Counted from the first letter of the whole stretch, positions 1 to 63,334 are shown. The stretch is DNA of 63,334 bases, filler included, from 8 parts of 8 records of this genome joined end to end with filler, not necessarily neighbours in it, one strand, 5' to 3'. The notes: generated by a model not told the origin, from the sequence alone. Numbers and translations: made by a program.

Positions 1-27
1 CAGCTGTGAGCCTGTGGCTCACAGCTG
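1..27. repeat. Perfect 12-bp inverted repeat (REP-like hairpin) at contig start
   Basis: CAGCTGTGAGCC-TGT-GGCTCACAGCTG; related to the palindrome at 32228-32252. Confidence 0.6.
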
Positions 28-296
28 GTGGGGATTCAGACTCAAAACCTTTCAGATTTCAACCCAAAAACTAGCAAAAATCAAACAAGCCAGCCAGCAA
101 AATGCAATGACGCGGCACAGCGCTCTTCACCTCAAACCCTACCCAAATATTAAACAACTTAAACGCCTCAACCCATCCAATATTCCGCCGTCGTAACCAA
201 AAACCGCGCAGCCCACTCTAAAGATGAACGAAGCGGCCCTCAACAGCCGCAGCCAAAAATAGATTAAGGTGCGGAAAAATAAACCGGGAGATTATC

Positions 297-1646
297 ATGC
301 GCTTAAACACAATCGTACTATTCGCCTTGGCCACATTCCTGACGACACTCCTGGCAATCCCAAACGAATCACAGGCTTTTTGCGGATTCTACGTCGCCAA
401 AGCCGATGCCTCGCTGTTTAATGATGCTTCGCGTGTCGTAATGGTACGACTGGGCGACCGTACCGTGATTACCATGGAAAATGACTACATCGGCGAACTG
501 CGCGAATTTGCAATGGTAATTCCTGTGCCGACAGTCCTGCAAGAAGACAAGATCCGCGTGCGTGAGGTCGAACTGATAGAACGTGTCGATAATTATTCAG
601 CGCCGCGCCTGGTGGAATACTTTGACGAAGATCCCTGTACCATGAGATATTCCCAGGCAGTTATGGTTGTGGCTGACAGGAATGTCATGGTCAGAAATGA
701 CCAGGTCGGTACGTCACGCTCTGCAACAGAATATGGCGTAACAATTGATGCCGAATACAAAGTTGAAGAATACGACATCCTGATTCTTTCCGCGCGCGAA
801 AGTGATGGGCTTGTGCGCTGGCTGAATGACAACGACTACAAAATTCCGGAGGGGGCGCACGACGTTCTCGGCAGTTATATTAAACAGGATATGCGCTTTT
901 TTGTTGCAAAAGTTGATCTGGATCGTGCCGGCCAAAATGTTAAAGATGCTGAGAAACAGACTTTAAGACCACTGCAGATAGAGTTTACAAGTGAAAAGTT
1001 TATGCTGCCGATTCGCCTGGGAACCGTTAATGCACGTGGCGACCAGGATCTGCTCGTGTATTGTTTAACCGAACATGGCCGCGTAGAAACGGCCAATTAC
1101 CGCACGGTTAAACTGCCGACAGATAAAGAGATTCCAGTATATATCAAAAACGAATTCGCGGCATTCTACCGCGATCTGTTTAGCCATCAACACAAAATTC
1201 AGGGTGGCGCCGTAGTCTTTAACGAATATACCTGGAATAGCGCCTGGTGTGATCCCTGCGCCGATAATCCGCTGACATCCGCGGAGCTGAGCTTGCTGGG
1301 GTATCCACAAACTAAAGCTGGCCCAATGTTAACGCGCCTGCATCTGCGCTATAATTCGAGCACCTTTCCCGAAGATTTGATGTTCACCGAGACCCGTGAT
1401 AAAAAGAACTATCAGGGACGCTACATTTTACAACATCCCTGGAAGGGCAGTCCTGACGAGTGCACACATGCCGTGCAATATTTTGAGGAATTAGAGACAC
1501 GCCAGGAGATACGCGTCCACAATCTGGCTGATTTGACCGGACGCCCAATCTGGGAAATTCGGCAGAAAGCCGGACTCGGTGAGGCCAAACCACAGCAAAA
1601 ACAGTGGTATCACGAAGTATTGCAAGTGTTTGGAATGGGGGACTGA
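297..1646 (+). CDS. DUF2330 domain-containing secreted protein
   Basis: Signal peptide followed by FCGFYVAKADASLFN, and LPIRLG and CDPC motifs typical of DUF2330; GGGAG RBS. Confidence 0.85.
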   Translation: MRLNTIVLFALATFLTTLLAIPNESQAFCGFYVAKADASLFNDASRVVMVRLGDRTVITMENDYIGELREFAMVIPVPTVLQEDKIRVREVELIERVDNYSAPRLVEYFDEDPCTMRYSQAVMVVADRNVMVRNDQVGTSRSATEYGVTIDAEYKVEEYDILILSARESDGLVRWLNDNDYKIPEGAHDVLGSYIKQDMRFFVAKVDLDRAGQNVKDAEKQTLRPLQIEFTSEKFMLPIRLGTVNARGDQDLLVYCLTEHGRVETANYRTVKLPTDKEIPVYIKNEFAAFYRDLFSHQHKIQGGAVVFNEYTWNSAWCDPCADNPLTSAELSLLGYPQTKAGPMLTRLHLRYNSSTFPEDLMFTETRDKKNYQGRYILQHPWKGSPDECTHAVQYFEELETRQEIRVHNLADLTGRPIWEIRQKAGLGEAKPQQKQWYHEVLQVFGMGD

Positions 1647-1915
1647 GCGGGCTACATCGGCCTAACACTGGCATATCATTGAAGCGACTGGTTTCTCAAA
1701 ATAGCCTGTGGCTTCCTTAGGGCACAAATCTGTGCCTTGAATATGCAGGCAATAAAATGCAATTTTGAATTCCTCGATCGTGTTTCGAGCAATTATTTTA
1801 TCTTTGTAAATGACTCGCCTACTTTAGGATTGAGTCCTTCAAAGCAAAATTTCTTCGCCGAGAGCGGAGATCGGTCTGCGCAAATCAGTCATTCCCCCCT
1901 TAGGAGAGATTCAGA

Positions 1916-3166
1916 ATGCACCGTAATCTAATGTGCCTGGCACTTGTGGCTAGCCTGTGCCTTGGTTTTGTAGCTTGTGATGATGAAGAGACAATCGTCG
2001 ATCCCGGCTCAGCGCCGCAAGTACCAAGTAACCTGCGTACGCTCAGTATTGGGATGACGTCCGTTGAAATCGCCTGGGATGTCACCGGCGAATTTGCGAG
2101 TTTCGTGATCTGGCGTGGTCCGGATGCACAGAATCTGACTGAGGTCGCTACAAGTACTGAAGCATCTTTTACAGATGAAAACCTGACTCCAAACACGTCA
2201 TACTTCTATCAAGTGCAAACTCGTGCCGACGACGGCGAAACCTCGCAAGCTTCGAGCACACTTGAGCTCAAGACTCAAGAAGAAGACGTTGTTGCAACAG
2301 TTCCGGACGCTCCCGGTCAACCCAAAATGACGGCCAGTGGCGAAACGACAATTACAATTGAGTGGGCCGCTGTGGAAAACGCCGGTTCCTACCGCGTCTA
2401 CCGCTCTGAAAATGCTCAAGGTCCATTTACTGCAGTTTCCGAGCTCAACGCCGGCATGCAGCTGATGACCTTTGAAGACAGCAAACTTCTCTCAGGCCGT
2501 ACATACACTTACTACGTGACTGCGGACAACATGCAAGGTGAGTCGGACCCATCGCCAAGTGTCAGCCTGCAGACGCAGGAAGCAGCCATGAATACGACCT
2601 ATCGTTTGCGCATCAACGCCACCTGGAGTGAGGAAACTCATCCGGGCACATTTGCGCATGTAGAGGACGCACACTTCTCCGATCTGGGTGGTTTAACACA
2701 TAAGCTCGACTATAAAGTCTGGGAACTTGGCCAGGTAGCCGGTCCGGGCATGGCACAGATGGCCGTGTTTGGAGAGGTCACGATTCTCGGCGAGGAAACC
2801 GCCGAAGCGATTTCACGTGGCGATGCGTTCAATTTCCTCGAAGACGATCGTCAGATCCGTCCTCCGGGAACACTCGACGTCGAATTCACAGTCAACCGCG
2901 ACTTTCCGGCAGCAACTTTTGTATCGATGATCGGCCCCAGCGCGGACTGGTTCATCGGATGTTCGGGTCAGCCACTCCTGGAGGACGGCACCTGGATCGA
3001 CGAAGTCACGATTGAGCTCATCAGCTACGACGGCGGAGTTCGTTCGGCCAACAAACTTGAGATGCTTGGGCCTGAGACAATGCCACCGGATCCAATTCAG
3101 CTCAAGCAGGGTTTTCCGCTTGGCGGCGATGTTGTTGGAACATTCACCTTCACACGCCTCAACTAA
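1916..3166 (+). CDS. Lipoprotein with two fibronectin type III repeats and a C-terminal Spondin_N domain
   Basis: Lipobox FVAC; FN3 signatures (LTPNTSYFYQV, GRTYTYYVTA); spondin motifs ATWS..THP, HFS, SMIGPSADWF, YDGG; AGGAG RBS. Confidence 0.8.
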   Translation: MHRNLMCLALVASLCLGFVACDDEETIVDPGSAPQVPSNLRTLSIGMTSVEIAWDVTGEFASFVIWRGPDAQNLTEVATSTEASFTDENLTPNTSYFYQVQTRADDGETSQASSTLELKTQEEDVVATVPDAPGQPKMTASGETTITIEWAAVENAGSYRVYRSENAQGPFTAVSELNAGMQLMTFEDSKLLSGRTYTYYVTADNMQGESDPSPSVSLQTQEAAMNTTYRLRINATWSEETHPGTFAHVEDAHFSDLGGLTHKLDYKVWELGQVAGPGMAQMAVFGEVTILGEETAEAISRGDAFNFLEDDRQIRPPGTLDVEFTVNRDFPAATFVSMIGPSADWFIGCSGQPLLEDGTWIDEVTIELISYDGGVRSANKLEMLGPETMPPDPIQLKQGFPLGGDVVGTFTFTRLN

Positions 3167-3209
3167 GCCAAATTTAATAAGCCAGAGTTAAACACCTCAA
3201 ATTTACTGG

Positions 3210-3250
3210 ACGTGACGTTGCCTGCCTGGCGGCGTCACGTTTTCTGTTTT
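3210..3250 (+). terminator. Rho-independent terminator
   Basis: ACGTGACG...CGTCACGT stem followed by TTTCTGTTTT after the lipoprotein gene. Confidence 0.75.
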
Positions 3251-3540
3251 ATAGGATTGTGGATTGGGCATTCTGTGGGTGCGGGGGATCACTCTTGATT
3301 CAGCGGGTTCAACGCATTTTGCTTGTTTGTATGGATTTAGGATTGAGGATTAGATGTTTGCGGCTTGCGTTGCAGCGCCACTTCACTCTGTTCGCGGCTT
3401 GCTTTTTGAGGATTTTGTTTGTTGTTGTGTGGCGGGTGAGGAGGGGGAGAGAAGGTCGTTAGTTGATGATTTGGGGGAATTGAGTCTATTTCGGCTAATA
3501 ATAGCCAGAGAAATCAGGTAAGTGAGTGATAAAGAGCTAA

Positions 3541-3563
3541 AAATACGTAGTGTCTACGTATTT
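3541..3563. promoter_or_regulatory. Palindromic operator-like site
   Basis: AAATACGTAG-TGT-CTACGTATTT perfect 10-bp inverted repeat upstream of the orphan cluster. Confidence 0.5.
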
Positions 3564-3642
3564 ACTTTACTTGCCTGAAGAATGAAAGTCTGTTAATTTG
3601 TCTGCAGAGCACTACTCACAGTACAACAGGCGGCAAATACAG

Positions 3643-4002
3643 ATGAATACTGTTTATGAGATCGTGATTAACAATCTAGATCAGTTGATCAGTTTACTGG
3701 CATGGCTGTTCATAATCTACCTGGTGTATCGTTTGATTGGGAGTTATTTGCATAATAGTGTGCGTCTGAAAAACTCCGAGCGTCAACAGCAGGTAGAGTA
3801 TAAACTGCGAATGCGTCAACTAGAAATCGAGAACAAACGCACGGATCTGGAAATTTTCAAAACCAGACTTGAATTCGTTGAAAAGCGCCAAAAGTACTTT
3901 CACGATCAAGAAAGTGTTGAATCTTTTTTGAATAGCCCTCCACTTCGATCAAACAACATCAAGTCGAATTTAAATTCGATTCCAGAAATTCGAAACCAGT
4001 AG
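3643..4002 (+). CDS. Hypothetical membrane protein (one TM helix plus coiled coil)
   Basis: ORF 3598-4002; ATG at 3643 (MNTVY) is the more plausible start; hydrophobic helix then a charged helical region. Confidence 0.6.
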   Translation: MNTVYEIVINNLDQLISLLAWLFIIYLVYRLIGSYLHNSVRLKNSERQQQVEYKLRMRQLEIENKRTDLEIFKTRLEFVEKRQKYFHDQESVESFLNSPPLRSNNIKSNLNSIPEIRNQ

Positions 4003-4113
4003 CACTCCTTCACTCCCGGCCGATTCGGAGCTAAAGGTTCAAGGCCTTTGCCCGGACATTTCCGGGCACGTTGCATATATCATTGAAACCCTATCAATCA
4101 TTGAGGCAGGTAC

Positions 4114-5160
4114 GTGAAAAATATTCAAGATTCAGAGAATGACAGTATCATTTCTGCAGGTGCTGGGGCAAAACTCACTCAATTCGGATTCATTGCTCTG
4201 TACGGCCTATTGGGTTTAGTTGGCTTAAATTTTGTCGGGCAGTGGGCGGGAAATGGATCGGGGCTTCACATTTTAAAAAATGGATTTCAGAATACGCAAC
4301 CAATGAGTCAACCTCCTGCGGCAGTGCCCAGTGAAACGGTAGGGAAAGATATTCCACCAGCAAGTGCGATTGGAACCATTCGTGGAAATCAAAAGCAGTC
4401 GGAAGGGGATAGCCAAGTTAATGGCGGCAATCATAAACGACCGGCTGCACAGGAGCATGGTTCGAGCTTTTCTGCAATGCCATTCGCAATTAGGATATCA
4501 GACCCACCGATGATGAGCAGCAAAAACTTGGATTCCAACCATTCTCACTTAACTTCCTCGATTCACTTTGAAATGTTGGATAAACTGGCTTCTTTGTCCA
4601 TTGCTGCGCACGTCCCACAGAATGTGACAACTGTACGGAAAATAAAGGACTTGGAAAGTTTACGACTAAAGTGTCAGGCTTGCCAAAACCGATATTCTAC
4701 ATCAGATGAATTAACAGACGAGTTTAAGAGTGACTTAACGAAACATTGCAGCTTGGTGCTGGGGGCCAAACAATATTCGAAGCTGCGAGAAAGTGTTCTG
4801 GAAACAATTGCAAACACAAGTGGCCTCGCGGATCTTGAGAAAGAGATTACCGCATTACAAAGGTTTTTATACGAAGATATCGTCATTCCTAAGCCAGTGA
4901 ATACGAGTGAAAAGTATGCTGCGGCACAAGCCCAGGGGTTCAACCAGGGGGTGCGTACCTATGAGCGGCACTCATTGAATGTTAAGAAACAAATCAGGAA
5001 TGCATTAGACGAAGCGTCAGCTGAAGCAGCGATAATTGCCGCACAACAATCGAAAGACGCAGTAAAATCGAAAGAGGTATCAAAAAAAGCACAAACATCG
5101 AATAACGCGGTGAATGCCAAAACCGAAGCGCAACCCGAAGTAGATTCAAAACAGAATTAG
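4114..5160 (+). CDS. Hypothetical membrane-anchored protein
   Basis: 348-aa ORF; N-terminal TM segment, low-complexity linker, helical C-terminus; GAGG upstream. Confidence 0.6.
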   Translation: MKNIQDSENDSIISAGAGAKLTQFGFIALYGLLGLVGLNFVGQWAGNGSGLHILKNGFQNTQPMSQPPAAVPSETVGKDIPPASAIGTIRGNQKQSEGDSQVNGGNHKRPAAQEHGSSFSAMPFAIRISDPPMMSSKNLDSNHSHLTSSIHFEMLDKLASLSIAAHVPQNVTTVRKIKDLESLRLKCQACQNRYSTSDELTDEFKSDLTKHCSLVLGAKQYSKLRESVLETIANTSGLADLEKEITALQRFLYEDIVIPKPVNTSEKYAAAQAQGFNQGVRTYERHSLNVKKQIRNALDEASAEAAIIAAQQSKDAVKSKEVSKKAQTSNNAVNAKTEAQPEVDSKQN

Positions 5161-5232
5161 CTCCAGTTTACAAATGCACAGTGGACCGATTTCGATCCGA
5201 TTGTCAGTACTGAAAGCCCAGGTTAAGTCCAT

Positions 5233-5685
5233 ATGAATATCTACTATGATACAATGCTGCGATTCCAACTTGTATTTCAGTTTTCAACTGGAGACAAGGA
5301 TTTGCTGCAGGAGCTTTGGACCTTCATAGAGGAAGACAAGGAGTTCAGAGCGCAGCGCTTGCGTATTCAATCGGATGAATCCGAATCGTTTTCTCTCAAC
5401 CGATTTTTGGGGCTAGGACAAGCACTATTCCAGGTGCATGCAATATTTGACACTAAAAGGCACTACATGCCGGAGGATGTTGTCATATCAGTTCTAGAGC
5501 AAATAGATGATTGGTTAGGAGATCATCACGGCAGGTTTGTAGGCGGATCAATCCAGGGAATCGCAACCTTTCCTTCTCAATTTGGCAGGAGTTTTATGGC
5601 AATAAATTCAATCTACTTCAACTTCGTACCACAACAGTGCATTGAAGTTAGACGTTTGAACTTCACTCCCCGCGTGAGCGACTGA
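5233..5685 (+). CDS. Hypothetical protein
   Basis: 150-aa ORF ending 7 nt before the next gene. Confidence 0.55.
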   Translation: MNIYYDTMLRFQLVFQFSTGDKDLLQELWTFIEEDKEFRAQRLRIQSDESESFSLNRFLGLGQALFQVHAIFDTKRHYMPEDVVISVLEQIDDWLGDHHGRFVGGSIQGIATFPSQFGRSFMAINSIYFNFVPQQCIEVRRLNFTPRVSD

Positions 5686-5692
5686 GAGAAGT

Positions 5693-7060
5693 ATGTTAAA
5701 GCTTCGATCTCGTCGGTTCAGGTCCAACTTCAAGCGAGAGTTAGCTGAGCACGAAGGTACAATCGCTGTTGTCGCTTTGATAGTGACGCTTGGCCTGTTC
5801 TTTTTGCAAGACTGCAGTAGTGCGCATGTTCTTCATGAACAGGTGAAAGCGGTTGAAGAAAATGCCAGGTCTCTTAAAGGCGATATTGAAACTCTAAACA
5901 GTAATACGCAGATTTTGCATGGAAGCATTCAGAGTCTTGATACGGCATTGGAAGGGATTAGTGGAGCGGCCGGAAAACACATCCAAAATTTTCGAGAAAT
6001 CACTGGAGATTTTTCTGGGAATATTGAGTCTTCACTTGATGGCCAGGATGATTTGATCCGACAGATTGATAGCCTAAATGCAAATGTCTCCAGTCTTATT
6101 ACCGAAATGAAAAAACAAAATAGGATGCTTCAGGAAATAGAAGAAGCCGGTAGTGAAATGCGCATGGCAGCGCGGGACATCCGTACATCCGCCAAAAAAG
6201 TTGAAGTTCATTCGGACCGCGTTGTTGAGAACACCACGCCAGAATATGTGCGCTTATATTTTGTAAACACCTACTTCGATAAGCCAATAAATTCGACAGT
6301 CTATGATACGGCAGCATTGAGGGCCGATGACCTCCACAGGCACTTGACATCAAAAGTGGTCAACAGACAGCACTTCCTGACGGATTTTGGGTCATCTCAA
6401 ATTGATACAAATGAGTTTATCAGAACTTTAAGTACCTGGAAGGATTTGGGAGCGCCCGGTCAAAGAGCTAAAACTGATGATTCTAGCAAAGCGCAAGACA
6501 CTTCACCCAAAGATTCAGTGTTAAGAGTTAAAATCGACACAAGGGGAGTGGACATGACTGATCTAATTCTAAATATTCGCTTTCCCAGTTTTCTGCGTGG
6601 CAGTGTACGAGTCATCTACAATAATCCAAACAGGCCAGGTACGATCGGGGTATTCGAAGAAGCTACAAGTACTATCGACGATGATGTCTTTTACATTTCG
6701 GTACCACTTAACACAAATACAGAGTTAAATTTGGAAGTCTTGCCCTCGACAATTCAGTGGGACTCTAACGTTAATATTAACGATCTCAAGGTCTTTCATA
6801 AGTCGGCAGAAATTCGTATTGACAATGTTAAATTTGACTATTTCGTACTTCCATACTACTGCATGCCAGATAACAGTGTTGTAAATCCTCATGACGTGAT
6901 TGAACGCGATGCACTTGTAATAATACCAAACACTAATCAAGCCCTGGATAGTATTTACAAGCATCACTCAGGATCTATAAGCGATTCTACGAAGTCTACT
7001 GACCTTCATGATATAATTCTAACGGAATTTTTTCACATGATACCACGCGAAATTAAATGA
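5693..7060 (+). CDS. Hypothetical membrane-anchored coiled-coil protein
   Basis: 455 aa; TM helix, long heptad-repeat region, beta-rich C-terminal part; ATGA overlap with next ORF. Confidence 0.65.
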   Translation: MLKLRSRRFRSNFKRELAEHEGTIAVVALIVTLGLFFLQDCSSAHVLHEQVKAVEENARSLKGDIETLNSNTQILHGSIQSLDTALEGISGAAGKHIQNFREITGDFSGNIESSLDGQDDLIRQIDSLNANVSSLITEMKKQNRMLQEIEEAGSEMRMAARDIRTSAKKVEVHSDRVVENTTPEYVRLYFVNTYFDKPINSTVYDTAALRADDLHRHLTSKVVNRQHFLTDFGSSQIDTNEFIRTLSTWKDLGAPGQRAKTDDSSKAQDTSPKDSVLRVKIDTRGVDMTDLILNIRFPSFLRGSVRVIYNNPNRPGTIGVFEEATSTIDDDVFYISVPLNTNTELNLEVLPSTIQWDSNVNINDLKVFHKSAEIRIDNVKFDYFVLPYYCMPDNSVVNPHDVIERDALVIIPNTNQALDSIYKHHSGSISDSTKSTDLHDIILTEFFHMIPREIK

Positions 7061-7773
7061 CAATACGGCGGCTGATTCGCGTTTGTTTAGTGATCTGTGT
7101 TCTGAATCTGTTTTTTCGGATCGATTGCGCAGCAGAAGAGCCAATTTCAAAAAGTTATGCAATGTTCCTTCAGATAGAGGGCGGGGTACCACGCTACCTT
7201 TCGTTTTACGAATCTGATGTTTTTGGACTTTATAAATTTGCTGCTGCATGCGGAATGATGAAGCTTCAGTGGCGTCTTGGAGTGATTGGAGAAACTTCAA
7301 TATATTCGGTTTCGATTTCCAATCTAGATGAACTGAAAAATGACAATATATATCAACATCAGCTACCTTCTGCAATTGAACGAGATATTCGTATTTCAGC
7401 AAACAAGGTGGGAGTATTCCTGGATTTTGCTCCACTATTTTTGAGTCAGAGGATTGGGGCACTGAATCACGAAAACTGTGTGCATATTGTTGGCGAAATT
7501 GGATTTTTATTTCATGATGTTCGTAGTGCATCCAGTGGTTCAAAGGTTGGTGGTCAAGAGATTAGTGAATATCCATTGTGGTATCTGGATCTTGGTATTC
7601 GGTTCACACAGAGAATCAACCGCCATATTTCGGTATTTTCTCTGCTGGAATTGGGGTTTATTGACAATCGATTTGATGCATTTCCATCGAATGGGGCATT
7701 TGATCAAGTCGCTTCATTTTCTATCGGATTGGAAATTAACACTGCCCTCCCAAGACCGCATAGATTTAACTGA
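7057..7773 (+). CDS. Hypothetical secreted protein, possibly an outer-membrane beta-barrel
   Basis: Signal-peptide-like N-terminus; alternating aromatic/Gly strands (YLDLGIRF, FSLLELGF, FSIGLEI). Confidence 0.5.
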   Translation: MTIRRLIRVCLVICVLNLFFRIDCAAEEPISKSYAMFLQIEGGVPRYLSFYESDVFGLYKFAAACGMMKLQWRLGVIGETSIYSVSISNLDELKNDNIYQHQLPSAIERDIRISANKVGVFLDFAPLFLSQRIGALNHENCVHIVGEIGFLFHDVRSASSGSKVGGQEISEYPLWYLDLGIRFTQRINRHISVFSLLELGFIDNRFDAFPSNGAFDQVASFSIGLEINTALPRPHRFN

Positions 7774-8386
7774 TGGGAACGGCGCATTTAATTGTTATTG
7801 AGTGCAACATCCTGCTTGATCTGTTGCGCGCATTTACTGGCGGCTGTAGAAACAGAGACAAACAAAAAGAAAAAGCAAGCCACTAAACCGCAGGTGCGGG
7901 GGCGAAGCATTCTGGTAAGGAATAGATTGGAATATTTGAGTGTAAGAACAGGCAGTTTGGGATACACTCAACCTTACATAATACGGCACTGAATCTTTTG
8001 AGAAATCATCTGTGGTAGGTAAGTAATAAGGGCTCAAGTCTTACATAGAGTCTGGAAGACAATAATGATTGTAAATAGTGGTACTCTATACAAATAGCAC
8101 AGATACACTCCAATAACCACTGTGCACGAACAAAAATTGTAAACTTTAAACATACTTATTGAATGTGTTAAGCAGTCAAAACCATCCAAACACACCGTTT
8201 TTAACCTGTTTCCGGCGTGTTAACCTTGATGTCATGAATAAAGATTCGTACTAAACACCCCGTTGTGTATATTGAGGCACGTGTAATAGAGCCACAATGC
8301 ACAGAAAAGAAACCAGGCTAAGGCACAAAACAAATCAGCCGTCCGCACGGCCAACGATTTTGCAATTATACTCCCGGGGGAATGTT

Positions 8387-9274
8387 ATGTCTGAAGATCA
8401 AACGATGGAAGAGAAGTATTTACAGCAATACATTCTGAACGACGCCCTTTGTCCCGCGCAGGTTTCCGGTCCTCGTATTTTGGTAGGATATTGGGCAATC
8501 GAGGATGTGCCTTACGGTGTTAAACCCGAAACGCCGGACGAACCAATGTTTACCATTATGTACCCGGTTGGTCGCGGTACTGAGCCCTATAACTGGCGTC
8601 ATATCGATCCCAACGATAAAGATCATCTTGAACATCCCAATTCAGCGAATAATATAGAATGGGTGGACGGGCACTTGCGTTACGACCAATCGACCGAATA
8701 TGCTTGCCGGACTAATTTGGGCAATCTACGTAGCCCGAACACCAAGACCAGTCATTGGGAGCTTTTTCGTGACATGCCGGATTACTTGTTCGGCCGGATT
8801 TTCACAACTTGGGAGCTAAGCGACGTCGTTGTTCGCGAAAAAAGCAAGATTTGCTTTCGTGCGCCGGATGGCCATTACATTCACGCCAGTGAAAAATCAC
8901 AACACGGGCTGCATTGTGCCAGACGCATCTTGGATCACAGCTGTTATTTCCGAGCAAGATTCCCAAATTATGTATGGAACGAGGAGGGCGGCTCCGGTGA
9001 TGAAGGTGCATTTTATCTCGAAGCGCCAAACAAAAACTTTGTGCGCGCCGTGAGCGCTCCAAAAGATGGGATGCGATTGCAGGCCGATGCAAAACTGATG
9101 GCAGATGCAACCCTTTTCAGTGCGCAAAAGGCGGTTGGCGGCATGATGAGCCTGTCTGCCGAAAATGAAGAAGGAAGCAGATTGACTTTAAAGCACGATC
9201 CACCCTACGGCGATTTGCGATTAGTTTCCGAGCCTGATCCAACCTGGGCATGGTTCGGCGTCAGCTACGCATGA
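8387..9274 (+). CDS. Hypothetical protein with C-terminal fascin/beta-trefoil-like repeats
   Basis: ORF 8297-9274, probable ATG at 8387 after GGGGG; repeats ICFRAPDGHYIHA, FYLEAPNKNFVRA, MSLSAENEEG. Confidence 0.6.
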   Translation: MSEDQTMEEKYLQQYILNDALCPAQVSGPRILVGYWAIEDVPYGVKPETPDEPMFTIMYPVGRGTEPYNWRHIDPNDKDHLEHPNSANNIEWVDGHLRYDQSTEYACRTNLGNLRSPNTKTSHWELFRDMPDYLFGRIFTTWELSDVVVREKSKICFRAPDGHYIHASEKSQHGLHCARRILDHSCYFRARFPNYVWNEEGGSGDEGAFYLEAPNKNFVRAVSAPKDGMRLQADAKLMADATLFSAQKAVGGMMSLSAENEEGSRLTLKHDPPYGDLRLVSEPDPTWAWFGVSYA

Positions 9275-9333
9275 GCTGATGAAGATACTGCAGCAATGAT
9301 TTGCAATTGCGCCGCAGCAAACGACAGCAGCAG

Positions 9334-9843
9334 TTACACTCGTTTCCACTTGCCGACATAGGCGTACTTGGGGGCGTGGTCACTTCCCGTACCTGGAAGT
9401 TCTAGACCAGTTCCGTTCTCATCATGTCCAAAATCCATGGTTGCAACAGAGTTGCCGACGCTCTCACCACCAATGCCTGCTTCAGGAAAGGTCATGGCCA
9501 TCAAATAGTTGTCATTGTGAAAACCGGTGACCTTGCCAACAAACGAACCTTGGTCAATTTCACTTCCATCGCTGGAGCCGTAGGCAATTGGATTTTCGTC
9601 TTCATCCATTGCCGGTTCGAGAAAACCTTCGATGGCAGGACTCAATCCTTCGGTTCCCTGGTCGGGAAACCAAAACTGGAGACTGCTGATGCCTTCGTCC
9701 AAATGGTCAATCAATTCATGTAATGAACTCCAGGCACCTGTACCAACAAAATTGGCCTTAAGACTCATGACGCCCAATACGCGATCGGTTTCGGTTTCAA
9801 CAAAATGATAAACAACAGGATCAGAATTCGAACTGTTCGCCAT
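9334..9843 (-). CDS. Hypothetical acidic protein
   Basis: 169-aa ORF with AAGGA RBS; no family recognised. Confidence 0.6.
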   Translation of the reverse strand: MANSSNSDPVVYHFVETETDRVLGVMSLKANFVGTGAWSSLHELIDHLDEGISSLQFWFPDQGTEGLSPAIEGFLEPAMDEDENPIAYGSSDGSEIDQGSFVGKVTGFHNDNYLMAMTFPEAGIGGESVGNSVATMDFGHDENGTGLELPGTGSDHAPKYAYVGKWKRV

Positions 9844-10289
9844 GATGTTTCCTTGTTATTAAGTGTTAGACATTGGCAGTGTATTCATCTATAGGAATAT
9901 ACTCAAGTTACTCCTTACATGCATTTTTACATAGTGATTCATCCAGAGTCTATTGAATGTTTCTGATGATCTGAAGATTACTTTACTCCGGATTTAGAGG
10001 TTGATCCTGGTAGCAGTTAGTCATTATGTTGAGCTTCTTCTGTTTCCGGAACCGGTTTTGACGGGGGGATTCAATAATCGAATATTGGCGGATTGAGCTG
10101 GACAAAGCTTTCGAATCGATGGGCTTAGGTAATAAGATAATATTGCGCAAGGCTGAGGATCTTTATGGTAAGCGCCGATCTGTTTGAAGTTCGGCAACAG
10201 TTTGTCTGTATGATTCTTATGATCAATCCGCCGAAATTTCTATAACTCCTGATTTATTAACCGGTTAAAATAACATAGCACACAATCTA

Positions 10290-10317
10290 AAGCAACCTAA
10301 TATATATTATGTAAAGT
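10290..10317 (+). other. dif: dif-like XerC/XerD recombination site
   Basis: AAGCAACCTAA-TATATA-TTATGTAAAGT; 11-6-11 layout with a near-canonical XerD arm and spacer; intergenic. Confidence 0.7.
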
Positions 10318-10396
10318 AAGGTGTTCGAATTCTGCCCCACTGCTGCGTACTTAGTGAGCTCAGTTACATCCAGCGACTGAATTATATAGGCTGCTG

Positions 10397-10633
10397 CTAA
10401 TCATGTTCTTTTGCTCCGGCTTCGTCAGCTGCATCAGAACCAGATTGTTGTTGGGCACGTATAGCAGCGGCGGATGCGATTCCAATTGCAATTCCAACAG
10501 CGACACCAATACCTATGTTGCCAAGGGCTACGCCAAAAGCTGCCCCAATTCCCGCTCCGAGAGCAATGCCCATGCCCAGCTTTTGATCTCGTTCTTTTTT
10601 CTGTTCGTCCTCGTTTTTCTCATTTTTCGCCAT
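10397..10633 (-). CDS. Small glycine-zipper membrane protein
   Basis: GMGIALGAGIGAAFGVALGNIGIGVAVGIAIG repeats; ATG of MAKN taken as start. Confidence 0.7.
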   Translation of the reverse strand: MAKNEKNEDEQKKERDQKLGMGIALGAGIGAAFGVALGNIGIGVAVGIAIGIASAAAIRAQQQSGSDAADEAGAKEHD

Positions 10634-10869
10634 TTGAAGCCCCACCCATAATCGAAGTCAATATATGCCTCTGTGCGAAGCATAAATCCAGAAAAAATCC
10701 AGCAGGAATTACAACGGCAACAGTGATTTACAAGCAATTTATAATTCGTGGATCGGGTCAATATAACACAGTTTGGGCTTTATCATAACGTTCACATTTC
10801 AAATCCAGTCTGCGCAGATGCGTCAAATACGCGGAGTATAACATGCACGCACATTTAACACGTAACAAC

Positions 10870-11787
10870 ATGTCGCAAAAAGCTCTGACGGCCGCCGGCC
10901 TTGATATTGGAACCAATACTATTCTCATGGCGATTGCCAAGCGCGATGCCAACGGAAACACTGCAATTCTGAGCGACCAACATTCCGTGGCGCGTCTGGG
11001 CGCGGATGTTGACAAAACTGGCAGGATTTCCGACGAGGCAATTGCGCGTGCATGCGCCATACTTGCGCGATACAAAACTCTGTGCAGCGAACATCAGGTT
11101 AGCTCTGTTTTTGCAGTTGCAACTAGTGCGATGCGCGATGCTTCCAACTCCAGTGAGGTTCGCCGGCAGCTCGAAGCCGCATTTGGTTTTCCGATTCACG
11201 TTATTGATGGTGAGCACGAGGCGCGGCTTTCGTTCCTGGGGGCTTCTCCCGGCGGACCGTCGACCGTGATCGATATTGGCGGTGGAAGTACCGAGATTGT
11301 GAGTGGAAATGACGCGGGGCCGGCACATGCCAGGAGCCTCGAAATTGGAGCCGTGCGTCTCAGTGAGCGCCACTTCCCTGCTCTGCCGCCCGATAGCGCT
11401 AGTATTGAGGCTGCACGCAGCAGCGTTCGCGAGCACCTTAAACAAATTGGCTGGTCGGATTTTGGAACTCTGGTTGGCGTTGGCGGAACACCCACGAGCC
11501 TGGCGGCGATGGCCCTTAAACTGGATCAGATGCAGCCGGAAAAGCTGGACGGTATTACAATTAGTGCGCAACAAATTTCCGAACTCTGTGCGCATTTGTT
11601 AACGATAGAAGTTGAAACGATTCGCAATCATCCGGCAATTCATCCGCACCGCGCTGATATTCTGCCGATGGGTGCGATTATTCTGGATGAGATTATGCAG
11701 TTCTGTGGAGCTTGCGAACTTCAAATTAGTATTCGCGGTTTGCGGTATGGAGCTCTGCTACAGGCGCTGGGCAGTAAACGTGTCTGA
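10870..11787 (+). CDS. ppx: Exopolyphosphatase Ppx/GppA family
   Basis: DIGTNT, ATSAMRDASN, DIGGGSTE, GVGGT, RADI, GLRYG motifs. Confidence 0.9.
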   Translation: MSQKALTAAGLDIGTNTILMAIAKRDANGNTAILSDQHSVARLGADVDKTGRISDEAIARACAILARYKTLCSEHQVSSVFAVATSAMRDASNSSEVRRQLEAAFGFPIHVIDGEHEARLSFLGASPGGPSTVIDIGGGSTEIVSGNDAGPAHARSLEIGAVRLSERHFPALPPDSASIEAARSSVREHLKQIGWSDFGTLVGVGGTPTSLAAMALKLDQMQPEKLDGITISAQQISELCAHLLTIEVETIRNHPAIHPHRADILPMGAIILDEIMQFCGACELQISIRGLRYGALLQALGSKRV

Positions 11788-11851
11788 ACGGGCGGTATTT
11801 GGGGTTTAACGGGAAATGAGATTGGATTGGACGGTTCTCTGCGTGATCAAG

Positions 11852-11951
11852 NNNNNNNNNNNNNNNNNNNNNNNNNNNNNNNNNNNNNNNNNNNNTTAAT
11901 TAATTAANNNNNNNNNNNNNNNNNNNNNNNNNNNNNNNNNNNNNNNNNNNN
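11852..11951. other. Artificial contig junction (N-run plus TTAATTAATTAA)
   Basis: Same 100-nt spacer recurs at 19327-19426, 32128-32227, 38687-38786, 45572-45671, 51740-51839, 57948-58047. Confidence 0.97.
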
Positions 11952-13341
<1,390 letters not shown>

Positions 13342-13343
13342 CC

Positions 13344-14360
13344 ATGATGACCGCGTCTGACGATACAGCGGCCAAGCCGGCCAAGAGGTCTTCCATAGAC
13401 TTCAAGACGATTGGCCCCGCAGTTGCCCTTCTGATCCTTTGCATCATCGGCTTTCTGCTGAACCCTGCCTTCGTCAGCGAAGGCAATCTGACCAACCTTC
13501 TGACCCGCTCTGCCTTTATCGGCATCATTGCTGTCGGGGCGACCTTCGTCATCACCGCCGGAGGCATCGATCTGTCTGTGGGGTCCATGGCGGCAGCCAT
13601 TTCCGGTGTCATGATCATCATCATGAACAACGCCGTCGAGACCATGGGCAGCGGCGTTCCGACAGTTCTGCTCGGCTGCGGCCTTGCCATCGTGCTGGGC
13701 ATCGGGGCCGGCTGGGTGAACGGTGCCCTGACCACCAAGGGCAAGATCGAAGCCTTCATCGTGACGCTCGGCACCATGGGCATCTATCGCTCGCTGGTGA
13801 CCTACTTTGCCGATGGCGGAACCCTGTCGCTCAACTTCGATATTCGCGGAACCTACAGGCCTGTCTATTACGACACGTTTCTGGGCCTGCCCTTCCCTGT
13901 CTGGGTGTTCATCGCGGTTGCCATCTGCGGCTGGCTGCTGCTGAACCGCACCGCGTTCGGCCGCTATTGCACGGCCATCGGTTCGAACGAGGCTGTCGCC
14001 AGATATTCGGCGATCAACGTGGACCGTGTGAAGACGCTTACCTATGTCATCCAGGGCCTGTGCGTTTCCTTTGCCACCATCATTTACGTGCCCCGCCTTG
14101 GCTCGGCGTCCGCGTCCACCGGCGTGTTGTGGGAACTTGAGGCGATCGCCGCGGTCATTATCGGCGGTACGGTGCTGAAGGGTGGGTATGGCCGGATCGG
14201 CGGCACCATCCTTGGTGCGCTCATTCTCACCACCATCGGCAACATTTTGAACTTCACCGATGTGATCTCGAATTACCTGAATGGAACCATGCAGGGCCTG
14301 ATCATCATCGTCGCAGTGTTTCTTCAGCGCAGTGACTGGAAGCTCCGCAAGAGCAAGTAA
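13344..14360 (+). CDS. Sugar ABC transporter permease (RbsC family)
   Basis: GGIDLSVG, FIVTLG, ELEAIAAVIIGG motifs. Confidence 0.93.
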   Translation: MMTASDDTAAKPAKRSSIDFKTIGPAVALLILCIIGFLLNPAFVSEGNLTNLLTRSAFIGIIAVGATFVITAGGIDLSVGSMAAAISGVMIIIMNNAVETMGSGVPTVLLGCGLAIVLGIGAGWVNGALTTKGKIEAFIVTLGTMGIYRSLVTYFADGGTLSLNFDIRGTYRPVYYDTFLGLPFPVWVFIAVAICGWLLLNRTAFGRYCTAIGSNEAVARYSAINVDRVKTLTYVIQGLCVSFATIIYVPRLGSASASTGVLWELEAIAAVIIGGTVLKGGYGRIGGTILGALILTTIGNILNFTDVISNYLNGTMQGLIIIVAVFLQRSDWKLRKSK

Positions 14361-14466
14361 GCCCCTGACCTGATTTCAACCGAACCGGGACCCGTCCCCA
14401 ATTCAAATACCGGATCGCACCGGACGGGAGAGGTGCGTCCAGATGGCAGCATTGAAGGAGGAAGCA

Positions 14467-15423
14467 ATGCTCATGAAGAAAGCTTTGGGAGTGATCGCGG
14501 TAACCGGTGCGCTGGCCTTTGCGGGCGCTGCGGTTGCACAGGAAAAAATCAAGATCGGCGTCAGCTATCCGACCCCGACCCATGCCTGGGCAGCCGGCAT
14601 GAACTGGCACGCGGAGCAAGCGGAAAAGCGGCTTGAGGCGCTTTATCCGGATGTCGATCTCATCCTGGTGAACTCGCCGGATCCGGAAGCACAGGCAAGT
14701 GCCCTGGAAGACCTGGTCTCCGTTCACCAGATCAAAGCCCTGGTGGTTCTGCCGTTCGAATCCGAACCGCTGACCGACCCGGTGCTGAACGTCAAGAAAT
14801 CCGGTGCATGGATCACGGTCGTCGACCGCGGCCTCAGCCAGCCGGGCATCGAAGACCTTTATGTGGCCGGCAACAACCCGGAACTGGGCCGTGTTTCCGC
14901 TCAGTACATGAAGACCCGCCTGAAGGACGGCGACAACATCGTCATCCTGCGCGGTATTCCGACGGTCATCGACAATGAGCGCTTCGACGCGTTCATGGCG
15001 GAAATCGAAGGCTCCGGCATCAACGTGCTCGACCACAAGCACGCCAACTGGAACCGCGACGACGGCTTTGAAGTGATGCAGGACTTCCTGTCCCGCTTCC
15101 CGGACATCGACGCGGTCTGGGCCCAGGACGACGACATCGCCATTGGCGTGGTTGCCGCCCTGAAACAGGCTGGCCGTGACGGCGACGGCATGTTCGTCGT
15201 TGGCGGTGCCGGCATGAAGGAAACCATCAAGGCAATCATGGATGGTGACACCCTTATTCCGGTCGACGTTCTCTATCCGCCGGCAATGATCGCCACCGCC
15301 ATGGACCAGACGGTTGCCGCCTTCAAGTCCAATGGTCCGGTTGCTGGCCGCTACATTCTCGGTGCGACGCTGATCACGCCGGAAAATGCTGAAAACTACT
15401 ACTTCCCGGATTCGCCCTTCTAA
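14467..15423 (+). CDS. Sugar ABC transporter periplasmic binding protein
   Basis: Signal peptide, RbsB-like fold, GGAGG RBS. Confidence 0.9.
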   Translation: MLMKKALGVIAVTGALAFAGAAVAQEKIKIGVSYPTPTHAWAAGMNWHAEQAEKRLEALYPDVDLILVNSPDPEAQASALEDLVSVHQIKALVVLPFESEPLTDPVLNVKKSGAWITVVDRGLSQPGIEDLYVAGNNPELGRVSAQYMKTRLKDGDNIVILRGIPTVIDNERFDAFMAEIEGSGINVLDHKHANWNRDDGFEVMQDFLSRFPDIDAVWAQDDDIAIGVVAALKQAGRDGDGMFVVGGAGMKETIKAIMDGDTLIPVDVLYPPAMIATAMDQTVAAFKSNGPVAGRYILGATLITPENAENYYFPDSPF

Positions 15424-15440
15424 GGCTTCGGGACGTAGCA

Positions 15441-15476
15441 GGCCGGGGTCTTTCGCGATGGGACCCCGGCCCTTTC
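15441..15476 (+). terminator. Stem-loop after the binding-protein gene
   Basis: GGCCGGGGTC...GACCCCGGCC followed by CTTT. Confidence 0.6.
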
Positions 15477-15513
15477 CACCTCACCTCACCTTCCCCGATT
15501 TCTGGAGAATGTC

Positions 15514-16569
15514 ATGAAAACCATAAAGGGTCCGGCGTTGTTTCTCGCCCAGTTTGCGGGGGACGAAGCGCCGTTCAATTCCTGGGCGTCGATCACGAAA
15601 TGGGCCGCGGATTGCGGCTATCTTGGCGTTCAGGTACCCAGTTGGGACAGCAGGCTGATCGACCTTGAAAAGGCAGCCAGTTCCAAGACCTATTGCGACG
15701 AATTCATTGGGACAGCGCGCGAGAACGGTGTCGAGATCACCGAGCTTTCAACCCACTTGCAGGGCCAGCTCGTTGCCGTGCACCCGGCCTATGACACGGC
15801 TTTCGACGGCTTTGCCGCGCCGCATGTCCATGGCAATCCTGCCGCCCGTCAGGCCTGGGCGGTCGACCAGGTCAAACTGGCCCTGGCCGCAAGCCGCAAT
15901 CTCGGCATTTCGGCCCACGCCACCTTTTCCGGCGCGCTTGCCTGGCCCTATGTCTATCCGTGGCCGCAGCGTCCTGCCGGACTGATCGAAACCGCATTTG
16001 ACGAACTTGCCAGACGCTGGCGTCCGATCCTCGACTATGCCGAGGAAATGGGGGTTGATGTCTGTTACGAAATTCACCCGGGTGAGGACCTGCATGACGG
16101 CATCACCTTCGAGATGTTCCTGGAGCGCGTCAACGGTCACGACCGCTGCAAGATGCTCTACGATCCGTCCCACTATGTGCTGCAATGCCTTGATTATCTG
16201 GACAATATCGACATCTACAAGGACCGGATCGGCATGTTCCACGTCAAGGATGCCGAGTTCAACCCGACCGGACGTCAGGGTGTTTATGGCGGCTACCAGT
16301 CGTGGGTCGACCGCGCCGGACGCTTCCGCTCCCTTGGCGATGGTCAGGTTGATTTCGGAGCCGTCTTTTCCAAGATGGCCGCGAATGATTTCGATGGCTG
16401 GGCCGTGGTTGAGTGGGAATGCTGCCTGAAGCACCCTGAAGACGGGGCCCGGGAAGGCGCGGACTTCGTGAAGGCTCACATCATCCGCGTGACCGAAAAG
16501 GCCTTTGACGATTTCGCCGACGGCGGCAGTGACGAGGCAGCCAACCGGAAAATGCTCGGGATCAACTAG
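15514..16569 (+). CDS. Sugar phosphate isomerase/epimerase (xylose isomerase-like TIM barrel)
   Basis: EIHPGED, DPSH, HVKD, EWEC metal-binding motifs. Confidence 0.88.
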   Translation: MKTIKGPALFLAQFAGDEAPFNSWASITKWAADCGYLGVQVPSWDSRLIDLEKAASSKTYCDEFIGTARENGVEITELSTHLQGQLVAVHPAYDTAFDGFAAPHVHGNPAARQAWAVDQVKLALAASRNLGISAHATFSGALAWPYVYPWPQRPAGLIETAFDELARRWRPILDYAEEMGVDVCYEIHPGEDLHDGITFEMFLERVNGHDRCKMLYDPSHYVLQCLDYLDNIDIYKDRIGMFHVKDAEFNPTGRQGVYGGYQSWVDRAGRFRSLGDGQVDFGAVFSKMAANDFDGWAVVEWECCLKHPEDGAREGADFVKAHIIRVTEKAFDDFADGGSDEAANRKMLGIN

Positions 16570-16631
16570 AGTTTTGGCTTCGACGAGGCAACAATTGGAC
16601 GGGTCGGCGACGACGCTCGCCACCTCTCACT

Positions 16632-16737
16632 CTCGTCATGAGGAGGACCGCCCGGTCCGTTTCGAAGGGTGGGCTGCAATCTTGAAAACAAGTGGCCCCT
16701 CCCTCGAAAAAGCGCATCCGCGCTTCCTCAGCATGAG
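16632..16737. repeat. Degenerate rhizobial palindromic intergenic repeat
   Basis: CTCGTCATGAGGAGG...TTTCGAAGGG / CCCTCGAAA...CTTCCTCAGCATGAG nested inverted repeats. Confidence 0.55.
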
Positions 16738-16818
16738 GTTTCTATGTATGTAAACAACGCGTGTAATCGATTACAGCGCGCGGCACGATAGAACAGAAAC
16801 AGTTTCAGGAGGAGCGAT

Positions 16819-17979
16819 ATGGCCATCGAAGGAAAAGACACCGTGCAGACGCGCCCGATCCGGCTCGGCATGGTCGGCGGCGGCAAGGATGCCTTTATCG
16901 GCGCCGTTCACCGAATTGCCGCGCGCATCGACGGCGCCTACGACCTGGTGGCAGGCGCCCTCTCTTCCACCCCGGAGAAAGCGCTTGAATCTGGCCGCGC
17001 GCTCGGCCTCAAGGAAGATCGCATCTATGGCTCCTTCGAGGAAATGGCCAAGCGTGAAGCCCGGCTGAAAGACGGCATAGAAGCCGTTGCCATCGTCACG
17101 CCGAACCACATGCACTATCCGGCGGCGAAGGAATTCCTGAAACGCGGGATCCATGTCATCTGCGACAAGCCTCTGACTTCGACCCTGGCCGATGCCAAGA
17201 AATTCGTGAAGGCTGCGGAAAGCTCCGATGCCCTCTTCTTCCTGACCCACAACTACACCGGTTATCCGATGGTTCGGCAGGCACGCGAGATGGTGGCCAG
17301 TGGCGACCTCGGCACGATCCGCGTCGTTCAGGTGGAGTATCCCCAGGACTGGCTGACGGTGGAACAGCACAACAAGCAGGCTGATTGGCGTACAGACCCG
17401 GCACGCACGGGCCTTGGCGGCTCCACGGGCGATATCGGCACTCATGCCTATAATCTTGCCTGCTTCATCACAGGCCAGTCGGCGGAAAGCCTTGCAGCCG
17501 ATCTGCAGTCCTTCGTTCCGGGCCGTCAGGTGGATGACAACGGCCACGTGATGCTGCGCTACGCCAGCGGCGCGCGCGGCATGCTGTGGTGTTCGCAGGT
17601 GGCACCGGGCAACGAGAACAATCTCAAGATCCGGATCTATGGCGACAAGGCCGGGCTCGAGTGGCACCAGGAAGACCCGAACTATCTCCACTACACACCT
17701 TTCGGAAAGCCGAAGCAGCTGCTGACCCGGGGCGGTGCCGGCATGCTCGACAGCATCGCCTCGGCCACCCGTGTGCCGCCAGGACATCCGGAAGGCTATC
17801 TGGAAGGCTTCGCCAACCTCTACAAGGACGCTGCCGACGCCATCCGTGCCCACCAGTCCGGCAAGGACGCCAGCTCTCTGGTTCCGGGAATCACGGACGG
17901 ACTTGCCGGCGTGCGCTTTGTCGACGCCTGCGTCCGCTCTTCGGCGAAAAACGCTGCCTGGGTGAAGCTGGACGGATAG
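16819..17979 (+). CDS. Gfo/Idh/MocA family oxidoreductase
   Basis: GMVGGG, TPNHMH, CDKP, GDIGTHA motifs. Confidence 0.92.
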   Translation: MAIEGKDTVQTRPIRLGMVGGGKDAFIGAVHRIAARIDGAYDLVAGALSSTPEKALESGRALGLKEDRIYGSFEEMAKREARLKDGIEAVAIVTPNHMHYPAAKEFLKRGIHVICDKPLTSTLADAKKFVKAAESSDALFFLTHNYTGYPMVRQAREMVASGDLGTIRVVQVEYPQDWLTVEQHNKQADWRTDPARTGLGGSTGDIGTHAYNLACFITGQSAESLAADLQSFVPGRQVDDNGHVMLRYASGARGMLWCSQVAPGNENNLKIRIYGDKAGLEWHQEDPNYLHYTPFGKPKQLLTRGGAGMLDSIASATRVPPGHPEGYLEGFANLYKDAADAIRAHQSGKDASSLVPGITDGLAGVRFVDACVRSSAKNAAWVKLDG

Positions 17980-18003
17980 TCTTGCCCATTGTCACACTTC
18001 ACG

Positions 18004-18033
18004 AAGCCCGGGCTCTGCTGCCCGGGCTTTTGT
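18004..18033 (+). terminator. Rho-independent terminator
   Basis: AAGCCCGGGC-TCTGCT-GCCCGGGCTT followed by TTGT. Confidence 0.8.
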
Positions 18034-18174
18034 CGTTTTCAGGGCACGTTCCCTTGAGAAAGCAGGGTCACAGAACAACATCCTTGCCGCTCTCGGCAAT
18101 TCCACACGGTGGTGTGTACCGTACCCTGGAATTTGACTTGGAGCGGGAGGGTGAATGGCGGGCCTCATCCCTTC

Positions 18175-18289
18175 CTCGTCGCGCCATGGCTCAACCGTGG
18201 TTTCCATGCCCCTTCCTGACCTCTGTCACGCCTCCCGGAAATGGCTCCGCATCGGCGTGGATTGCCGGATCAGACCCGGAAACGATGAG
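18175..18289. repeat. Degenerate alphaproteobacterial REP-like pair
   Basis: CGTCGCGCCATGGCTCAACCGTGGTTTCCATGCC ... GGCGTGGATTGCCGGATCAGACCCGGAAACGATG. Confidence 0.4.
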
Positions 18290-18439
18290 GGAAAGAGGCA
18301 ATCCAGATCGTTATTTTTTTCATTATTACAGATACTTACCCTTCCTGTTCGCACCGCACAACGCTACTCGCTTTACAAAAGTAATAAAGTATTACTTAAT
18401 GATTTTTGTGAGGAGAATATACCTTGTGGAGGAGACCCT

Positions 18440-19326
18440 ATGAAACTCAAGGCAATGCTTATTGCCGGGGCAATGTCGTTTGTCCCGATGACCGCCATGG
18501 CTGCCGATCTGACCATCGGTTTTTCGCAGATCGGATCTGAATCCGGTTGGCGTGCAGCTGAAACAACTGTCACCAAGCAGGAAGCTGAAAAGCGCGGCAT
18601 TGATCTGAAATTTGCCGATGCCCAGCAGAAGCAGGAAAACCAGATCAAGGCGATCCGGTCCTTCATCGCACAAGGTGTCGATGCGATCCTGCTCGCCCCT
18701 GTGGTTGCCACCGGTTGGGACGAAGTCCTGGAAGAAGCCAAGGATGCCGAGATCCCGGTCGTGCTGCTTGACCGGACTGTCGACGCACCGGAAGATCTTT
18801 ACATGACCGCCGTCACGTCGGATCTGGTTCACGAAGGCAGCGTCGCCGGCCAGTGGCTGGTTGATGAAACTGCCGGCGAGAAGTGCGACATCGTCGAACT
18901 TCAGGGAACAACCGGTTCCAGCCCCGCCATCGATCGCAAGAAGGGCTTCGAGCAGGCGATTTCCGGCCATGACAATCTGAACATTGTCCGTAGCCAGACC
19001 GGCGACTTCACCCGCAGCCAGGGCAAGGTCGTCATGGAAAGCTTCCTGAAGGCCGTTGGCGGCGCCAACATCTGTGCCCTTTATGCCCACAACGACGACA
19101 TGGCCGTCGGCGCCATCCAGGCGATCAAGGAAGCAGGGCTGAAGCCCGGCGAGGACATCAAGATCGTCTCGATCGACAGTGTTCCGGACATCCACCTGGC
19201 GATGGCAAACGGCGAAGCCAATGCCACGATCGAACTGACCCCGAACATGGCAGGCCCGGCGCTGGACGCGCTTGAAGCCTACCTTGCAGATGGCACGATG
19301 CCGCCGAAGTGGATCCAGACCGAGTC
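18440..19326 (+). CDS. ytfQ: Galactofuranose ABC transporter binding protein YtfQ-like, 3' truncated
   Basis: IGFSQIGSESGWRAAET and ADAQQKQENQIKAIRSFIAQ; GGAGGAG RBS. Confidence 0.88.
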
Positions 19327-19724
19327 NNNNNNNNNNNNNNNNNNNNNNNNNNNNNNNNNNNNNNNNNNNNTTAATTAATTAANNNNNNNNNNNNNNNNNN
19401 NNNNNNNNNNNNNNNNNNNNNNNNNNTTTCTTGATCGGCGCAGCGAGGGCATTGCGACCTGTGTTCGCTGAGCGATGAGCGATGGCGAGATTTGGGTGCT
19501 GTATCGCCTTGCCGACTTTGCGATGCTTCCCGGCGGCTTCGAAGCGCGGGGCGGTTCCGCAGGGAACCGATGCGAAGACGCCTATGCGTTTCGCATGCCC
19601 CAATCCAGAAGCATTAAGCCGGATCAAGAAGCATTGCTTAGGCAAGGTGGCACAGCATCCAAGTCGAGCACCACGCTGAAATTCAAATCGAACTCTGCGA
19701 AACCAGTATCGTGCCTAGCAGCGC

Positions 19725-21071
19725 TCAAACAACCGTCGCTTCAGCAAGCCCAGGTTTGGAAGTCGCGCCAGCCTTCGCCAGCGGCATCAGAATGGTGAAG
19801 GTACTGCCTGCATTCGGCCTGCTTTGAATGTCCAGTTCACCATCGTGGCGTTGCACCACATGTTTCACAATGGCAAGGCCCAATCCCGTACCACCGCTTT
19901 CACGGGAACGGCTGCGGTCTACACGGTAAAACCGCTCGGTCAATCGCGGAATATGCTCTGCTGAAATGCCAATACCGGTGTCGCGTACCATAAAAGCAGC
20001 ACAGGCTTTGCCAATTTCGTTTTCTGCGCGTCGCAGCGTGATCGTTATATTTCCCTTCTCGGGCGTGTAGCGCACTGCATTGGTCACAATGTTCGAGAAA
20101 GCACTGAAAATTTCGGCCGAGTTGCCAAAACCAATGAGACCTTTTTCCACATCTACAGAAATATGGTGTTTGCCTGCTGAGAGCTGCTGTGCTTCATCGC
20201 CTGTTTTTTGAGCAATTCCGCTCAAGTCAACTGGCTCGCCACCTTCGCCTGCATTGGGCGAAGACTCCAGCGCTGACAAGGCCAGCAAGTCTTCTACCAG
20301 GTTTTGCATGCGGTTGGCCTGGGTGTACATCAAATTCAGGTACTCGGTTTGCTGTTCCTTGCTCAACGGAAGGTCGCGGAAGGTTTCCAGAAAACCGCTT
20401 AACACCGTCAGCGGGGTTTTCAGTTCATGCGACACATTGGCAATGAAGTCGCGGCGCATGCGTTCAAGCTTTTCCACCTGCGTGACATCTCGGGAAAGCA
20501 CCAGCATTTGCTGGTCACCATAGCTGACCAATTGCACCGACAAAACCTTGCTGCGGCTGCGTGGCGCAGTCATGATCAAGGGCTGTTCCCAAGAGCGGCT
20601 GCGAATGTACTTGGAGAAGTTCGGATTGCGAACCAGGTTAATCAATGGTTGCCCGATGTCACTGCCCAGTTTCAAGCCCAGGTGGTCCTGGGCTGTGTCG
20701 TTGCACCAGGAAATGTGGCCTTCCGAATCAAGCGTGACAACGCCGTCGGGCAGGGCTTGCGCCGCGGTGCGAAATGAAACCAGGGCATTGGTCAGCGCTT
20801 GTTGTTGGCGCTGGTGTAAACGCAAATAGCGAAACAGTTTTGCGGCCAGGTCATCCCACCAGCCTGAGACATCAGGCACATTCTCGACCTTGAAATCATC
20901 CAGCCACGCAATGATTCGCAGCCCGGAGCGCACATGCAGTGCATACACCACCAGCGAGGCCAGAATAGACCCCGCCACTGCGCCTTGGTGGCCAGCAACC
21001 ATTTGGCCCACGATGGCGGCTGCACCCAGCACCATGGCCAACAGTATCAATCGAAAAAAGATGAACGCCAT
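19725..21071 (-). CDS. phoR: Phosphate regulon sensor kinase
   Basis: DFIANVSHELKTPL, HATPase FYRVD...GGTGLGLAIV, PAS region; directly downstream of phoB. Confidence 0.95.
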   Translation of the reverse strand: MAFIFFRLILLAMVLGAAAIVGQMVAGHQGAVAGSILASLVVYALHVRSGLRIIAWLDDFKVENVPDVSGWWDDLAAKLFRYLRLHQRQQQALTNALVSFRTAAQALPDGVVTLDSEGHISWCNDTAQDHLGLKLGSDIGQPLINLVRNPNFSKYIRSRSWEQPLIMTAPRSRSKVLSVQLVSYGDQQMLVLSRDVTQVEKLERMRRDFIANVSHELKTPLTVLSGFLETFRDLPLSKEQQTEYLNLMYTQANRMQNLVEDLLALSALESSPNAGEGGEPVDLSGIAQKTGDEAQQLSAGKHHISVDVEKGLIGFGNSAEIFSAFSNIVTNAVRYTPEKGNITITLRRAENEIGKACAAFMVRDTGIGISAEHIPRLTERFYRVDRSRSRESGGTGLGLAIVKHVVQRHDGELDIQSRPNAGSTFTILMPLAKAGATSKPGLAEATVV

Positions 21072-21111
21072 AGGTGCGTATTCTAGGGGAATATCCCCTC
21101 AAGGGGAGCCC

Positions 21112-21819
21112 TTAGTTTAGTGCACCTTCGTTTTGCGTTGCAGTAAATCGGTAGCCAGCACCGCGAACAGTCTCAATCAGGCGATCGTGGCCCGAAATAG
21201 TCAAGGCTTGGCGCAGCCGTCGAATGTGCACATCCACGGTACGTTCTTCAACAAAAACATGGTCGCCCCACACCTGATCCAGCAACTGGGTTCGGCTGTG
21301 TACGCGTTCCGGGTGGGTCATGAAGAAGTGCAGCAGACGGAATTCAGTGGGGCCCATGTCAATAATTTTGTCATGCCCCATGATGCGGTGTGTCACAGGG
21401 TCCAGTTTCAGGCCATGAACTTCCACAATATCGTCGGTTAGCTGCGGCGCACGGCGACGCAGCACCGCTTTGATTCGTGCCAGCAATTCCTTGGGCGAGA
21501 AGGGCTTGGTGATGTAATCGTCTGCGCCCGCTTCCAGGCCATCTACCTTGTCTTGTTCTTCCGTACGCGCGGTCAGCATGATTACTGGTACATGGCGCGT
21601 ACGCTCGTGGCCTCGCAGTTCGTGCGCAAATTGAATGCCGGTTTTACCAGGCAGCATCCAGTCCAGCAGCACCAGGTCAGGCAATTCCGCGGTGATCAGG
21701 GTTTTGGCCTGGTCCGCATCGGCGGCCCGCAGCACTTTGTGACCTGCAAAGCTCAAATTGACGGCAATCAATTCTGCAATTGCGGGTTCATCTTCGACAA
21801 CTAGGATGGTGCTGGACAT
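21112..21819 (-). CDS. phoB: Phosphate regulon response regulator
   Basis: LLDWMLPG, MGPTEFRLLHFFM, EERTVDVHIRRLR; start MSSTIL after GAGG RBS. Confidence 0.95.
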   Translation of the reverse strand: MSSTILVVEDEPAIAELIAVNLSFAGHKVLRAADADQAKTLITAELPDLVLLDWMLPGKTGIQFAHELRGHERTRHVPVIMLTARTEEQDKVDGLEAGADDYITKPFSPKELLARIKAVLRRRAPQLTDDIVEVHGLKLDPVTHRIMGHDKIIDMGPTEFRLLHFFMTHPERVHSRTQLLDQVWGDHVFVEERTVDVHIRRLRQALTISGHDRLIETVRGAGYRFTATQNEGALN

Positions 21820-21882
21820 CTCGTTCTTCCTCTTCTCTGGCATATTTGTGGTCTGCAATGCCACCTAAAGTAGTGGATTTCC

Positions 21883-21900
21883 ATGACAGTAATATGACAC
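21883..21900 (-). promoter_or_regulatory. Pho box (PhoB autoregulation)
   Basis: Minus strand GTGTCATATTACTGTCAT: two TGTCAT repeats 11 bp apart upstream of phoB. Confidence 0.85.
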
Positions 21901-22003
21901 TTGAATGAATCGTCATCAAATTAATCCCGTGCCGTGGTGTAAACCGCTGTTGGTCTTGATGAGATACACTTGAGGATTACGCATTCCAAAGACCCTAAGC
22001 AGC

Positions 22004-22429
22004 ATGGAAACCACCAATATCCCCACCCCCACACGCATTGTGGTACATCAAAAATCCAAGGTGCTCGAGATTGAATTCGACACTGGCGCCTGTTTTAACC
22101 TGCCATTCGAGCTCTTGCGCGTGTACTCACCGTCCGCTGAAGTCCGTGGCCACGGCCCCGGACAGGAAACCCTGCAGGTGGGTAAAAAAGAAGTGACGAT
22201 CAATAACCTGGAGCCGGTGGGCATGTATGCCATCAAACCCTTTTTCTCGGATGGTCATGATTCAGGCTTGTTTAGCTGGCAATACTTGTTGTGGATGGGC
22301 GAGAACCAGGAAGGTTTGTGGGAAGACTACCTGGAACGCATGAAGGCTGCCGGCGCTAGCCGCGAACCCAATGCGCCTGAAAACATCCCATTTGAACAAA
22401 AGAAGGGCGGCGCCTGCGCAAGCCATTAA
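22004..22429 (+). CDS. DUF971 / gamma-butyrobetaine hydroxylase N-terminal-like protein
   Basis: ELLRVYSPSAEVRGHG, FSDGHDSG; usual neighbour of ubiE. Confidence 0.88.
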   Translation: METTNIPTPTRIVVHQKSKVLEIEFDTGACFNLPFELLRVYSPSAEVRGHGPGQETLQVGKKEVTINNLEPVGMYAIKPFFSDGHDSGLFSWQYLLWMGENQEGLWEDYLERMKAAGASREPNAPENIPFEQKKGGACASH

Positions 22430-22447
22430 TCAACGCCACACATCAAT

Positions 22448-23188
22448 ATGAACGAAAAAATCACCGATTTCGGCTTCGAAAAGGTTCCGGAAGACCAGAA
22501 AGCCAAGAAAGTAGCCGAGGTATTTGACTCCGTGGCGGCCAAGTACGACATCATGAACGACCTCATGTCGGGGGGTATGCATCGCTTGTGGAAGGCCAGC
22601 ACCGTGCGTGCAGCAGGTGTTCGCCCCGGTATGAAAGTGCTTGATATTGCGGGCGGTACCGGTGATCTCACCAAGGCTTTTCTGGACAAAGTGGGCCCAA
22701 GCGGCGAAGTATGGCTGACCGACATCAATGAAAGCATGTTGCGTGTGGGTCGCAATCGCATGATTGATCACGGATATTTGCCGAAAATGGCCCTTTGCGA
22801 CGCTGAAAAGCTCCCATTTCCCGACAATTACTTTGATGTGGTTACCGTGGCGTTTGGTTTGCGCAACATGACCCACAAAGAGGTGGCCCTGAGCGAAATG
22901 CGTCGCGTGATCAAGCCGGGTGGGAAGGTCTTGGTCCTTGAATTTTCGAAGGTGAATCCCCTGCTGGCCCCGGCTTATGATTTGTATTCTTTCCAGGTAT
23001 TGCCCAAAATTGGTCAGGTTGTGGCGCAAGACAGTGCCAGTTACCAGTACCTGGCGGAGAGCATTCGCATGCACCCGGATCAGGAAACCCTGAAAAGCAT
23101 CATGCTGGAAAGTGGGTTCGATCAGGTGAAGTACACCAACTTTACGGCGGGTGTCGTCGCGTTGCATCAAGGAACCAAATTCGCCTGA
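22448..23188 (+). CDS. ubiE: Ubiquinone/menaquinone C-methyltransferase
   Basis: [44 protein letters not shown]. Confidence 0.96.
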
Positions 23189-23240
23189 GCTTGTCTATTG
23201 AGCTACCTTGCGAAAAATTAATATCTTGGAGGCTTTTGCT

Positions 23241-24254
23241 GTGAAAACCCGTGTTTGGTCCACTAGGTTGTCTGTGTTGGCTGTGGTTGCAGCTTTTTTG
23301 AGTCTGGGCTCCCTGCCCACTGACGCTGAAGCCAAGCGCCTGGGTGGCGGCGGCAGTTTCGGTCGTTCGGCGCCATCACAATTCCAGAAATCACCATCCA
23401 CTGCACCGTCTGGCACCACTTCCACCGCCCCCAGCAAGCAGCAGGCGACCAGTCCCGCAACTGCGGGTACCGCTGGTGCAGCCGCGCCGCGTAACCGCTT
23501 TTTGGGCCCCTTGGGTGGCCTGGCGGCAGGGTTGGGCTTGGCAGCCTTGTTTGGTTACCTGGGTTTCGGCGCAGGTATGGCTGAGTTCCTCGGCACCCTG
23601 CTGATGATTGGTTTGGCGGTTTTTGCGGTGATGTTCCTGGTGCGTATGTTGCGTGGCCAGCAGGCTACAAAGCAGCGTCCAGCCTACAGTGCGCCGGGTG
23701 CAGCAGGTTCACCCAACAACAGTTATCGCGAGGCGCCACAAACACCGCGTTACAGTGCGCCTTCGAATCCAATCAACGATCCTGTCCCTGGCATGGGGGC
23801 ACCACGCAACGATCAAGGTTTCGGCCAGTTTGGCAACGCGTCTGCTTTTGATGCACCGATGCCGGCGGCTACACCTGTGAAAGACCTGCCAGCCGGGTTC
23901 GATGAAGTGAATTTTGTGAACAGTGCCAAGAAATTTTTTGTGACCATGCAAGGCGTTTTTGACAAAGGCGATGTGGCAGGTCTGCGCGAATACTGCAGCG
24001 ACGAGGTGGTCGATCATCTTCAGGCTGAAATCGAAGCCCGTGGCAACGCGGTCAACCGGACCGACGTGGTTACCCTGGATGCCCAGTTGATTGGCTTTGA
24101 AACGGATGTGGACGAGCAAATTGCGACAGTTGCGTTCACCGGTATGTTGCGGGAAGAGCAGGACGCTGCTGCTCAGGAAATCAACGAGCTGTGGATCATG
24201 TCCCGCCCCGTGTCCGGCGGTGGCTGGGTGCTGTCTGGTATTCACAATCTGTAA
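23241..24254 (+). CDS. Tim44 domain-containing membrane protein
   Basis: AKRLGGGGSFGR N-terminus, C-terminal Tim44 domain (WVLSGI); position in ubiE-ubiJ-ubiB cluster; start approximate. Confidence 0.88.
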   Translation: MKTRVWSTRLSVLAVVAAFLSLGSLPTDAEAKRLGGGGSFGRSAPSQFQKSPSTAPSGTTSTAPSKQQATSPATAGTAGAAAPRNRFLGPLGGLAAGLGLAALFGYLGFGAGMAEFLGTLLMIGLAVFAVMFLVRMLRGQQATKQRPAYSAPGAAGSPNNSYREAPQTPRYSAPSNPINDPVPGMGAPRNDQGFGQFGNASAFDAPMPAATPVKDLPAGFDEVNFVNSAKKFFVTMQGVFDKGDVAGLREYCSDEVVDHLQAEIEARGNAVNRTDVVTLDAQLIGFETDVDEQIATVAFTGMLREEQDAAAQEINELWIMSRPVSGGGWVLSGIHNL

Positions 24255-24332
24255 TTTTTGAACTGACCCGCCGGGCTTGGCCTGCCCGGCTGGGTTACAC
24301 TCAAACAAATTTTTATTGTTTGGAAGTGTGTC

Positions 24333-25061
24333 TTGGCCAGTCCCCCCGTCTTGTTCTTTCAATTTGCCTCCAAACTGCTTTCCTCTGGTTCATCCAAAGG
24401 TGCAGCGGGTCAATTGTTCTCAGCGCCCTTGAGTTTGATGTCAAACACGGTGACTCAGATGGTGTGTCTGGTGCTGAACCATTTGCTGGATCAGCAGCGT
24501 AGCAGCAAGACCAAATTGCAAAAAGAGGCGGGAAAAGTGCTGGTGCTTGGCATTTCGCCCATGCAGCTCCGGTTGCGTGTGAGTGACCAGGGATACTTTC
24601 AGGCCAGTTTGCCAATCAACGGTGTGTTGGCACCGGCTGATACCTCCATTTCCATGCAATGGGCTGATTTGATTGGTTCGGTCAGCAATCCAAACAGCAT
24701 GTCGAGAAAAGCCGCCATTGAAGGCGACATGGATTTTGCTCAAACCGTGTCCACTGTCATTAACGACTTGAGCTGGGATCCTGAGCGTGACCTGGCGAGG
24801 GTAGTAGGCGATGCACAGGCCGTTTGGGTCATGAATACCCTGTCTGCTTTGGGCACCAATGCACGTGATGTGGTGCAGCGTTTCAAAAGCAACTTGCGAG
24901 AGTATGTGGTGCATGAAAAAGCCATGGCGCCCACGGCATCCGAGTTTGATGCGTTTCGTGATGAAGTCAATCAACTTCGTGACGAGTTGGCTCGTCTCGA
25001 AAAGCGTTTGGCGAAACTCGACCCTCTCAGGCCTGATCAAACACCGGGTGCACCCAAATGA
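24333..25061 (+). CDS. ubiJ: Ubiquinone biosynthesis accessory factor (SCP2 plus coiled coil)
   Basis: [26 protein letters not shown]-terminal coiled coil; overlaps ubiB start; start uncertain. Confidence 0.8.
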
Positions 25062-26653
25062 AGTTTCGCCGTCTGGCACGCATCGCTTTGGTGGCCCGAA
25101 AGTATGGCCTGTTTCTGATTGCAGCCGATTCAATCAATAACGGCTTTGCAAAGTGGTTTCTCACCTTGATTTCTTCCCGCTCTCATGTGCAGGCTCCGCG
25201 TGGCGAACGCATGCGGCGTGCACTGGAAGACTTGGGCCCGTTGTTTGTGAAGTTTGGCCAACTGCTATCAACTCGGCGCGATCTGTTGCCCGAGGACGTG
25301 GCCGACGAGTTGGCCAAATTGCAGGATCAGGTACCTGCGTTTTCCTCCGAGAAAGCCCGTGAATTGATTGAAGCCAGCTTGGGGCGTCAAATTGACGACA
25401 TGTTTCTGGATTTCCAGAATATCCCGGTGGCCAGTGCCTCGATCGCCCAGGTTCACTTTGCTGTGATCAGGGCGGGTGCGCATGAGGGTAAAAAGGTCGC
25501 GGTGAAAGTGCTGCGCCCCGGTATGATCGAGGTGATTGACAAAGACCTGGCCTTGATGAAAACCGCGGCCCGCTGGGTTGAAAAAATTTCATCCGATGGC
25601 AAACGCCTCAAGCCTCGGGAAGTGGTTGCCGAGTTCAACAAATACTTGCACGATGAACTGGATTTAATGCGCGAAGCGGCCAATGCCTCGCAGTTGCGCC
25701 GTAATTTCTCGTCCACCTCGGGTAGCGGGCACCTGCTTCGCGTGCCTGAGATGTATTGGGACTATTGCTGTAGCACCGTGATCACCATGGAGCGAATGCA
25801 CGGCATTCCAATTTCGCAAATCGAGCGGCTGCGCGAGAACAACATTGATTTGAAAAAACTGTCCCGCGAGGGGGTTGAAATTTTCTTCACCCAGGTGTTT
25901 CGCGATGGTTTTTTCCATGCAGACATGCACCCCGGTAACATTTATGTGGGGGATCAACCTGAGGATTTCGGTCGTTACATCGCGCTTGATTTCGGTATTG
26001 TCGGTACGCTCAGCGATGTGGATAAGCAATACCTGGCCCAAAACTTCCTTGCGTTTTTCCGGCAGGACTACAAACGTGTGGCCGAGTTACACGTGCAATC
26101 CGGTTGGGTGCCCAAGGGCACCCGAATCGACGAACTTGAGTCGGCGATTCGAGCCTGTATTGAACCTTTCTTCGGCAAACCCCTGAAAGAAATCTCCTTG
26201 GGGCAGGCCTTGATGCGTCTGTTTCAAACCTCGCGTCGTTTTAATGTCGAAATTCAGCCTCAATTGGTGTTGTTGCAAAAGACCCTGCTGAATGTGGAAG
26301 GGCTTGGTCGCCAGCTTGATCCTGATCTGGATCTTTGGAAGACCGCAAAGCCGTACCTCGAGAACTGGATGCACCAGCAAATCGGTTTGAAAGGTTTTCA
26401 GTCCAGCCTGCAATGGGAAGCTGCGCAGTGGTCACAAATTCTGCCTGCCTTGCCGCGTTTGTTGCACCAAACCCTGACGCATTCGAATGGGCGGGTTGAC
26501 GATCAAATCGAACAATTGGTGAAGCAGCAAAAGCGTTTGAACCGGGCATTGTTCTGGATGGTATTGATGTTGGCTGTGCTTTTCGGAGTGGTCGCGCTCG
26601 ATTTGCTTTGGCCATTTTTAATCGGCTATTCCGGTCCAAAAGGTCTGTTCTAG
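25058..26653 (+). CDS. ubiB: Ubiquinone biosynthesis protein kinase-like UbiB
   Basis: [38 protein letters not shown]. Confidence 0.96.
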
Positions 26654-26714
26654 CAGTGCGCATGTTTCTTGCCTATAATCCGAAATCATTTTTTATTTCT
26701 GGTGGGTTTTCAAG

Positions 26715-28160
26715 ATGTTGCTTGCCTCCGTAGTAGCGTATTTGCTGGTTTCTGTACTCATTGGCCTTTATGTGGCCCGAAATGTAAGTAGCGCGGCAGA
26801 TTATGCCGTGGCTGGCCGACATCTTTCCCTGCCGATTGTAACCGCCACGGTGTTTGCCACCTGGTTTGGCTCGGAAACCGTGCTGGGCATTTCCTCGACG
26901 TTTGTGGAAGAGGGCCTGGGTGGCATCGTGGCGGACCCGTTTGGTGCATCCATGTGCCTGATTCTGGCAGGTCTGTTCATTGCCCCCAAAATTTATCGCT
27001 TGAATTTGCTCACCTTGGGCGACTATTACCGTGTGCGATACAACCGAGCAGTCGAGATTTTCTGCAGTGCGTGCATCGTGGTGTCCTATCTGGGTTGGGT
27101 TGCAGCGCAAATCAGTGCACTGGGTTTGATCTTCAACGTGCTCACCGATGGTGCGGTTTCCCAAGAATGGGGCATGGTGATTGGCGCCAGTGTGGTGCTG
27201 ATCTACACGCTCTTCGGTGGCATGTTGTCAGTGGCGATCCTCGACTTCATCCAGATGGTGGTCATTGCGGCTGGCTTGGTTTACATCATGTGGATCGTCG
27301 CCGATTTGGCCGGTGGTGTGGGTACCGTGGTTGATCATGCCGAGGCCGCGGGCAAATTGCAGTTCTTCCCCGAAGAGTTCAGTTATGTGCTGTGGGTGCC
27401 GTTCGTCGGCGCATTCCTGACCATGGCTTTTGGCTCCATTCCCCAGCAGGATATTTTCCAGCGCATCAGCTCCGCCAAAGACGAGAAAACTGCGGTGCGG
27501 GGTGCTGTACTGGGTGGCTCCATGTACTTCTTCTTCGCATTTATTCCGGTGTTTTTGGCCTACGGTGCGATCATGATCGACCCCGCCACATTTGAAGCCA
27601 TGGTGTCCGAGGATTCCCAAATGGTGTTGCCCAACCTGGTGTTGATGCACACGCCTGTCTTTGCTCAAATCGTATTTTTCGGTGCTCTGATCTCTGCGAT
27701 CATGAGTACGTCCAGCGCGACTTTGCTGGCACCCTCCGTGTCGTTCGCAGAAAATATTGTCAAGAACATCTATCCCAAAATGGATGACAAAGCGCTGTTG
27801 CTGACCATGCGTATTTCGGTTTTCGTGTTCACCATCATCGTCGTGGCGTTCGCCATTAACAGTGAATCCTCAATTTTCGAGATGGTGGAAAGCGCCTATG
27901 AAATTACCCTGGCTGCTGCATTTGTGCCATTGGTGTTTGGTCTGTACTGGTCAAAGGCTACCTCGCAGGGTGCAGTGGCATCGATTGTGGTGGGTGTGAG
28001 CAGTTGGTTGATCGCCAAAAACTTCTTCCCCAGTGAAATTTGGCCGCCCCAGCTGTTGGGCATGGTGTTGGGTTTGTTCACGATGATCATTGCTTCACTG
28101 TTGCCACAATGGATCGAACACAGGCCAGCGCTGCGTGACGGTGTTGTGCACCCACATTAA
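26715..28160 (+). CDS. Sodium:solute symporter family protein
   Basis: DY.VAGR, ATWFGSE, YT..GGM..V, SAIMST; many TM helices. Confidence 0.9.
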   Translation: MLLASVVAYLLVSVLIGLYVARNVSSAADYAVAGRHLSLPIVTATVFATWFGSETVLGISSTFVEEGLGGIVADPFGASMCLILAGLFIAPKIYRLNLLTLGDYYRVRYNRAVEIFCSACIVVSYLGWVAAQISALGLIFNVLTDGAVSQEWGMVIGASVVLIYTLFGGMLSVAILDFIQMVVIAAGLVYIMWIVADLAGGVGTVVDHAEAAGKLQFFPEEFSYVLWVPFVGAFLTMAFGSIPQQDIFQRISSAKDEKTAVRGAVLGGSMYFFFAFIPVFLAYGAIMIDPATFEAMVSEDSQMVLPNLVLMHTPVFAQIVFFGALISAIMSTSSATLLAPSVSFAENIVKNIYPKMDDKALLLTMRISVFVFTIIVVAFAINSESSIFEMVESAYEITLAAAFVPLVFGLYWSKATSQGAVASIVVGVSSWLIAKNFFPSEIWPPQLLGMVLGLFTMIIASLLPQWIEHRPALRDGVVHPH

Positions 28161-28201
28161 GCTAAAATAGCCGGATTACCTTTGTTGAAAGTGATCCGGC
28201 T

Positions 28202-29104
28202 GTGAAATACCTCACCATTGAAGACACCATTGGCAACACCCCTCTGGTGCAGTTGCAACGCTTGCCTGGCAAGGCCAACGCCGATCGTGGCAACGTGATT
28301 CTCGGTAAATTAGAGGGCAATAACCCGGCTGGTTCTGTCAAGGATCGCCCCGCGATCTCCATGATCAAGCGTGCTGAAGCGCGCGGAACCATCAAACCGG
28401 GCGATACGCTGATTGAGGCCACTTCGGGCAACACTGGCATTGCCTTGGCCATGGCGGCCGCCATTCGCGGTTACCGCATGGTGCTGATCATGCCTGAGCA
28501 CCTGAGCATTGAACGTCGGCAAACCATGCGTGCCTTTGGCGCCGAAATCATTTTGACCCCGCAGAAAGGGGGCATGGAGTACGCACGAGACCTGGCCGAG
28601 CAAATGCGTGATCAGGGCAAGGGCGTGATTCTTGACCAGTTCGCCAACGAAGACAATCCGCTGGCCCACTTTGAAACCACTGGCCCTGAAATTTGGCGTG
28701 ATACTGCAGGAAAAGTCACTCACTTCGTGAGCGCCATGGGCACTACAGGCTCGATCATGGGCGTGTCCCGTTACCTGAAAGGCCAAAATCCGAACGTACA
28801 AATTATTGGTGCCGAGCCCAGCGAGGGTTCGCAAATTCCGGGCATTCGCAAATGGCCGCAAGAATACCTGCCCAAAATTTACAAACCTGCCGGTGTAGAC
28901 CGTGTGGTTCAAGTCACCCAGCTTGAAGCTGAGGAAATGGCACGAAAAATGGCAGCCGAAGAAGGTATCTTCTGTGGCATTTCAGCGGCTGGTGCGGCGC
29001 ATATTGCCCTGAAAATTGCGGAAGAAGTTGAAAACGCAACCATTGTTTTTATCGTATGCGACCGTGGTGATCGTTACCTGTCCACAGGGGTGTTTCCTGC
29101 CTGA
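28202..29104 (+). CDS. cysM: Cysteine synthase B
   Basis: KLEGNNPAGSVKDR, EATSGNTG, CDRGDRYLSTGVF. Confidence 0.95.
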   Translation: MKYLTIEDTIGNTPLVQLQRLPGKANADRGNVILGKLEGNNPAGSVKDRPAISMIKRAEARGTIKPGDTLIEATSGNTGIALAMAAAIRGYRMVLIMPEHLSIERRQTMRAFGAEIILTPQKGGMEYARDLAEQMRDQGKGVILDQFANEDNPLAHFETTGPEIWRDTAGKVTHFVSAMGTTGSIMGVSRYLKGQNPNVQIIGAEPSEGSQIPGIRKWPQEYLPKIYKPAGVDRVVQVTQLEAEEMARKMAAEEGIFCGISAAGAAHIALKIAEEVENATIVFIVCDRGDRYLSTGVFPA

Positions 29105-29112
29105 CAAAGCAC

Positions 29113-30168
29113 TCAATTCAGCATGTCCCTTCTCAGTTTCAATGCCTCGCTGAGTTCAAGCACGGCGTTGGCATAGAAAGAACTGCGGTTGTAACGGGTC
29201 ACCACGTAGAAGTTTTGCCCGCCTGCCACGAATGCAGGCTCGGCTTCACCTCGCACCAGCTCAATCAGTGCCAGTTTTTCCTCGGGCAATGTTTCACCAT
29301 TTAATTTCACGCCTTTTTGTTGCATCACCGCTGGCGTAAAGGTGGGCACAATGTCCGGTGCCAGCAGTTCTTGCAAATTGTCGGCATGTTCAATATCCAC
29401 CAGTACCCGGGTGGCTTTCCCGCTTTCCCAACCATGCACTTTCAGAAAATTGGCCACGCTGAAAATTGCATCGCGGCGGCTGTGAAACAAGTCGACCACG
29501 CCGTCGGCGTCACCGTCCACTGCGAAAGCGGTCCATGAACTTGGCATGAACTGACCCAAGCCAATTGCGCCAGCATACGAACCTTTGACCTCAAGCGCGT
29601 CCAGGTGGGTTTTGTTGCACAGGGCGATGAATGCCTCGAGTTCGCTTAAAAAAAACTCCGAGCGGTCACGTTGACCCTCGGGGTAGGCAAAAGCCAGTGT
29701 CGCCAGGGAGTCAAGCACCCGGTAATTGCCGATGTGTTGTCCGTAAATGGTTTCCACGCCAATAATGGCCACGATGACTTCTTGCGGAATACCGTATTTG
29801 GCCTCGGCTTCTTTCAGGGTGCCCAGGTTGGCATCCCAAAATTCCACACCTTTGCGAATGCGGTAGGGTTCTACAAAACGGCTTCGGTAAGTATCCCAGT
29901 TACGAACACTCTTGGTTTTGGGTGGTTTTACTGCCTTGACCACTTGTGGTAACAGCTCAGCCTGTTTCAACAGTTCCAGCGTCGTTGTTGCAGGTATTCC
30001 TTCTTTGGCTTGCAGGCGCTCTGCCAAGGCCGCGGCATTTTTGTGCTCGGCGAAGTTGACCTTCTGGGCATCTTGGGCTTGCACGGCTTGAGTGCACAGG
30101 GCTGTGCTGATTAGAATGGAGGCAAAGCTTGTTAAGATTCGTTGAGCAGTCACAAAAGGAGTCAGCAT
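29113..30168 (-). CDS. mltB: Lytic murein transglycosylase B
   Basis: IIGVETIYG, GSYAGAIGLGQFMPSS, TRYNRS; start uncertain. Confidence 0.9.
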   Translation of the reverse strand: MLTPFVTAQRILTSFASILISTALCTQAVQAQDAQKVNFAEHKNAAALAERLQAKEGIPATTTLELLKQAELLPQVVKAVKPPKTKSVRNWDTYRSRFVEPYRIRKGVEFWDANLGTLKEAEAKYGIPQEVIVAIIGVETIYGQHIGNYRVLDSLATLAFAYPEGQRDRSEFFLSELEAFIALCNKTHLDALEVKGSYAGAIGLGQFMPSSWTAFAVDGDADGVVDLFHSRRDAIFSVANFLKVHGWESGKATRVLVDIEHADNLQELLAPDIVPTFTPAVMQQKGVKLNGETLPEEKLALIELVRGEAEPAFVAGGQNFYVVTRYNRSSFYANAVLELSEALKLRRDMLN

Positions 30169-30283
30169 GTCCGGTAGAGGCGAAGTCAAAAGAAGTAACG
30201 GTCGACCCGGCGCATGTTTGCTTGTCGTGGCAGGTCTGTCCTTCACTATAACCCAGCATTTACTTGCTGTTCAGGCCTAAGCC

Positions 30284-31204
30284 ATGACCACAGCCTATAT
30301 TTCCCACAATGATTGCGCCTTGCACAACCCGGGTCTGGGTCATCCCGAGAGCATGGCTCGTTTGCGGGTAATTCGAGAAAGGTTGCAAGCATCGGATTTG
30401 TGGCCACGCCTGGTGCATTGCGAGGCGCCCGAGGTGCCTTGGTCGGCTGTGACAGCAGTGCATACTCCCGCCTATGTAGAAAGCATCAAGGCCCGCTTCC
30501 CCTTGAAGCGCAACATCGACATTGATGGCGACACCACGCTGTCAGAATTCTCGCTGGATGCGGCACGTCGCGCTGCCGGGGCCTGCGTGCACGCGGTCGA
30601 TTTGGTGATGGCCCATGCTGTGAACAATGCCTTTTGCGCAGTTCGCCCGCCCGGTCACCATGCTTGTGTGGATCGCGCCATGGGCTTTTGCGTATTCAAC
30701 AACGTGGCCATTGCCGCGCAGCATGCGATTGATGCCTATCGGCTTGAGCGGGTATTGATCGTGGACTTTGATGTACACCACGGCAACGGCACCGAGCATG
30801 CATTTGCCAACAACCCCAAGGTGCTGATGTGCAGTACTTTTCAATCTCCTTTGTATCCTTTCAGCGGTGGACTTGGTGTGGCCAGCAACATGATTAACTG
30901 TCCAGTTCAACCCGGCGGTGGTCGCGAGGAAATCAAACACGCCATTCAAACCCACTGGGTGGATGCAATTGATCGCTTCAAGCCACAGTTGGTGTTGGTT
31001 TCAGCTGGGTTTGACGCCCATGAGAGCGACCCGTTGGCTGACATGACTTTGAGCACTGAGGACTATGGCTGGATCACGCAGTTCTTGAAACGAGTGGCTG
31101 AAGAATATTGCGATGGCAAACTGGTCAGTACGCTGGAAGGGGGTTACGAACTGGAGGCTTTGGCCGATTCTGTCTATGCCCATGTGGAGGCGCTTGCATC
31201 GTGA
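30284..31204 (+). CDS. Histone deacetylase family (Zn-dependent amidohydrolase)
   Basis: HPE, RPPGHHA, DFDVHHGNGT, SAGFDAH, LEGGY. Confidence 0.93.
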   Translation: MTTAYISHNDCALHNPGLGHPESMARLRVIRERLQASDLWPRLVHCEAPEVPWSAVTAVHTPAYVESIKARFPLKRNIDIDGDTTLSEFSLDAARRAAGACVHAVDLVMAHAVNNAFCAVRPPGHHACVDRAMGFCVFNNVAIAAQHAIDAYRLERVLIVDFDVHHGNGTEHAFANNPKVLMCSTFQSPLYPFSGGLGVASNMINCPVQPGGGREEIKHAIQTHWVDAIDRFKPQLVLVSAGFDAHESDPLADMTLSTEDYGWITQFLKRVAEEYCDGKLVSTLEGGYELEALADSVYAHVEALAS

Positions 31205-31890
31205 TTTTTTCAACCCCCGCGCCGTATTCCGAAAATCGATTGAGTGAAATGTTGGCGCGCAACGCCGAGTGGGCGGGGCAAATCACTGCGCAAGACCCAG
31301 AGTATTTCAAGCGACTTTCCGCGGGGCAAAGCCCAGCCTTTACCGTGATCAGCTGTTGCGATAGCCGGGCAGACCCCAATACTTTGCTGCAAAGCAATCT
31401 GGGTGAATTGTTTGTGTACAAGAACGTGGCCAATCAGGCGGGTTTGAATGATTTGAGTTTGCAAACTGCCATTCAATTCTCCATCGAGAGCTTGAAGGTC
31501 AAGCACCTGCTGGTGTTCGGGCATCACAATTGTGGTGGCGTTCGTATTGCTCTGGGTTTGCATGCTGGCGGTGCGCCCGGCGATTGGCTGGAGGGTGTCA
31601 GGGAGTTGGCGCATGACCACCTGATGTTCAACCCCTCGTCGCTTGAGGAGGCCAACCGAAATGTGGACAAATTGTGCGAGCTGAATGTAATTCAGCAAGT
31701 GCGGTTGGCTGCGTTGAGCCCCTCAGTGAATGCCGCGTGGGGCCGGGGCGAGCCGGTGGCCGTGGGTGGTCTGGTGTACAGCCTCTCAACGGGGCGGGTC
31801 ATTGATCTGGATTGCACCATTCGAAGTCGGGATGAAATCGACGAATGCTGTTTTTCAGCCATGAAAGCGATCTGCGCACGCTACCAATAA
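31201..31890 (+). CDS. Beta-class carbonic anhydrase
   Basis: CCDSR and HHNCGG zinc motifs; GTG start overlapping the upstream TGA. Confidence 0.88.
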   Translation: MIFSTPAPYSENRLSEMLARNAEWAGQITAQDPEYFKRLSAGQSPAFTVISCCDSRADPNTLLQSNLGELFVYKNVANQAGLNDLSLQTAIQFSIESLKVKHLLVFGHHNCGGVRIALGLHAGGAPGDWLEGVRELAHDHLMFNPSSLEEANRNVDKLCELNVIQQVRLAALSPSVNAAWGRGEPVAVGGLVYSLSTGRVIDLDCTIRSRDEIDECCFSAMKAICARYQ

Positions 31891-31929
31891 TCTCGACAAA
31901 CCCCCCCTTAGAGTGTAGACTCTATGAAA

Positions 31930-31949
31930 AATCGAACGATCGTGCGTTT
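31930..31949 (+). promoter_or_regulatory. Putative FadP/PsrA-type (TetR family) operator upstream of etfB
   Basis: AATCGAACGATCGTGCGTTT palindromic core, recalled as similar to Burkholderiales fatty-acid regulon boxes. Confidence 0.55.
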
Positions 31950-32013
31950 TTTCTGAAAACGCTTCGTATAATCCAAATTACATATTCTCCAATTTCAAAA
32001 AGGGATGGCTTGC

Positions 32014-32127
32014 ATGAAGATCCTGGTACCCGTTAAACGTGTGGTCGATTACAACGTAAAAGTGCGCTGCAAAAGCGACGGCTCTGGCGTAGATATTGCC
32101 AACGTGAAGATGTCGATGAACCCCTTC
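32014..32127 (+). CDS. etfB: Electron transfer flavoprotein beta subunit, 3' truncated
   Basis: Read by hand: [38 protein letters not shown]. Confidence 0.92.
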
Positions 32128-32227
32128 NNNNNNNNNNNNNNNNNNNNNNNNNNNNNNNNNNNNNNNNNNNNTTAATTAATTAANNNNNNNNNNNNNNNNN
32201 NNNNNNNNNNNNNNNNNNNNNNNNNNN

Positions 32228-32252
32228 GCTGTTAGCCCTAAGGGCTAACAGC
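32228..32252. repeat. Perfect 12-bp inverted repeat (REP-like) at contig start
   Basis: GCTGTTAGCCCT-A-AGGGCTAACAGC. Confidence 0.6.
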
Positions 32253-32631
32253 TTGTAAGACAAAACACCTAACCCCTTAAGCCTTGTAGGACAGCCTTAC
32301 AGTCCAAAAACTCCCAGATCTGATAGAGGCTGGGTTCTTGCGGAAATCTTCTGTAGGACAAAATTCACGGTAAACCACACTATCTTCTAAGAGGCTGTGA
32401 ACTCACCGCATAAAGGACTATCAACTTTACGGGCCCAAAGTTTAGCAGTAGGCACTGTGAAAAGTAAAGCCATGAGGCTGAAGTGCTCAATGTCAGCCTC
32501 ACCTGCTTCAGTCTTGCGGCTCAATGCACAACATAACTGCCAGGAAAGCCTGAGACCGCAGCTCCGCCAGGGCTCAAAGCGCTCAAGCCAGGCCAACATC
32601 TAAGATTGCTTCCAGTCGATTAAACAAGGAG

Positions 32632-33891
32632 CTAGAAATAGCGCGCAAACTCTAACTGAATATGCGAGTCATTGCGGAAATCGTACAGCAAGTCCGTACG
32701 CGGCGCTGAGAAATATCCATTCATTTCCAGGCTTAACTTAAATGCATCACCGATTCGGCGGCCGGCCTCCAGCCTTGCGGCCCCGGCTCCCGTATTACGA
32801 TCCACAAAAACGCCGGCCAGAATATCAGTGCTCTGCACATCATTAAACGCTACGCGTGTACCAAAAAAGAAGTCGTCATCAAAGGGCGTCGTTGCGGCCG
32901 TGCCGCGCTCATCAAAACTGTACTCGGCTATTAAACCGACATCCGTTCCGCTACGCCAGATATCGCCAAAAGTGTATTCAAACCCACCCGTCATCGCGTA
33001 AAAGCGGTCTGCCTGGCCACCGCGCGTGAGAGCTTCCAACTTAAACAGCCAGCCTTCAACCGTAGCCTGCACATCCAAACTGGTCTGGTTGATGATGACG
33101 TAGTGTGGTCTTAACTGCGGCAGTCCATTGGCATCACTCTCCAACAGCAAAACCGGTTCACGGCCCGTCCCGCTAAAGTGCGAAATCCCAAAGTCAAAAA
33201 CATCATAGTAATGTGACCAACGCAGTGCCCAGTCCACGTGCCATTCTGCAGCCGACGACTCATACGTGGCGCGATCTGTTAAAACTTGCAATCCAGGCCG
33301 CAGACGCCCGGAACTCCCGGCAAAGGTGCGCTCGCGGAATCCACTCATCAGAAAAGCATCCAGCGTCCCCCAATCCTGGATATAACTCAACTGCAGCATG
33401 GGCTGCCCCAGGTTGTCTTCACCATCAACACTTTCCAACTGGTCGGTTTGGTTAATGATATCTATCAAATGCTGTGATTCGGTAACACCCCAGAAAATCT
33501 GGCGCGCGCCAACGCGCAGTTCTATATCGCGCAGTACCAATTCGTAATACAGCTCGCGGACGTCCCAATGCGTGCGCTCTTCATCGTTCTGATCCCAGCG
33601 CATAAACGGCGAGAAGGTTATGCGCTGGTAGCCGTCATCCCACTCGTAAAACAATTCCGGCTGCAATGCCAGCGACGTGTTTTCGTGGCCAAACTGTCCA
33701 CTGTACGAACTCGACTGCGGGAAATAGCGCGCCTCAAGCGAGGCCGACCCTGCCAGCCCCAGGTCCAAAGCAATTGAGCCTCGCGGCACAACAACTGAGC
33801 CAAACGCCACAAGAACCAGAGTTAAGATCTGCATCTGCAGTCGTTCAGAATGTGTTCCAGCTTTCCATCCAAACATATACCACCAAAACAT
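32632..33891 (-). CDS. Outer-membrane beta-barrel protein associated with MMPL/LolA-like genes
   Basis: DVRELY, FWGVTES.HLIDIINQTD motifs; C-terminal ARYF; start uncertain. Confidence 0.8.
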   Translation of the reverse strand: MFWWYMFGWKAGTHSERLQMQILTLVLVAFGSVVVPRGSIALDLGLAGSASLEARYFPQSSSYSGQFGHENTSLALQPELFYEWDDGYQRITFSPFMRWDQNDEERTHWDVRELYYELVLRDIELRVGARQIFWGVTESQHLIDIINQTDQLESVDGEDNLGQPMLQLSYIQDWGTLDAFLMSGFRERTFAGSSGRLRPGLQVLTDRATYESSAAEWHVDWALRWSHYYDVFDFGISHFSGTGREPVLLLESDANGLPQLRPHYVIINQTSLDVQATVEGWLFKLEALTRGGQADRFYAMTGGFEYTFGDIWRSGTDVGLIAEYSFDERGTAATTPFDDDFFFGTRVAFNDVQSTDILAGVFVDRNTGAGAARLEAGRRIGDAFKLSLEMNGYFSAPRTDLLYDFRNDSHIQLEFARYF

Positions 33892-33915
33892 GTTAAACAG
33901 TTAATCAGTCAGTAA

Positions 33916-33962
33916 AGGGCCTCCCGCTTTCGAAGAAAATCTTCTCGGCTTTGGGAGGCCCT
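33916..33962. terminator. Intergenic stem-loop (terminator or mRNA stabiliser)
   Basis: AGGGCCTCCC...GGGAGGCCCT. Confidence 0.55.
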
Positions 33963-33985
33963 GCGACGCTCAAGGGCAATTCAAC

Positions 33986-34807
33986 CTATCTTGCACGTTT
34001 TAAGCTATTCTGGTCAAAATCCCGATCGCTTAGTTCATTCCCGAATTTGTAATTTTGCCATTCGAGCGTCGTACTTTTTCCCGTCTGATGGTTCACCATA
34101 TTCATCTCTCCAGCACGCCAGAACTTGCCAAGGTACTGTTTGTACTTCTTGTACAGCAGCGTTTTTAAGAGCGAGTTCTTGCGGTCGTAGAAATCGATTT
34201 TCTGAAAGAGATAGTTACTTTTATCAACCCAGACAACCTGCCGCGTATATCCCGATTTCGGATCAACGGGGTAACGTTCGATCACGTGGCAGTCCATACC
34301 GTTCAGCTTTTCCGCTTTAATGTATTTGTAGCTGTACTTTTCAACTTCCTGCGAGGAAATATCTTCGTATGCGAACTCACTGCCCATAAATGGACCGGAC
34401 TTGTTGTTTGACGCAATTCGCTTTACGCGTTTAACAGCCGGCAGGTACAGCCACTGATCATCCGTTTCAGTTTTATGACTGTAGGTCAGGAAGGCCGTGC
34501 CTTTAACATCGCGCGGCTGATCAAAGATCACCAGCGATTTATCTCCATCGCCGGCTACCTCCAGTGTTTTGTTGCGCAGACTGCGTTCGCTGGCCTCGCC
34601 GTGGCGATTGCGCAGAATCATGCGCAGATTGGCAGTATAGTCACCAAAACCCGTATCGCGCTTGTCAACTTCCTGCGCAATTTTGAGTCCTTCGGCTTCG
34701 GGCGTGGCGGCCCGGGCAGGCACCAGCCACAGTAGCATGGCAGCTAGTACGAGCGGCGTAATTGTTGGAATACGCGTAAAACGTTTATGTTTTGCAGAGT
34801 AATTCAT
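33986..34807 (-). CDS. Outer membrane lipoprotein-sorting (LolA-like) periplasmic protein
   Basis: PRDVKGTAFL, DDQWLYLPA.KRVKRI, SGPFMGSEF.YED; signal peptide. Confidence 0.9.
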   Translation of the reverse strand: MNYSAKHKRFTRIPTITPLVLAAMLLWLVPARAATPEAEGLKIAQEVDKRDTGFGDYTANLRMILRNRHGEASERSLRNKTLEVAGDGDKSLVIFDQPRDVKGTAFLTYSHKTETDDQWLYLPAVKRVKRIASNNKSGPFMGSEFAYEDISSQEVEKYSYKYIKAEKLNGMDCHVIERYPVDPKSGYTRQVVWVDKSNYLFQKIDFYDRKNSLLKTLLYKKYKQYLGKFWRAGEMNMVNHQTGKSTTLEWQNYKFGNELSDRDFDQNSLKRAR

Positions 34808-34896
34808 CTGTGTAGATTCCAAATAGTTTCAGGGCTGTGTATTATTATGTGTAGTTAGTATTCGTTTAAGTGCGGCGTTCAACCCGCAGCACATAT

Positions 34897-37269
34897 TCAA
34901 ACGGTTGCTGATGAACCCGTGCTGCTATTTAGCACCTGGTTTGCATCTGCATCCTTTTGTTTACGACCTTCAATCAACATCAGAATCGGCGGCAGGAAAA
35001 AGAAGTCGGCTACGAGTGCAATCAAAATCGTGATCGCAGTAAGTTTGCCCATACTTCCGTTTAAGTCAAAAGATGAGAGCGCCAGTATGCCAAAGCCAAT
35101 GCTTAGAACGACGGAAGTCACAACCAGTGCCATCCCGACGTTCGAAAATGCATAACGTACAGCGTCTTCGGAATTCAGTTTTTTCTCGCGACGTCCGCGA
35201 ATGTATTTGCTCAGGAAGTGCACGGTGTCATCCACCACAATTCCCAGCGTCATGCCTGTTACGATCGAAAGCCCAAGGTTAATCTGCCCAACCAACAGCC
35301 CCCATACACCAAATGCCATCGCAGCTGGTATCAGGTTCGGTATTAAACTTATCAGGCCAAATTTGGGACTGCGCAGCGCAATCAGCAGGCAGAGGGAAAT
35401 CAATATCAGCGCTAAAGTTGTTCCAATCAACATTCCCTGGATATTGCGATCAGAGACGTACGCGAACATTACACTTGAGCTGGCCGCTGACGTATGCATA
35501 GCTGCAGGCGCATTTTCAATCAGCCACTGTTCACCCGCCGTCGCCGCTTCACGAATCTCGCGCGAGCTTAAATCGTCCAGTGTCACGGTAAAGCGCGTAG
35601 CCGACTTATCGATGTTAACCTGATTGTTCAGATCCAGGCCGTATGGTAGCGAGAGCTCATAGAGCAACAAAAACTGGGCGGCCATGTCGCGATTGTCGGG
35701 TACGCGATACCACGACTGCTGGTCTGCATGCATACTCTTGTTAACACGTTTCATGACTTCACTGAAAGACGCCACGTGTGTAACGTAGGGTTGCTTGCGG
35801 TACCAGGCTGCAAATTCCTCAAGCGTTTGTAGGTACTCCGGATTGCTGATGCCGCCGCTCTCACCGGATTCCAGCGAAAACTCAACCTGATAAATGCCTG
35901 TTAAATTCTCGGCCGCAAAATCTGAATCGGTACGAAAGGAAATGCTTTCGTCAAAATAGTCCACAAACTGGTCGTTGAGTTCGTTCTGGCTTACCATCGC
36001 AACGAGTACAATCACTACCAGGGACGAGCCCCACAGCAGAACTTTACGCCGGCCAATTACAAACTCTGCGATTCGCTCCATTACCCCCAACTTTGCGCTT
36101 TGCGGACGTTGTTTTACTTTCACCGGCAGAATCGCCATCAGTGCAGGAAGGAATAGAACGGAATAGACAAACGCGGCAATCACACCGGCGGCCGTAATAT
36201 TACCCAGGTGATGAAATGGCGGAGCATCGCTAAAATTCATGCTCAGGAAACCAATTGCCGTAGTAACGCTGGTCAGGAATACGGGCGCCATGTTAACGCG
36301 CAGACTCTCCCTGATTGCCGCGTACTTATCACGCCCCAGGCGCATTTCACGCAGCATCGCCAGCAGGATGTGCACACAGTCTGCAATGGCGATGGTCATT
36401 ATCATCGTGGTTGCATTAGCCGAAGGCGGCGTCAAGCCTACCTTAAACCAACCGGCAAAGCCCATGGCAATCAGCGTGGAAAACGTAATCACGCTAAACG
36501 TTGCCAGCGTAGCACTAAATGATCGCAAAAGCGCGACCATGACAATGAAGATGAACAGGTACATCAGCGGTACGAGTGTCATCATGTCACTCATCCCTGC
36601 TTCGGAGAAAGCATTGTTTAGCATCACCGTACCCGTCAGGTAGGTTTTGATGCCCGGATACGTATGCTCCAGGTCCTGCGCCATCTGCCGTGCATGTGCA
36701 ACTGCCTCCGGGATTTCCATCATGGACTCACCCGGCAATTGCAGCGTAATGTTAACTGCCGCAACTTTGGAGTCGGCAGCTACCAGGCGTTTGTACAGGG
36801 CAGGTTCTGCCAATGTAATTGCCCTGCGCGCTTCAACTTGAGACTGCGACATCCCCGCTGCATTTTCAAACAGGTCGGCTACCAACAGGTCATCTTCATT
36901 GGCCTCCGTATGCTGAAAGTTCGTTATGCCGTCAACGCGAATTGCAAATGGTACCTGCCACGACAAGTTTGTTAACTCTTCCATCGCCATGAGCGACATG
37001 GAGGAAAACGCATCACCTTCATCGGGCGCAACTACAATCAGAATGTTATCATTTTTAGTATAAACATCCTGCATTTCCTCAAAAGCCAACAGCTGTGGAT
37101 TTTCATCGCTGAAAAATGCTCGATAGTCGGTATCGAACCACAACTGTCCCGCGCCAACTGACACGGCAATGGCGAATAAACTACCAATTATTACAATTGG
37201 CCAGCGTCGCCGTAAAACCCACTCGTTATATTTCTGTAGGTTTTGTTCAAAAGTACTTGGCTCAGTCAC
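34897..37269 (-). CDS. MMPL family RND transporter
   Basis: Two RND halves; TIAIADCVH, GIVVDDTVHFL, FLTSVTTAIGF. Confidence 0.92.
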   Translation of the reverse strand: MTEPSTFEQNLQKYNEWVLRRRWPIVIIGSLFAIAVSVGAGQLWFDTDYRAFFSDENPQLLAFEEMQDVYTKNDNILIVVAPDEGDAFSSMSLMAMEELTNLSWQVPFAIRVDGITNFQHTEANEDDLLVADLFENAAGMSQSQVEARRAITLAEPALYKRLVAADSKVAAVNITLQLPGESMMEIPEAVAHARQMAQDLEHTYPGIKTYLTGTVMLNNAFSEAGMSDMMTLVPLMYLFIFIVMVALLRSFSATLATFSVITFSTLIAMGFAGWFKVGLTPPSANATTMIMTIAIADCVHILLAMLREMRLGRDKYAAIRESLRVNMAPVFLTSVTTAIGFLSMNFSDAPPFHHLGNITAAGVIAAFVYSVLFLPALMAILPVKVKQRPQSAKLGVMERIAEFVIGRRKVLLWGSSLVVIVLVAMVSQNELNDQFVDYFDESISFRTDSDFAAENLTGIYQVEFSLESGESGGISNPEYLQTLEEFAAWYRKQPYVTHVASFSEVMKRVNKSMHADQQSWYRVPDNRDMAAQFLLLYELSLPYGLDLNNQVNIDKSATRFTVTLDDLSSREIREAATAGEQWLIENAPAAMHTSAASSSVMFAYVSDRNIQGMLIGTTLALILISLCLLIALRSPKFGLISLIPNLIPAAMAFGVWGLLVGQINLGLSIVTGMTLGIVVDDTVHFLSKYIRGRREKKLNSEDAVRYAFSNVGMALVVTSVVLSIGFGILALSSFDLNGSMGKLTAITILIALVADFFFLPPILMLIEGRKQKDADANQVLNSSTGSSATV

Positions 37270-37388
37270 CAGCTCACTCCGCGGATGATATGTTAATGTG
37301 TTTGTATGCTCGCTTGGATGCTTTCAAAATTGATGTGTGACAGTTCTTTTGAAACTTTCTTTAGAAATTCGAATCAACTGCCAACATC

Positions 37389-37629
37389 AGCAACCAAGTT
37401 GGTTACATTTAAGGTTTCAGACTCGTGCATCTGGATGCATGTACACAGATGCCCTACAAACTGCAACCATACCAGTTACATTTGCAGTCCTGGTATTAAA
37501 CAATGCGAATAGTTTCGGCAGTAGAACACCGAGCAGAAATTCACATTTTGCGAATCATACTCAATCAGGCATAATTACTTGTGGCCTGCAATATGCATTT
37601 TAAAACAATCCGTAACAAGAGCAGTTACA
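37389..37629. promoter_or_regulatory. Three Rrf2-type operators upstream of the MMPL gene
   Basis: AGCAAC-N7-GTTACA 37389-37407; TGCAAC-N7-GTTACA 37462-37480; CGTAAC-N7-GTTACA 37611-37629; each followed by TTT. Confidence 0.75.
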
Positions 37630-37789
37630 TTTATGTTAATATTTTTTGGGAGAGAATCACTTCTCCACCCAATCATTTTTCGCGGTCATTCTATGCGCGC
37701 GGCACAGCATCAACGCGCAGGCAAAACCATGCCAAGGTCCGGCATTAATCAAATGCTCTTCAGCAAAGTTATACTGAATCCGCCGTGCT

Positions 37790-38248
37790 TCAGGATAGAA
37801 AAGCCCAACGTTTTTTGCCACGCTCACGCATTTCAAATGCAATATCTTGCAGACTGTATTCACTCAGGACTTCACTCACCGCCGCATCAGCACGATCAAC
37901 TACCCGCTGCATTATATCCAGGATACAACAGCCAACCGGACAATCTGTGTTGGGCGACTTGTAATGAAAATGAAACAACTGCCCAGATTCGACCGCCCGA
38001 TAAATATCAAGTAGCGAAATCTGTTCCGGCGGACGGCTCAAGGTTGAGCCACCGTCAGCGCCCTGAATGGACGTCACGAGGCCTGCATCCCGCATCACAC
38101 CTAAAATCCGGCGAATCACGACCGGATTGGTATTAACACTTTCAGCCATTTTGGAGGACGTCACACAGGCTTCAGCACCCGTCATCTTCCCCAGCGCCAG
38201 GCCGGACATAATATGCACGGCAACGGCAAATCGGCTAGACTTATTCAT
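37790..38248 (-). CDS. Rrf2 family transcriptional regulator (YwnA/SifR-like)
   Basis: SSRFAVAVHI, SVNTNPVVIRRI, ISLLDIYRAVE, PNTDCPVGCC. Confidence 0.92.
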   Translation of the reverse strand: MNKSSRFAVAVHIMSGLALGKMTGAEACVTSSKMAESVNTNPVVIRRILGVMRDAGLVTSIQGADGGSTLSRPPEQISLLDIYRAVESGQLFHFHYKSPNTDCPVGCCILDIMQRVVDRADAAVSEVLSEYSLQDIAFEMRERGKKRWAFLS

Positions 38249-38265
38249 AGAATCCCTTTCTCGAC

Positions 38266-38284
38266 TGTAACTAAGTTGGTTACA
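38266..38284. promoter_or_regulatory. Rrf2 autoregulatory operator
   Basis: TGTAAC-TAAGTTG-GTTACA, 17 nt upstream of the Rrf2 ATG. Confidence 0.8.
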
Positions 38285-38786
38285 CCGGGCGTCATGTGCA
38301 AGCTATTTTTGAATAATCCTCGTTTCTGAGTGAATATCGGCGATTCTCTAACTAGAGTTGACTCGTCTACAGACAACACATGGGTGCGATATACGCTCAA
38401 TTCTGTGACCTGACAGCTCCAATTTTCTGTCAGCTCCAGTCTTTACGGTTTTGGAAAAAGGCAGTGGACTACCATTCTGAGCGCTTCGCCTTCTGCGCCA
38501 TTCGGCTTGTGGCTTGCTGTTTTTTTTTGTTAGGCACTGAGCCACAAACTGGAGGCAATAGAAACAATCAGTCTTTTTGCCGGATGTCGCGGAGTCATTC
38601 CGCCACAAATCTGTCCACAGTTTCAGAGTTTTCGAGTTCAAATTGTCGTTGGCTGGCTTGAAGCATTCGCGAGTTATTGCCGTTCANNNNNNNNNNNNNN
38701 NNNNNNNNNNNNNNNNNNNNNNNNNNNNNNTTAATTAATTAANNNNNNNNNNNNNNNNNNNNNNNNNNNNNNNNNNNNNNNNNNNN

Positions 38787-41148
<2,362 letters not shown>

Positions 41149-41243
41149 CACACACATAGTCCACAGGTTCGCGGGAGCAAGGCTTGTGCTCCGAAGTGAG
41201 GGATGAGGTGTTTGCTCACTAGCGGCGTCTTACCTTCTGCGAC

Positions 41244-41948
41244 ATGAGTATCAAACGCACGCTGTGGGATTTTCTCGACAACTCTCCCGCGCCACCGGCG
41301 GTGGCAGATAGCACCGATGAGGATGTGGAGGGCGTCTATTTTGAGCAAGCACGCACTCGAACTCGATGGCGCGTGGGAATTACCGCTGCACTAGCTCTGG
41401 GCGCGCTTCTCGTCCTTATCGCTATCGGGGGTTACTTCGTCTCTAGTATGAACACCCCAGCGATCGTTCTTCCCGAGCCCGATAGCTCGGGTGTTGACAC
41501 GGCTGGCAACCCCCAGCCCGGTGGTGACAGGCCAACCTCGCAGGTAACAGTCCATGTGGTGGGGGCGGTGGAGAAACCAGGTGTTGTGACTTTGAACGCC
41601 CCATCCCGGGTTCAAGATGCTCTGGAAGCAGCCGGGGGCGCATTGCCCGAAGCCGAGCTCTCCGGGGTCAATCTTGCCCGCGAACTATTTGATGGGGAAC
41701 AAATAGTGGTTCCCGCCCAGGGTGAGGACGTGGTGAGCACGGGAGGCCTCAGTGGCGGTCTCGTGAGTCTTTCCCGCGCTAGCTCCGCCGAGCTCCAAGA
41801 GCTACCTCGGGTCGGTCCACACACCGCGGAGCGCATCATTGACTGGAGAGAAACGCACGGTCCCTTTCGCAGCGTCGAGGACCTCTTGGCCGTATCGGGC
41901 ATCGGGCCTGCCACTCTTGAGGGGCTTCGAGATCTTGTGACCCCGTGA
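41244..41948 (+). CDS. comEA: Competence DNA-binding protein ComEA
   Basis: TM helix, SLBB (VHVVGAV..PGV) and HhH motifs (LPRVGP, VSGIGP). Confidence 0.92.
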   Translation: MSIKRTLWDFLDNSPAPPAVADSTDEDVEGVYFEQARTRTRWRVGITAALALGALLVLIAIGGYFVSSMNTPAIVLPEPDSSGVDTAGNPQPGGDRPTSQVTVHVVGAVEKPGVVTLNAPSRVQDALEAAGGALPEAELSGVNLARELFDGEQIVVPAQGEDVVSTGGLSGGLVSLSRASSAELQELPRVGPHTAERIIDWRETHGPFRSVEDLLAVSGIGPATLEGLRDLVTP

Positions 41949-44266
41949 GTGCATCCGCACCCTTGGTCGAGGGTCGGGATCTGCGCATGCTGGTGCCGGC
42001 GCTGATGGGGTGGCTTACCTGCGCGCTGGCGATTTGGCTACGCCCGAGCGGTGTGGTGGTCCTTGCCGTTATCGCCGTGACGCTCGGATTATGGCTCGCC
42101 ACACGCTCGCATCCCACCGGGAAGCTGGCATTGGTAGTGCCCAGCGCTGTCATCACCGCGGTCATGCTCGTTTCGGTGTTGTTGGGGGCCGTGGCGCGAG
42201 AACAGGAAGCGCTAGAGCGCGTGGAAGATTCAGACGTCACCGCGATGATTCGACTTACCAAGACCTTCACTCCTTCCATGACCACGGTTCCAGGGGAGCT
42301 GGTGGCGATGGAGGATAAGGAATTATATCGAGGGTCGACGCCTATTCGGTTAGTGGGGCTTGCCCTAGAAAACAGAGCAGCTTTGGGCTCTACTGTGCAG
42401 GTCTCTGGATACGTGCAGCGAGCTCACCCGTGGGAGAAAACCGGGTGGGTGCTGATGGTGAATTCTGATGACGTTCACATCCAGCCACCGGGGTGGTTTC
42501 TCGCGGGGACTGATTCGCTCCGGGTGTCCTTTCTGGAGCGATCCCTGCAACGACCAGGCGATGGGGGAGAACTATTGCCAGGCTTAGCGCTGGGAGACAC
42601 CTCTGCCGTGGACCGGGGTTTGGTCGAAGCGATGCGTGCCATGTCGCTGTCTCATTTAGTCGCGGTATCGGGAGCGAATTGCGCCATCGTGGTGGCCTTG
42701 GTTGTTGCCCTAGTTGCCCTCTTCGGCGGGGGGCTGTGGGTTCGCATGGTCGCGGGGGTTCTCGCACTGGTCGGCTTTGTCGTCCTGGTCACGCCCGAGC
42801 CCAGCATCATCAGGGCCTCCATCATGGCCTCGATTGTGTTGGTATGTCTTGCTTCTGCGAGACCCGTTCGGGGGATTCCGGTGTTGGGTGTGACGGTCTT
42901 GGTTCTCCTGGCACTCGATCCGTGGCTGGCCTTGGATTTTGCCTTTGCCCTCTCAGTAGTCGCCACGGGAGGGATTTTGTTGCTCACCGGCCCTGTGACC
43001 ACAAAGCTCTCCCGGTTCATGCCCTCAGGCCTAGCTCTTGTGCTTGCGGTGCCACTGGCGGCGCAAATAGCGTGCCAACCGATTCTGATTCTGCTCAACC
43101 CCATCATTCCTCTCTGGGCAGTAGTGGCCAATGCGGTGGCAGCACCCGCCGCCCCCGTGGCGACCATTTTGGGGATGGTGGCGTGCCTGGTAGGCCCTGT
43201 GAGTGCTTCCGTGGCTGAGGCCATCATTGCCCTCGCGTGGTGGCCTTCTGCCTTTATTGCTGCCACGGGGCGCACGCTGGCAGCAACGGAGTTATCGACC
43301 ATTCCGTGGCCTGCTGGGTGGTGGGGAGCTCTCACGTTGGCGCTCGTGGGGTATTGCTCCCTTGCTGCGGTGTTGCTGGCCCCGGGGCGCACGCCTTGGC
43401 TGCGCCCAGCGTTGGTCGCAGTGGCTCTCACCACGGCATCGATGGTGGTGGCAAGTTTTGTCGTTCCGCAGGTGGTGATGAAAGCGTCGCTTCCCAGGGA
43501 CTGGCAGATCGTTCAATGTGATGTGGGACAAGGCGATGCGGTGGTAATCCGATCTCAGAAACACATAGCTCTCATTGACACTGGGAAAAAATCGGCCCTG
43601 CTCACCCAGTGTTTGGATTTTTTAGGGATCAACAGGATCGATGTGGCGGTGATTACCCACTTCGATTTAGACCATGTGGGAGGGTGGCCAGCCATTTCCG
43701 GGCGGGTGGACACCGTATGGATCGGAAGTACGTCAGGCCGCGACGAGCGCGACATTGCCCTCTCTCTTGCGCAAGCGGGCGCCAGGATTCAAGAGGTGAC
43801 CGCCGGGGATTCCACACAGCTGGGTGATTATCGCCTTGATGTCCTCTGGCCGGTGGGAACTGGATTTTCTGACCCCGGAAATGACTCGAGTGTGGTGGTG
43901 GCGTTATCGGCAGCCACGGGATGTGAGCAGTGCCTCAGTGGCTTGTTTTTAGGGGATCTGGGAGAGAAGCCCCAGCGGATACTCCACGGGAGGCACAAAT
44001 TGGTATCGGTGGACGTGGTGAAAGTGAGCCATCATGGCTCGGCGGATCAATTCGTCGGTCTCTATCAAACGCTTCGGGCGAGGGTGGGATTGGTGGGGGT
44101 GGGAGCGGATAACACCTATGGTCATCCCACCACTCGGGCCTTAGATATTTTGCGCAGCAGTGGAACTACGGTGTTTCGATCTGATCTTCACGGGATGGTT
44201 GCTCTGGGTCGCAATCCAGAGGGAAAGCTTGTGGTGTGGTCGGCTAAATCTGCGATGCCTCGATAG
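41945..44266 (+). CDS. comEC: ComEC/Rec2 DNA uptake channel
   Basis: SHLVAVSGAN, DVGQGD, THFDLDH, KVSHHGS, NTYGHP. Confidence 0.93.
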   Translation: MSASAPLVEGRDLRMLVPALMGWLTCALAIWLRPSGVVVLAVIAVTLGLWLATRSHPTGKLALVVPSAVITAVMLVSVLLGAVAREQEALERVEDSDVTAMIRLTKTFTPSMTTVPGELVAMEDKELYRGSTPIRLVGLALENRAALGSTVQVSGYVQRAHPWEKTGWVLMVNSDDVHIQPPGWFLAGTDSLRVSFLERSLQRPGDGGELLPGLALGDTSAVDRGLVEAMRAMSLSHLVAVSGANCAIVVALVVALVALFGGGLWVRMVAGVLALVGFVVLVTPEPSIIRASIMASIVLVCLASARPVRGIPVLGVTVLVLLALDPWLALDFAFALSVVATGGILLLTGPVTTKLSRFMPSGLALVLAVPLAAQIACQPILILLNPIIPLWAVVANAVAAPAAPVATILGMVACLVGPVSASVAEAIIALAWWPSAFIAATGRTLAATELSTIPWPAGWWGALTLALVGYCSLAAVLLAPGRTPWLRPALVAVALTTASMVVASFVVPQVVMKASLPRDWQIVQCDVGQGDAVVIRSQKHIALIDTGKKSALLTQCLDFLGINRIDVAVITHFDLDHVGGWPAISGRVDTVWIGSTSGRDERDIALSLAQAGARIQEVTAGDSTQLGDYRLDVLWPVGTGFSDPGNDSSVVVALSAATGCEQCLSGLFLGDLGEKPQRILHGRHKLVSVDVVKVSHHGSADQFVGLYQTLRARVGLVGVGADNTYGHPTTRALDILRSSGTTVFRSDLHGMVALGRNPEGKLVVWSAKSAMPR

Positions 44267-44307
44267 TCTGGCGGGGAAGGCTTTACGAACTTGCGCGAGG
44301 AGGAGCT

Positions 44308-45312
44308 GTGGCGTCATCAAGTGCCCCGATTGTTCCCTGGCACGGCATTAGAGAAGCCCCGATTGTCTTGGTGTCGGGCCCGGAAAGCTTCCTCGCCGAT
44401 CGTGCGATTCGGATCTTAAGCGACCGGATGAAGTCAGCGGAATCTGGTGTGGAAGTCAGTGAACTGGATGCCTCAGCGTATTCGCCCGGTGAATTGATTC
44501 AGCGCGCGAGCCCCAGTTTGTTTGGCGAACCTCGCCTTATTCGAGTGAGCGCCGTGGAAAAATGTTCCGACCCTTTTCTCGAAGACGCACTGAACTATCT
44601 GGAAAATCCTGAATCAGATGTGGTCGTGGTGTTGCGTCATAGCGGCGGAAACCGCGGCAAAAAGCTTCTCGACGCCCTCAAGGCAGCTGGAAACACCGTG
44701 CTGGTGGTGGAGTGCAAAGAAATTAAAAAAGACGCTGATCGGATGTCGTTTCTTTCTGGAGAGTTTCAGCGCTCAGGTCAGAAAATTGACCCGGCAGCAC
44801 TGCGAGCCCTGGGAGACGCTTTTAGTTCTGACCTGGCGGAACTAGCCAGCGCGGCCCAGCAACTCATTGCCGATGTCGAAGGCCAACCCATCACCGTCGA
44901 GACCATAGGGCGCTATTACGGATCGCGGGTCGAAGCGACGACCTTCCAGATTGCCGATAAAGCGATTGCGGGGCATTATGCCCAAGCACTGGTGCTGTTG
45001 CGCTCAGCCCTTAATTCAGGCGCAGAACCCGTTCTGGTGGTCGCTGCTTTTGCGACCAAACTGCGCCAGATGGCTCTGGTGGGGGGCGCAAAGGGGAGCA
45101 CAGACGCGATTGCCGCGGAGTTGGGTATGGCGCCCTGGCAAGCCCGGGCTGCCAGGGGAAGCCTTCAAGGGTGGGATGAAGCAGGGCTCGGGGCGGCCTT
45201 TATGGAAGTGGCCACGGCAGATGCCGCAGTCAAGGGGGCTAGTTCTCACCCGCACTATGCCCTGGAACACATGGTGGAAGTGGTGGCGCACCGCGGTAAA
45301 TCTGCCGCGTAG
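44308..45312 (+). CDS. holA: DNA polymerase III subunit delta
   Basis: SPSLFGE motif; conserved comEC-holA order; GGAGG RBS. Confidence 0.9.
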   Translation: MASSSAPIVPWHGIREAPIVLVSGPESFLADRAIRILSDRMKSAESGVEVSELDASAYSPGELIQRASPSLFGEPRLIRVSAVEKCSDPFLEDALNYLENPESDVVVVLRHSGGNRGKKLLDALKAAGNTVLVVECKEIKKDADRMSFLSGEFQRSGQKIDPAALRALGDAFSSDLAELASAAQQLIADVEGQPITVETIGRYYGSRVEATTFQIADKAIAGHYAQALVLLRSALNSGAEPVLVVAAFATKLRQMALVGGAKGSTDAIAAELGMAPWQARAARGSLQGWDEAGLGAAFMEVATADAAVKGASSHPHYALEHMVEVVAHRGKSAA

Positions 45313-45315
45313 AAA

Positions 45316-45571
45316 CTAGGTGTTTAGCGCCGTCGTGAGCCGTCCATCGCCGTAGTTGGCGCGAACTTCCGAAATCACAATCTGGTAGCCGTCGTACCAT
45401 TTCGCATATTTTTCTTTAGCTTCGAGGTGCTGTGGGAACGCGGAAAACTCTTTTACCGTGGCCATATCGGTGAAGTAGTAGACCGAGTTGCGAACCGTGC
45501 GGTCTTCGGAGAACCAGCGATCGACCCCCACGTAGCCCTCTAGCGAGGTGGCAAAGGCATCAATCTCGCCA
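45316..45571 (-). CDS. Antibiotic biosynthesis monooxygenase-like protein, 5' truncated
   Basis: GYVG..., NSVYYF, HLEAK..Y.KWY pattern; frame open to contig edge. Confidence 0.6.
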
Positions 45572-45671
45572 NNNNNNNNNNNNNNNNNNNNNNNNNNNNN
45601 NNNNNNNNNNNNNNNTTAATTAATTAANNNNNNNNNNNNNNNNNNNNNNNNNNNNNNNNNNNNNNNNNNNN

Positions 45672-46388
45672 CATCATCACCGCAAAGATGATGATCGGCA
45701 GCAGACCGGCCCGCAGCAGGCGCAGTTTTTCGTCGCGGGGCATATCGCGGTCTTCGGCAGATAGCACCGGACCAAGCGACGGGTTAATCCGGCACCGAAT
45801 GGCGATATAGGCGATGAACATAGAGGCCATCATCAGCCCCGGCACCACACCGGCCAGCCACAATTGCCCCACAGGTTGCCGCGCGATCATCGCATAAAGC
45901 ACCAGAACAACCGAAGGCGGCACCAGGATACCAAGCGACGATCCGGCCTGAATGACCCCGGTGACCATGCGTTTGTCATATCCGCGTTTGAGAAGTTCCG
46001 GCAGGGCAATGGTGGCCCCGATGGCCATACCTGCCACGCTCAGCCCGTTCATCGCCGAAATCAGCACCATCAGGCCAATTGTGCCAATGGCCAAGCCGCC
46101 GCGAAGGCCTCCCATCCAGACATGGAACATCTTGTACAGATCGTCGGCAATCTTGGATTCCGACAGGACATAGCCCATGAAAATGAACATCGGGAGCGTC
46201 AAAAGCGGATACCATTTCATCAGCTTCATCGCAGCGGCAAAACCAATGTCATAACCGCCCCTGTCGCCCCAAAGCAGCAAAGCGGCAACAACGGCAATAA
46301 ACCCGATAGCACCAAACACCCGCTGGCCGGTCAGCAGCATCAGCATCATGGTTGAGAACATCAACGTGGCGATCAACTCGTAAGGCAT
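45672..46388 (-). CDS. TRAP transporter large permease (DctM), 3' truncated
   Basis: LLTLPMFIFMG, GILVPPS motifs. Confidence 0.9.
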
Positions 46389-46945
46389 TATATTTCTTCA
46401 CCTTTCAGGCGCAGCACGTCTTTGCAGAATTCGGAAAGGCATTGCAGTATCATCAGTGTGAACCCGATGATCATCACCAATTTGATGGGCCACATATAGG
46501 GCCGCCAAACGGAGGAAGACCGCTCAAGACGCCCCACCTCTTCGCTGCCGGTGATCACGCCAAAGAGATAGGACAACGGCTCTGTCTTCCAATAGCCCAG
46601 CGAATACGCGGTTGAGCTGATGGCGCCGTAGAGCAGCACCAGGAGATAGAAGATCAACAGCAACACGGTGAACAGATCCACCCATGCCTTGCGGCGCGGC
46701 GACCAGCCACCATATAGCAGATCCATCCGCACGTTCGATCCCAGTTGCAGCGAATAGGGACCGCCAAGGATGTAATAGCCAACCATCACAAACTGCGCCA
46801 TTTCCAGCGTCCAAAGCGAAGGCAGGAAAAAGGTCTTGCTCACCGAGGACCACAGCAGGATGCCCATCAAGACAAAGATGCCGTACATGGTAATCCGGCC
46901 AATGCGATAATTCACCGCGTCCACCGCAGTGATATAGCCACGCAT
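46388..46945 (-). CDS. TRAP transporter small permease (DctQ)
   Basis: NVRMDLLY motif, four TM helices; start overlaps upstream stop. Confidence 0.88.
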   Translation of the reverse strand: MRGYITAVDAVNYRIGRITMYGIFVLMGILLWSSVSKTFFLPSLWTLEMAQFVMVGYYILGGPYSLQLGSNVRMDLLYGGWSPRRKAWVDLFTVLLLIFYLLVLLYGAISSTAYSLGYWKTEPLSYLFGVITGSEEVGRLERSSSVWRPYMWPIKLVMIIGFTLMILQCLSEFCKDVLRLKGEEI

Positions 46946-47724
46946 CACGCCACGCATGTCACGGCCCCTTTTGCCTGGGTCAGTTTATAGGCGCTTGAGA
47001 GCCATCCGGCGATCATATCGGCCATGGCTGTCTGGCGCTCTGGCGTGTCGATCAGATCATTGCGGATTTCCAGCATCACGTTCATATGCCCGTTGGCGAT
47101 ACCGTGCTCTTTCAAAGTATGGGTCACGCCATGCTCGGGGCCGTAGGGCGCATTGCGCTGCACCACCGCATCCGTGTGATCCGCTGCATTTTGCAGCATC
47201 GCATCGGCAAGCCGCGTGTCGCTGTCATGCAGCACGCCAATTTCTACCGCGCGGGTCTTGCCGTGATAGACCGGAGTGAAACTGTGAATGGTGACGATCA
47301 CGGGCTCGGCCACTTGTGCCGCGGTCTTGGCCACGGCATCGCGGAAGGGCAGGTAATAGGCCGCTGTCCGCGCATCGCGCTGGGATTGCGACAGGTTCTG
47401 GTTGCCCGGAATGTCGAAAATCTCGCTTTTGGGCGGCATCGCATCCGGCGCTTCGGGCGGGCGGTTGCAGTCGTAGACCAACCGCGAGATACAGCTTGCC
47501 ACCAGCGCCGCATCAAGCCGTTCGGCCAGCCGCCGCGCCACGGGCATCGCACCGGGATCCCAGGCCGCGTGACTGGTCAGAGCATCCCCCGAAAGGCCAA
47601 GATTTTGAAAGCTATCGGGAATATAGTGCGAGGCATGTTCGCAGACCAACACAACAGAAGAGCCAGCCGCGGGGTTAACCAGCTGCACAACGTCTGTTTG
47701 TTCTTGATTCTGTGTGTCCGTCAT
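46945..47724 (-). CDS. N-formylglutamate amidohydrolase family protein
   Basis: CEHAS, HAAWDPGA, SRLVYDCNR, HSFTP, EIRNDLI; GGAGG RBS before MTDTQ. Confidence 0.9.
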   Translation of the reverse strand: MTDTQNQEQTDVVQLVNPAAGSSVVLVCEHASHYIPDSFQNLGLSGDALTSHAAWDPGAMPVARRLAERLDAALVASCISRLVYDCNRPPEAPDAMPPKSEIFDIPGNQNLSQSQRDARTAAYYLPFRDAVAKTAAQVAEPVIVTIHSFTPVYHGKTRAVEIGVLHDSDTRLADAMLQNAADHTDAVVQRNAPYGPEHGVTHTLKEHGIANGHMNVMLEIRNDLIDTPERQTAMADMIAGWLSSAYKLTQAKGAVTCVA

Positions 47725-47777
47725 CACGCCTCCATGACGGCCAACCTGAGCGGCGACAGGGCACTCTGTCAACAAAA

Positions 47778-47797
47778 TTGTGAAAAATATATCACAA
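47778..47797. promoter_or_regulatory. Palindromic operator between divergent genes (likely for the RpiR regulator)
   Basis: TTGTGA-N8-TCACAA. Confidence 0.5.
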
Positions 47798-47842
47798 CAA
47801 AGTTTCATTTGTTATATTATCAATCAAAAGGGGAGGGTGACT

Positions 47843-48715
47843 ATGTCTGAGGCACCACTGACAATTTCAGATCGCATTCAGGAAAAGCTGGATGATCTGA
47901 CCCGCGCAGAGCGGCAGTTGGCCCATTCCATCCTCGAAAATTACCCCGCATCCGGGCTTGGCCCGCTCACCGCGCTGGCAAAGGATGCCAATGTTTCGGT
48001 GCCCACGGTGGCGCGGATGGTGCAAAAGCTGGGGTTCAAAGGCTATCCCGATTTTCAATCCGAGCTGCGCGAGGAGCTAAAGGCCAAAGCCAAAGACCCG
48101 ATCGAGAAGCACGACACCTGGGCCGAGAATGCCCCGTCAGAACATATGCTCAATCGGTTTACCGACGCGGTGATCGACAACATCCGTCATACCCTTGGCC
48201 AGATTGATCCAAAGGGATTTGATGAAGCCTGCGCACTGGTCGCCGATGATCAGCGGCACCTGTACATTGTCGGCGGACGCATCACACATACGCTGGCGGA
48301 ATATCTGTTTTTGCACATGCAGGTGATCCGCCCCAAGATCACCCATATCCAGTCCACGTCAAACACATGGCCGCATTACCTTTTGGATGTGAAGGAGGGC
48401 GACGTCTTTGTGATCTATGACGTGCGCCGCTACGAGAACAACACGCTCAAGCTGGCGGAAATGGCCCATGCGCAAGGGGCCAAGATCATCCTGTTTACCG
48501 ATCAATGGCGCTCTCCGGTGCATCAGTTGGCTGACATCAGCCTGTCGAGCCGAATTGTCGTGCCCTCCGCATGGGACAGCGCGGTGACCACCATGCTGCT
48601 GACCGAAACCATGATCTCGGCTGTGCAGAACCTGAGCTGGGGCGACACAAAAGAGCGTATGGAAGAGCTTGAAGAGATGTTCGACCAGACCAAATTGTTC
48701 CGTAAATTCACCTGA
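47843..48715 (+). CDS. MurR/RpiR family transcriptional regulator
   Basis: HTH (VSVPTVARMVQKLGFKGY) plus SIS domain. Confidence 0.92.
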   Translation: MSEAPLTISDRIQEKLDDLTRAERQLAHSILENYPASGLGPLTALAKDANVSVPTVARMVQKLGFKGYPDFQSELREELKAKAKDPIEKHDTWAENAPSEHMLNRFTDAVIDNIRHTLGQIDPKGFDEACALVADDQRHLYIVGGRITHTLAEYLFLHMQVIRPKITHIQSTSNTWPHYLLDVKEGDVFVIYDVRRYENNTLKLAEMAHAQGAKIILFTDQWRSPVHQLADISLSSRIVVPSAWDSAVTTMLLTETMISAVQNLSWGDTKERMEELEEMFDQTKLFRKFT

Positions 48716-48796
48716 CCCAACTGGGCAAGTTGCCCCATGGTGCCGGGTGGTCGGCAGTGGCAAGATAGGCCTGAGCAGAGCAAGGGAATGGCATCA

Positions 48797-49477
48797 ATGG
48801 CGCAAACAGATCTGACCACCAATTGGGTCGAACGCTTTGCCGGGCTGGCGCGGCTGGAGCCGGAGATCAAGCAGACCTTGCTGAGCCGCAGTGCAATTGT
48901 CGATGTGCCCAAAAACACGATGATTTTCGGGCCGGACCGGTCGCCAGAGAACATGCTGTTTCTTCTGGATGGCACAGTGCGGGTGCAACAGGTGTCCGAG
49001 ACCGGCCATGAGATCGTGCTGTACCGCATTCACGCCGGAGAAAGCTGCGTGCTGACCACTGCCTGTTTGCTGGCCTATGAGGATTACGCGGCTGAAGGGA
49101 TTTCGGAAACAATGGTGAAAGCGGCCGCTGTGCCCCGCGATGTGTTTGATGATCTGGTGGCGCGGTCCAAGTCCTTTCGTGACTTTGTCTTTGCGGCGTT
49201 CTCCAAGCGGATCACCGATCTGTTTCGGATGATTGATGAGGTCGCCTTTCAACGGCTGGATGTGCGGCTGGCCGACCGGTTGATTGATCTGTCCGAAGGC
49301 GCGGATCGGGTCGCCACCACCCATCAGAAACTCTCGGTCGAGCTGGGCACAGCCCGCGAGGTGATCTCGCGGCAATTGCAGGAATACCAGCGCCGCGGCT
49401 GGATCGCGCAGGGGCGGGGCAGCATCACCATGACCAATCGCGCCGCGTTGGAGCAATTGGCGGGGCATGTGGGATAA
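48797..49477 (+). CDS. Crp/Fnr family transcriptional regulator
   Basis: cNMP-binding domain (LYRI.AGESC) and HTH ELGTAREVISR. Confidence 0.92.
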   Translation: MAQTDLTTNWVERFAGLARLEPEIKQTLLSRSAIVDVPKNTMIFGPDRSPENMLFLLDGTVRVQQVSETGHEIVLYRIHAGESCVLTTACLLAYEDYAAEGISETMVKAAAVPRDVFDDLVARSKSFRDFVFAAFSKRITDLFRMIDEVAFQRLDVRLADRLIDLSEGADRVATTHQKLSVELGTAREVISRQLQEYQRRGWIAQGRGSITMTNRAALEQLAGHVG

Positions 49478-49491
49478 TCTCCTTTGGCCTT

Positions 49492-49506
49492 GGTGACATT
49501 GTCACC
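49492..49506. promoter_or_regulatory. Putative Crp/Fnr-type binding site
   Basis: GGTGACA-T-TGTCACC perfect palindrome upstream of the DUF2892 gene. Confidence 0.6.
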
Positions 49507-49562
49507 GTGACAGGCCGCGCCATCTGGTAAGATGGGTTAACGCTTGAAAAAGGAGAGATGAG

Positions 49563-49775
49563 ATGACTGCCAATGTAGGATCAATCGACCGCGTTTTGCG
49601 TATTGTTTTGGGGCTGGTTCTGATCGCCCTTCCGTTTTTGTCGAATATGGCCCTGTTTGCCAGCGGCACCGCGACCGTGATTGCCGTGGTGGTCGGTCTG
49701 GTGCTGATTGCCACATCCGCGATGCGGTTTTGCCCGCTTTACCGGATTTTTGGCATTCGGACCTGCAAACTCTGA
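49563..49775 (+). CDS. DUF2892 (YgaP-like) membrane protein
   Basis: NVGSIDRVLR...FCPLYRIFGIRTC. Confidence 0.9.
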   Translation: MTANVGSIDRVLRIVLGLVLIALPFLSNMALFASGTATVIAVVVGLVLIATSAMRFCPLYRIFGIRTCKL

Positions 49776-49876
49776 TTGGTCTGTCCTTTGCCATACCCCT
49801 TGAGCGCTTTGCCGTGCTGCGTTTACTCTGAACGCGGCACGCATGCATTTCACCCCGAGAAACCAAGGATTACCCT

Positions 49877-50758
49877 ATGACCTATCCCGTTGATCTGTCG
49901 GTAAAGCCGGATGTCTCAGCCCATTTTGATGAGGCCACCAACACGATCACCTATATCGTCAAAGATCCCAGTAGCAATCACTGCGCGATCATCGACAGTG
50001 TGATGGACATCAACTACGCCGCCGGGCGGATCACCTATGATCACGCTGATGCCCTGATCAAGGAGATCACGGATCGCGGGCTGACGCTGGACTGGATCAT
50101 CGAGACCCATGTGCATGCCGACCACCTGAGCGCTGCGCCCTATCTGCAGGAAAAGCTGGGGGGCAAGATCGGCGTGGGGGAAAAGATCCTCGTGGTGCAG
50201 GACACCTTCGGCAAGATCTTTAACGAAGGCACGGAGTTTCAGCGGGATGGCTCGCAATTTGATGCGCTGTTTAAGGATGGCGACACCTATATGGTCGGCA
50301 ACATGCAGGGCTTTGCCATGTATACGCCCGGCCATACGCCCGCCTGCATGGTGCATGTGATGGGCAATGCGGCCTTCGCCGGGGATACGCTGTTTATGCC
50401 CGATGGCGGTTCGGCCCGCGCCGATTTCCCCGGCGGCGATGCAGGGCAGCTTTACGATAGCATTCAAAAGGTGTTGTCGCTGCCTGATGAGACCCGGTTG
50501 TTCATGTGCCACGACTACGGCCCCAATGGCCGCGCGATCATGTGGGAAACATCCGTCGCCGAACAGAAAGCTGACAACATCCATGTGGGCGGCGGCAAAA
50601 CCCGCGATGAGTTTATCAAGTTCCGCACCGAGCGGGACAAGCAGCTTGACGTGCCCAAACTGATCATCCCGTCTTTGCAGGTAAATATGCGTGCGGGTGA
50701 AGTGCCAACGGACAAAGACGGCAATCCGATGCTCAAGGTGCCGGTGAACGGGCTTTAA
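49877..50758 (+). CDS. MBL-fold persulfide dioxygenase (Blh/ETHE1-like)
   Basis: ETHVHADH, TPGHT, GDTLF, ARADFPGG, MCHDY. Confidence 0.88.
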   Translation: MTYPVDLSVKPDVSAHFDEATNTITYIVKDPSSNHCAIIDSVMDINYAAGRITYDHADALIKEITDRGLTLDWIIETHVHADHLSAAPYLQEKLGGKIGVGEKILVVQDTFGKIFNEGTEFQRDGSQFDALFKDGDTYMVGNMQGFAMYTPGHTPACMVHVMGNAAFAGDTLFMPDGGSARADFPGGDAGQLYDSIQKVLSLPDETRLFMCHDYGPNGRAIMWETSVAEQKADNIHVGGGKTRDEFIKFRTERDKQLDVPKLIIPSLQVNMRAGEVPTDKDGNPMLKVPVNGL

Positions 50759-51739
50759 TCCGGCAAGGTCTCACGCAACACAGACAGGGGCGGCAATTGC
50801 CGCCCTTCGGCGTCAGCGGTGTGCAGATCGTAGTTGAACCAGAACCGTTCTTTGCCTGTGTCACGCACGCGCACGGCATCCGGCAAGTCCAATGTATCCA
50901 GCCCAGCATCAGCGCAGGCCGCAGCCATGACCCGTTTCAACGCAGCCTGATCCAGCCACGCCCCGACATAGCGCAGATGCCTTGTGGCGCAGACCGCCGC
51001 ACTGCCATCCTCACTGCGCTCCAGCACCTCTGCACTGCCTTCCAATTCCTCGCAATAGCCGGTGATTGCGCCGCCACCTTGCAATGGTCTTGGCATGTCG
51101 GAACGCAGGCTTTCCACACGCGCGACAGTCACATCCAGCCCCGGAATCGCGGGCGGCATCGGCAAAGGAATGCGCATATCCACGTCTCGCGCCCCGCTGC
51201 GCGGCCCAAAGACCACCTGCGCCTGTGCCTGCGTCAGAGCGACCTTCAAGGGGGCAGGCATATGCATCAGGCCGGGTGCGGCGATGACTTTGTACCCACT
51301 GAAATCTTGCGTATCGGGGGGCAGAATATCCACTGACAATCCCAGACGGCGCAAGGCCTTGTAGGTGTCAAACACAAGCCCGAAATAACTGAGCCCCGCA
51401 CCATGGGGTTGCACCGTCCAAGCGGCATCGGCGTCATAGTCAAAGATCAGGGCAACAGGCGCCTGCGCGGCAGCGACATCGGGCGCATCGGAAATTTCAC
51501 TGGCGACCTTGCGGGCCTCGTCCAGCCCCGGCGCATCTGCACTGTCAATCCGCAGCAAGCCGCTGTGCATCTGTTCCTGCGCAAAGGGTGCCTGCCGCCA
51601 ACGGAAATAACACACCGCCTCAGCGCCATGGGCAAAAGCCTCCCATGACCAAAGCCGGACCATGCCGGGGGCGGGCGCGGGGTTGGACGGGGCCCAGTTC
51701 ACCGGCCCGGGCTGTTGTTCCATCACCCACCAGCGGCCC
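50755..51739 (-). CDS. Beta-galactosidase GH42, 5' truncated
   Basis: MEQQPGPVNW, YFRWRQ...EQMH motifs; trimerisation domain. Confidence 0.9.
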
Positions 51740-51845
51740 NNNNNNNNNNNNNNNNNNNNNNNNNNNNNNNNNNNNNNNNNNNNTTAATTAATTAANNNNN
51801 NNNNNNNNNNNNNNNNNNNNNNNNNNNNNNNNNNNNNNNGCATGA

Positions 51846-52536
51846 GCAGGTTTCCAGTGGGTCGATACAGTCGACCAACAGGGACCACACACCGGACGTG
51901 CCTTCCGTGGTATAACGCCAACGCAAGTTCGCGTTGTGGTTCTCGGGCAGGACCCATACCCTCAGCAGGGTCAAGCGACGGGCCGGGCCTTTGAGGACGC
52001 GGCCTGGGACGGAAGGCCCGAACATCTTGCCGACAGCCTGCAGGCCATTTTCCAGTCGGCGCTTCTGACCGTACGGGATGACCTCGATATCGAGCGGCAG
52101 CAGGCGGATTGTCCAGGCATGATGCGCGCCATCGCAGACGGTCAGATCGCGCTGCCGCCGAGGCTCGATACCTGCTTCGATGGATTAGCTGCGCAGGGTG
52201 TCCTGTTTATCAATGCGGCCTGGACCTTCTCCGGGAGGCCGCACAAGAAAGCTCATCTTGCCTTCTGGAAGCCCGTCACGGAGTTTCTTATTCGAAAGCT
52301 TGCAGCAGACGACGCCATCCGGGTTGTTTTTCTTCTTCTGGGTGAAGACATTCAGAAGATGTGCTGGAAGGCAGATCTCATCTGCAGGAACGCGGCATTT
52401 GTTTCGAATGCTCATCCCTCCCCCCGTCCGTCCGGTCCTACTTCGCGAATGAGCCCCCCTAACTCGGGTCAATGAGGCTCTGGACGACCTTGGCAGGGAT
52501 CGGATCACCTGGAGGCCTCCAGGGCTGGCGGCATGA
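51846..52536 (+). pseudogene. ung: Frameshifted uracil-DNA glycosylase (UNG family)
   Basis: RAF..VRVVVLGQDPYP, GVLFINAAWT, HPSP in one frame; C-terminal LTRVNEALDDLGRDRITW in another frame; in-frame TGA at 51843. Confidence 0.7.
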
Positions 52537-52605
52537 TCCTCGCCTTCCCTGTCCTTGGCGGGATGCCCGCCGGATCATGCCTCATATCGACCTCATAACT
52601 CAGGG

Positions 52606-52631
52606 CTTAACACTATTGGTAATAATGTTAA
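52606..52631 (+). repeat. Putative tyrosine-recombinase core site, left copy
   Basis: C-TTAACACTA-TTGGTAA-TAATGTTAA; 23/26 identical to 57279-57304. Confidence 0.7.
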
Positions 52632-52735
52632 ACGATGGAATTTTTCTTCCCATCTCCTGCGGTAAGATGCCTGCTTTTTAAGCAATTATTAAAAAAACAG
52701 ATCTACACTCAAGTGCTATCAGGAGGATATGCACC

Positions 52736-52924
52736 ATGCAGGGAAAGGCTTGGATGGTTGAGGTCGTTGATGATTTGTACCGATTTTCTGCGGCTAACAA
52801 CCTAAAATCGACAGCAATGCAACTCTTGGCGGTCAAGGGGGTCTTGCTTTTGGAACTCGAAGAGGAGAGTGGCGCGGATCGCCCTCGTCCGGATTTGAGA
52901 TGCGTAGGAGGATCCGTTTTTTGA
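52736..52924 (+). CDS. Small hypothetical protein of Rhodobacteraceae type
   Basis: AGGAGG RBS; W.VEVVDDLYRFSAANNL pattern recalled from small roseobacter proteins. Confidence 0.55.
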   Translation: MQGKAWMVEVVDDLYRFSAANNLKSTAMQLLAVKGVLLLELEEESGADRPRPDLRCVGGSVF

Positions 52925-53061
52925 ACGGGATGGGGCCAGATCACCGGTCTTCCGCATAGCTTTACTGTTTTGGCCAGTCGGAAGTTGTGAATACTCAAGT
53001 CACTGGCCTTCTTGCTGCTCAATGACACGGTTTATCCGCCGATCCCCAAAAAGGCTGATCG

Positions 53062-53439
53062 GTGAAACAGGATCACGCTCTAACGCAATGGTTTCGGAAC
53101 GCTGTTGCCGGGGCCGATGACAAGAAGTTAATCATGAATGTGATCCTTGAAGACAGTGGTGGTGTGCTCATCCAGCGAAAGCTGTTGCTTGTGTTGGTGC
53201 ACAAGGCTCGACAAATGCAGGCTGCGGAGTGGGCCTCATTGCGGCTTCGCTGGCTTGCGGTATCCTGTCAGATTAGGCGTGCCGCTATCGAGAAGGCTAT
53301 AGCGCGGTACGATATTCCTGATTTGTGCTATACTGACCTACTAACCCGCTCTGACGAGAATGAAACGGTCAGGATCAGCAAGGCGTGCTTTGAAAGCTTG
53401 TCCGATCAATGGTTCCGGCATCACGCCTTGATGCGATGA
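53062..53439 (+). CDS. Hypothetical protein
   Basis: 125-aa ORF only. Confidence 0.4.
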   Translation: MKQDHALTQWFRNAVAGADDKKLIMNVILEDSGGVLIQRKLLLVLVHKARQMQAAEWASLRLRWLAVSCQIRRAAIEKAIARYDIPDLCYTDLLTRSDENETVRISKACFESLSDQWFRHHALMR

Positions 53440-53488
53440 TCGGATCGATATGAAGATCTCGATGAAATAATCGAGGCGGCCGGGCCGA

Positions 53489-54376
53489 TCATCGCATCGC
53501 CGCGATAGCCTCTGCGGATGAGATCAAAAGTTGTATGTCTTCGGGGTTCGGGGCGTCGGCGGTCGCCATGGTCGCGACGACCTCACCATCAATGCGCAGT
53601 TCCGTCTGATCCGGATCGCTTTCCGAGGGACCCAATGTGACTTCGGCATCCGCCTGATCCGGAGAAACAAGGACCACCACAACATCGTCGTCGGGATTGA
53701 AATCGGCCAGATCCGCGCCGCCACCATCCGCGTTGCCCGGCCCGAAGAGGACAAACGTGTCCTTTCCTTCCCCCCCATAGGCATGATCGCCCTGGCCTGC
53801 GATCAAGACATCGTCTCCATTGGCACCAATCAGGTAATCCTCGGCTTCGTCACCGCCAACAAGCGTGTCGTCACCGTCTCCGCCGAACAGGCTGTCCTGT
53901 CCAAGGCCGCCGTTCATCAGGTCGTTTCCGGCGCGCCCATGTAGCGCATCGTCATCTGCACCGCCATAGAGCGTGTCGTCGCCCTCATCGCTGACAGCGA
54001 TGTCGTCCCCGGCGCCGCCAAGAAGCACATCCGCGCCTGCACCGCCAAGAAGCTCATCCTTGCCGGCATCACCAACAAGGAACTCGTCATCGGTACCCCC
54101 TTCAAGGGTGTCGTCGCCGTCGGTTCCGGACAGGACGATGTCGTCAGCCTCGGGCTCCGGGGCGTCTTGCAAAGCCTCTGCAGCGTAATCCAGCAGGCTT
54201 CCCTCATCGGTCGAGACCTCTCCATCTTCAGCGGTTGACGCCTCCTCTCCAGTGTCATCAGCCGCGTCCGGCGACATCGTTGCGTCGTCGTCTTCCGCGA
54301 TCTGCTCAGTGGGCATTGCAAGCGCCAAGGCGACTCCGCCCATGCAAAGCAGTCCGATCATCATGAACATAGTCAT
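53489..54376 (-). CDS. Membrane-anchored RTX/hemolysin-type calcium-binding protein
   Basis: N-terminal hydrophobic helix; multiple GGxGxDxL repeats; very acidic. Confidence 0.85.
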   Translation of the reverse strand: MTMFMMIGLLCMGGVALALAMPTEQIAEDDDATMSPDAADDTGEEASTAEDGEVSTDEGSLLDYAAEALQDAPEPEADDIVLSGTDGDDTLEGGTDDEFLVGDAGKDELLGGAGADVLLGGAGDDIAVSDEGDDTLYGGADDDALHGRAGNDLMNGGLGQDSLFGGDGDDTLVGGDEAEDYLIGANGDDVLIAGQGDHAYGGEGKDTFVLFGPGNADGGGADLADFNPDDDVVVVLVSPDQADAEVTLGPSESDPDQTELRIDGEVVATMATADAPNPEDIQLLISSAEAIAAMR

Positions 54377-54415
54377 ACCCTTCTGATTTGAGCAGAAACC
54401 GTGAAACTGCCTGGT

Positions 54416-57091
54416 CTATACAATATCGAACCAGTCGAGACCGATCAGGGGACCCGTGGCAAGATCCGCTGCCGCATCCCCCACATCGACCACCAACAGT
54501 GCACTTCCGTCCGGACTCATCAACCTGAGCAGATCGCCATCCACCTGCATCGAGAGCACGCTTGTGGAGACACCGGAAGCCAGGTGAAGAACGATCGTGT
54601 CGCCCTCGCCGGTATTGAAGTCGGTGATTTCCTGAGGTGAGGCACCCGGGCTGAGAAAATGGAACTCGTCTGCGCCGCTTCCCCCTGTCAGGATGTCATG
54701 GCCCCCGCCGCCTTCCAAGACGTCGTTGCCATCTCCTCCGAACAGGCTGTCGTCTTCGGTCGTTCCCCACAGGGTGTCGTTGCCATCCTGACCATGAAGC
54801 TCGAGCCCCGAACCCCCATTGGAAAACCGGGTAGATGTCATATCGAGGATGTCGTCGCCAGCGCCGGCAAGAATACGTTCTATATCGTTGATACGAGAGA
54901 CTGGCGCAGTGCCGACTGCAGAATTGAAGGTGCTGAGGACGTCGTCGAGAAAATAGGCGTCGTTGCCGCTCCCCAGGCGGACGCTGTCGAAAGCATCGCC
55001 GCCGTAAGTGACCGCGCTGTATCGGCTGAAGCCATCGATGGAAACGCTCCAGGCCGCAAGTCCGTCCTGCCCGCTGTGAACATGGAGGGCGCGATAATCG
55101 CTTGAAAAGGTGGCCGTGGACGACAAATCAAGCCAGTCATTGTCGGCTCCACCATAAAGTGCGTCCGTACCGCCCGAGGATTGAAGCGTATCGGCCCCCG
55201 CCCCGCCGTAAAGAACATCATCGCCGGGGCCATCGATCAACTCGTCGTCGCCATCGCCGCCGCGCATGGTGTCGTTGCCCCAGCCCCCCTTGAGCTTGTC
55301 GTCATCCTCGCCGCCATTCAGGTAGTCGTTGCCACCGCGGCCCAGCAGGACGTCTCTTCCCGTACCCCCGATCAGCGCATCCGTGGCATCTGTTCCGTCC
55401 TGCCTGACGGGATTGTCGATCACGATGCGCACGACGTCGAAGGGCATCAGATCGAAGGACAGCGTTGCGTCGCCGTCTGCAGCCTTGATGGATTGGATAA
55501 GCGGATCGACGTCGATCTCGCTGGTGAAGTAGTAATCTTCGATCCCTGTCGGCCGCGAGACCAGCGGGATGATCGTATCGAAGGGCGGCAGATAGGTCAG
55601 GATCTGATCGCCGGAGTAGCGGACATGATTGGGATTGTCCGGGTCAAAGAATGCCAGCGTCTCGAGTTGCGCCAGCTCGTCTGCGGTGATGGGACGGCGC
55701 CCGACACGACCACTCCCGTCCGAACCGGCAAAGTCGCTCAGGCCATCGGAACTGGTCGGATCGATTGTCAGTCGGTCAATCGTCAGAACAGAGTCGCTGT
55801 CGACGAGACTTCCGAGGTCGAGATCGACGCCCGACGGACTGTTCGACCTCAAGGATACGAAAAGCACGTCCTGATAGCCGCTGGTAAAGTGATTGACTTC
55901 GACACTGCCGTCGCCACCGGACCAATCCGAAAGGACACTCTGGAATTCATCCACCCGACCGGTCTCGCTGTCCCTCGGTCGCAGGCTCTCTGACAACATC
56001 GAGAACGCCGCGCCGCTCATGGTGTATTCAAGATCCTCGGCGTTGCGATTGCCCATGATGTTGTTGGGCGTGCGGTGCTGAAGCGGCCAGATATGCGCAT
56101 CATCGACACCCATCCGCACCATGAACTCGAACATCTCCATCAGGACCGAGGCACTGGCAGCGCCATGCTGCGTATCGTTCCCCGCCACCACGTTCCATTC
56201 GGTGACGAACAGTTCGACATCCCGGCCGAGGTGTTCCTGGAAGTTCTGGAAGCGCAGGTCGATCATGCGGACCTCGCGCCAGTCTGCGGCATCCGTGAAG
56301 CGCAGCCCGTCATCGCGGGTCACGTTGTAATAGTAATGCACCACCGCCCCATCCACCGCGGCCAGGGCACGCGGATTCAACAAGGAGAGAATGGCCTCGT
56401 TCGCGGCATCGAAGTTCCCGGCGTCGTCACCTCCCTTGTAGGTGCTGGCTGCGCCGTTGGTTTCGGCCATCTGCAGCAGGATCCGCGGGTCCGGCGCGGC
56501 AGATCCCATCGATGTCGCCAAGCGATCAAGGGCGTTCTGCGTCGCGTTGATCACGCGGTTCGCGGCAATGCTGTATTCCACTTCGTTCATCGCGGCGATG
56601 AAGCTGCTGTCCTCGATATATTCGGGGTGAACCGAACGATCGGCGTCATCGACCCTTGTCCCAATCGAGTATTCGTTCCCGATTTCGAAGGCCACGATCA
56701 GGTCGCCATACTGAGACAAAAGCTCATGGACGAGTGCCTCTATCCGGTGCGCAGGAATATCCGACTTTGTCGGAAGGACAAAGGTTACCTGATATTTCTG
56801 ATCTGCGGTTGAGTTCTCCACGCACCAATCAAGGAAGGCGGTTATCTCCGGGCGCAGGCGCCCACCCGGCATGTTCGTCACATCGAGCGTGTTCTCGACA
56901 TGACCTCCGGGATATCGCAAGCTGTTGATTTGATGCGTCTGGATTGCTTCCTGAAATCCCTCTGAGGGACTGTAATCGACGCCATCGTCGGACAGGTTGA
57001 TGTTGTGCAGAGCGTTCGCTCCGAACTGGTCGTCGCTAACGTATTGCCCGGTCTCTGACGAAGATACGTACTGTAAACTGCGTCTTGGCAT
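54416..57091 (-). CDS. Type I secretion target: clan GH-A-like glycoside hydrolase domain plus RTX repeats
   Basis: LRYPGG, FEIGNEY, HYY, FVTEWN motifs; C-terminal GGxGxD repeats and ITDFN tail; no signal peptide. Confidence 0.8.
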   Translation of the reverse strand: MPRRSLQYVSSSETGQYVSDDQFGANALHNINLSDDGVDYSPSEGFQEAIQTHQINSLRYPGGHVENTLDVTNMPGGRLRPEITAFLDWCVENSTADQKYQVTFVLPTKSDIPAHRIEALVHELLSQYGDLIVAFEIGNEYSIGTRVDDADRSVHPEYIEDSSFIAAMNEVEYSIAANRVINATQNALDRLATSMGSAAPDPRILLQMAETNGAASTYKGGDDAGNFDAANEAILSLLNPRALAAVDGAVVHYYYNVTRDDGLRFTDAADWREVRMIDLRFQNFQEHLGRDVELFVTEWNVVAGNDTQHGAASASVLMEMFEFMVRMGVDDAHIWPLQHRTPNNIMGNRNAEDLEYTMSGAAFSMLSESLRPRDSETGRVDEFQSVLSDWSGGDGSVEVNHFTSGYQDVLFVSLRSNSPSGVDLDLGSLVDSDSVLTIDRLTIDPTSSDGLSDFAGSDGSGRVGRRPITADELAQLETLAFFDPDNPNHVRYSGDQILTYLPPFDTIIPLVSRPTGIEDYYFTSEIDVDPLIQSIKAADGDATLSFDLMPFDVVRIVIDNPVRQDGTDATDALIGGTGRDVLLGRGGNDYLNGGEDDDKLKGGWGNDTMRGGDGDDELIDGPGDDVLYGGAGADTLQSSGGTDALYGGADNDWLDLSSTATFSSDYRALHVHSGQDGLAAWSVSIDGFSRYSAVTYGGDAFDSVRLGSGNDAYFLDDVLSTFNSAVGTAPVSRINDIERILAGAGDDILDMTSTRFSNGGSGLELHGQDGNDTLWGTTEDDSLFGGDGNDVLEGGGGHDILTGGSGADEFHFLSPGASPQEITDFNTGEGDTIVLHLASGVSTSVLSMQVDGDLLRLMSPDGSALLVVDVGDAAADLATGPLIGLDWFDIV

Positions 57092-57278
57092 ACCAAACCC
57101 CAGATTGCTCGGGTTTGGTTTTGCAGGTCCAGCTGTCTATGAGGCCGCCCAAAGTGCGGCCGCACTTTGGCTTTCAGCAACAAAGTGAGTCATATTAAGT
57201 CAAAGATACTCTAAGATCCTTAACCATTTTCGGCCCTTGATAATGAATTCTCAAGAGAGCCCCAAGGCCAAGCTGGCA

Positions 57279-57304
57279 CTTAACACTATTGGCAATTCTG
57301 TTAA
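57279..57304 (+). repeat. Putative tyrosine-recombinase core site, right copy
   Basis: C-TTAACACTA-TTGGCAA-TTCTGTTAA, about 100 bp upstream of the recombinase. Confidence 0.7.
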
Positions 57305-57402
57305 GCATGGCAGGCCATTGGGCCGGGCGGCCAGGCCCAGTCCGAGGGCAATCGGGCTTTTGTGTTTAACAGTTTTCGGGCAATCTGTTTGATATGCCGC
57401 AA

Positions 57403-57918
57403 ATGCGCCTCCATGACCCGGCCGGAAACCGGCTCTACCTCAACGCTGAGGAACGCGCGGCCTTCATCGCCGCGGCCCGGCGTCAGCCGGCCCGGGACCG
57501 AACGCTCTGCGAGACCCTGCATTGGACTGGCTGCCGGCCCTCGGAGCTCCTCGAGATCACCCCGGCGCGCATCGATCTTTCCGTTGGCAGCATCACGATC
57601 CGCAGCCTGAAGAAACGCAAGGACACACAGGGTCGGCAAAAGGTCGTGTACCGGTCCGTGCCGGTCCCGACCGAGTTTCTGGATACACTGAACACCGCAC
57701 ACGGCATCCGGGAAGCGCAGAGGTCTCGCAAGCAGGCCGCAACGCTGATCTGGCCGCTCAGCCGCGTGCGGGTGTGGCAGATAGTGAAGAAGATCATGAT
57801 CGAGGCCGGCATCCCCGACGCACCGCATCGCTCGCCCAAGGGCTTGCGTCATGGGTTTGGGGTGCATGCCACCGTGCAAGGCGTGCCATTGCACATGTTG
57901 CAGCGCTGGCTCGGTCAT
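57403..57918 (+). CDS. Tyrosine recombinase/integrase, C-terminus missing or disrupted
   Basis: TGCRPSE, SLKK, KGLRHGFG, WLGH; no catalytic Tyr follows within the contig. Confidence 0.88.
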
Positions 57919-57947
57919 GTACCGACCCAGCGGAATCTGCTCAGGTT
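57918..57947. mobile_element. Possible IS terminal inverted repeat (IS3-like 5'-TG end)
   Basis: TGTACCGACCCAGCGGAATCTG begins where integrase similarity stops; contig ends 30 bp later. Confidence 0.4.
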
Positions 57948-58047
57948 NNNNNNNNNNNNNNNNNNNNNNNNNNNNNNNNNNNNNNNNNNNNTTAATTAAT
58001 TAANNNNNNNNNNNNNNNNNNNNNNNNNNNNNNNNNNNNNNNNNNNN

Positions 58048-58084
58048 CCAAACCAGATGCGCTACCAGACTGCGCTATGCCCCG
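58048..58084 (-). tRNA. tRNA-Pro(TGG), 5' half, truncated by contig edge
   Basis: Reverse complement CGGGGCATAGCGCAGTCTGGTAGCGCATCTGGTTTGG. Confidence 0.88.
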
Positions 58085-58111
58085 ACAAAGAAGCGGAATT
58101 TTATGTTGATT

Positions 58112-59020
58112 TCAGGGTTTCGTCAAGGCTTTACACAGTGGCACATCAAATTGGCCGCTGCGTTGAAGCGGCTCGGGCCATTTGCCCTCTGGAACACCAA
58201 GTCTGCGCGATTCCTGCACCCCCAGCTCGCCTGCTCGCTCCAACCATGTTTTAACCATACGAAACTCAAAAGGTGACCCGTAACGGATCACGGGGCTACC
58301 ATCTGTGTAAACAAACTGGCGATGATCCTCCGAAAATGCCTCGCGATGGTGAGCCTTGCTTTGTCGCTGTGCAAGTTGATCAAAAAAGCCGTTGGCGTTG
58401 TAAGCCATGCCAGTTAATTGTTCACAAGACGATGGTGATGGAGGTACTGCAAACTGAGTCTGGCGAGAAAACGGCTTTTCCAACCACCTTGCCATGCCTT
58501 CAGTAAACCATTTTGTCTTGAAAGGTGAGTAGCCATACTGATACAGGTGAAATAGCTCGTGCGCCGGGGTGGTGCTGAATCGCGGATCGACCTGCGAACC
58601 AATCTTTATTTTTAGTGTGAGCGCCGTGGAGGACTGGCCTTCATACCAATTGGGTTTGGTAGGTTCATCAAAGGCAAGGCCTGTGCCCTGGTCGAAGTGT
58701 TGAATATGCACTTCGATTCCATCGCTCTGGCTATATCTTGGATGTTTCAGAGGCGCAATCAACTCAAGCTGGGTTTGATAAAACCAATCTGCCGCTTTGA
58801 GCTGAATCAGAATGTCGTCCACTCGATCGGGAACCCCATTACCATTCTGATCCTCTGCAGGAACGGCATGTTTGCCTTCGGTGGTGTAAAAAACCCTGAA
58901 TACACCTTCCGACGCCGTGTGTGTGTATAGTGCTTTTGGGTGAGGCTTGGCCCATGCATCGTTTGCAAGGATTAAAACAACAGTCAATACAAACAAGTAT
59001 GTAAGCCATTCCAGCTTCAT
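58112..59020 (-). CDS. Secreted zinc metallopeptidase-like protein (gluzincin motif)
   Basis: Signal peptide from MKLEW; AHELFHLYQY plus WFTEGMA; DQNGNGVPD calcium loop. Confidence 0.7.
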   Translation of the reverse strand: MKLEWLTYLFVLTVVLILANDAWAKPHPKALYTHTASEGVFRVFYTTEGKHAVPAEDQNGNGVPDRVDDILIQLKAADWFYQTQLELIAPLKHPRYSQSDGIEVHIQHFDQGTGLAFDEPTKPNWYEGQSSTALTLKIKIGSQVDPRFSTTPAHELFHLYQYGYSPFKTKWFTEGMARWLEKPFSRQTQFAVPPSPSSCEQLTGMAYNANGFFDQLAQRQSKAHHREAFSEDHRQFVYTDGSPVIRYGSPFEFRMVKTWLERAGELGVQESRRLGVPEGKWPEPLQRSGQFDVPLCKALTKP

Positions 59021-59101
59021 TACACTGAAAAACCGGCTCAGCAAATATCGACCTTCACCTTTGATTTGCATGATTTTTATCAAAACCTGACTAAAAACAT
59101 T

Positions 59102-59974
59102 ATGTTCCTGGACTTCATTGAAATTGGCACTTCCGACTTCAACACCCTGATTCAGGCGGCAGGCCCCGATACGCACGGTCTGTCCATTGACCCAATATCA
59201 CTTTACCTTGATCGCCTGCCGAATCGCCCAGGTTGCAAAAAAATCAATGCGGCCATTTCCAATTTTGAAGGCACCGTGGAGGTTTACTTTATCCCCCCTC
59301 AAGTGATTGCAAAGCACCGTCTACCCAATTGGCTCAGGGGTTGCAATTCCATTGGTGCACCTCACCCAACAGTCTCCAAACAGCTTGAGAAAATGGATAT
59401 CGACCCCGAATTGGTCCTGGTTCGTCAGCCAGTACCTTGTCACCGACTCCAAACAGTACTGCACCAACACGACGTGCAGGGAGTATTTATGCTGAAAGTA
59501 GACACTGAGGGGCATGACGCGGTGATATTGAACGACTTTTTCGACGACGCCACACCTCAACAATGGCCGCATCAAATTGTTTTTGAATCCAACAAATTAT
59601 CAGACAGCGAAACCATTCATCGACTGATCGCAAAGCTGATTTTGATGGGTTACGACATTGTGTCTTGCGAAACCGGTGGCGGCGCCAGCGATACACATCT
59701 CAGGTTGAACCTCAACCGCTTGAAGGGCGAGCGCACCACTATCCAAACCGCGAAAGGATACTACTTGGAGGGTTACCCGAAAAACTACTCCCCGCTCAAC
59801 TTACCCCACGAGAATAATCTGGATTCAGCACTTGAATACGCACACCGACAGCAAGCAGCTGGCGTCACCTTTCAATATGGTCGGTACGAGGTTAGGCAAG
59901 GGCGCTACTTGCACCACTCTGTCAAAGACCTGAAGGTGCAAAGCTGGATGAGACTTCCCGAAACCTCACCATAG
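59102..59974 (+). CDS. FkbM family methyltransferase-like protein
   Basis: DFIEIG, INAAIS, LKVDTEGHD, IVFE motifs. Confidence 0.7.
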   Translation: MFLDFIEIGTSDFNTLIQAAGPDTHGLSIDPISLYLDRLPNRPGCKKINAAISNFEGTVEVYFIPPQVIAKHRLPNWLRGCNSIGAPHPTVSKQLEKMDIDPELVLVRQPVPCHRLQTVLHQHDVQGVFMLKVDTEGHDAVILNDFFDDATPQQWPHQIVFESNKLSDSETIHRLIAKLILMGYDIVSCETGGGASDTHLRLNLNRLKGERTTIQTAKGYYLEGYPKNYSPLNLPHENNLDSALEYAHRQQAAGVTFQYGRYEVRQGRYLHHSVKDLKVQSWMRLPETSP

Positions 59975-59983
59975 CTGCGGCAC

Positions 59984-61327
59984 TCAGGCCTTGGGCAAGG
60001 CCGCAAGAATAGAATCGACCAATCGATTGGCCGTGGATTTGTCTGCTGTCTCCACCATGACGCGCAACACTGGTTCGGTGCCGGAAGGGCGAATCAACAA
60101 CCGACCATTGCTGCCCAACTCCGCCTTCACAGCCTCGCACACGCCCTGCACTTTCACATCGTTGGCCCAGTCGTAACCCACGGGCAAGCGAGCGTTTTTA
60201 AGTACCTGTGGCAGCATGGCCACTGGCTTTAAAATATCGGCCAAAGGCATACCCAAATTTCGCACCGCACGCAGCACTTGCAGGGCACTCACAATACCGT
60301 CACCCGTGGAATGTCGGTCAAGAACCAGCAAGTGGCCTGAACTTTCGCCACCCAACTGCCAGCCGTTGGCCTGCAGTTTTTCAAACACATAGCGGTCGCC
60401 CACCTTGGCGCGCTCAAAGCCTACATTCAGTTGCTTCAAGGCCAGCTCAAGCCCCAGGTTACTCATCAACGTGCCTACCACACCATCCACCCTGCCCTGC
60501 ATGTGCAAGCGCTCGGCAACCAGTGCAAACAACAACTCGTCACCGTTGTAAATTCGACCACTGCCGTCCACGCATATCAACCGGTCCGCATCGCCATCCA
60601 ATGCGAAACCATAATCAGCCTTGTGTTCAAACACAGCCCTGGCGACAAAATCAGGGTAAGTGGCACCCACACCGCGGTTGATGTTCAAACCATCGGGCTG
60701 ATCAGCCAACACCACCACATCAGCACCCAGTTCGCGGAAAACCGCAGGGGCAATTTGGTAGGCAGCGCCATTGGCACAATCCACCACAATTTTTAGCCCG
60801 CGCAGGTGTTTGTCTCGGGGAAAAGTGCCCTTACAAAATTCAATATAGCGGCCTGCCGCGTCATTCAGGCGTTTGGCCTTACCCAACTCTTCAGATGATT
60901 TACAAGGCGCATTCAATGCCAGTTGCGCTTCAATTTCCATCTCCCATGCATCGGGCAATTTGGTGCCCTCGCCTGAGAAAAACTTGATGCCATTGTCCTG
61001 ATAAGGGTTGTGAGAGGCACTAATCACCACGCCTGCCGACATATTCAAAGCACGTGCCAAATAGGCCACACCTGCGGTGGGCATAGGCCCTACCATCACC
61101 ACATCCACACCCACCGACGTAAAGCCCGCCTCCAGACAGCTTTCCAGCAAATAGCCACTCACGCGGGTGTCTTTGCCAATCAGTACCCGTGGGCGCCTTC
61201 CATCACCTTCATGTTTGGCCAGCACCGTGCCCGCAGCTTGCCCCAAACGCAACACGAAGTCAGGAACCATGGGGTTTTGCCCCACTGTGCCTCGAATGCC
61301 ATCAGTACCGAAATATTGTCTGCTCAT
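59984..61327 (-). CDS. glmM: Phosphoglucosamine mutase
   Basis: [35 protein letters not shown]. Confidence 0.97.
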
Positions 61328-61354
61328 GGAATATCTGCAATAGGTGAATAGTGT

Positions 61355-62347
61355 TTATTGGTTTGATTTTACGGGAACTGTGGTGCGCCCAAGGTAATCA
61401 ATCCCGCTTAATTTACAAAAGCTTTCAAGATGCGCCGGGTTGTCTATCCCATACACCCCCAAATCAGCGCCTGGCGTGAACAAGGCATGGGTACGCTCGT
61501 TGGACCGTTGTTGCAACCAACCAAAAGCTGTGTGGCGCTTGGCCTCCATGTCGGGGTGCCAATGCTGCCCCTCAACCACTTTGCCCACCTCTTTGTACAA
61601 GTGATACAGCGGAATCAAATTGTGCCGAGGGTGAAACACCTGATAGCCCTTGGCATGCGCGCGCAAGGAAAGGCTTTGCTCTTCTCCCCGAAAATACAGA
61701 TAGGGGTCGTACGGCACCTGCTGGGTAAAATCGCCGGAGGTGAATAAAAAACACGCCCCCACATGAAAACCCGGCAAGTGGGTCGTGTCAGGCTGCTCAG
61801 CCCGCTTTCGCACCACCCGGAACTGCAACACAGCGCGCTCGGCGGTCAACAGACTGCCAGGGTCGCGTTCAATGAAAAATATCTCGTCAGATTTTGCAGG
61901 CTCATCCGCCACCGCCCTGCCTTGCGCATCAAATCGGAAACCTGGCGGGTAGGTGCTAACCAACGGCTTGGGGTGAATGGCTTGAAGCCGCAGCAGTTGT
62001 TGAATCAACAACTCATCCCAACCTTGATCAAACAAAGTGTGAGAATCAATTTGCAGCAAATAATCCTGGTCGTTGTACAGCGAAAACGCGATGGCACGCG
62101 CCCAACTAACCCCGCGGGAATCCACGGGTGACAAGCCCACATAATTGATATTTTTGCGCACAGGAAACTGTGTCAACCACTCAGGGTTTAAGTGCTCGGA
62201 TTGGTCGACCAAACCGACATGAATTCGCTGCGGATGGGCCGCCTTGGCAAACAATTGATGAATGGTCAAATAAAGGTGCGGTTCGCAATACGCAGCCACA
62301 CTGACGAAAATCGTGGGCAGTTTGGGCACGCTGGCAGCCTGCATCAT
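61355..62347 (-). CDS. GlcNAc transferase family protein (Skp1 GlcNAc-T/GT60-like)
   Basis: TIFVSVAAY, SRGVSWAR, LQIDSHTLF, STYP, VPYDP..YF.GEE. Confidence 0.8.
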   Translation of the reverse strand: MMQAASVPKLPTIFVSVAAYCEPHLYLTIHQLFAKAAHPQRIHVGLVDQSEHLNPEWLTQFPVRKNINYVGLSPVDSRGVSWARAIAFSLYNDQDYLLQIDSHTLFDQGWDELLIQQLLRLQAIHPKPLVSTYPPGFRFDAQGRAVADEPAKSDEIFFIERDPGSLLTAERAVLQFRVVRKRAEQPDTTHLPGFHVGACFLFTSGDFTQQVPYDPYLYFRGEEQSLSLRAHAKGYQVFHPRHNLIPLYHLYKEVGKVVEGQHWHPDMEAKRHTAFGWLQQRSNERTHALFTPGADLGVYGIDNPAHLESFCKLSGIDYLGRTTVPVKSNQ

Positions 62348-63180
62348 TGACTCAAAGCGAAGGCCACTTTCAAGGCCTCCACAGTTTCACGCACATCGTG
62401 CACGCGCAGCACGGCTGCCCCGTGTTGCGCCGCGTAGGTTGCCGCAGCCACCGAGCCGGCCGTGCGCAAAGCCGGATCGGTTTGTCCAGTCAGCTCCGCA
62501 ATCATTCGCTTGCGCGACACTCCGACCAACACCCCAGCCCCCAAAGTAGAAAACAAGGGCGTTGCCCTTAGCAAATCAATATTGTGCTGCAGTGTTTTGC
62601 CAAAACCAAAGCCAGGGTCCACCAGAATCCGGTTTGCCTGCACACCCAACTGCTCCAGCGCCAGCATGCGTTGGTTCAGAAATGCCTCAACATCGTTGAC
62701 CACATGGTTGTACTGAGGCGAATTTTGCATGGTGCGCGGCTCACCTTGCATGTGCATCACTACCGCACCTGCATTCGATTGTGCAAGCACAGCTTCAGCG
62801 CCCGCATCCCTAAAACCATTCACGTCATTGAGAATGTCCACACCCAAATGTACCGCACACGCCATCACGTCGGTTTTCATGGTGTCGATCGACAAAGGCA
62901 CATTCCAGTTCATCAACTCTTTCAGAACGTCTGCGACGCGTGCCCATTCCTCATCAGCATCAACACCCTGAGCACCTGGCCGGGTAGACTCCCCACCAAT
63001 GTCCAGAATGTGTGCACCCTGCTCCACCAGCTTGCGGGCATGCTCAATGGCAAGCCGGGTTGAGTTGTGCTTGCCTCCGTCCGAAAATGAATCAGGCGTG
63101 ACATTCACGATACCCATAATCAAAGGCTTGCCGTGCGTGTAGGTAAGCTCGAAACGACCTGCTTTCCAAGTGCGAACCAT
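62344..63180 (-). CDS. folP: Dihydropteroate synthase
   Basis: MGIVNVTPDSFSDGG, GGESTRPG, DPGFGFGK, SRKR, RVHDV. Confidence 0.97.
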   Translation of the reverse strand: MVRTWKAGRFELTYTHGKPLIMGIVNVTPDSFSDGGKHNSTRLAIEHARKLVEQGAHILDIGGESTRPGAQGVDADEEWARVADVLKELMNWNVPLSIDTMKTDVMACAVHLGVDILNDVNGFRDAGAEAVLAQSNAGAVVMHMQGEPRTMQNSPQYNHVVNDVEAFLNQRMLALEQLGVQANRILVDPGFGFGKTLQHNIDLLRATPLFSTLGAGVLVGVSRKRMIAELTGQTDPALRTAGSVAAATYAAQHGAAVLRVHDVRETVEALKVAFALSQ

Positions 63181-63334
63181 GTGCTGCCTTGTGAGTTGCT
63201 GTGCTGGTATTTTACGGCATAGCAGCAGCTTAGTTCGCCTGCTGTACTCACAGCTTATCCGTTAGCCTAGCCCGCTCAGGTGCGCACCCGTTTGTCCAAG
63301 CTTGCTCAGGTGCATACCCTCTCTCGCCAGAAAA

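Follow-up and report, generated by a model that had tools for sequence, protein, structure and literature searches.

A 4.7-kb block of secreted-protein genes between two sites of a plasmid tyrosine recombinase family is probably a frozen relic

Tyrosine recombinases that resolve plasmids and transposons are known to act at a site adjacent to their gene, as in Cre/loxP of P1, ResD/rfsF of F and TnpI/IRS of Tn4430, and the TnpI system also has accessory repeats. The locus described here is like these resolution systems in that a recombinase gene adjoins what is very probably its own inverted-arm core site, with one such site per replicon in the family, and in that a second motif between core and gene could be an accessory or autoregulatory site comparable to the TnpI repeats. 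Distant homologues of its recombinase also lie beside rep and par genes. It differs in that the proteins of its family are ~201 aa long, consist of the catalytic domain only and lack an N-terminal core-binding domain, that their genes are frequently paired with a small WGR-domain gene, and that orphan sites lie upstream in 10 of 71 loci. On Acinetobacter plasmids, passages of two reports describe gene modules bordered by short tyrosine-recombinase (Xer) core sites that are proposed to act in the formation of cointegrates, in resolution and in the swapping of modules (PMC5790767, PMC7399989). The present locus shares with those modules, as described in these passages, the bordering of plasmid genes by short core sites, but the Acinetobacter sites have two different arms and use host XerC/XerD, whereas the sites here have like arms and a recombinase encoded in cis.

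The window analysed was a stretch of 63,334 bases in which draft contigs are chained with N-linkers, and the locus occupies one contig of 6,108 bases (51840-57947; Table 1). A pattern scan confirmed the repeats described in the initial annotation: 26-mers at 52606-52631 and 57279-57304, direct on the + strand, identical at 23 of 26 positions and each built of 9-bp inverted arms around a 7-bp spacer. The left and right spacers differ at one base. Compared as sequences they match at 6/7 positions in direct and 4/7 in inverted alignment, and the sites are 4.67 kb apart. A degenerate pattern fitting both 26-mers occurs at these two places only in the window, and 0 of 100 shuffles held even one match. 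The two small ORFs and two RTX genes annotated between the repeats are present (62, 125, 295 and 891 aa), and the third degenerate site, in front of the recombinase gene, is real and conserved in homologues.

Table 1. Features of the locus contig, in coordinates of the window.
Feature	Position	Strand	Remarks
IS3-family right terminal 30 bases	51840..51869	.	IS body leftward, beyond contig
UDG-family (uracil-DNA-glycosylase) gene, 5'-truncated	51870..52475	+	PF03167, E 1.9e-9
Left repeat, orphan site A	52607..52631	+	Arms TTAACACTA / TAATGTTAA, spacer TTGGTAA
62-aa ORF	52736-52924	+	Shine-Dalgarno-like AGGAGG upstream
125-aa ORF, rare unnamed family	53062-53439	+	2 relatives known
295-aa RTX calcium-binding repeat protein	53489-54376	-	PF00353, E 2e-29
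891-aa protein, C-terminal RTX repeats	54416-57091	-	PF00353, E 9e-34
Right repeat, putative canonical site A	57280..57304	+	114 bp before recombinase ATG, spacer TTGGCAA
Site B, TTAACAG-N12-CTGTTtg	57366..57391	+	Ends 2 bp before start codon
Tyrosine recombinase gene, first ~175/~201 codons	57394..57917	+	PF00589
IS3-family left terminal 30 bases	57918..57947	.	IS body rightward, beyond contig

The UDG-family gene is 43% identical to a UDG-family gene of an Alloyangia plasmid, has an in-frame stop at 51843-51845 and offers a GTG at 51936 as its first in-frame start. Neither the 62-aa nor the 125-aa ORF matched Pfam or NCBIfam, and the two relatives of the latter (77% and 72% identity) are the only ones among 5.8 billion clustered proteins. 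The cassette had been labelled RTX/glycoside-hydrolase. For the 891-aa protein, language-model (Atlas) look-alikes do include GH39/GH79-like clusters (0.94-0.96), but residues 1-560 gave no Pfam match and no PDB sequence match, and we treat the glycoside-hydrolase identity as a lead, not a finding.

We found that the right repeat belongs to an element, here termed site A, that is conserved with the recombinase gene. In 10 of 10 aligned homologues a near-palindrome, TTAACACTATT-N3-AATAGTGTTAA, stands ~113 bp upstream of the ~201-aa recombinase gene, and site B, kept in sequence and position in the same ten, abuts the start codon; the ~60 bp between them are not conserved. These alignments uphold the proposed tie between the repeats and the neighbouring recombinase. 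The right repeat aligns with the equivalent site in 9 homologous plasmids, and site B of the locus has 2 mismatches to its consensus. The complete Rhodobacterales plasmids that carry the gene, 9 in number and 24-300 kb long, were scanned at up to 3 mismatches; every one holds a single site A, in each case beside the recombinase gene. The locus contig, with two, is an exception to the pattern of one cognate site per replicon. Five recombinase-bearing genomes hold 1-2 copies each, all on the recombinase contig. With one copy per plasmid and any match at all confined to 3 of the 401 genomes in the family that surrounds the nearest genome, the motif is not a genome-wide transcription-factor site. 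With at most 4 mismatches allowed, 71 of 87 related loci, duplicates removed, have site A; 16 of 80 loci have no recognisable copy, some of them cut off, and six loci that lack it retain site B with a different upstream element.

Synteny had been predicted to break at the repeats, and related modules do break exactly at site A: in 22 of 29 non-identical module pairs with DNA identity of 85% or more, the homology stops no more than 5 bp from its left edge, and in no pair does it reach further left. The arms are conserved and the central three bases hypervariable (36 different 7-mers in 72 sites), as expected of a crossover region. Distant homologues (44-49% identity) retain the layout, with an ACACTAT-N5-ATAGTGT core ~115 bp upstream of the gene plus a palindrome at the ATG in Komagataeibacter, and a 12-5-12 palindrome ~115 bp upstream of the recombinase gene in Shewanella pSXM33. 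The Komagataeibacter gene has parA-like, copG and repA neighbours and the Shewanella gene adjoins rep on an 8-kb plasmid; on Rhodobacterales plasmids the neighbours vary. Because of its positional conservation, its single occurrence per plasmid and the loss of homology at its left edge, we conclude that the right 26-mer is very probably the recombinase's own recombination site. Its role is most likely plasmid multimer resolution, and site B is a probable accessory or autoregulatory site. Seen against the family, the 23/26 identity of the two copies is a matter of family-wide arm conservation and not of a recent event.

The recombinase ORF starts 89 bp after the right repeat and matches PF00589 at 63.2 bits (cut-off 27.1), with residues 16-176 on profile positions 3-157 of 172. 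It is 88% identical to a Thioclava plasmid protein over residues 1-176, and none of the named-family sequence models reached its cut-off. A recombinase gene does stand next to the right repeat, as annotated, but it is cut by an IS3 end: after residue 175-176 (...WLGH) the ORF departs from all homologues and the insertion sequence follows. The catalytic residues of the tyrosine recombinase superfamily are R...(H/K)xxR...H/W...Y. Aligned to XerD, the homologues have R (TGCRPSE), K-G-L-R for H-x-x-R, in which a lysine replaces the first His of XerD, H (LGH) and Y (IYAD). The tyrosine aligned to the XerD IY(T/A) motif falls beyond the break, and the locus copy lacks this one member of the set because its ORF ends in ...WLGH before the IS3 end.

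Both contig termini are IS3-family ends. The 5' terminal 30 bases are 28/30 identical to the right end (2784-2813) of an IS3-family element in a related locus, L103, and are an inverted-repeat relative of the contig's 3' end. The 3' terminal 30 bases match, at 29/30 positions, stretches of Rhodobacterales plasmids that lie where IS3-family transposase genes end, and their placement at an IS end was confirmed in L103. The two termini represent a single IS3-family type, its right end at 5' and its left end at 3', in an orientation that fits two direct IS copies, and one gene is cut at each side. Judging from these matches, the real mobile-element boundaries of the contig are the IS3 ends. The description of the cassette as lacking a transposase holds for the contig interior and is limited to it, because both termini are such ends.

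Additional copies of site A recur beside the recombinase with different cargo, as the initial annotation had anticipated. Ten of 71 loci carry a further upstream site, enclosing 0.4-9 kb of unrelated genes, with at most two orphans per locus. A scan of 474 kb upstream of the canonical site gave 11 orphan copies and one of 510 kb downstream gave 0 (a reversed-pattern control gave 1 and 0), and the genes that follow different orphans are mutually non-homologous. The confinement of orphans to the upstream side, around unrelated genes, gives the cassette idea support at the level of the family. A Sulfitobacter dubius plasmid without any homologue of the recombinase also carries the orphan of one locus (L031), together with the DNA on its left; the homology there runs ~55 bp past the site and does not stop inside it. 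No site pair among those compared by eye, the pair at this locus included, has identical spacers, which counts against a joint origin because one recombination event should give the same spacer.

At the locus itself, support for the cassette idea is weak. The left copy has 1 mismatch to the family consensus, and with its flank it is 30/31 identical to the canonical site of another locus (L065); neither site B nor a recombinase gene adjoins it. By its fit to the consensus it is a genuine orphan site A. GC drops from 0.58 to 0.45 starting at this site, and a further GC step lies at 53480. Relatives of the RTX pair with ~94.5% identical DNA, found in contigs of two runs from two other studies (X1 and X3), do not have the left 0.85 kb and the left site; in both, an IS3 end with the same 30-mer as the contig's 5' end abuts 53480, and past the RTX pair their sequence seems to run on towards the right site. 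This arrangement suggests that the RTX pair has long been linked to the right side and is not a traveller of the left site. On composition and relatives, the DNA between the two copies is a two-part mosaic. The join 52631/57304 was not found in contigs of four runs, which cannot show absence. The empty-site alleles and circle junctions called for earlier, and reused cargo, were likewise not found in those contigs, 89 related loci and PLSDB, samples that are small and do not include the window's own reads; apart from duplicates, different loci have no cargo in common.

The reading we favour, at somewhat better than even chances, is that of a site A/site B recombinase system whose left 26-mer is an orphan and whose 4.7 kb record a past joining that is now frozen. 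The right 26-mer and the start-codon palindrome would form the DNA site of uncharacterised ~201-aa tyrosine recombinases of alphaproteobacterial plasmids. At site A, dimers of the recombinase would occupy the inverted arms of 9-11 bp and exchange strands over the variable central bases, normally with the outcome that plasmid multimers are resolved, since each replicon has a single site. Bound at site B, the enzyme would probably throttle expression of its own gene or help to build the synapse. Because the arms are common to different plasmids, the enzyme might occasionally join foreign DNA at site A, replacing everything to the left; in some cases another copy of site A, an orphan, would stay behind farther upstream. 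The left 26-mer would be one of these, and the 4.7 kb would have been joined at site A stepwise, in two or more events: first the low-GC part that holds the two small ORFs, then the RTX pair. We infer from sequence comparison that the enzyme is catalytic at site A, that site B serves autoregulation and that the left copy arrived by recombinase-mediated joining. A working recombinase could in structural terms excise the segment, and the IS3 ends that bracket the 6.05-kb piece would give it an independent transposon-type route of movement. The segment would be frozen because the IS3 element cuts the gene before the tyrosine, the spacers differ by one base and the IS3 ends bracket it. Of the claim that this is a recombinase-mobilised cassette, the cognate sites and the family's orphans stand, but the cut enzyme, the mosaic cargo and the missing empty site in the samples above speak against it. 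Since an insertion sequence interrupts the recombinase gene, the block of secreted-protein genes probably persists as a frozen relic, not as an active mobile cassette.

Other readings of the repeats were weighed against this one. That the likeness of the two 26-mers is fortuitous has nothing but their short length in its favour; it is refuted by the empty shuffles and by the fit of both to a motif whose position stays the same across dozens of homologous loci, and we give it next to no weight. A possible but rather unlikely alternative is that the mover is an IS3-flanked composite, or the product of an IS-mediated rearrangement (51870-57917), with the 26-bp repeats as passengers. Both contig ends are of the same IS type in direct-copy orientation, a gene is cut at each side, and X1 and X3 show the same IS end abutting the RTX pair elsewhere, at 53480. 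This fit of type and orientation, like any judgement of copy number or target duplications, draws on 30 terminal bases per IS, and while a composite accounts for the contig boundaries it leaves the 26-bp repeats and the family-wide conservation of sites A and B unexplained. The IS3 reading is compatible with the site A/site B explanation.

A fusion of two site A-site B-recombinase plasmids by recombination at their sites, followed by loss that left a lone site A, is unlikely in our estimate. One of the two recombinase copies and the bulk of one plasmid would have been lost through later deletions and insertions, with no cassette movement at any time. The near-canonical left copy, the mosaic interval with its GC step at 53480 and the IS activity at both contig ends would agree with this history, but no recombinase or WGR remnant was found past any orphan site (best tblastn E 0.94), the left copy has no adjoining site B, and orphans mostly keep the gene-distal arm only (6 versus 1), a bias not foreseen if whole sites simply decayed. 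More doubtful still is that the palindromes serve as operators only, bound by a regulator, which could be the WGR protein, a host factor or the recombinase in a purely repressive role, with no recombination. The left copy would then control the 62-aa ORF 105 bp downstream, and the other sites the recombinase operon. Site B does abut a start codon, in 6-7 of 10 loci the first gene past an orphan is co-oriented with it and begins 28-213 bp further on, and an orphan persists on a plasmid without a recombinase; against this, replicons hold one or two copies and no more, in 22 of 29 module pairs the homology stops right at site A, the central bases are hypervariable between fixed arms, and the genes downstream of orphans share no homology.

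Three described arrangements compared with the locus each differ from it. Xer/dif-type modules do not fit, with arms alike on both sides, a recombinase in cis and XerC/XerD scores of 55-67 bits against 330-335. FimB/FimE invertases are of similar size and catalytic-domain-only, and PRK09871 aligns over positions 3-172 of 198, but its 37.8 bits stay under the cut-off of 222, the locus has no invertible promoter segment and its sites are direct and 4.67 kb apart. Integron IntI models likewise scored low (TIGR02249, 32.6 bits against 265; PRK15417, 25.3 against 435). As in integrons, a recombinase gene stands beside a primary site and unrelated genes gather on one side only. The secondary sites of this family differ in being double-stranded palindromes like the primary one, with no more than two orphans per locus; the only repeats seen were site A-type palindromes, with no attC-type imperfect hairpins among them.

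Beyond resolution, we regard it as an improbable but conceivable extension that the recombinase, sites A and B and the WGR partner form a gene-capture platform of alphaproteobacterial plasmids. Circular DNA with an asymmetric site, of one strong and one weak arm, would be inserted at site A, invariably on the gene-distal side. If this is true, the platform would string unrelated genes into short arrays with orphan sites as borders, working in an integron-like manner with double-stranded palindromic sites and a minimal recombinase that has no core-binding domain, and the present locus would represent one capture, later frozen by an IS3 insertion in the recombinase gene.

Rather than a single molecule, the window is a set of eight draft contigs joined through linkers of N44-TTAATTAATTAA-N44. 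Their GC contents span 0.46-0.59, so more than one replicon or organism may be mixed in the bin. The contig of interest is 6,108 bases long (51840-57947), and G001, the nearest available genome (27% of sampled words in common with the window), gave no match to it. Both 26-mers described in the initial annotation were recovered on the + strand at the same positions. A degenerate pattern written to fit the two matched nowhere else in the window, and none of 100 shuffles matched. The genes read between them, two small ORFs and two RTX-repeat genes, also held. A pair of palindromes of the TTAAC...GTTAA type, 54 bp apart, occupies 8147-8223 on another contig (GC 0.46), upstream of a 325-aa ORF without a Pfam match and with no recombinase domain near. 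These were considered as related sites; the downstream ORF lacks a recombinase domain, and they were treated as unrelated.

Features of the recombinase locus and of related loci
Feature	Position	Strand	Detail
UDG-family gene	left of repeats
Left repeat, orphan	52606-52631	+	26-mer
62-aa ORF	between repeats	+
125-aa ORF	between repeats	+
RTX-repeat genes	between repeats	-	295 aa and 891 aa
N-terminal 560 aa of 891-aa protein	55412-57091	-
Right repeat, canonical	57279-57304	+	26-mer
Tyrosine recombinase ORF	right of repeats		PF00589, 63 bits
Recombinase K149 (Lys of K-G-L-R)	57838-57840		alignment A2
WGR-domain genes, examples in relative loci	L008:6610-6822; L004:6611-6826; L105:1001-1297		PF05406
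L031 orphan site and counterpart	L031:6880-6945; L106:5580-5645
Further site A-like sequence, Sulfitobacter litoralis	G403 contig C40:52657-52681		2 mismatches

Alignment of the 330 bases upstream of the recombinase gene in the window and nine plasmids revealed two conserved islands, with the remaining upstream DNA unalignable. Site A, TTAACACTATT-N3-AATAGTGTTAA, starts 113-114 bp ahead of the ATG, and site B, TTAACAG-N12-CTGTTAA, ends 2-3 bp ahead of it. The right 26-mer of the window is site A. The third degenerate site proposed just upstream of the start codon is real and is site B. At ≤3 mismatches, exactly one site A was found in each of the nine plasmids (24-300 kb), always at the same position, and five whole genomes with the recombinase carry one or two each, all on the recombinase contig. 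Three of 401 genomes held a single match at ≤2 mismatches in a sample of the family of the nearest genome, which may not be the contig's true host family. Because the copy number is this low (one or two per genome or plasmid), a CtrA-like or other global-regulator site, the genome-wide motif weighed in the initial annotation, is ruled out. We consider it very probable that sites A and B are the recombinase's own site. Three relative loci (L061, L068 and L073) keep site B and have, about 135 bp upstream of the ATG, a different element at the place of site A; this element, common to all three (...GTGCCA...GTGCCGGT(C/T)ACA...), may be an alternative site type.

Close homologues of the recombinase (72-88% protein identity) are present on nine complete Rhodobacterales plasmids in PLSDB and distant ones (44-50%) mostly on plasmids of Acetobacteraceae and Shewanella, with 44 matching PLSDB records in all. 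There are 313 relatives among GTDB species genomes, and the loci of 80 were fetched. The length of the recombinase leaves no room for an N-terminal core-binding domain, and it falls below the cut-off of every curated named-family model. The XerD motif H-V-L-R reads K-G-L-R in the family: Lys replaces the first His of HxxR, as in type IB topoisomerases. A small WGR-domain gene (about 70-100 aa) pairs with the recombinase; many Rhodobacterales loci have it downstream of the recombinase, Komagataeibacter upstream. Its product may bind DNA as a partner of the recombinase. Neither the pairing nor the recombinase family was found described in the literature searched (outside subscription journals), and passages of PMC13386836 and PMC9044938 likewise do not describe the family. 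The recombination module is both widespread and, in the literature and databases searched, unnamed.

We compared modules sharing ≥85% DNA identity in 29 non-identical pairs, two of them redundant (L086 = L087). In 22 pairs the start of homology fell no more than 5 bp from site A's left edge, in seven it fell further right, and in none did homology reach left of site A; synteny breakpoints thus coincide with the site, as the cassette proposal had implied. On the right, homology ended at the recombinase stop codon or after the small WGR-domain gene that often follows. The arms are nearly invariant in the 72 canonical sites and the central three bases vary freely, giving 36 different 7-mers, which is how a crossover region behaves. 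In the closely related modules of L065, L069 and L074 the difference is confined to the left arm, as would be expected of exchange with foreign partners. The arrangement extends to Komagataeibacter, where a WGR-recombinase operon has the same ACACTAT-N5-ATAGTGT core about 115 bp ahead of it, a palindrome at its ATG and parA-like, copG and repA genes beside it, and to the 8-kb Shewanella plasmid pSXM33, where a 12-5-12 palindrome lies about 115 bp upstream of a gene adjoining rep. From these comparisons, we suggest that site A is probably a crossover site and more than an operator only. The best reading of the module is one of plasmid multimer resolution or site-specific recombination, of a kind undescribed in the literature searched.

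The left copy is a complete site A; it differs from the consensus at one position and so matches it better than the right copy does. With its flank, it is identical at 30 of 31 positions to the canonical site of L065, on another plasmid, and the 23/26 identity within the window therefore reflects family-wide arm conservation, not recent duplication. No site B lies beside the left copy, and GC drops exactly at it, from 0.58 to 0.45. A search behind the left site for remains of another recombinase gene found none.

At ≤4 mismatches, 53 of the 80 fetched loci have one site A, 16 none, 10 two and 1 three. With two duplicate loci dropped and the nine plasmids added, 71 loci with a site carried 11 extra sites upstream (474 kb scanned) versus none downstream (510 kb); the reversed-pattern control gave one upstream and none downstream in the same scan. 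Lying 0.4-9 kb upstream of the canonical site, the extra sites enclose one to several genes, mutually unrelated and mostly without a Pfam family, so that the site does recur near the recombinase with different cargo, as the initial annotation anticipated. The gene-far arm is kept and the near arm lost in six cases versus one. Such a one-sided, varied pattern would be the trace expected if foreign DNA had been joined to site A repeatedly, and we tentatively propose that the left copy could itself have arisen through recombinase-mediated joining. The orphan site of L031 and its left flank recur on a Sulfitobacter dubius plasmid without a recombinase homologue, with homology stopping about 55 bp beyond the site, which speaks against an active cassette at the window's recombinase locus. 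This L031 site is a split palindrome, with left arm TTAACACT and then AGTGTTAA about 45 bp on; the S. dubius copy adjoins an IS6 transposase. In S. litoralis, the further site A-like sequence falls beyond the fetched locus, some 11.4 kb upstream of its canonical counterpart. On the contig + strand it ends in AATAATGTTAA, like the window's left copy, and in recombinase orientation this variant arm is the gene-distal (left) arm.

The contig's last 30 bases match IS3-family termini on Rhodobacterales plasmids at 29 of 30 positions, the match in L103 being the extreme end of a 1.2-kb IS3-family element, and its first 30 bases are the opposite end of the same IS type (28/30). IS3 termini thus flank a 6.05-kb piece on both sides, oriented as two direct IS copies would be. 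The left end cuts the UDG-family gene on its 5′ side, where the reading frame meets a stop at 51843-51845 and offers no start ahead of 51936. The recombinase tracks its homologues to ...WLGH (residue 175) and diverges thereafter, and the catalytic tyrosine (aligned to the IY motif of XerD) falls past the break. Judged from its sequence, the recombinase at this locus is broken and predicted to be dead.

Logan contigs of nine runs contained 6-13% of the contig's words. Contigs of ~3.9 kb from two runs of different studies (X1 and X3) are about 94.5% identical to 53480-57240 (207-211 differences over 3,761 bases) and have an IS3 end directly at 53480. The left site, the two small ORFs and the UDG fragment are therefore all missing from these relatives, and the interval between the repeats is a mosaic. 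Their loose right end resembles the window to about 57275 with small indels (30 letters), which suggests that the RTX pair has long been joined to the right-hand side. The studies with the ~94.5% pair are a bioreactor sludge metagenome and 'organism A', and seawater and estuary metagenomes contain fragments of the RTX pair. No Pfam family or PDB sequence matched the N-terminal 560 aa of the 891-aa protein; the language-model features of this region lie near GH39/GH79-like clusters (0.94-0.96), and a secreted glycosidase carrying an RTX tail is a possible identity for the protein. A metagenome scan with this region found one 64% relative, on a 3.1-kb contig without site A.

The initial annotation had proposed a recombinase-mobilised RTX cassette between the two repeats. 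What stands is that these are core sites of the neighbouring enzyme and that one-sided orphan sites with varied cargo occur across the family; what does not is an active cassette here, given the dead recombinase, the IS3 boundaries and the mismatched spacers (TTGGTAA versus TTGGCAA). Sites from one event should carry an identical spacer, and among Cre/lox spacer variants a single mismatch can strongly cut exchange; none of the two-site loci, compared by eye, has identical spacers. Empty sites, circles and reused cargo were likewise not found; two-site loci had no shared or homologous cargo except in the duplicates L086/L087, with L024 and L042 showing ordinary upstream synteny. The 52631/57304 join and the circle junction were not seen in Logan contigs of four runs (spurious joints from RTX repeats left out); these contigs cover the RTX genes only and are no evidence of absence. 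In PLSDB, near mode with the whole contig matched the recombinase alone, distant mode with 51870-53479 matched nothing, and no empty-site allele was found around the two-site loci L031 and L040.

That the segment is still excisable in the source genome, solely via an intact recombinase copy acting in trans, is very unlikely. A minimal, integron-like capture platform made of the recombinase and its sites is also improbable. We conclude that what carries the RTX genes is a decayed mosaic between IS ends rather than an active cassette.

Marine Rhodobacterales plasmids are highly mosaic, and to our knowledge little is known of how they exchange modules. The module offers a precise, testable DNA site at which plasmid synteny breaks. 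If the recombinase also inserts DNA at site A, plasmids would have a simple new means of capturing genes, and the enzyme might serve as a compact recombinase tool.
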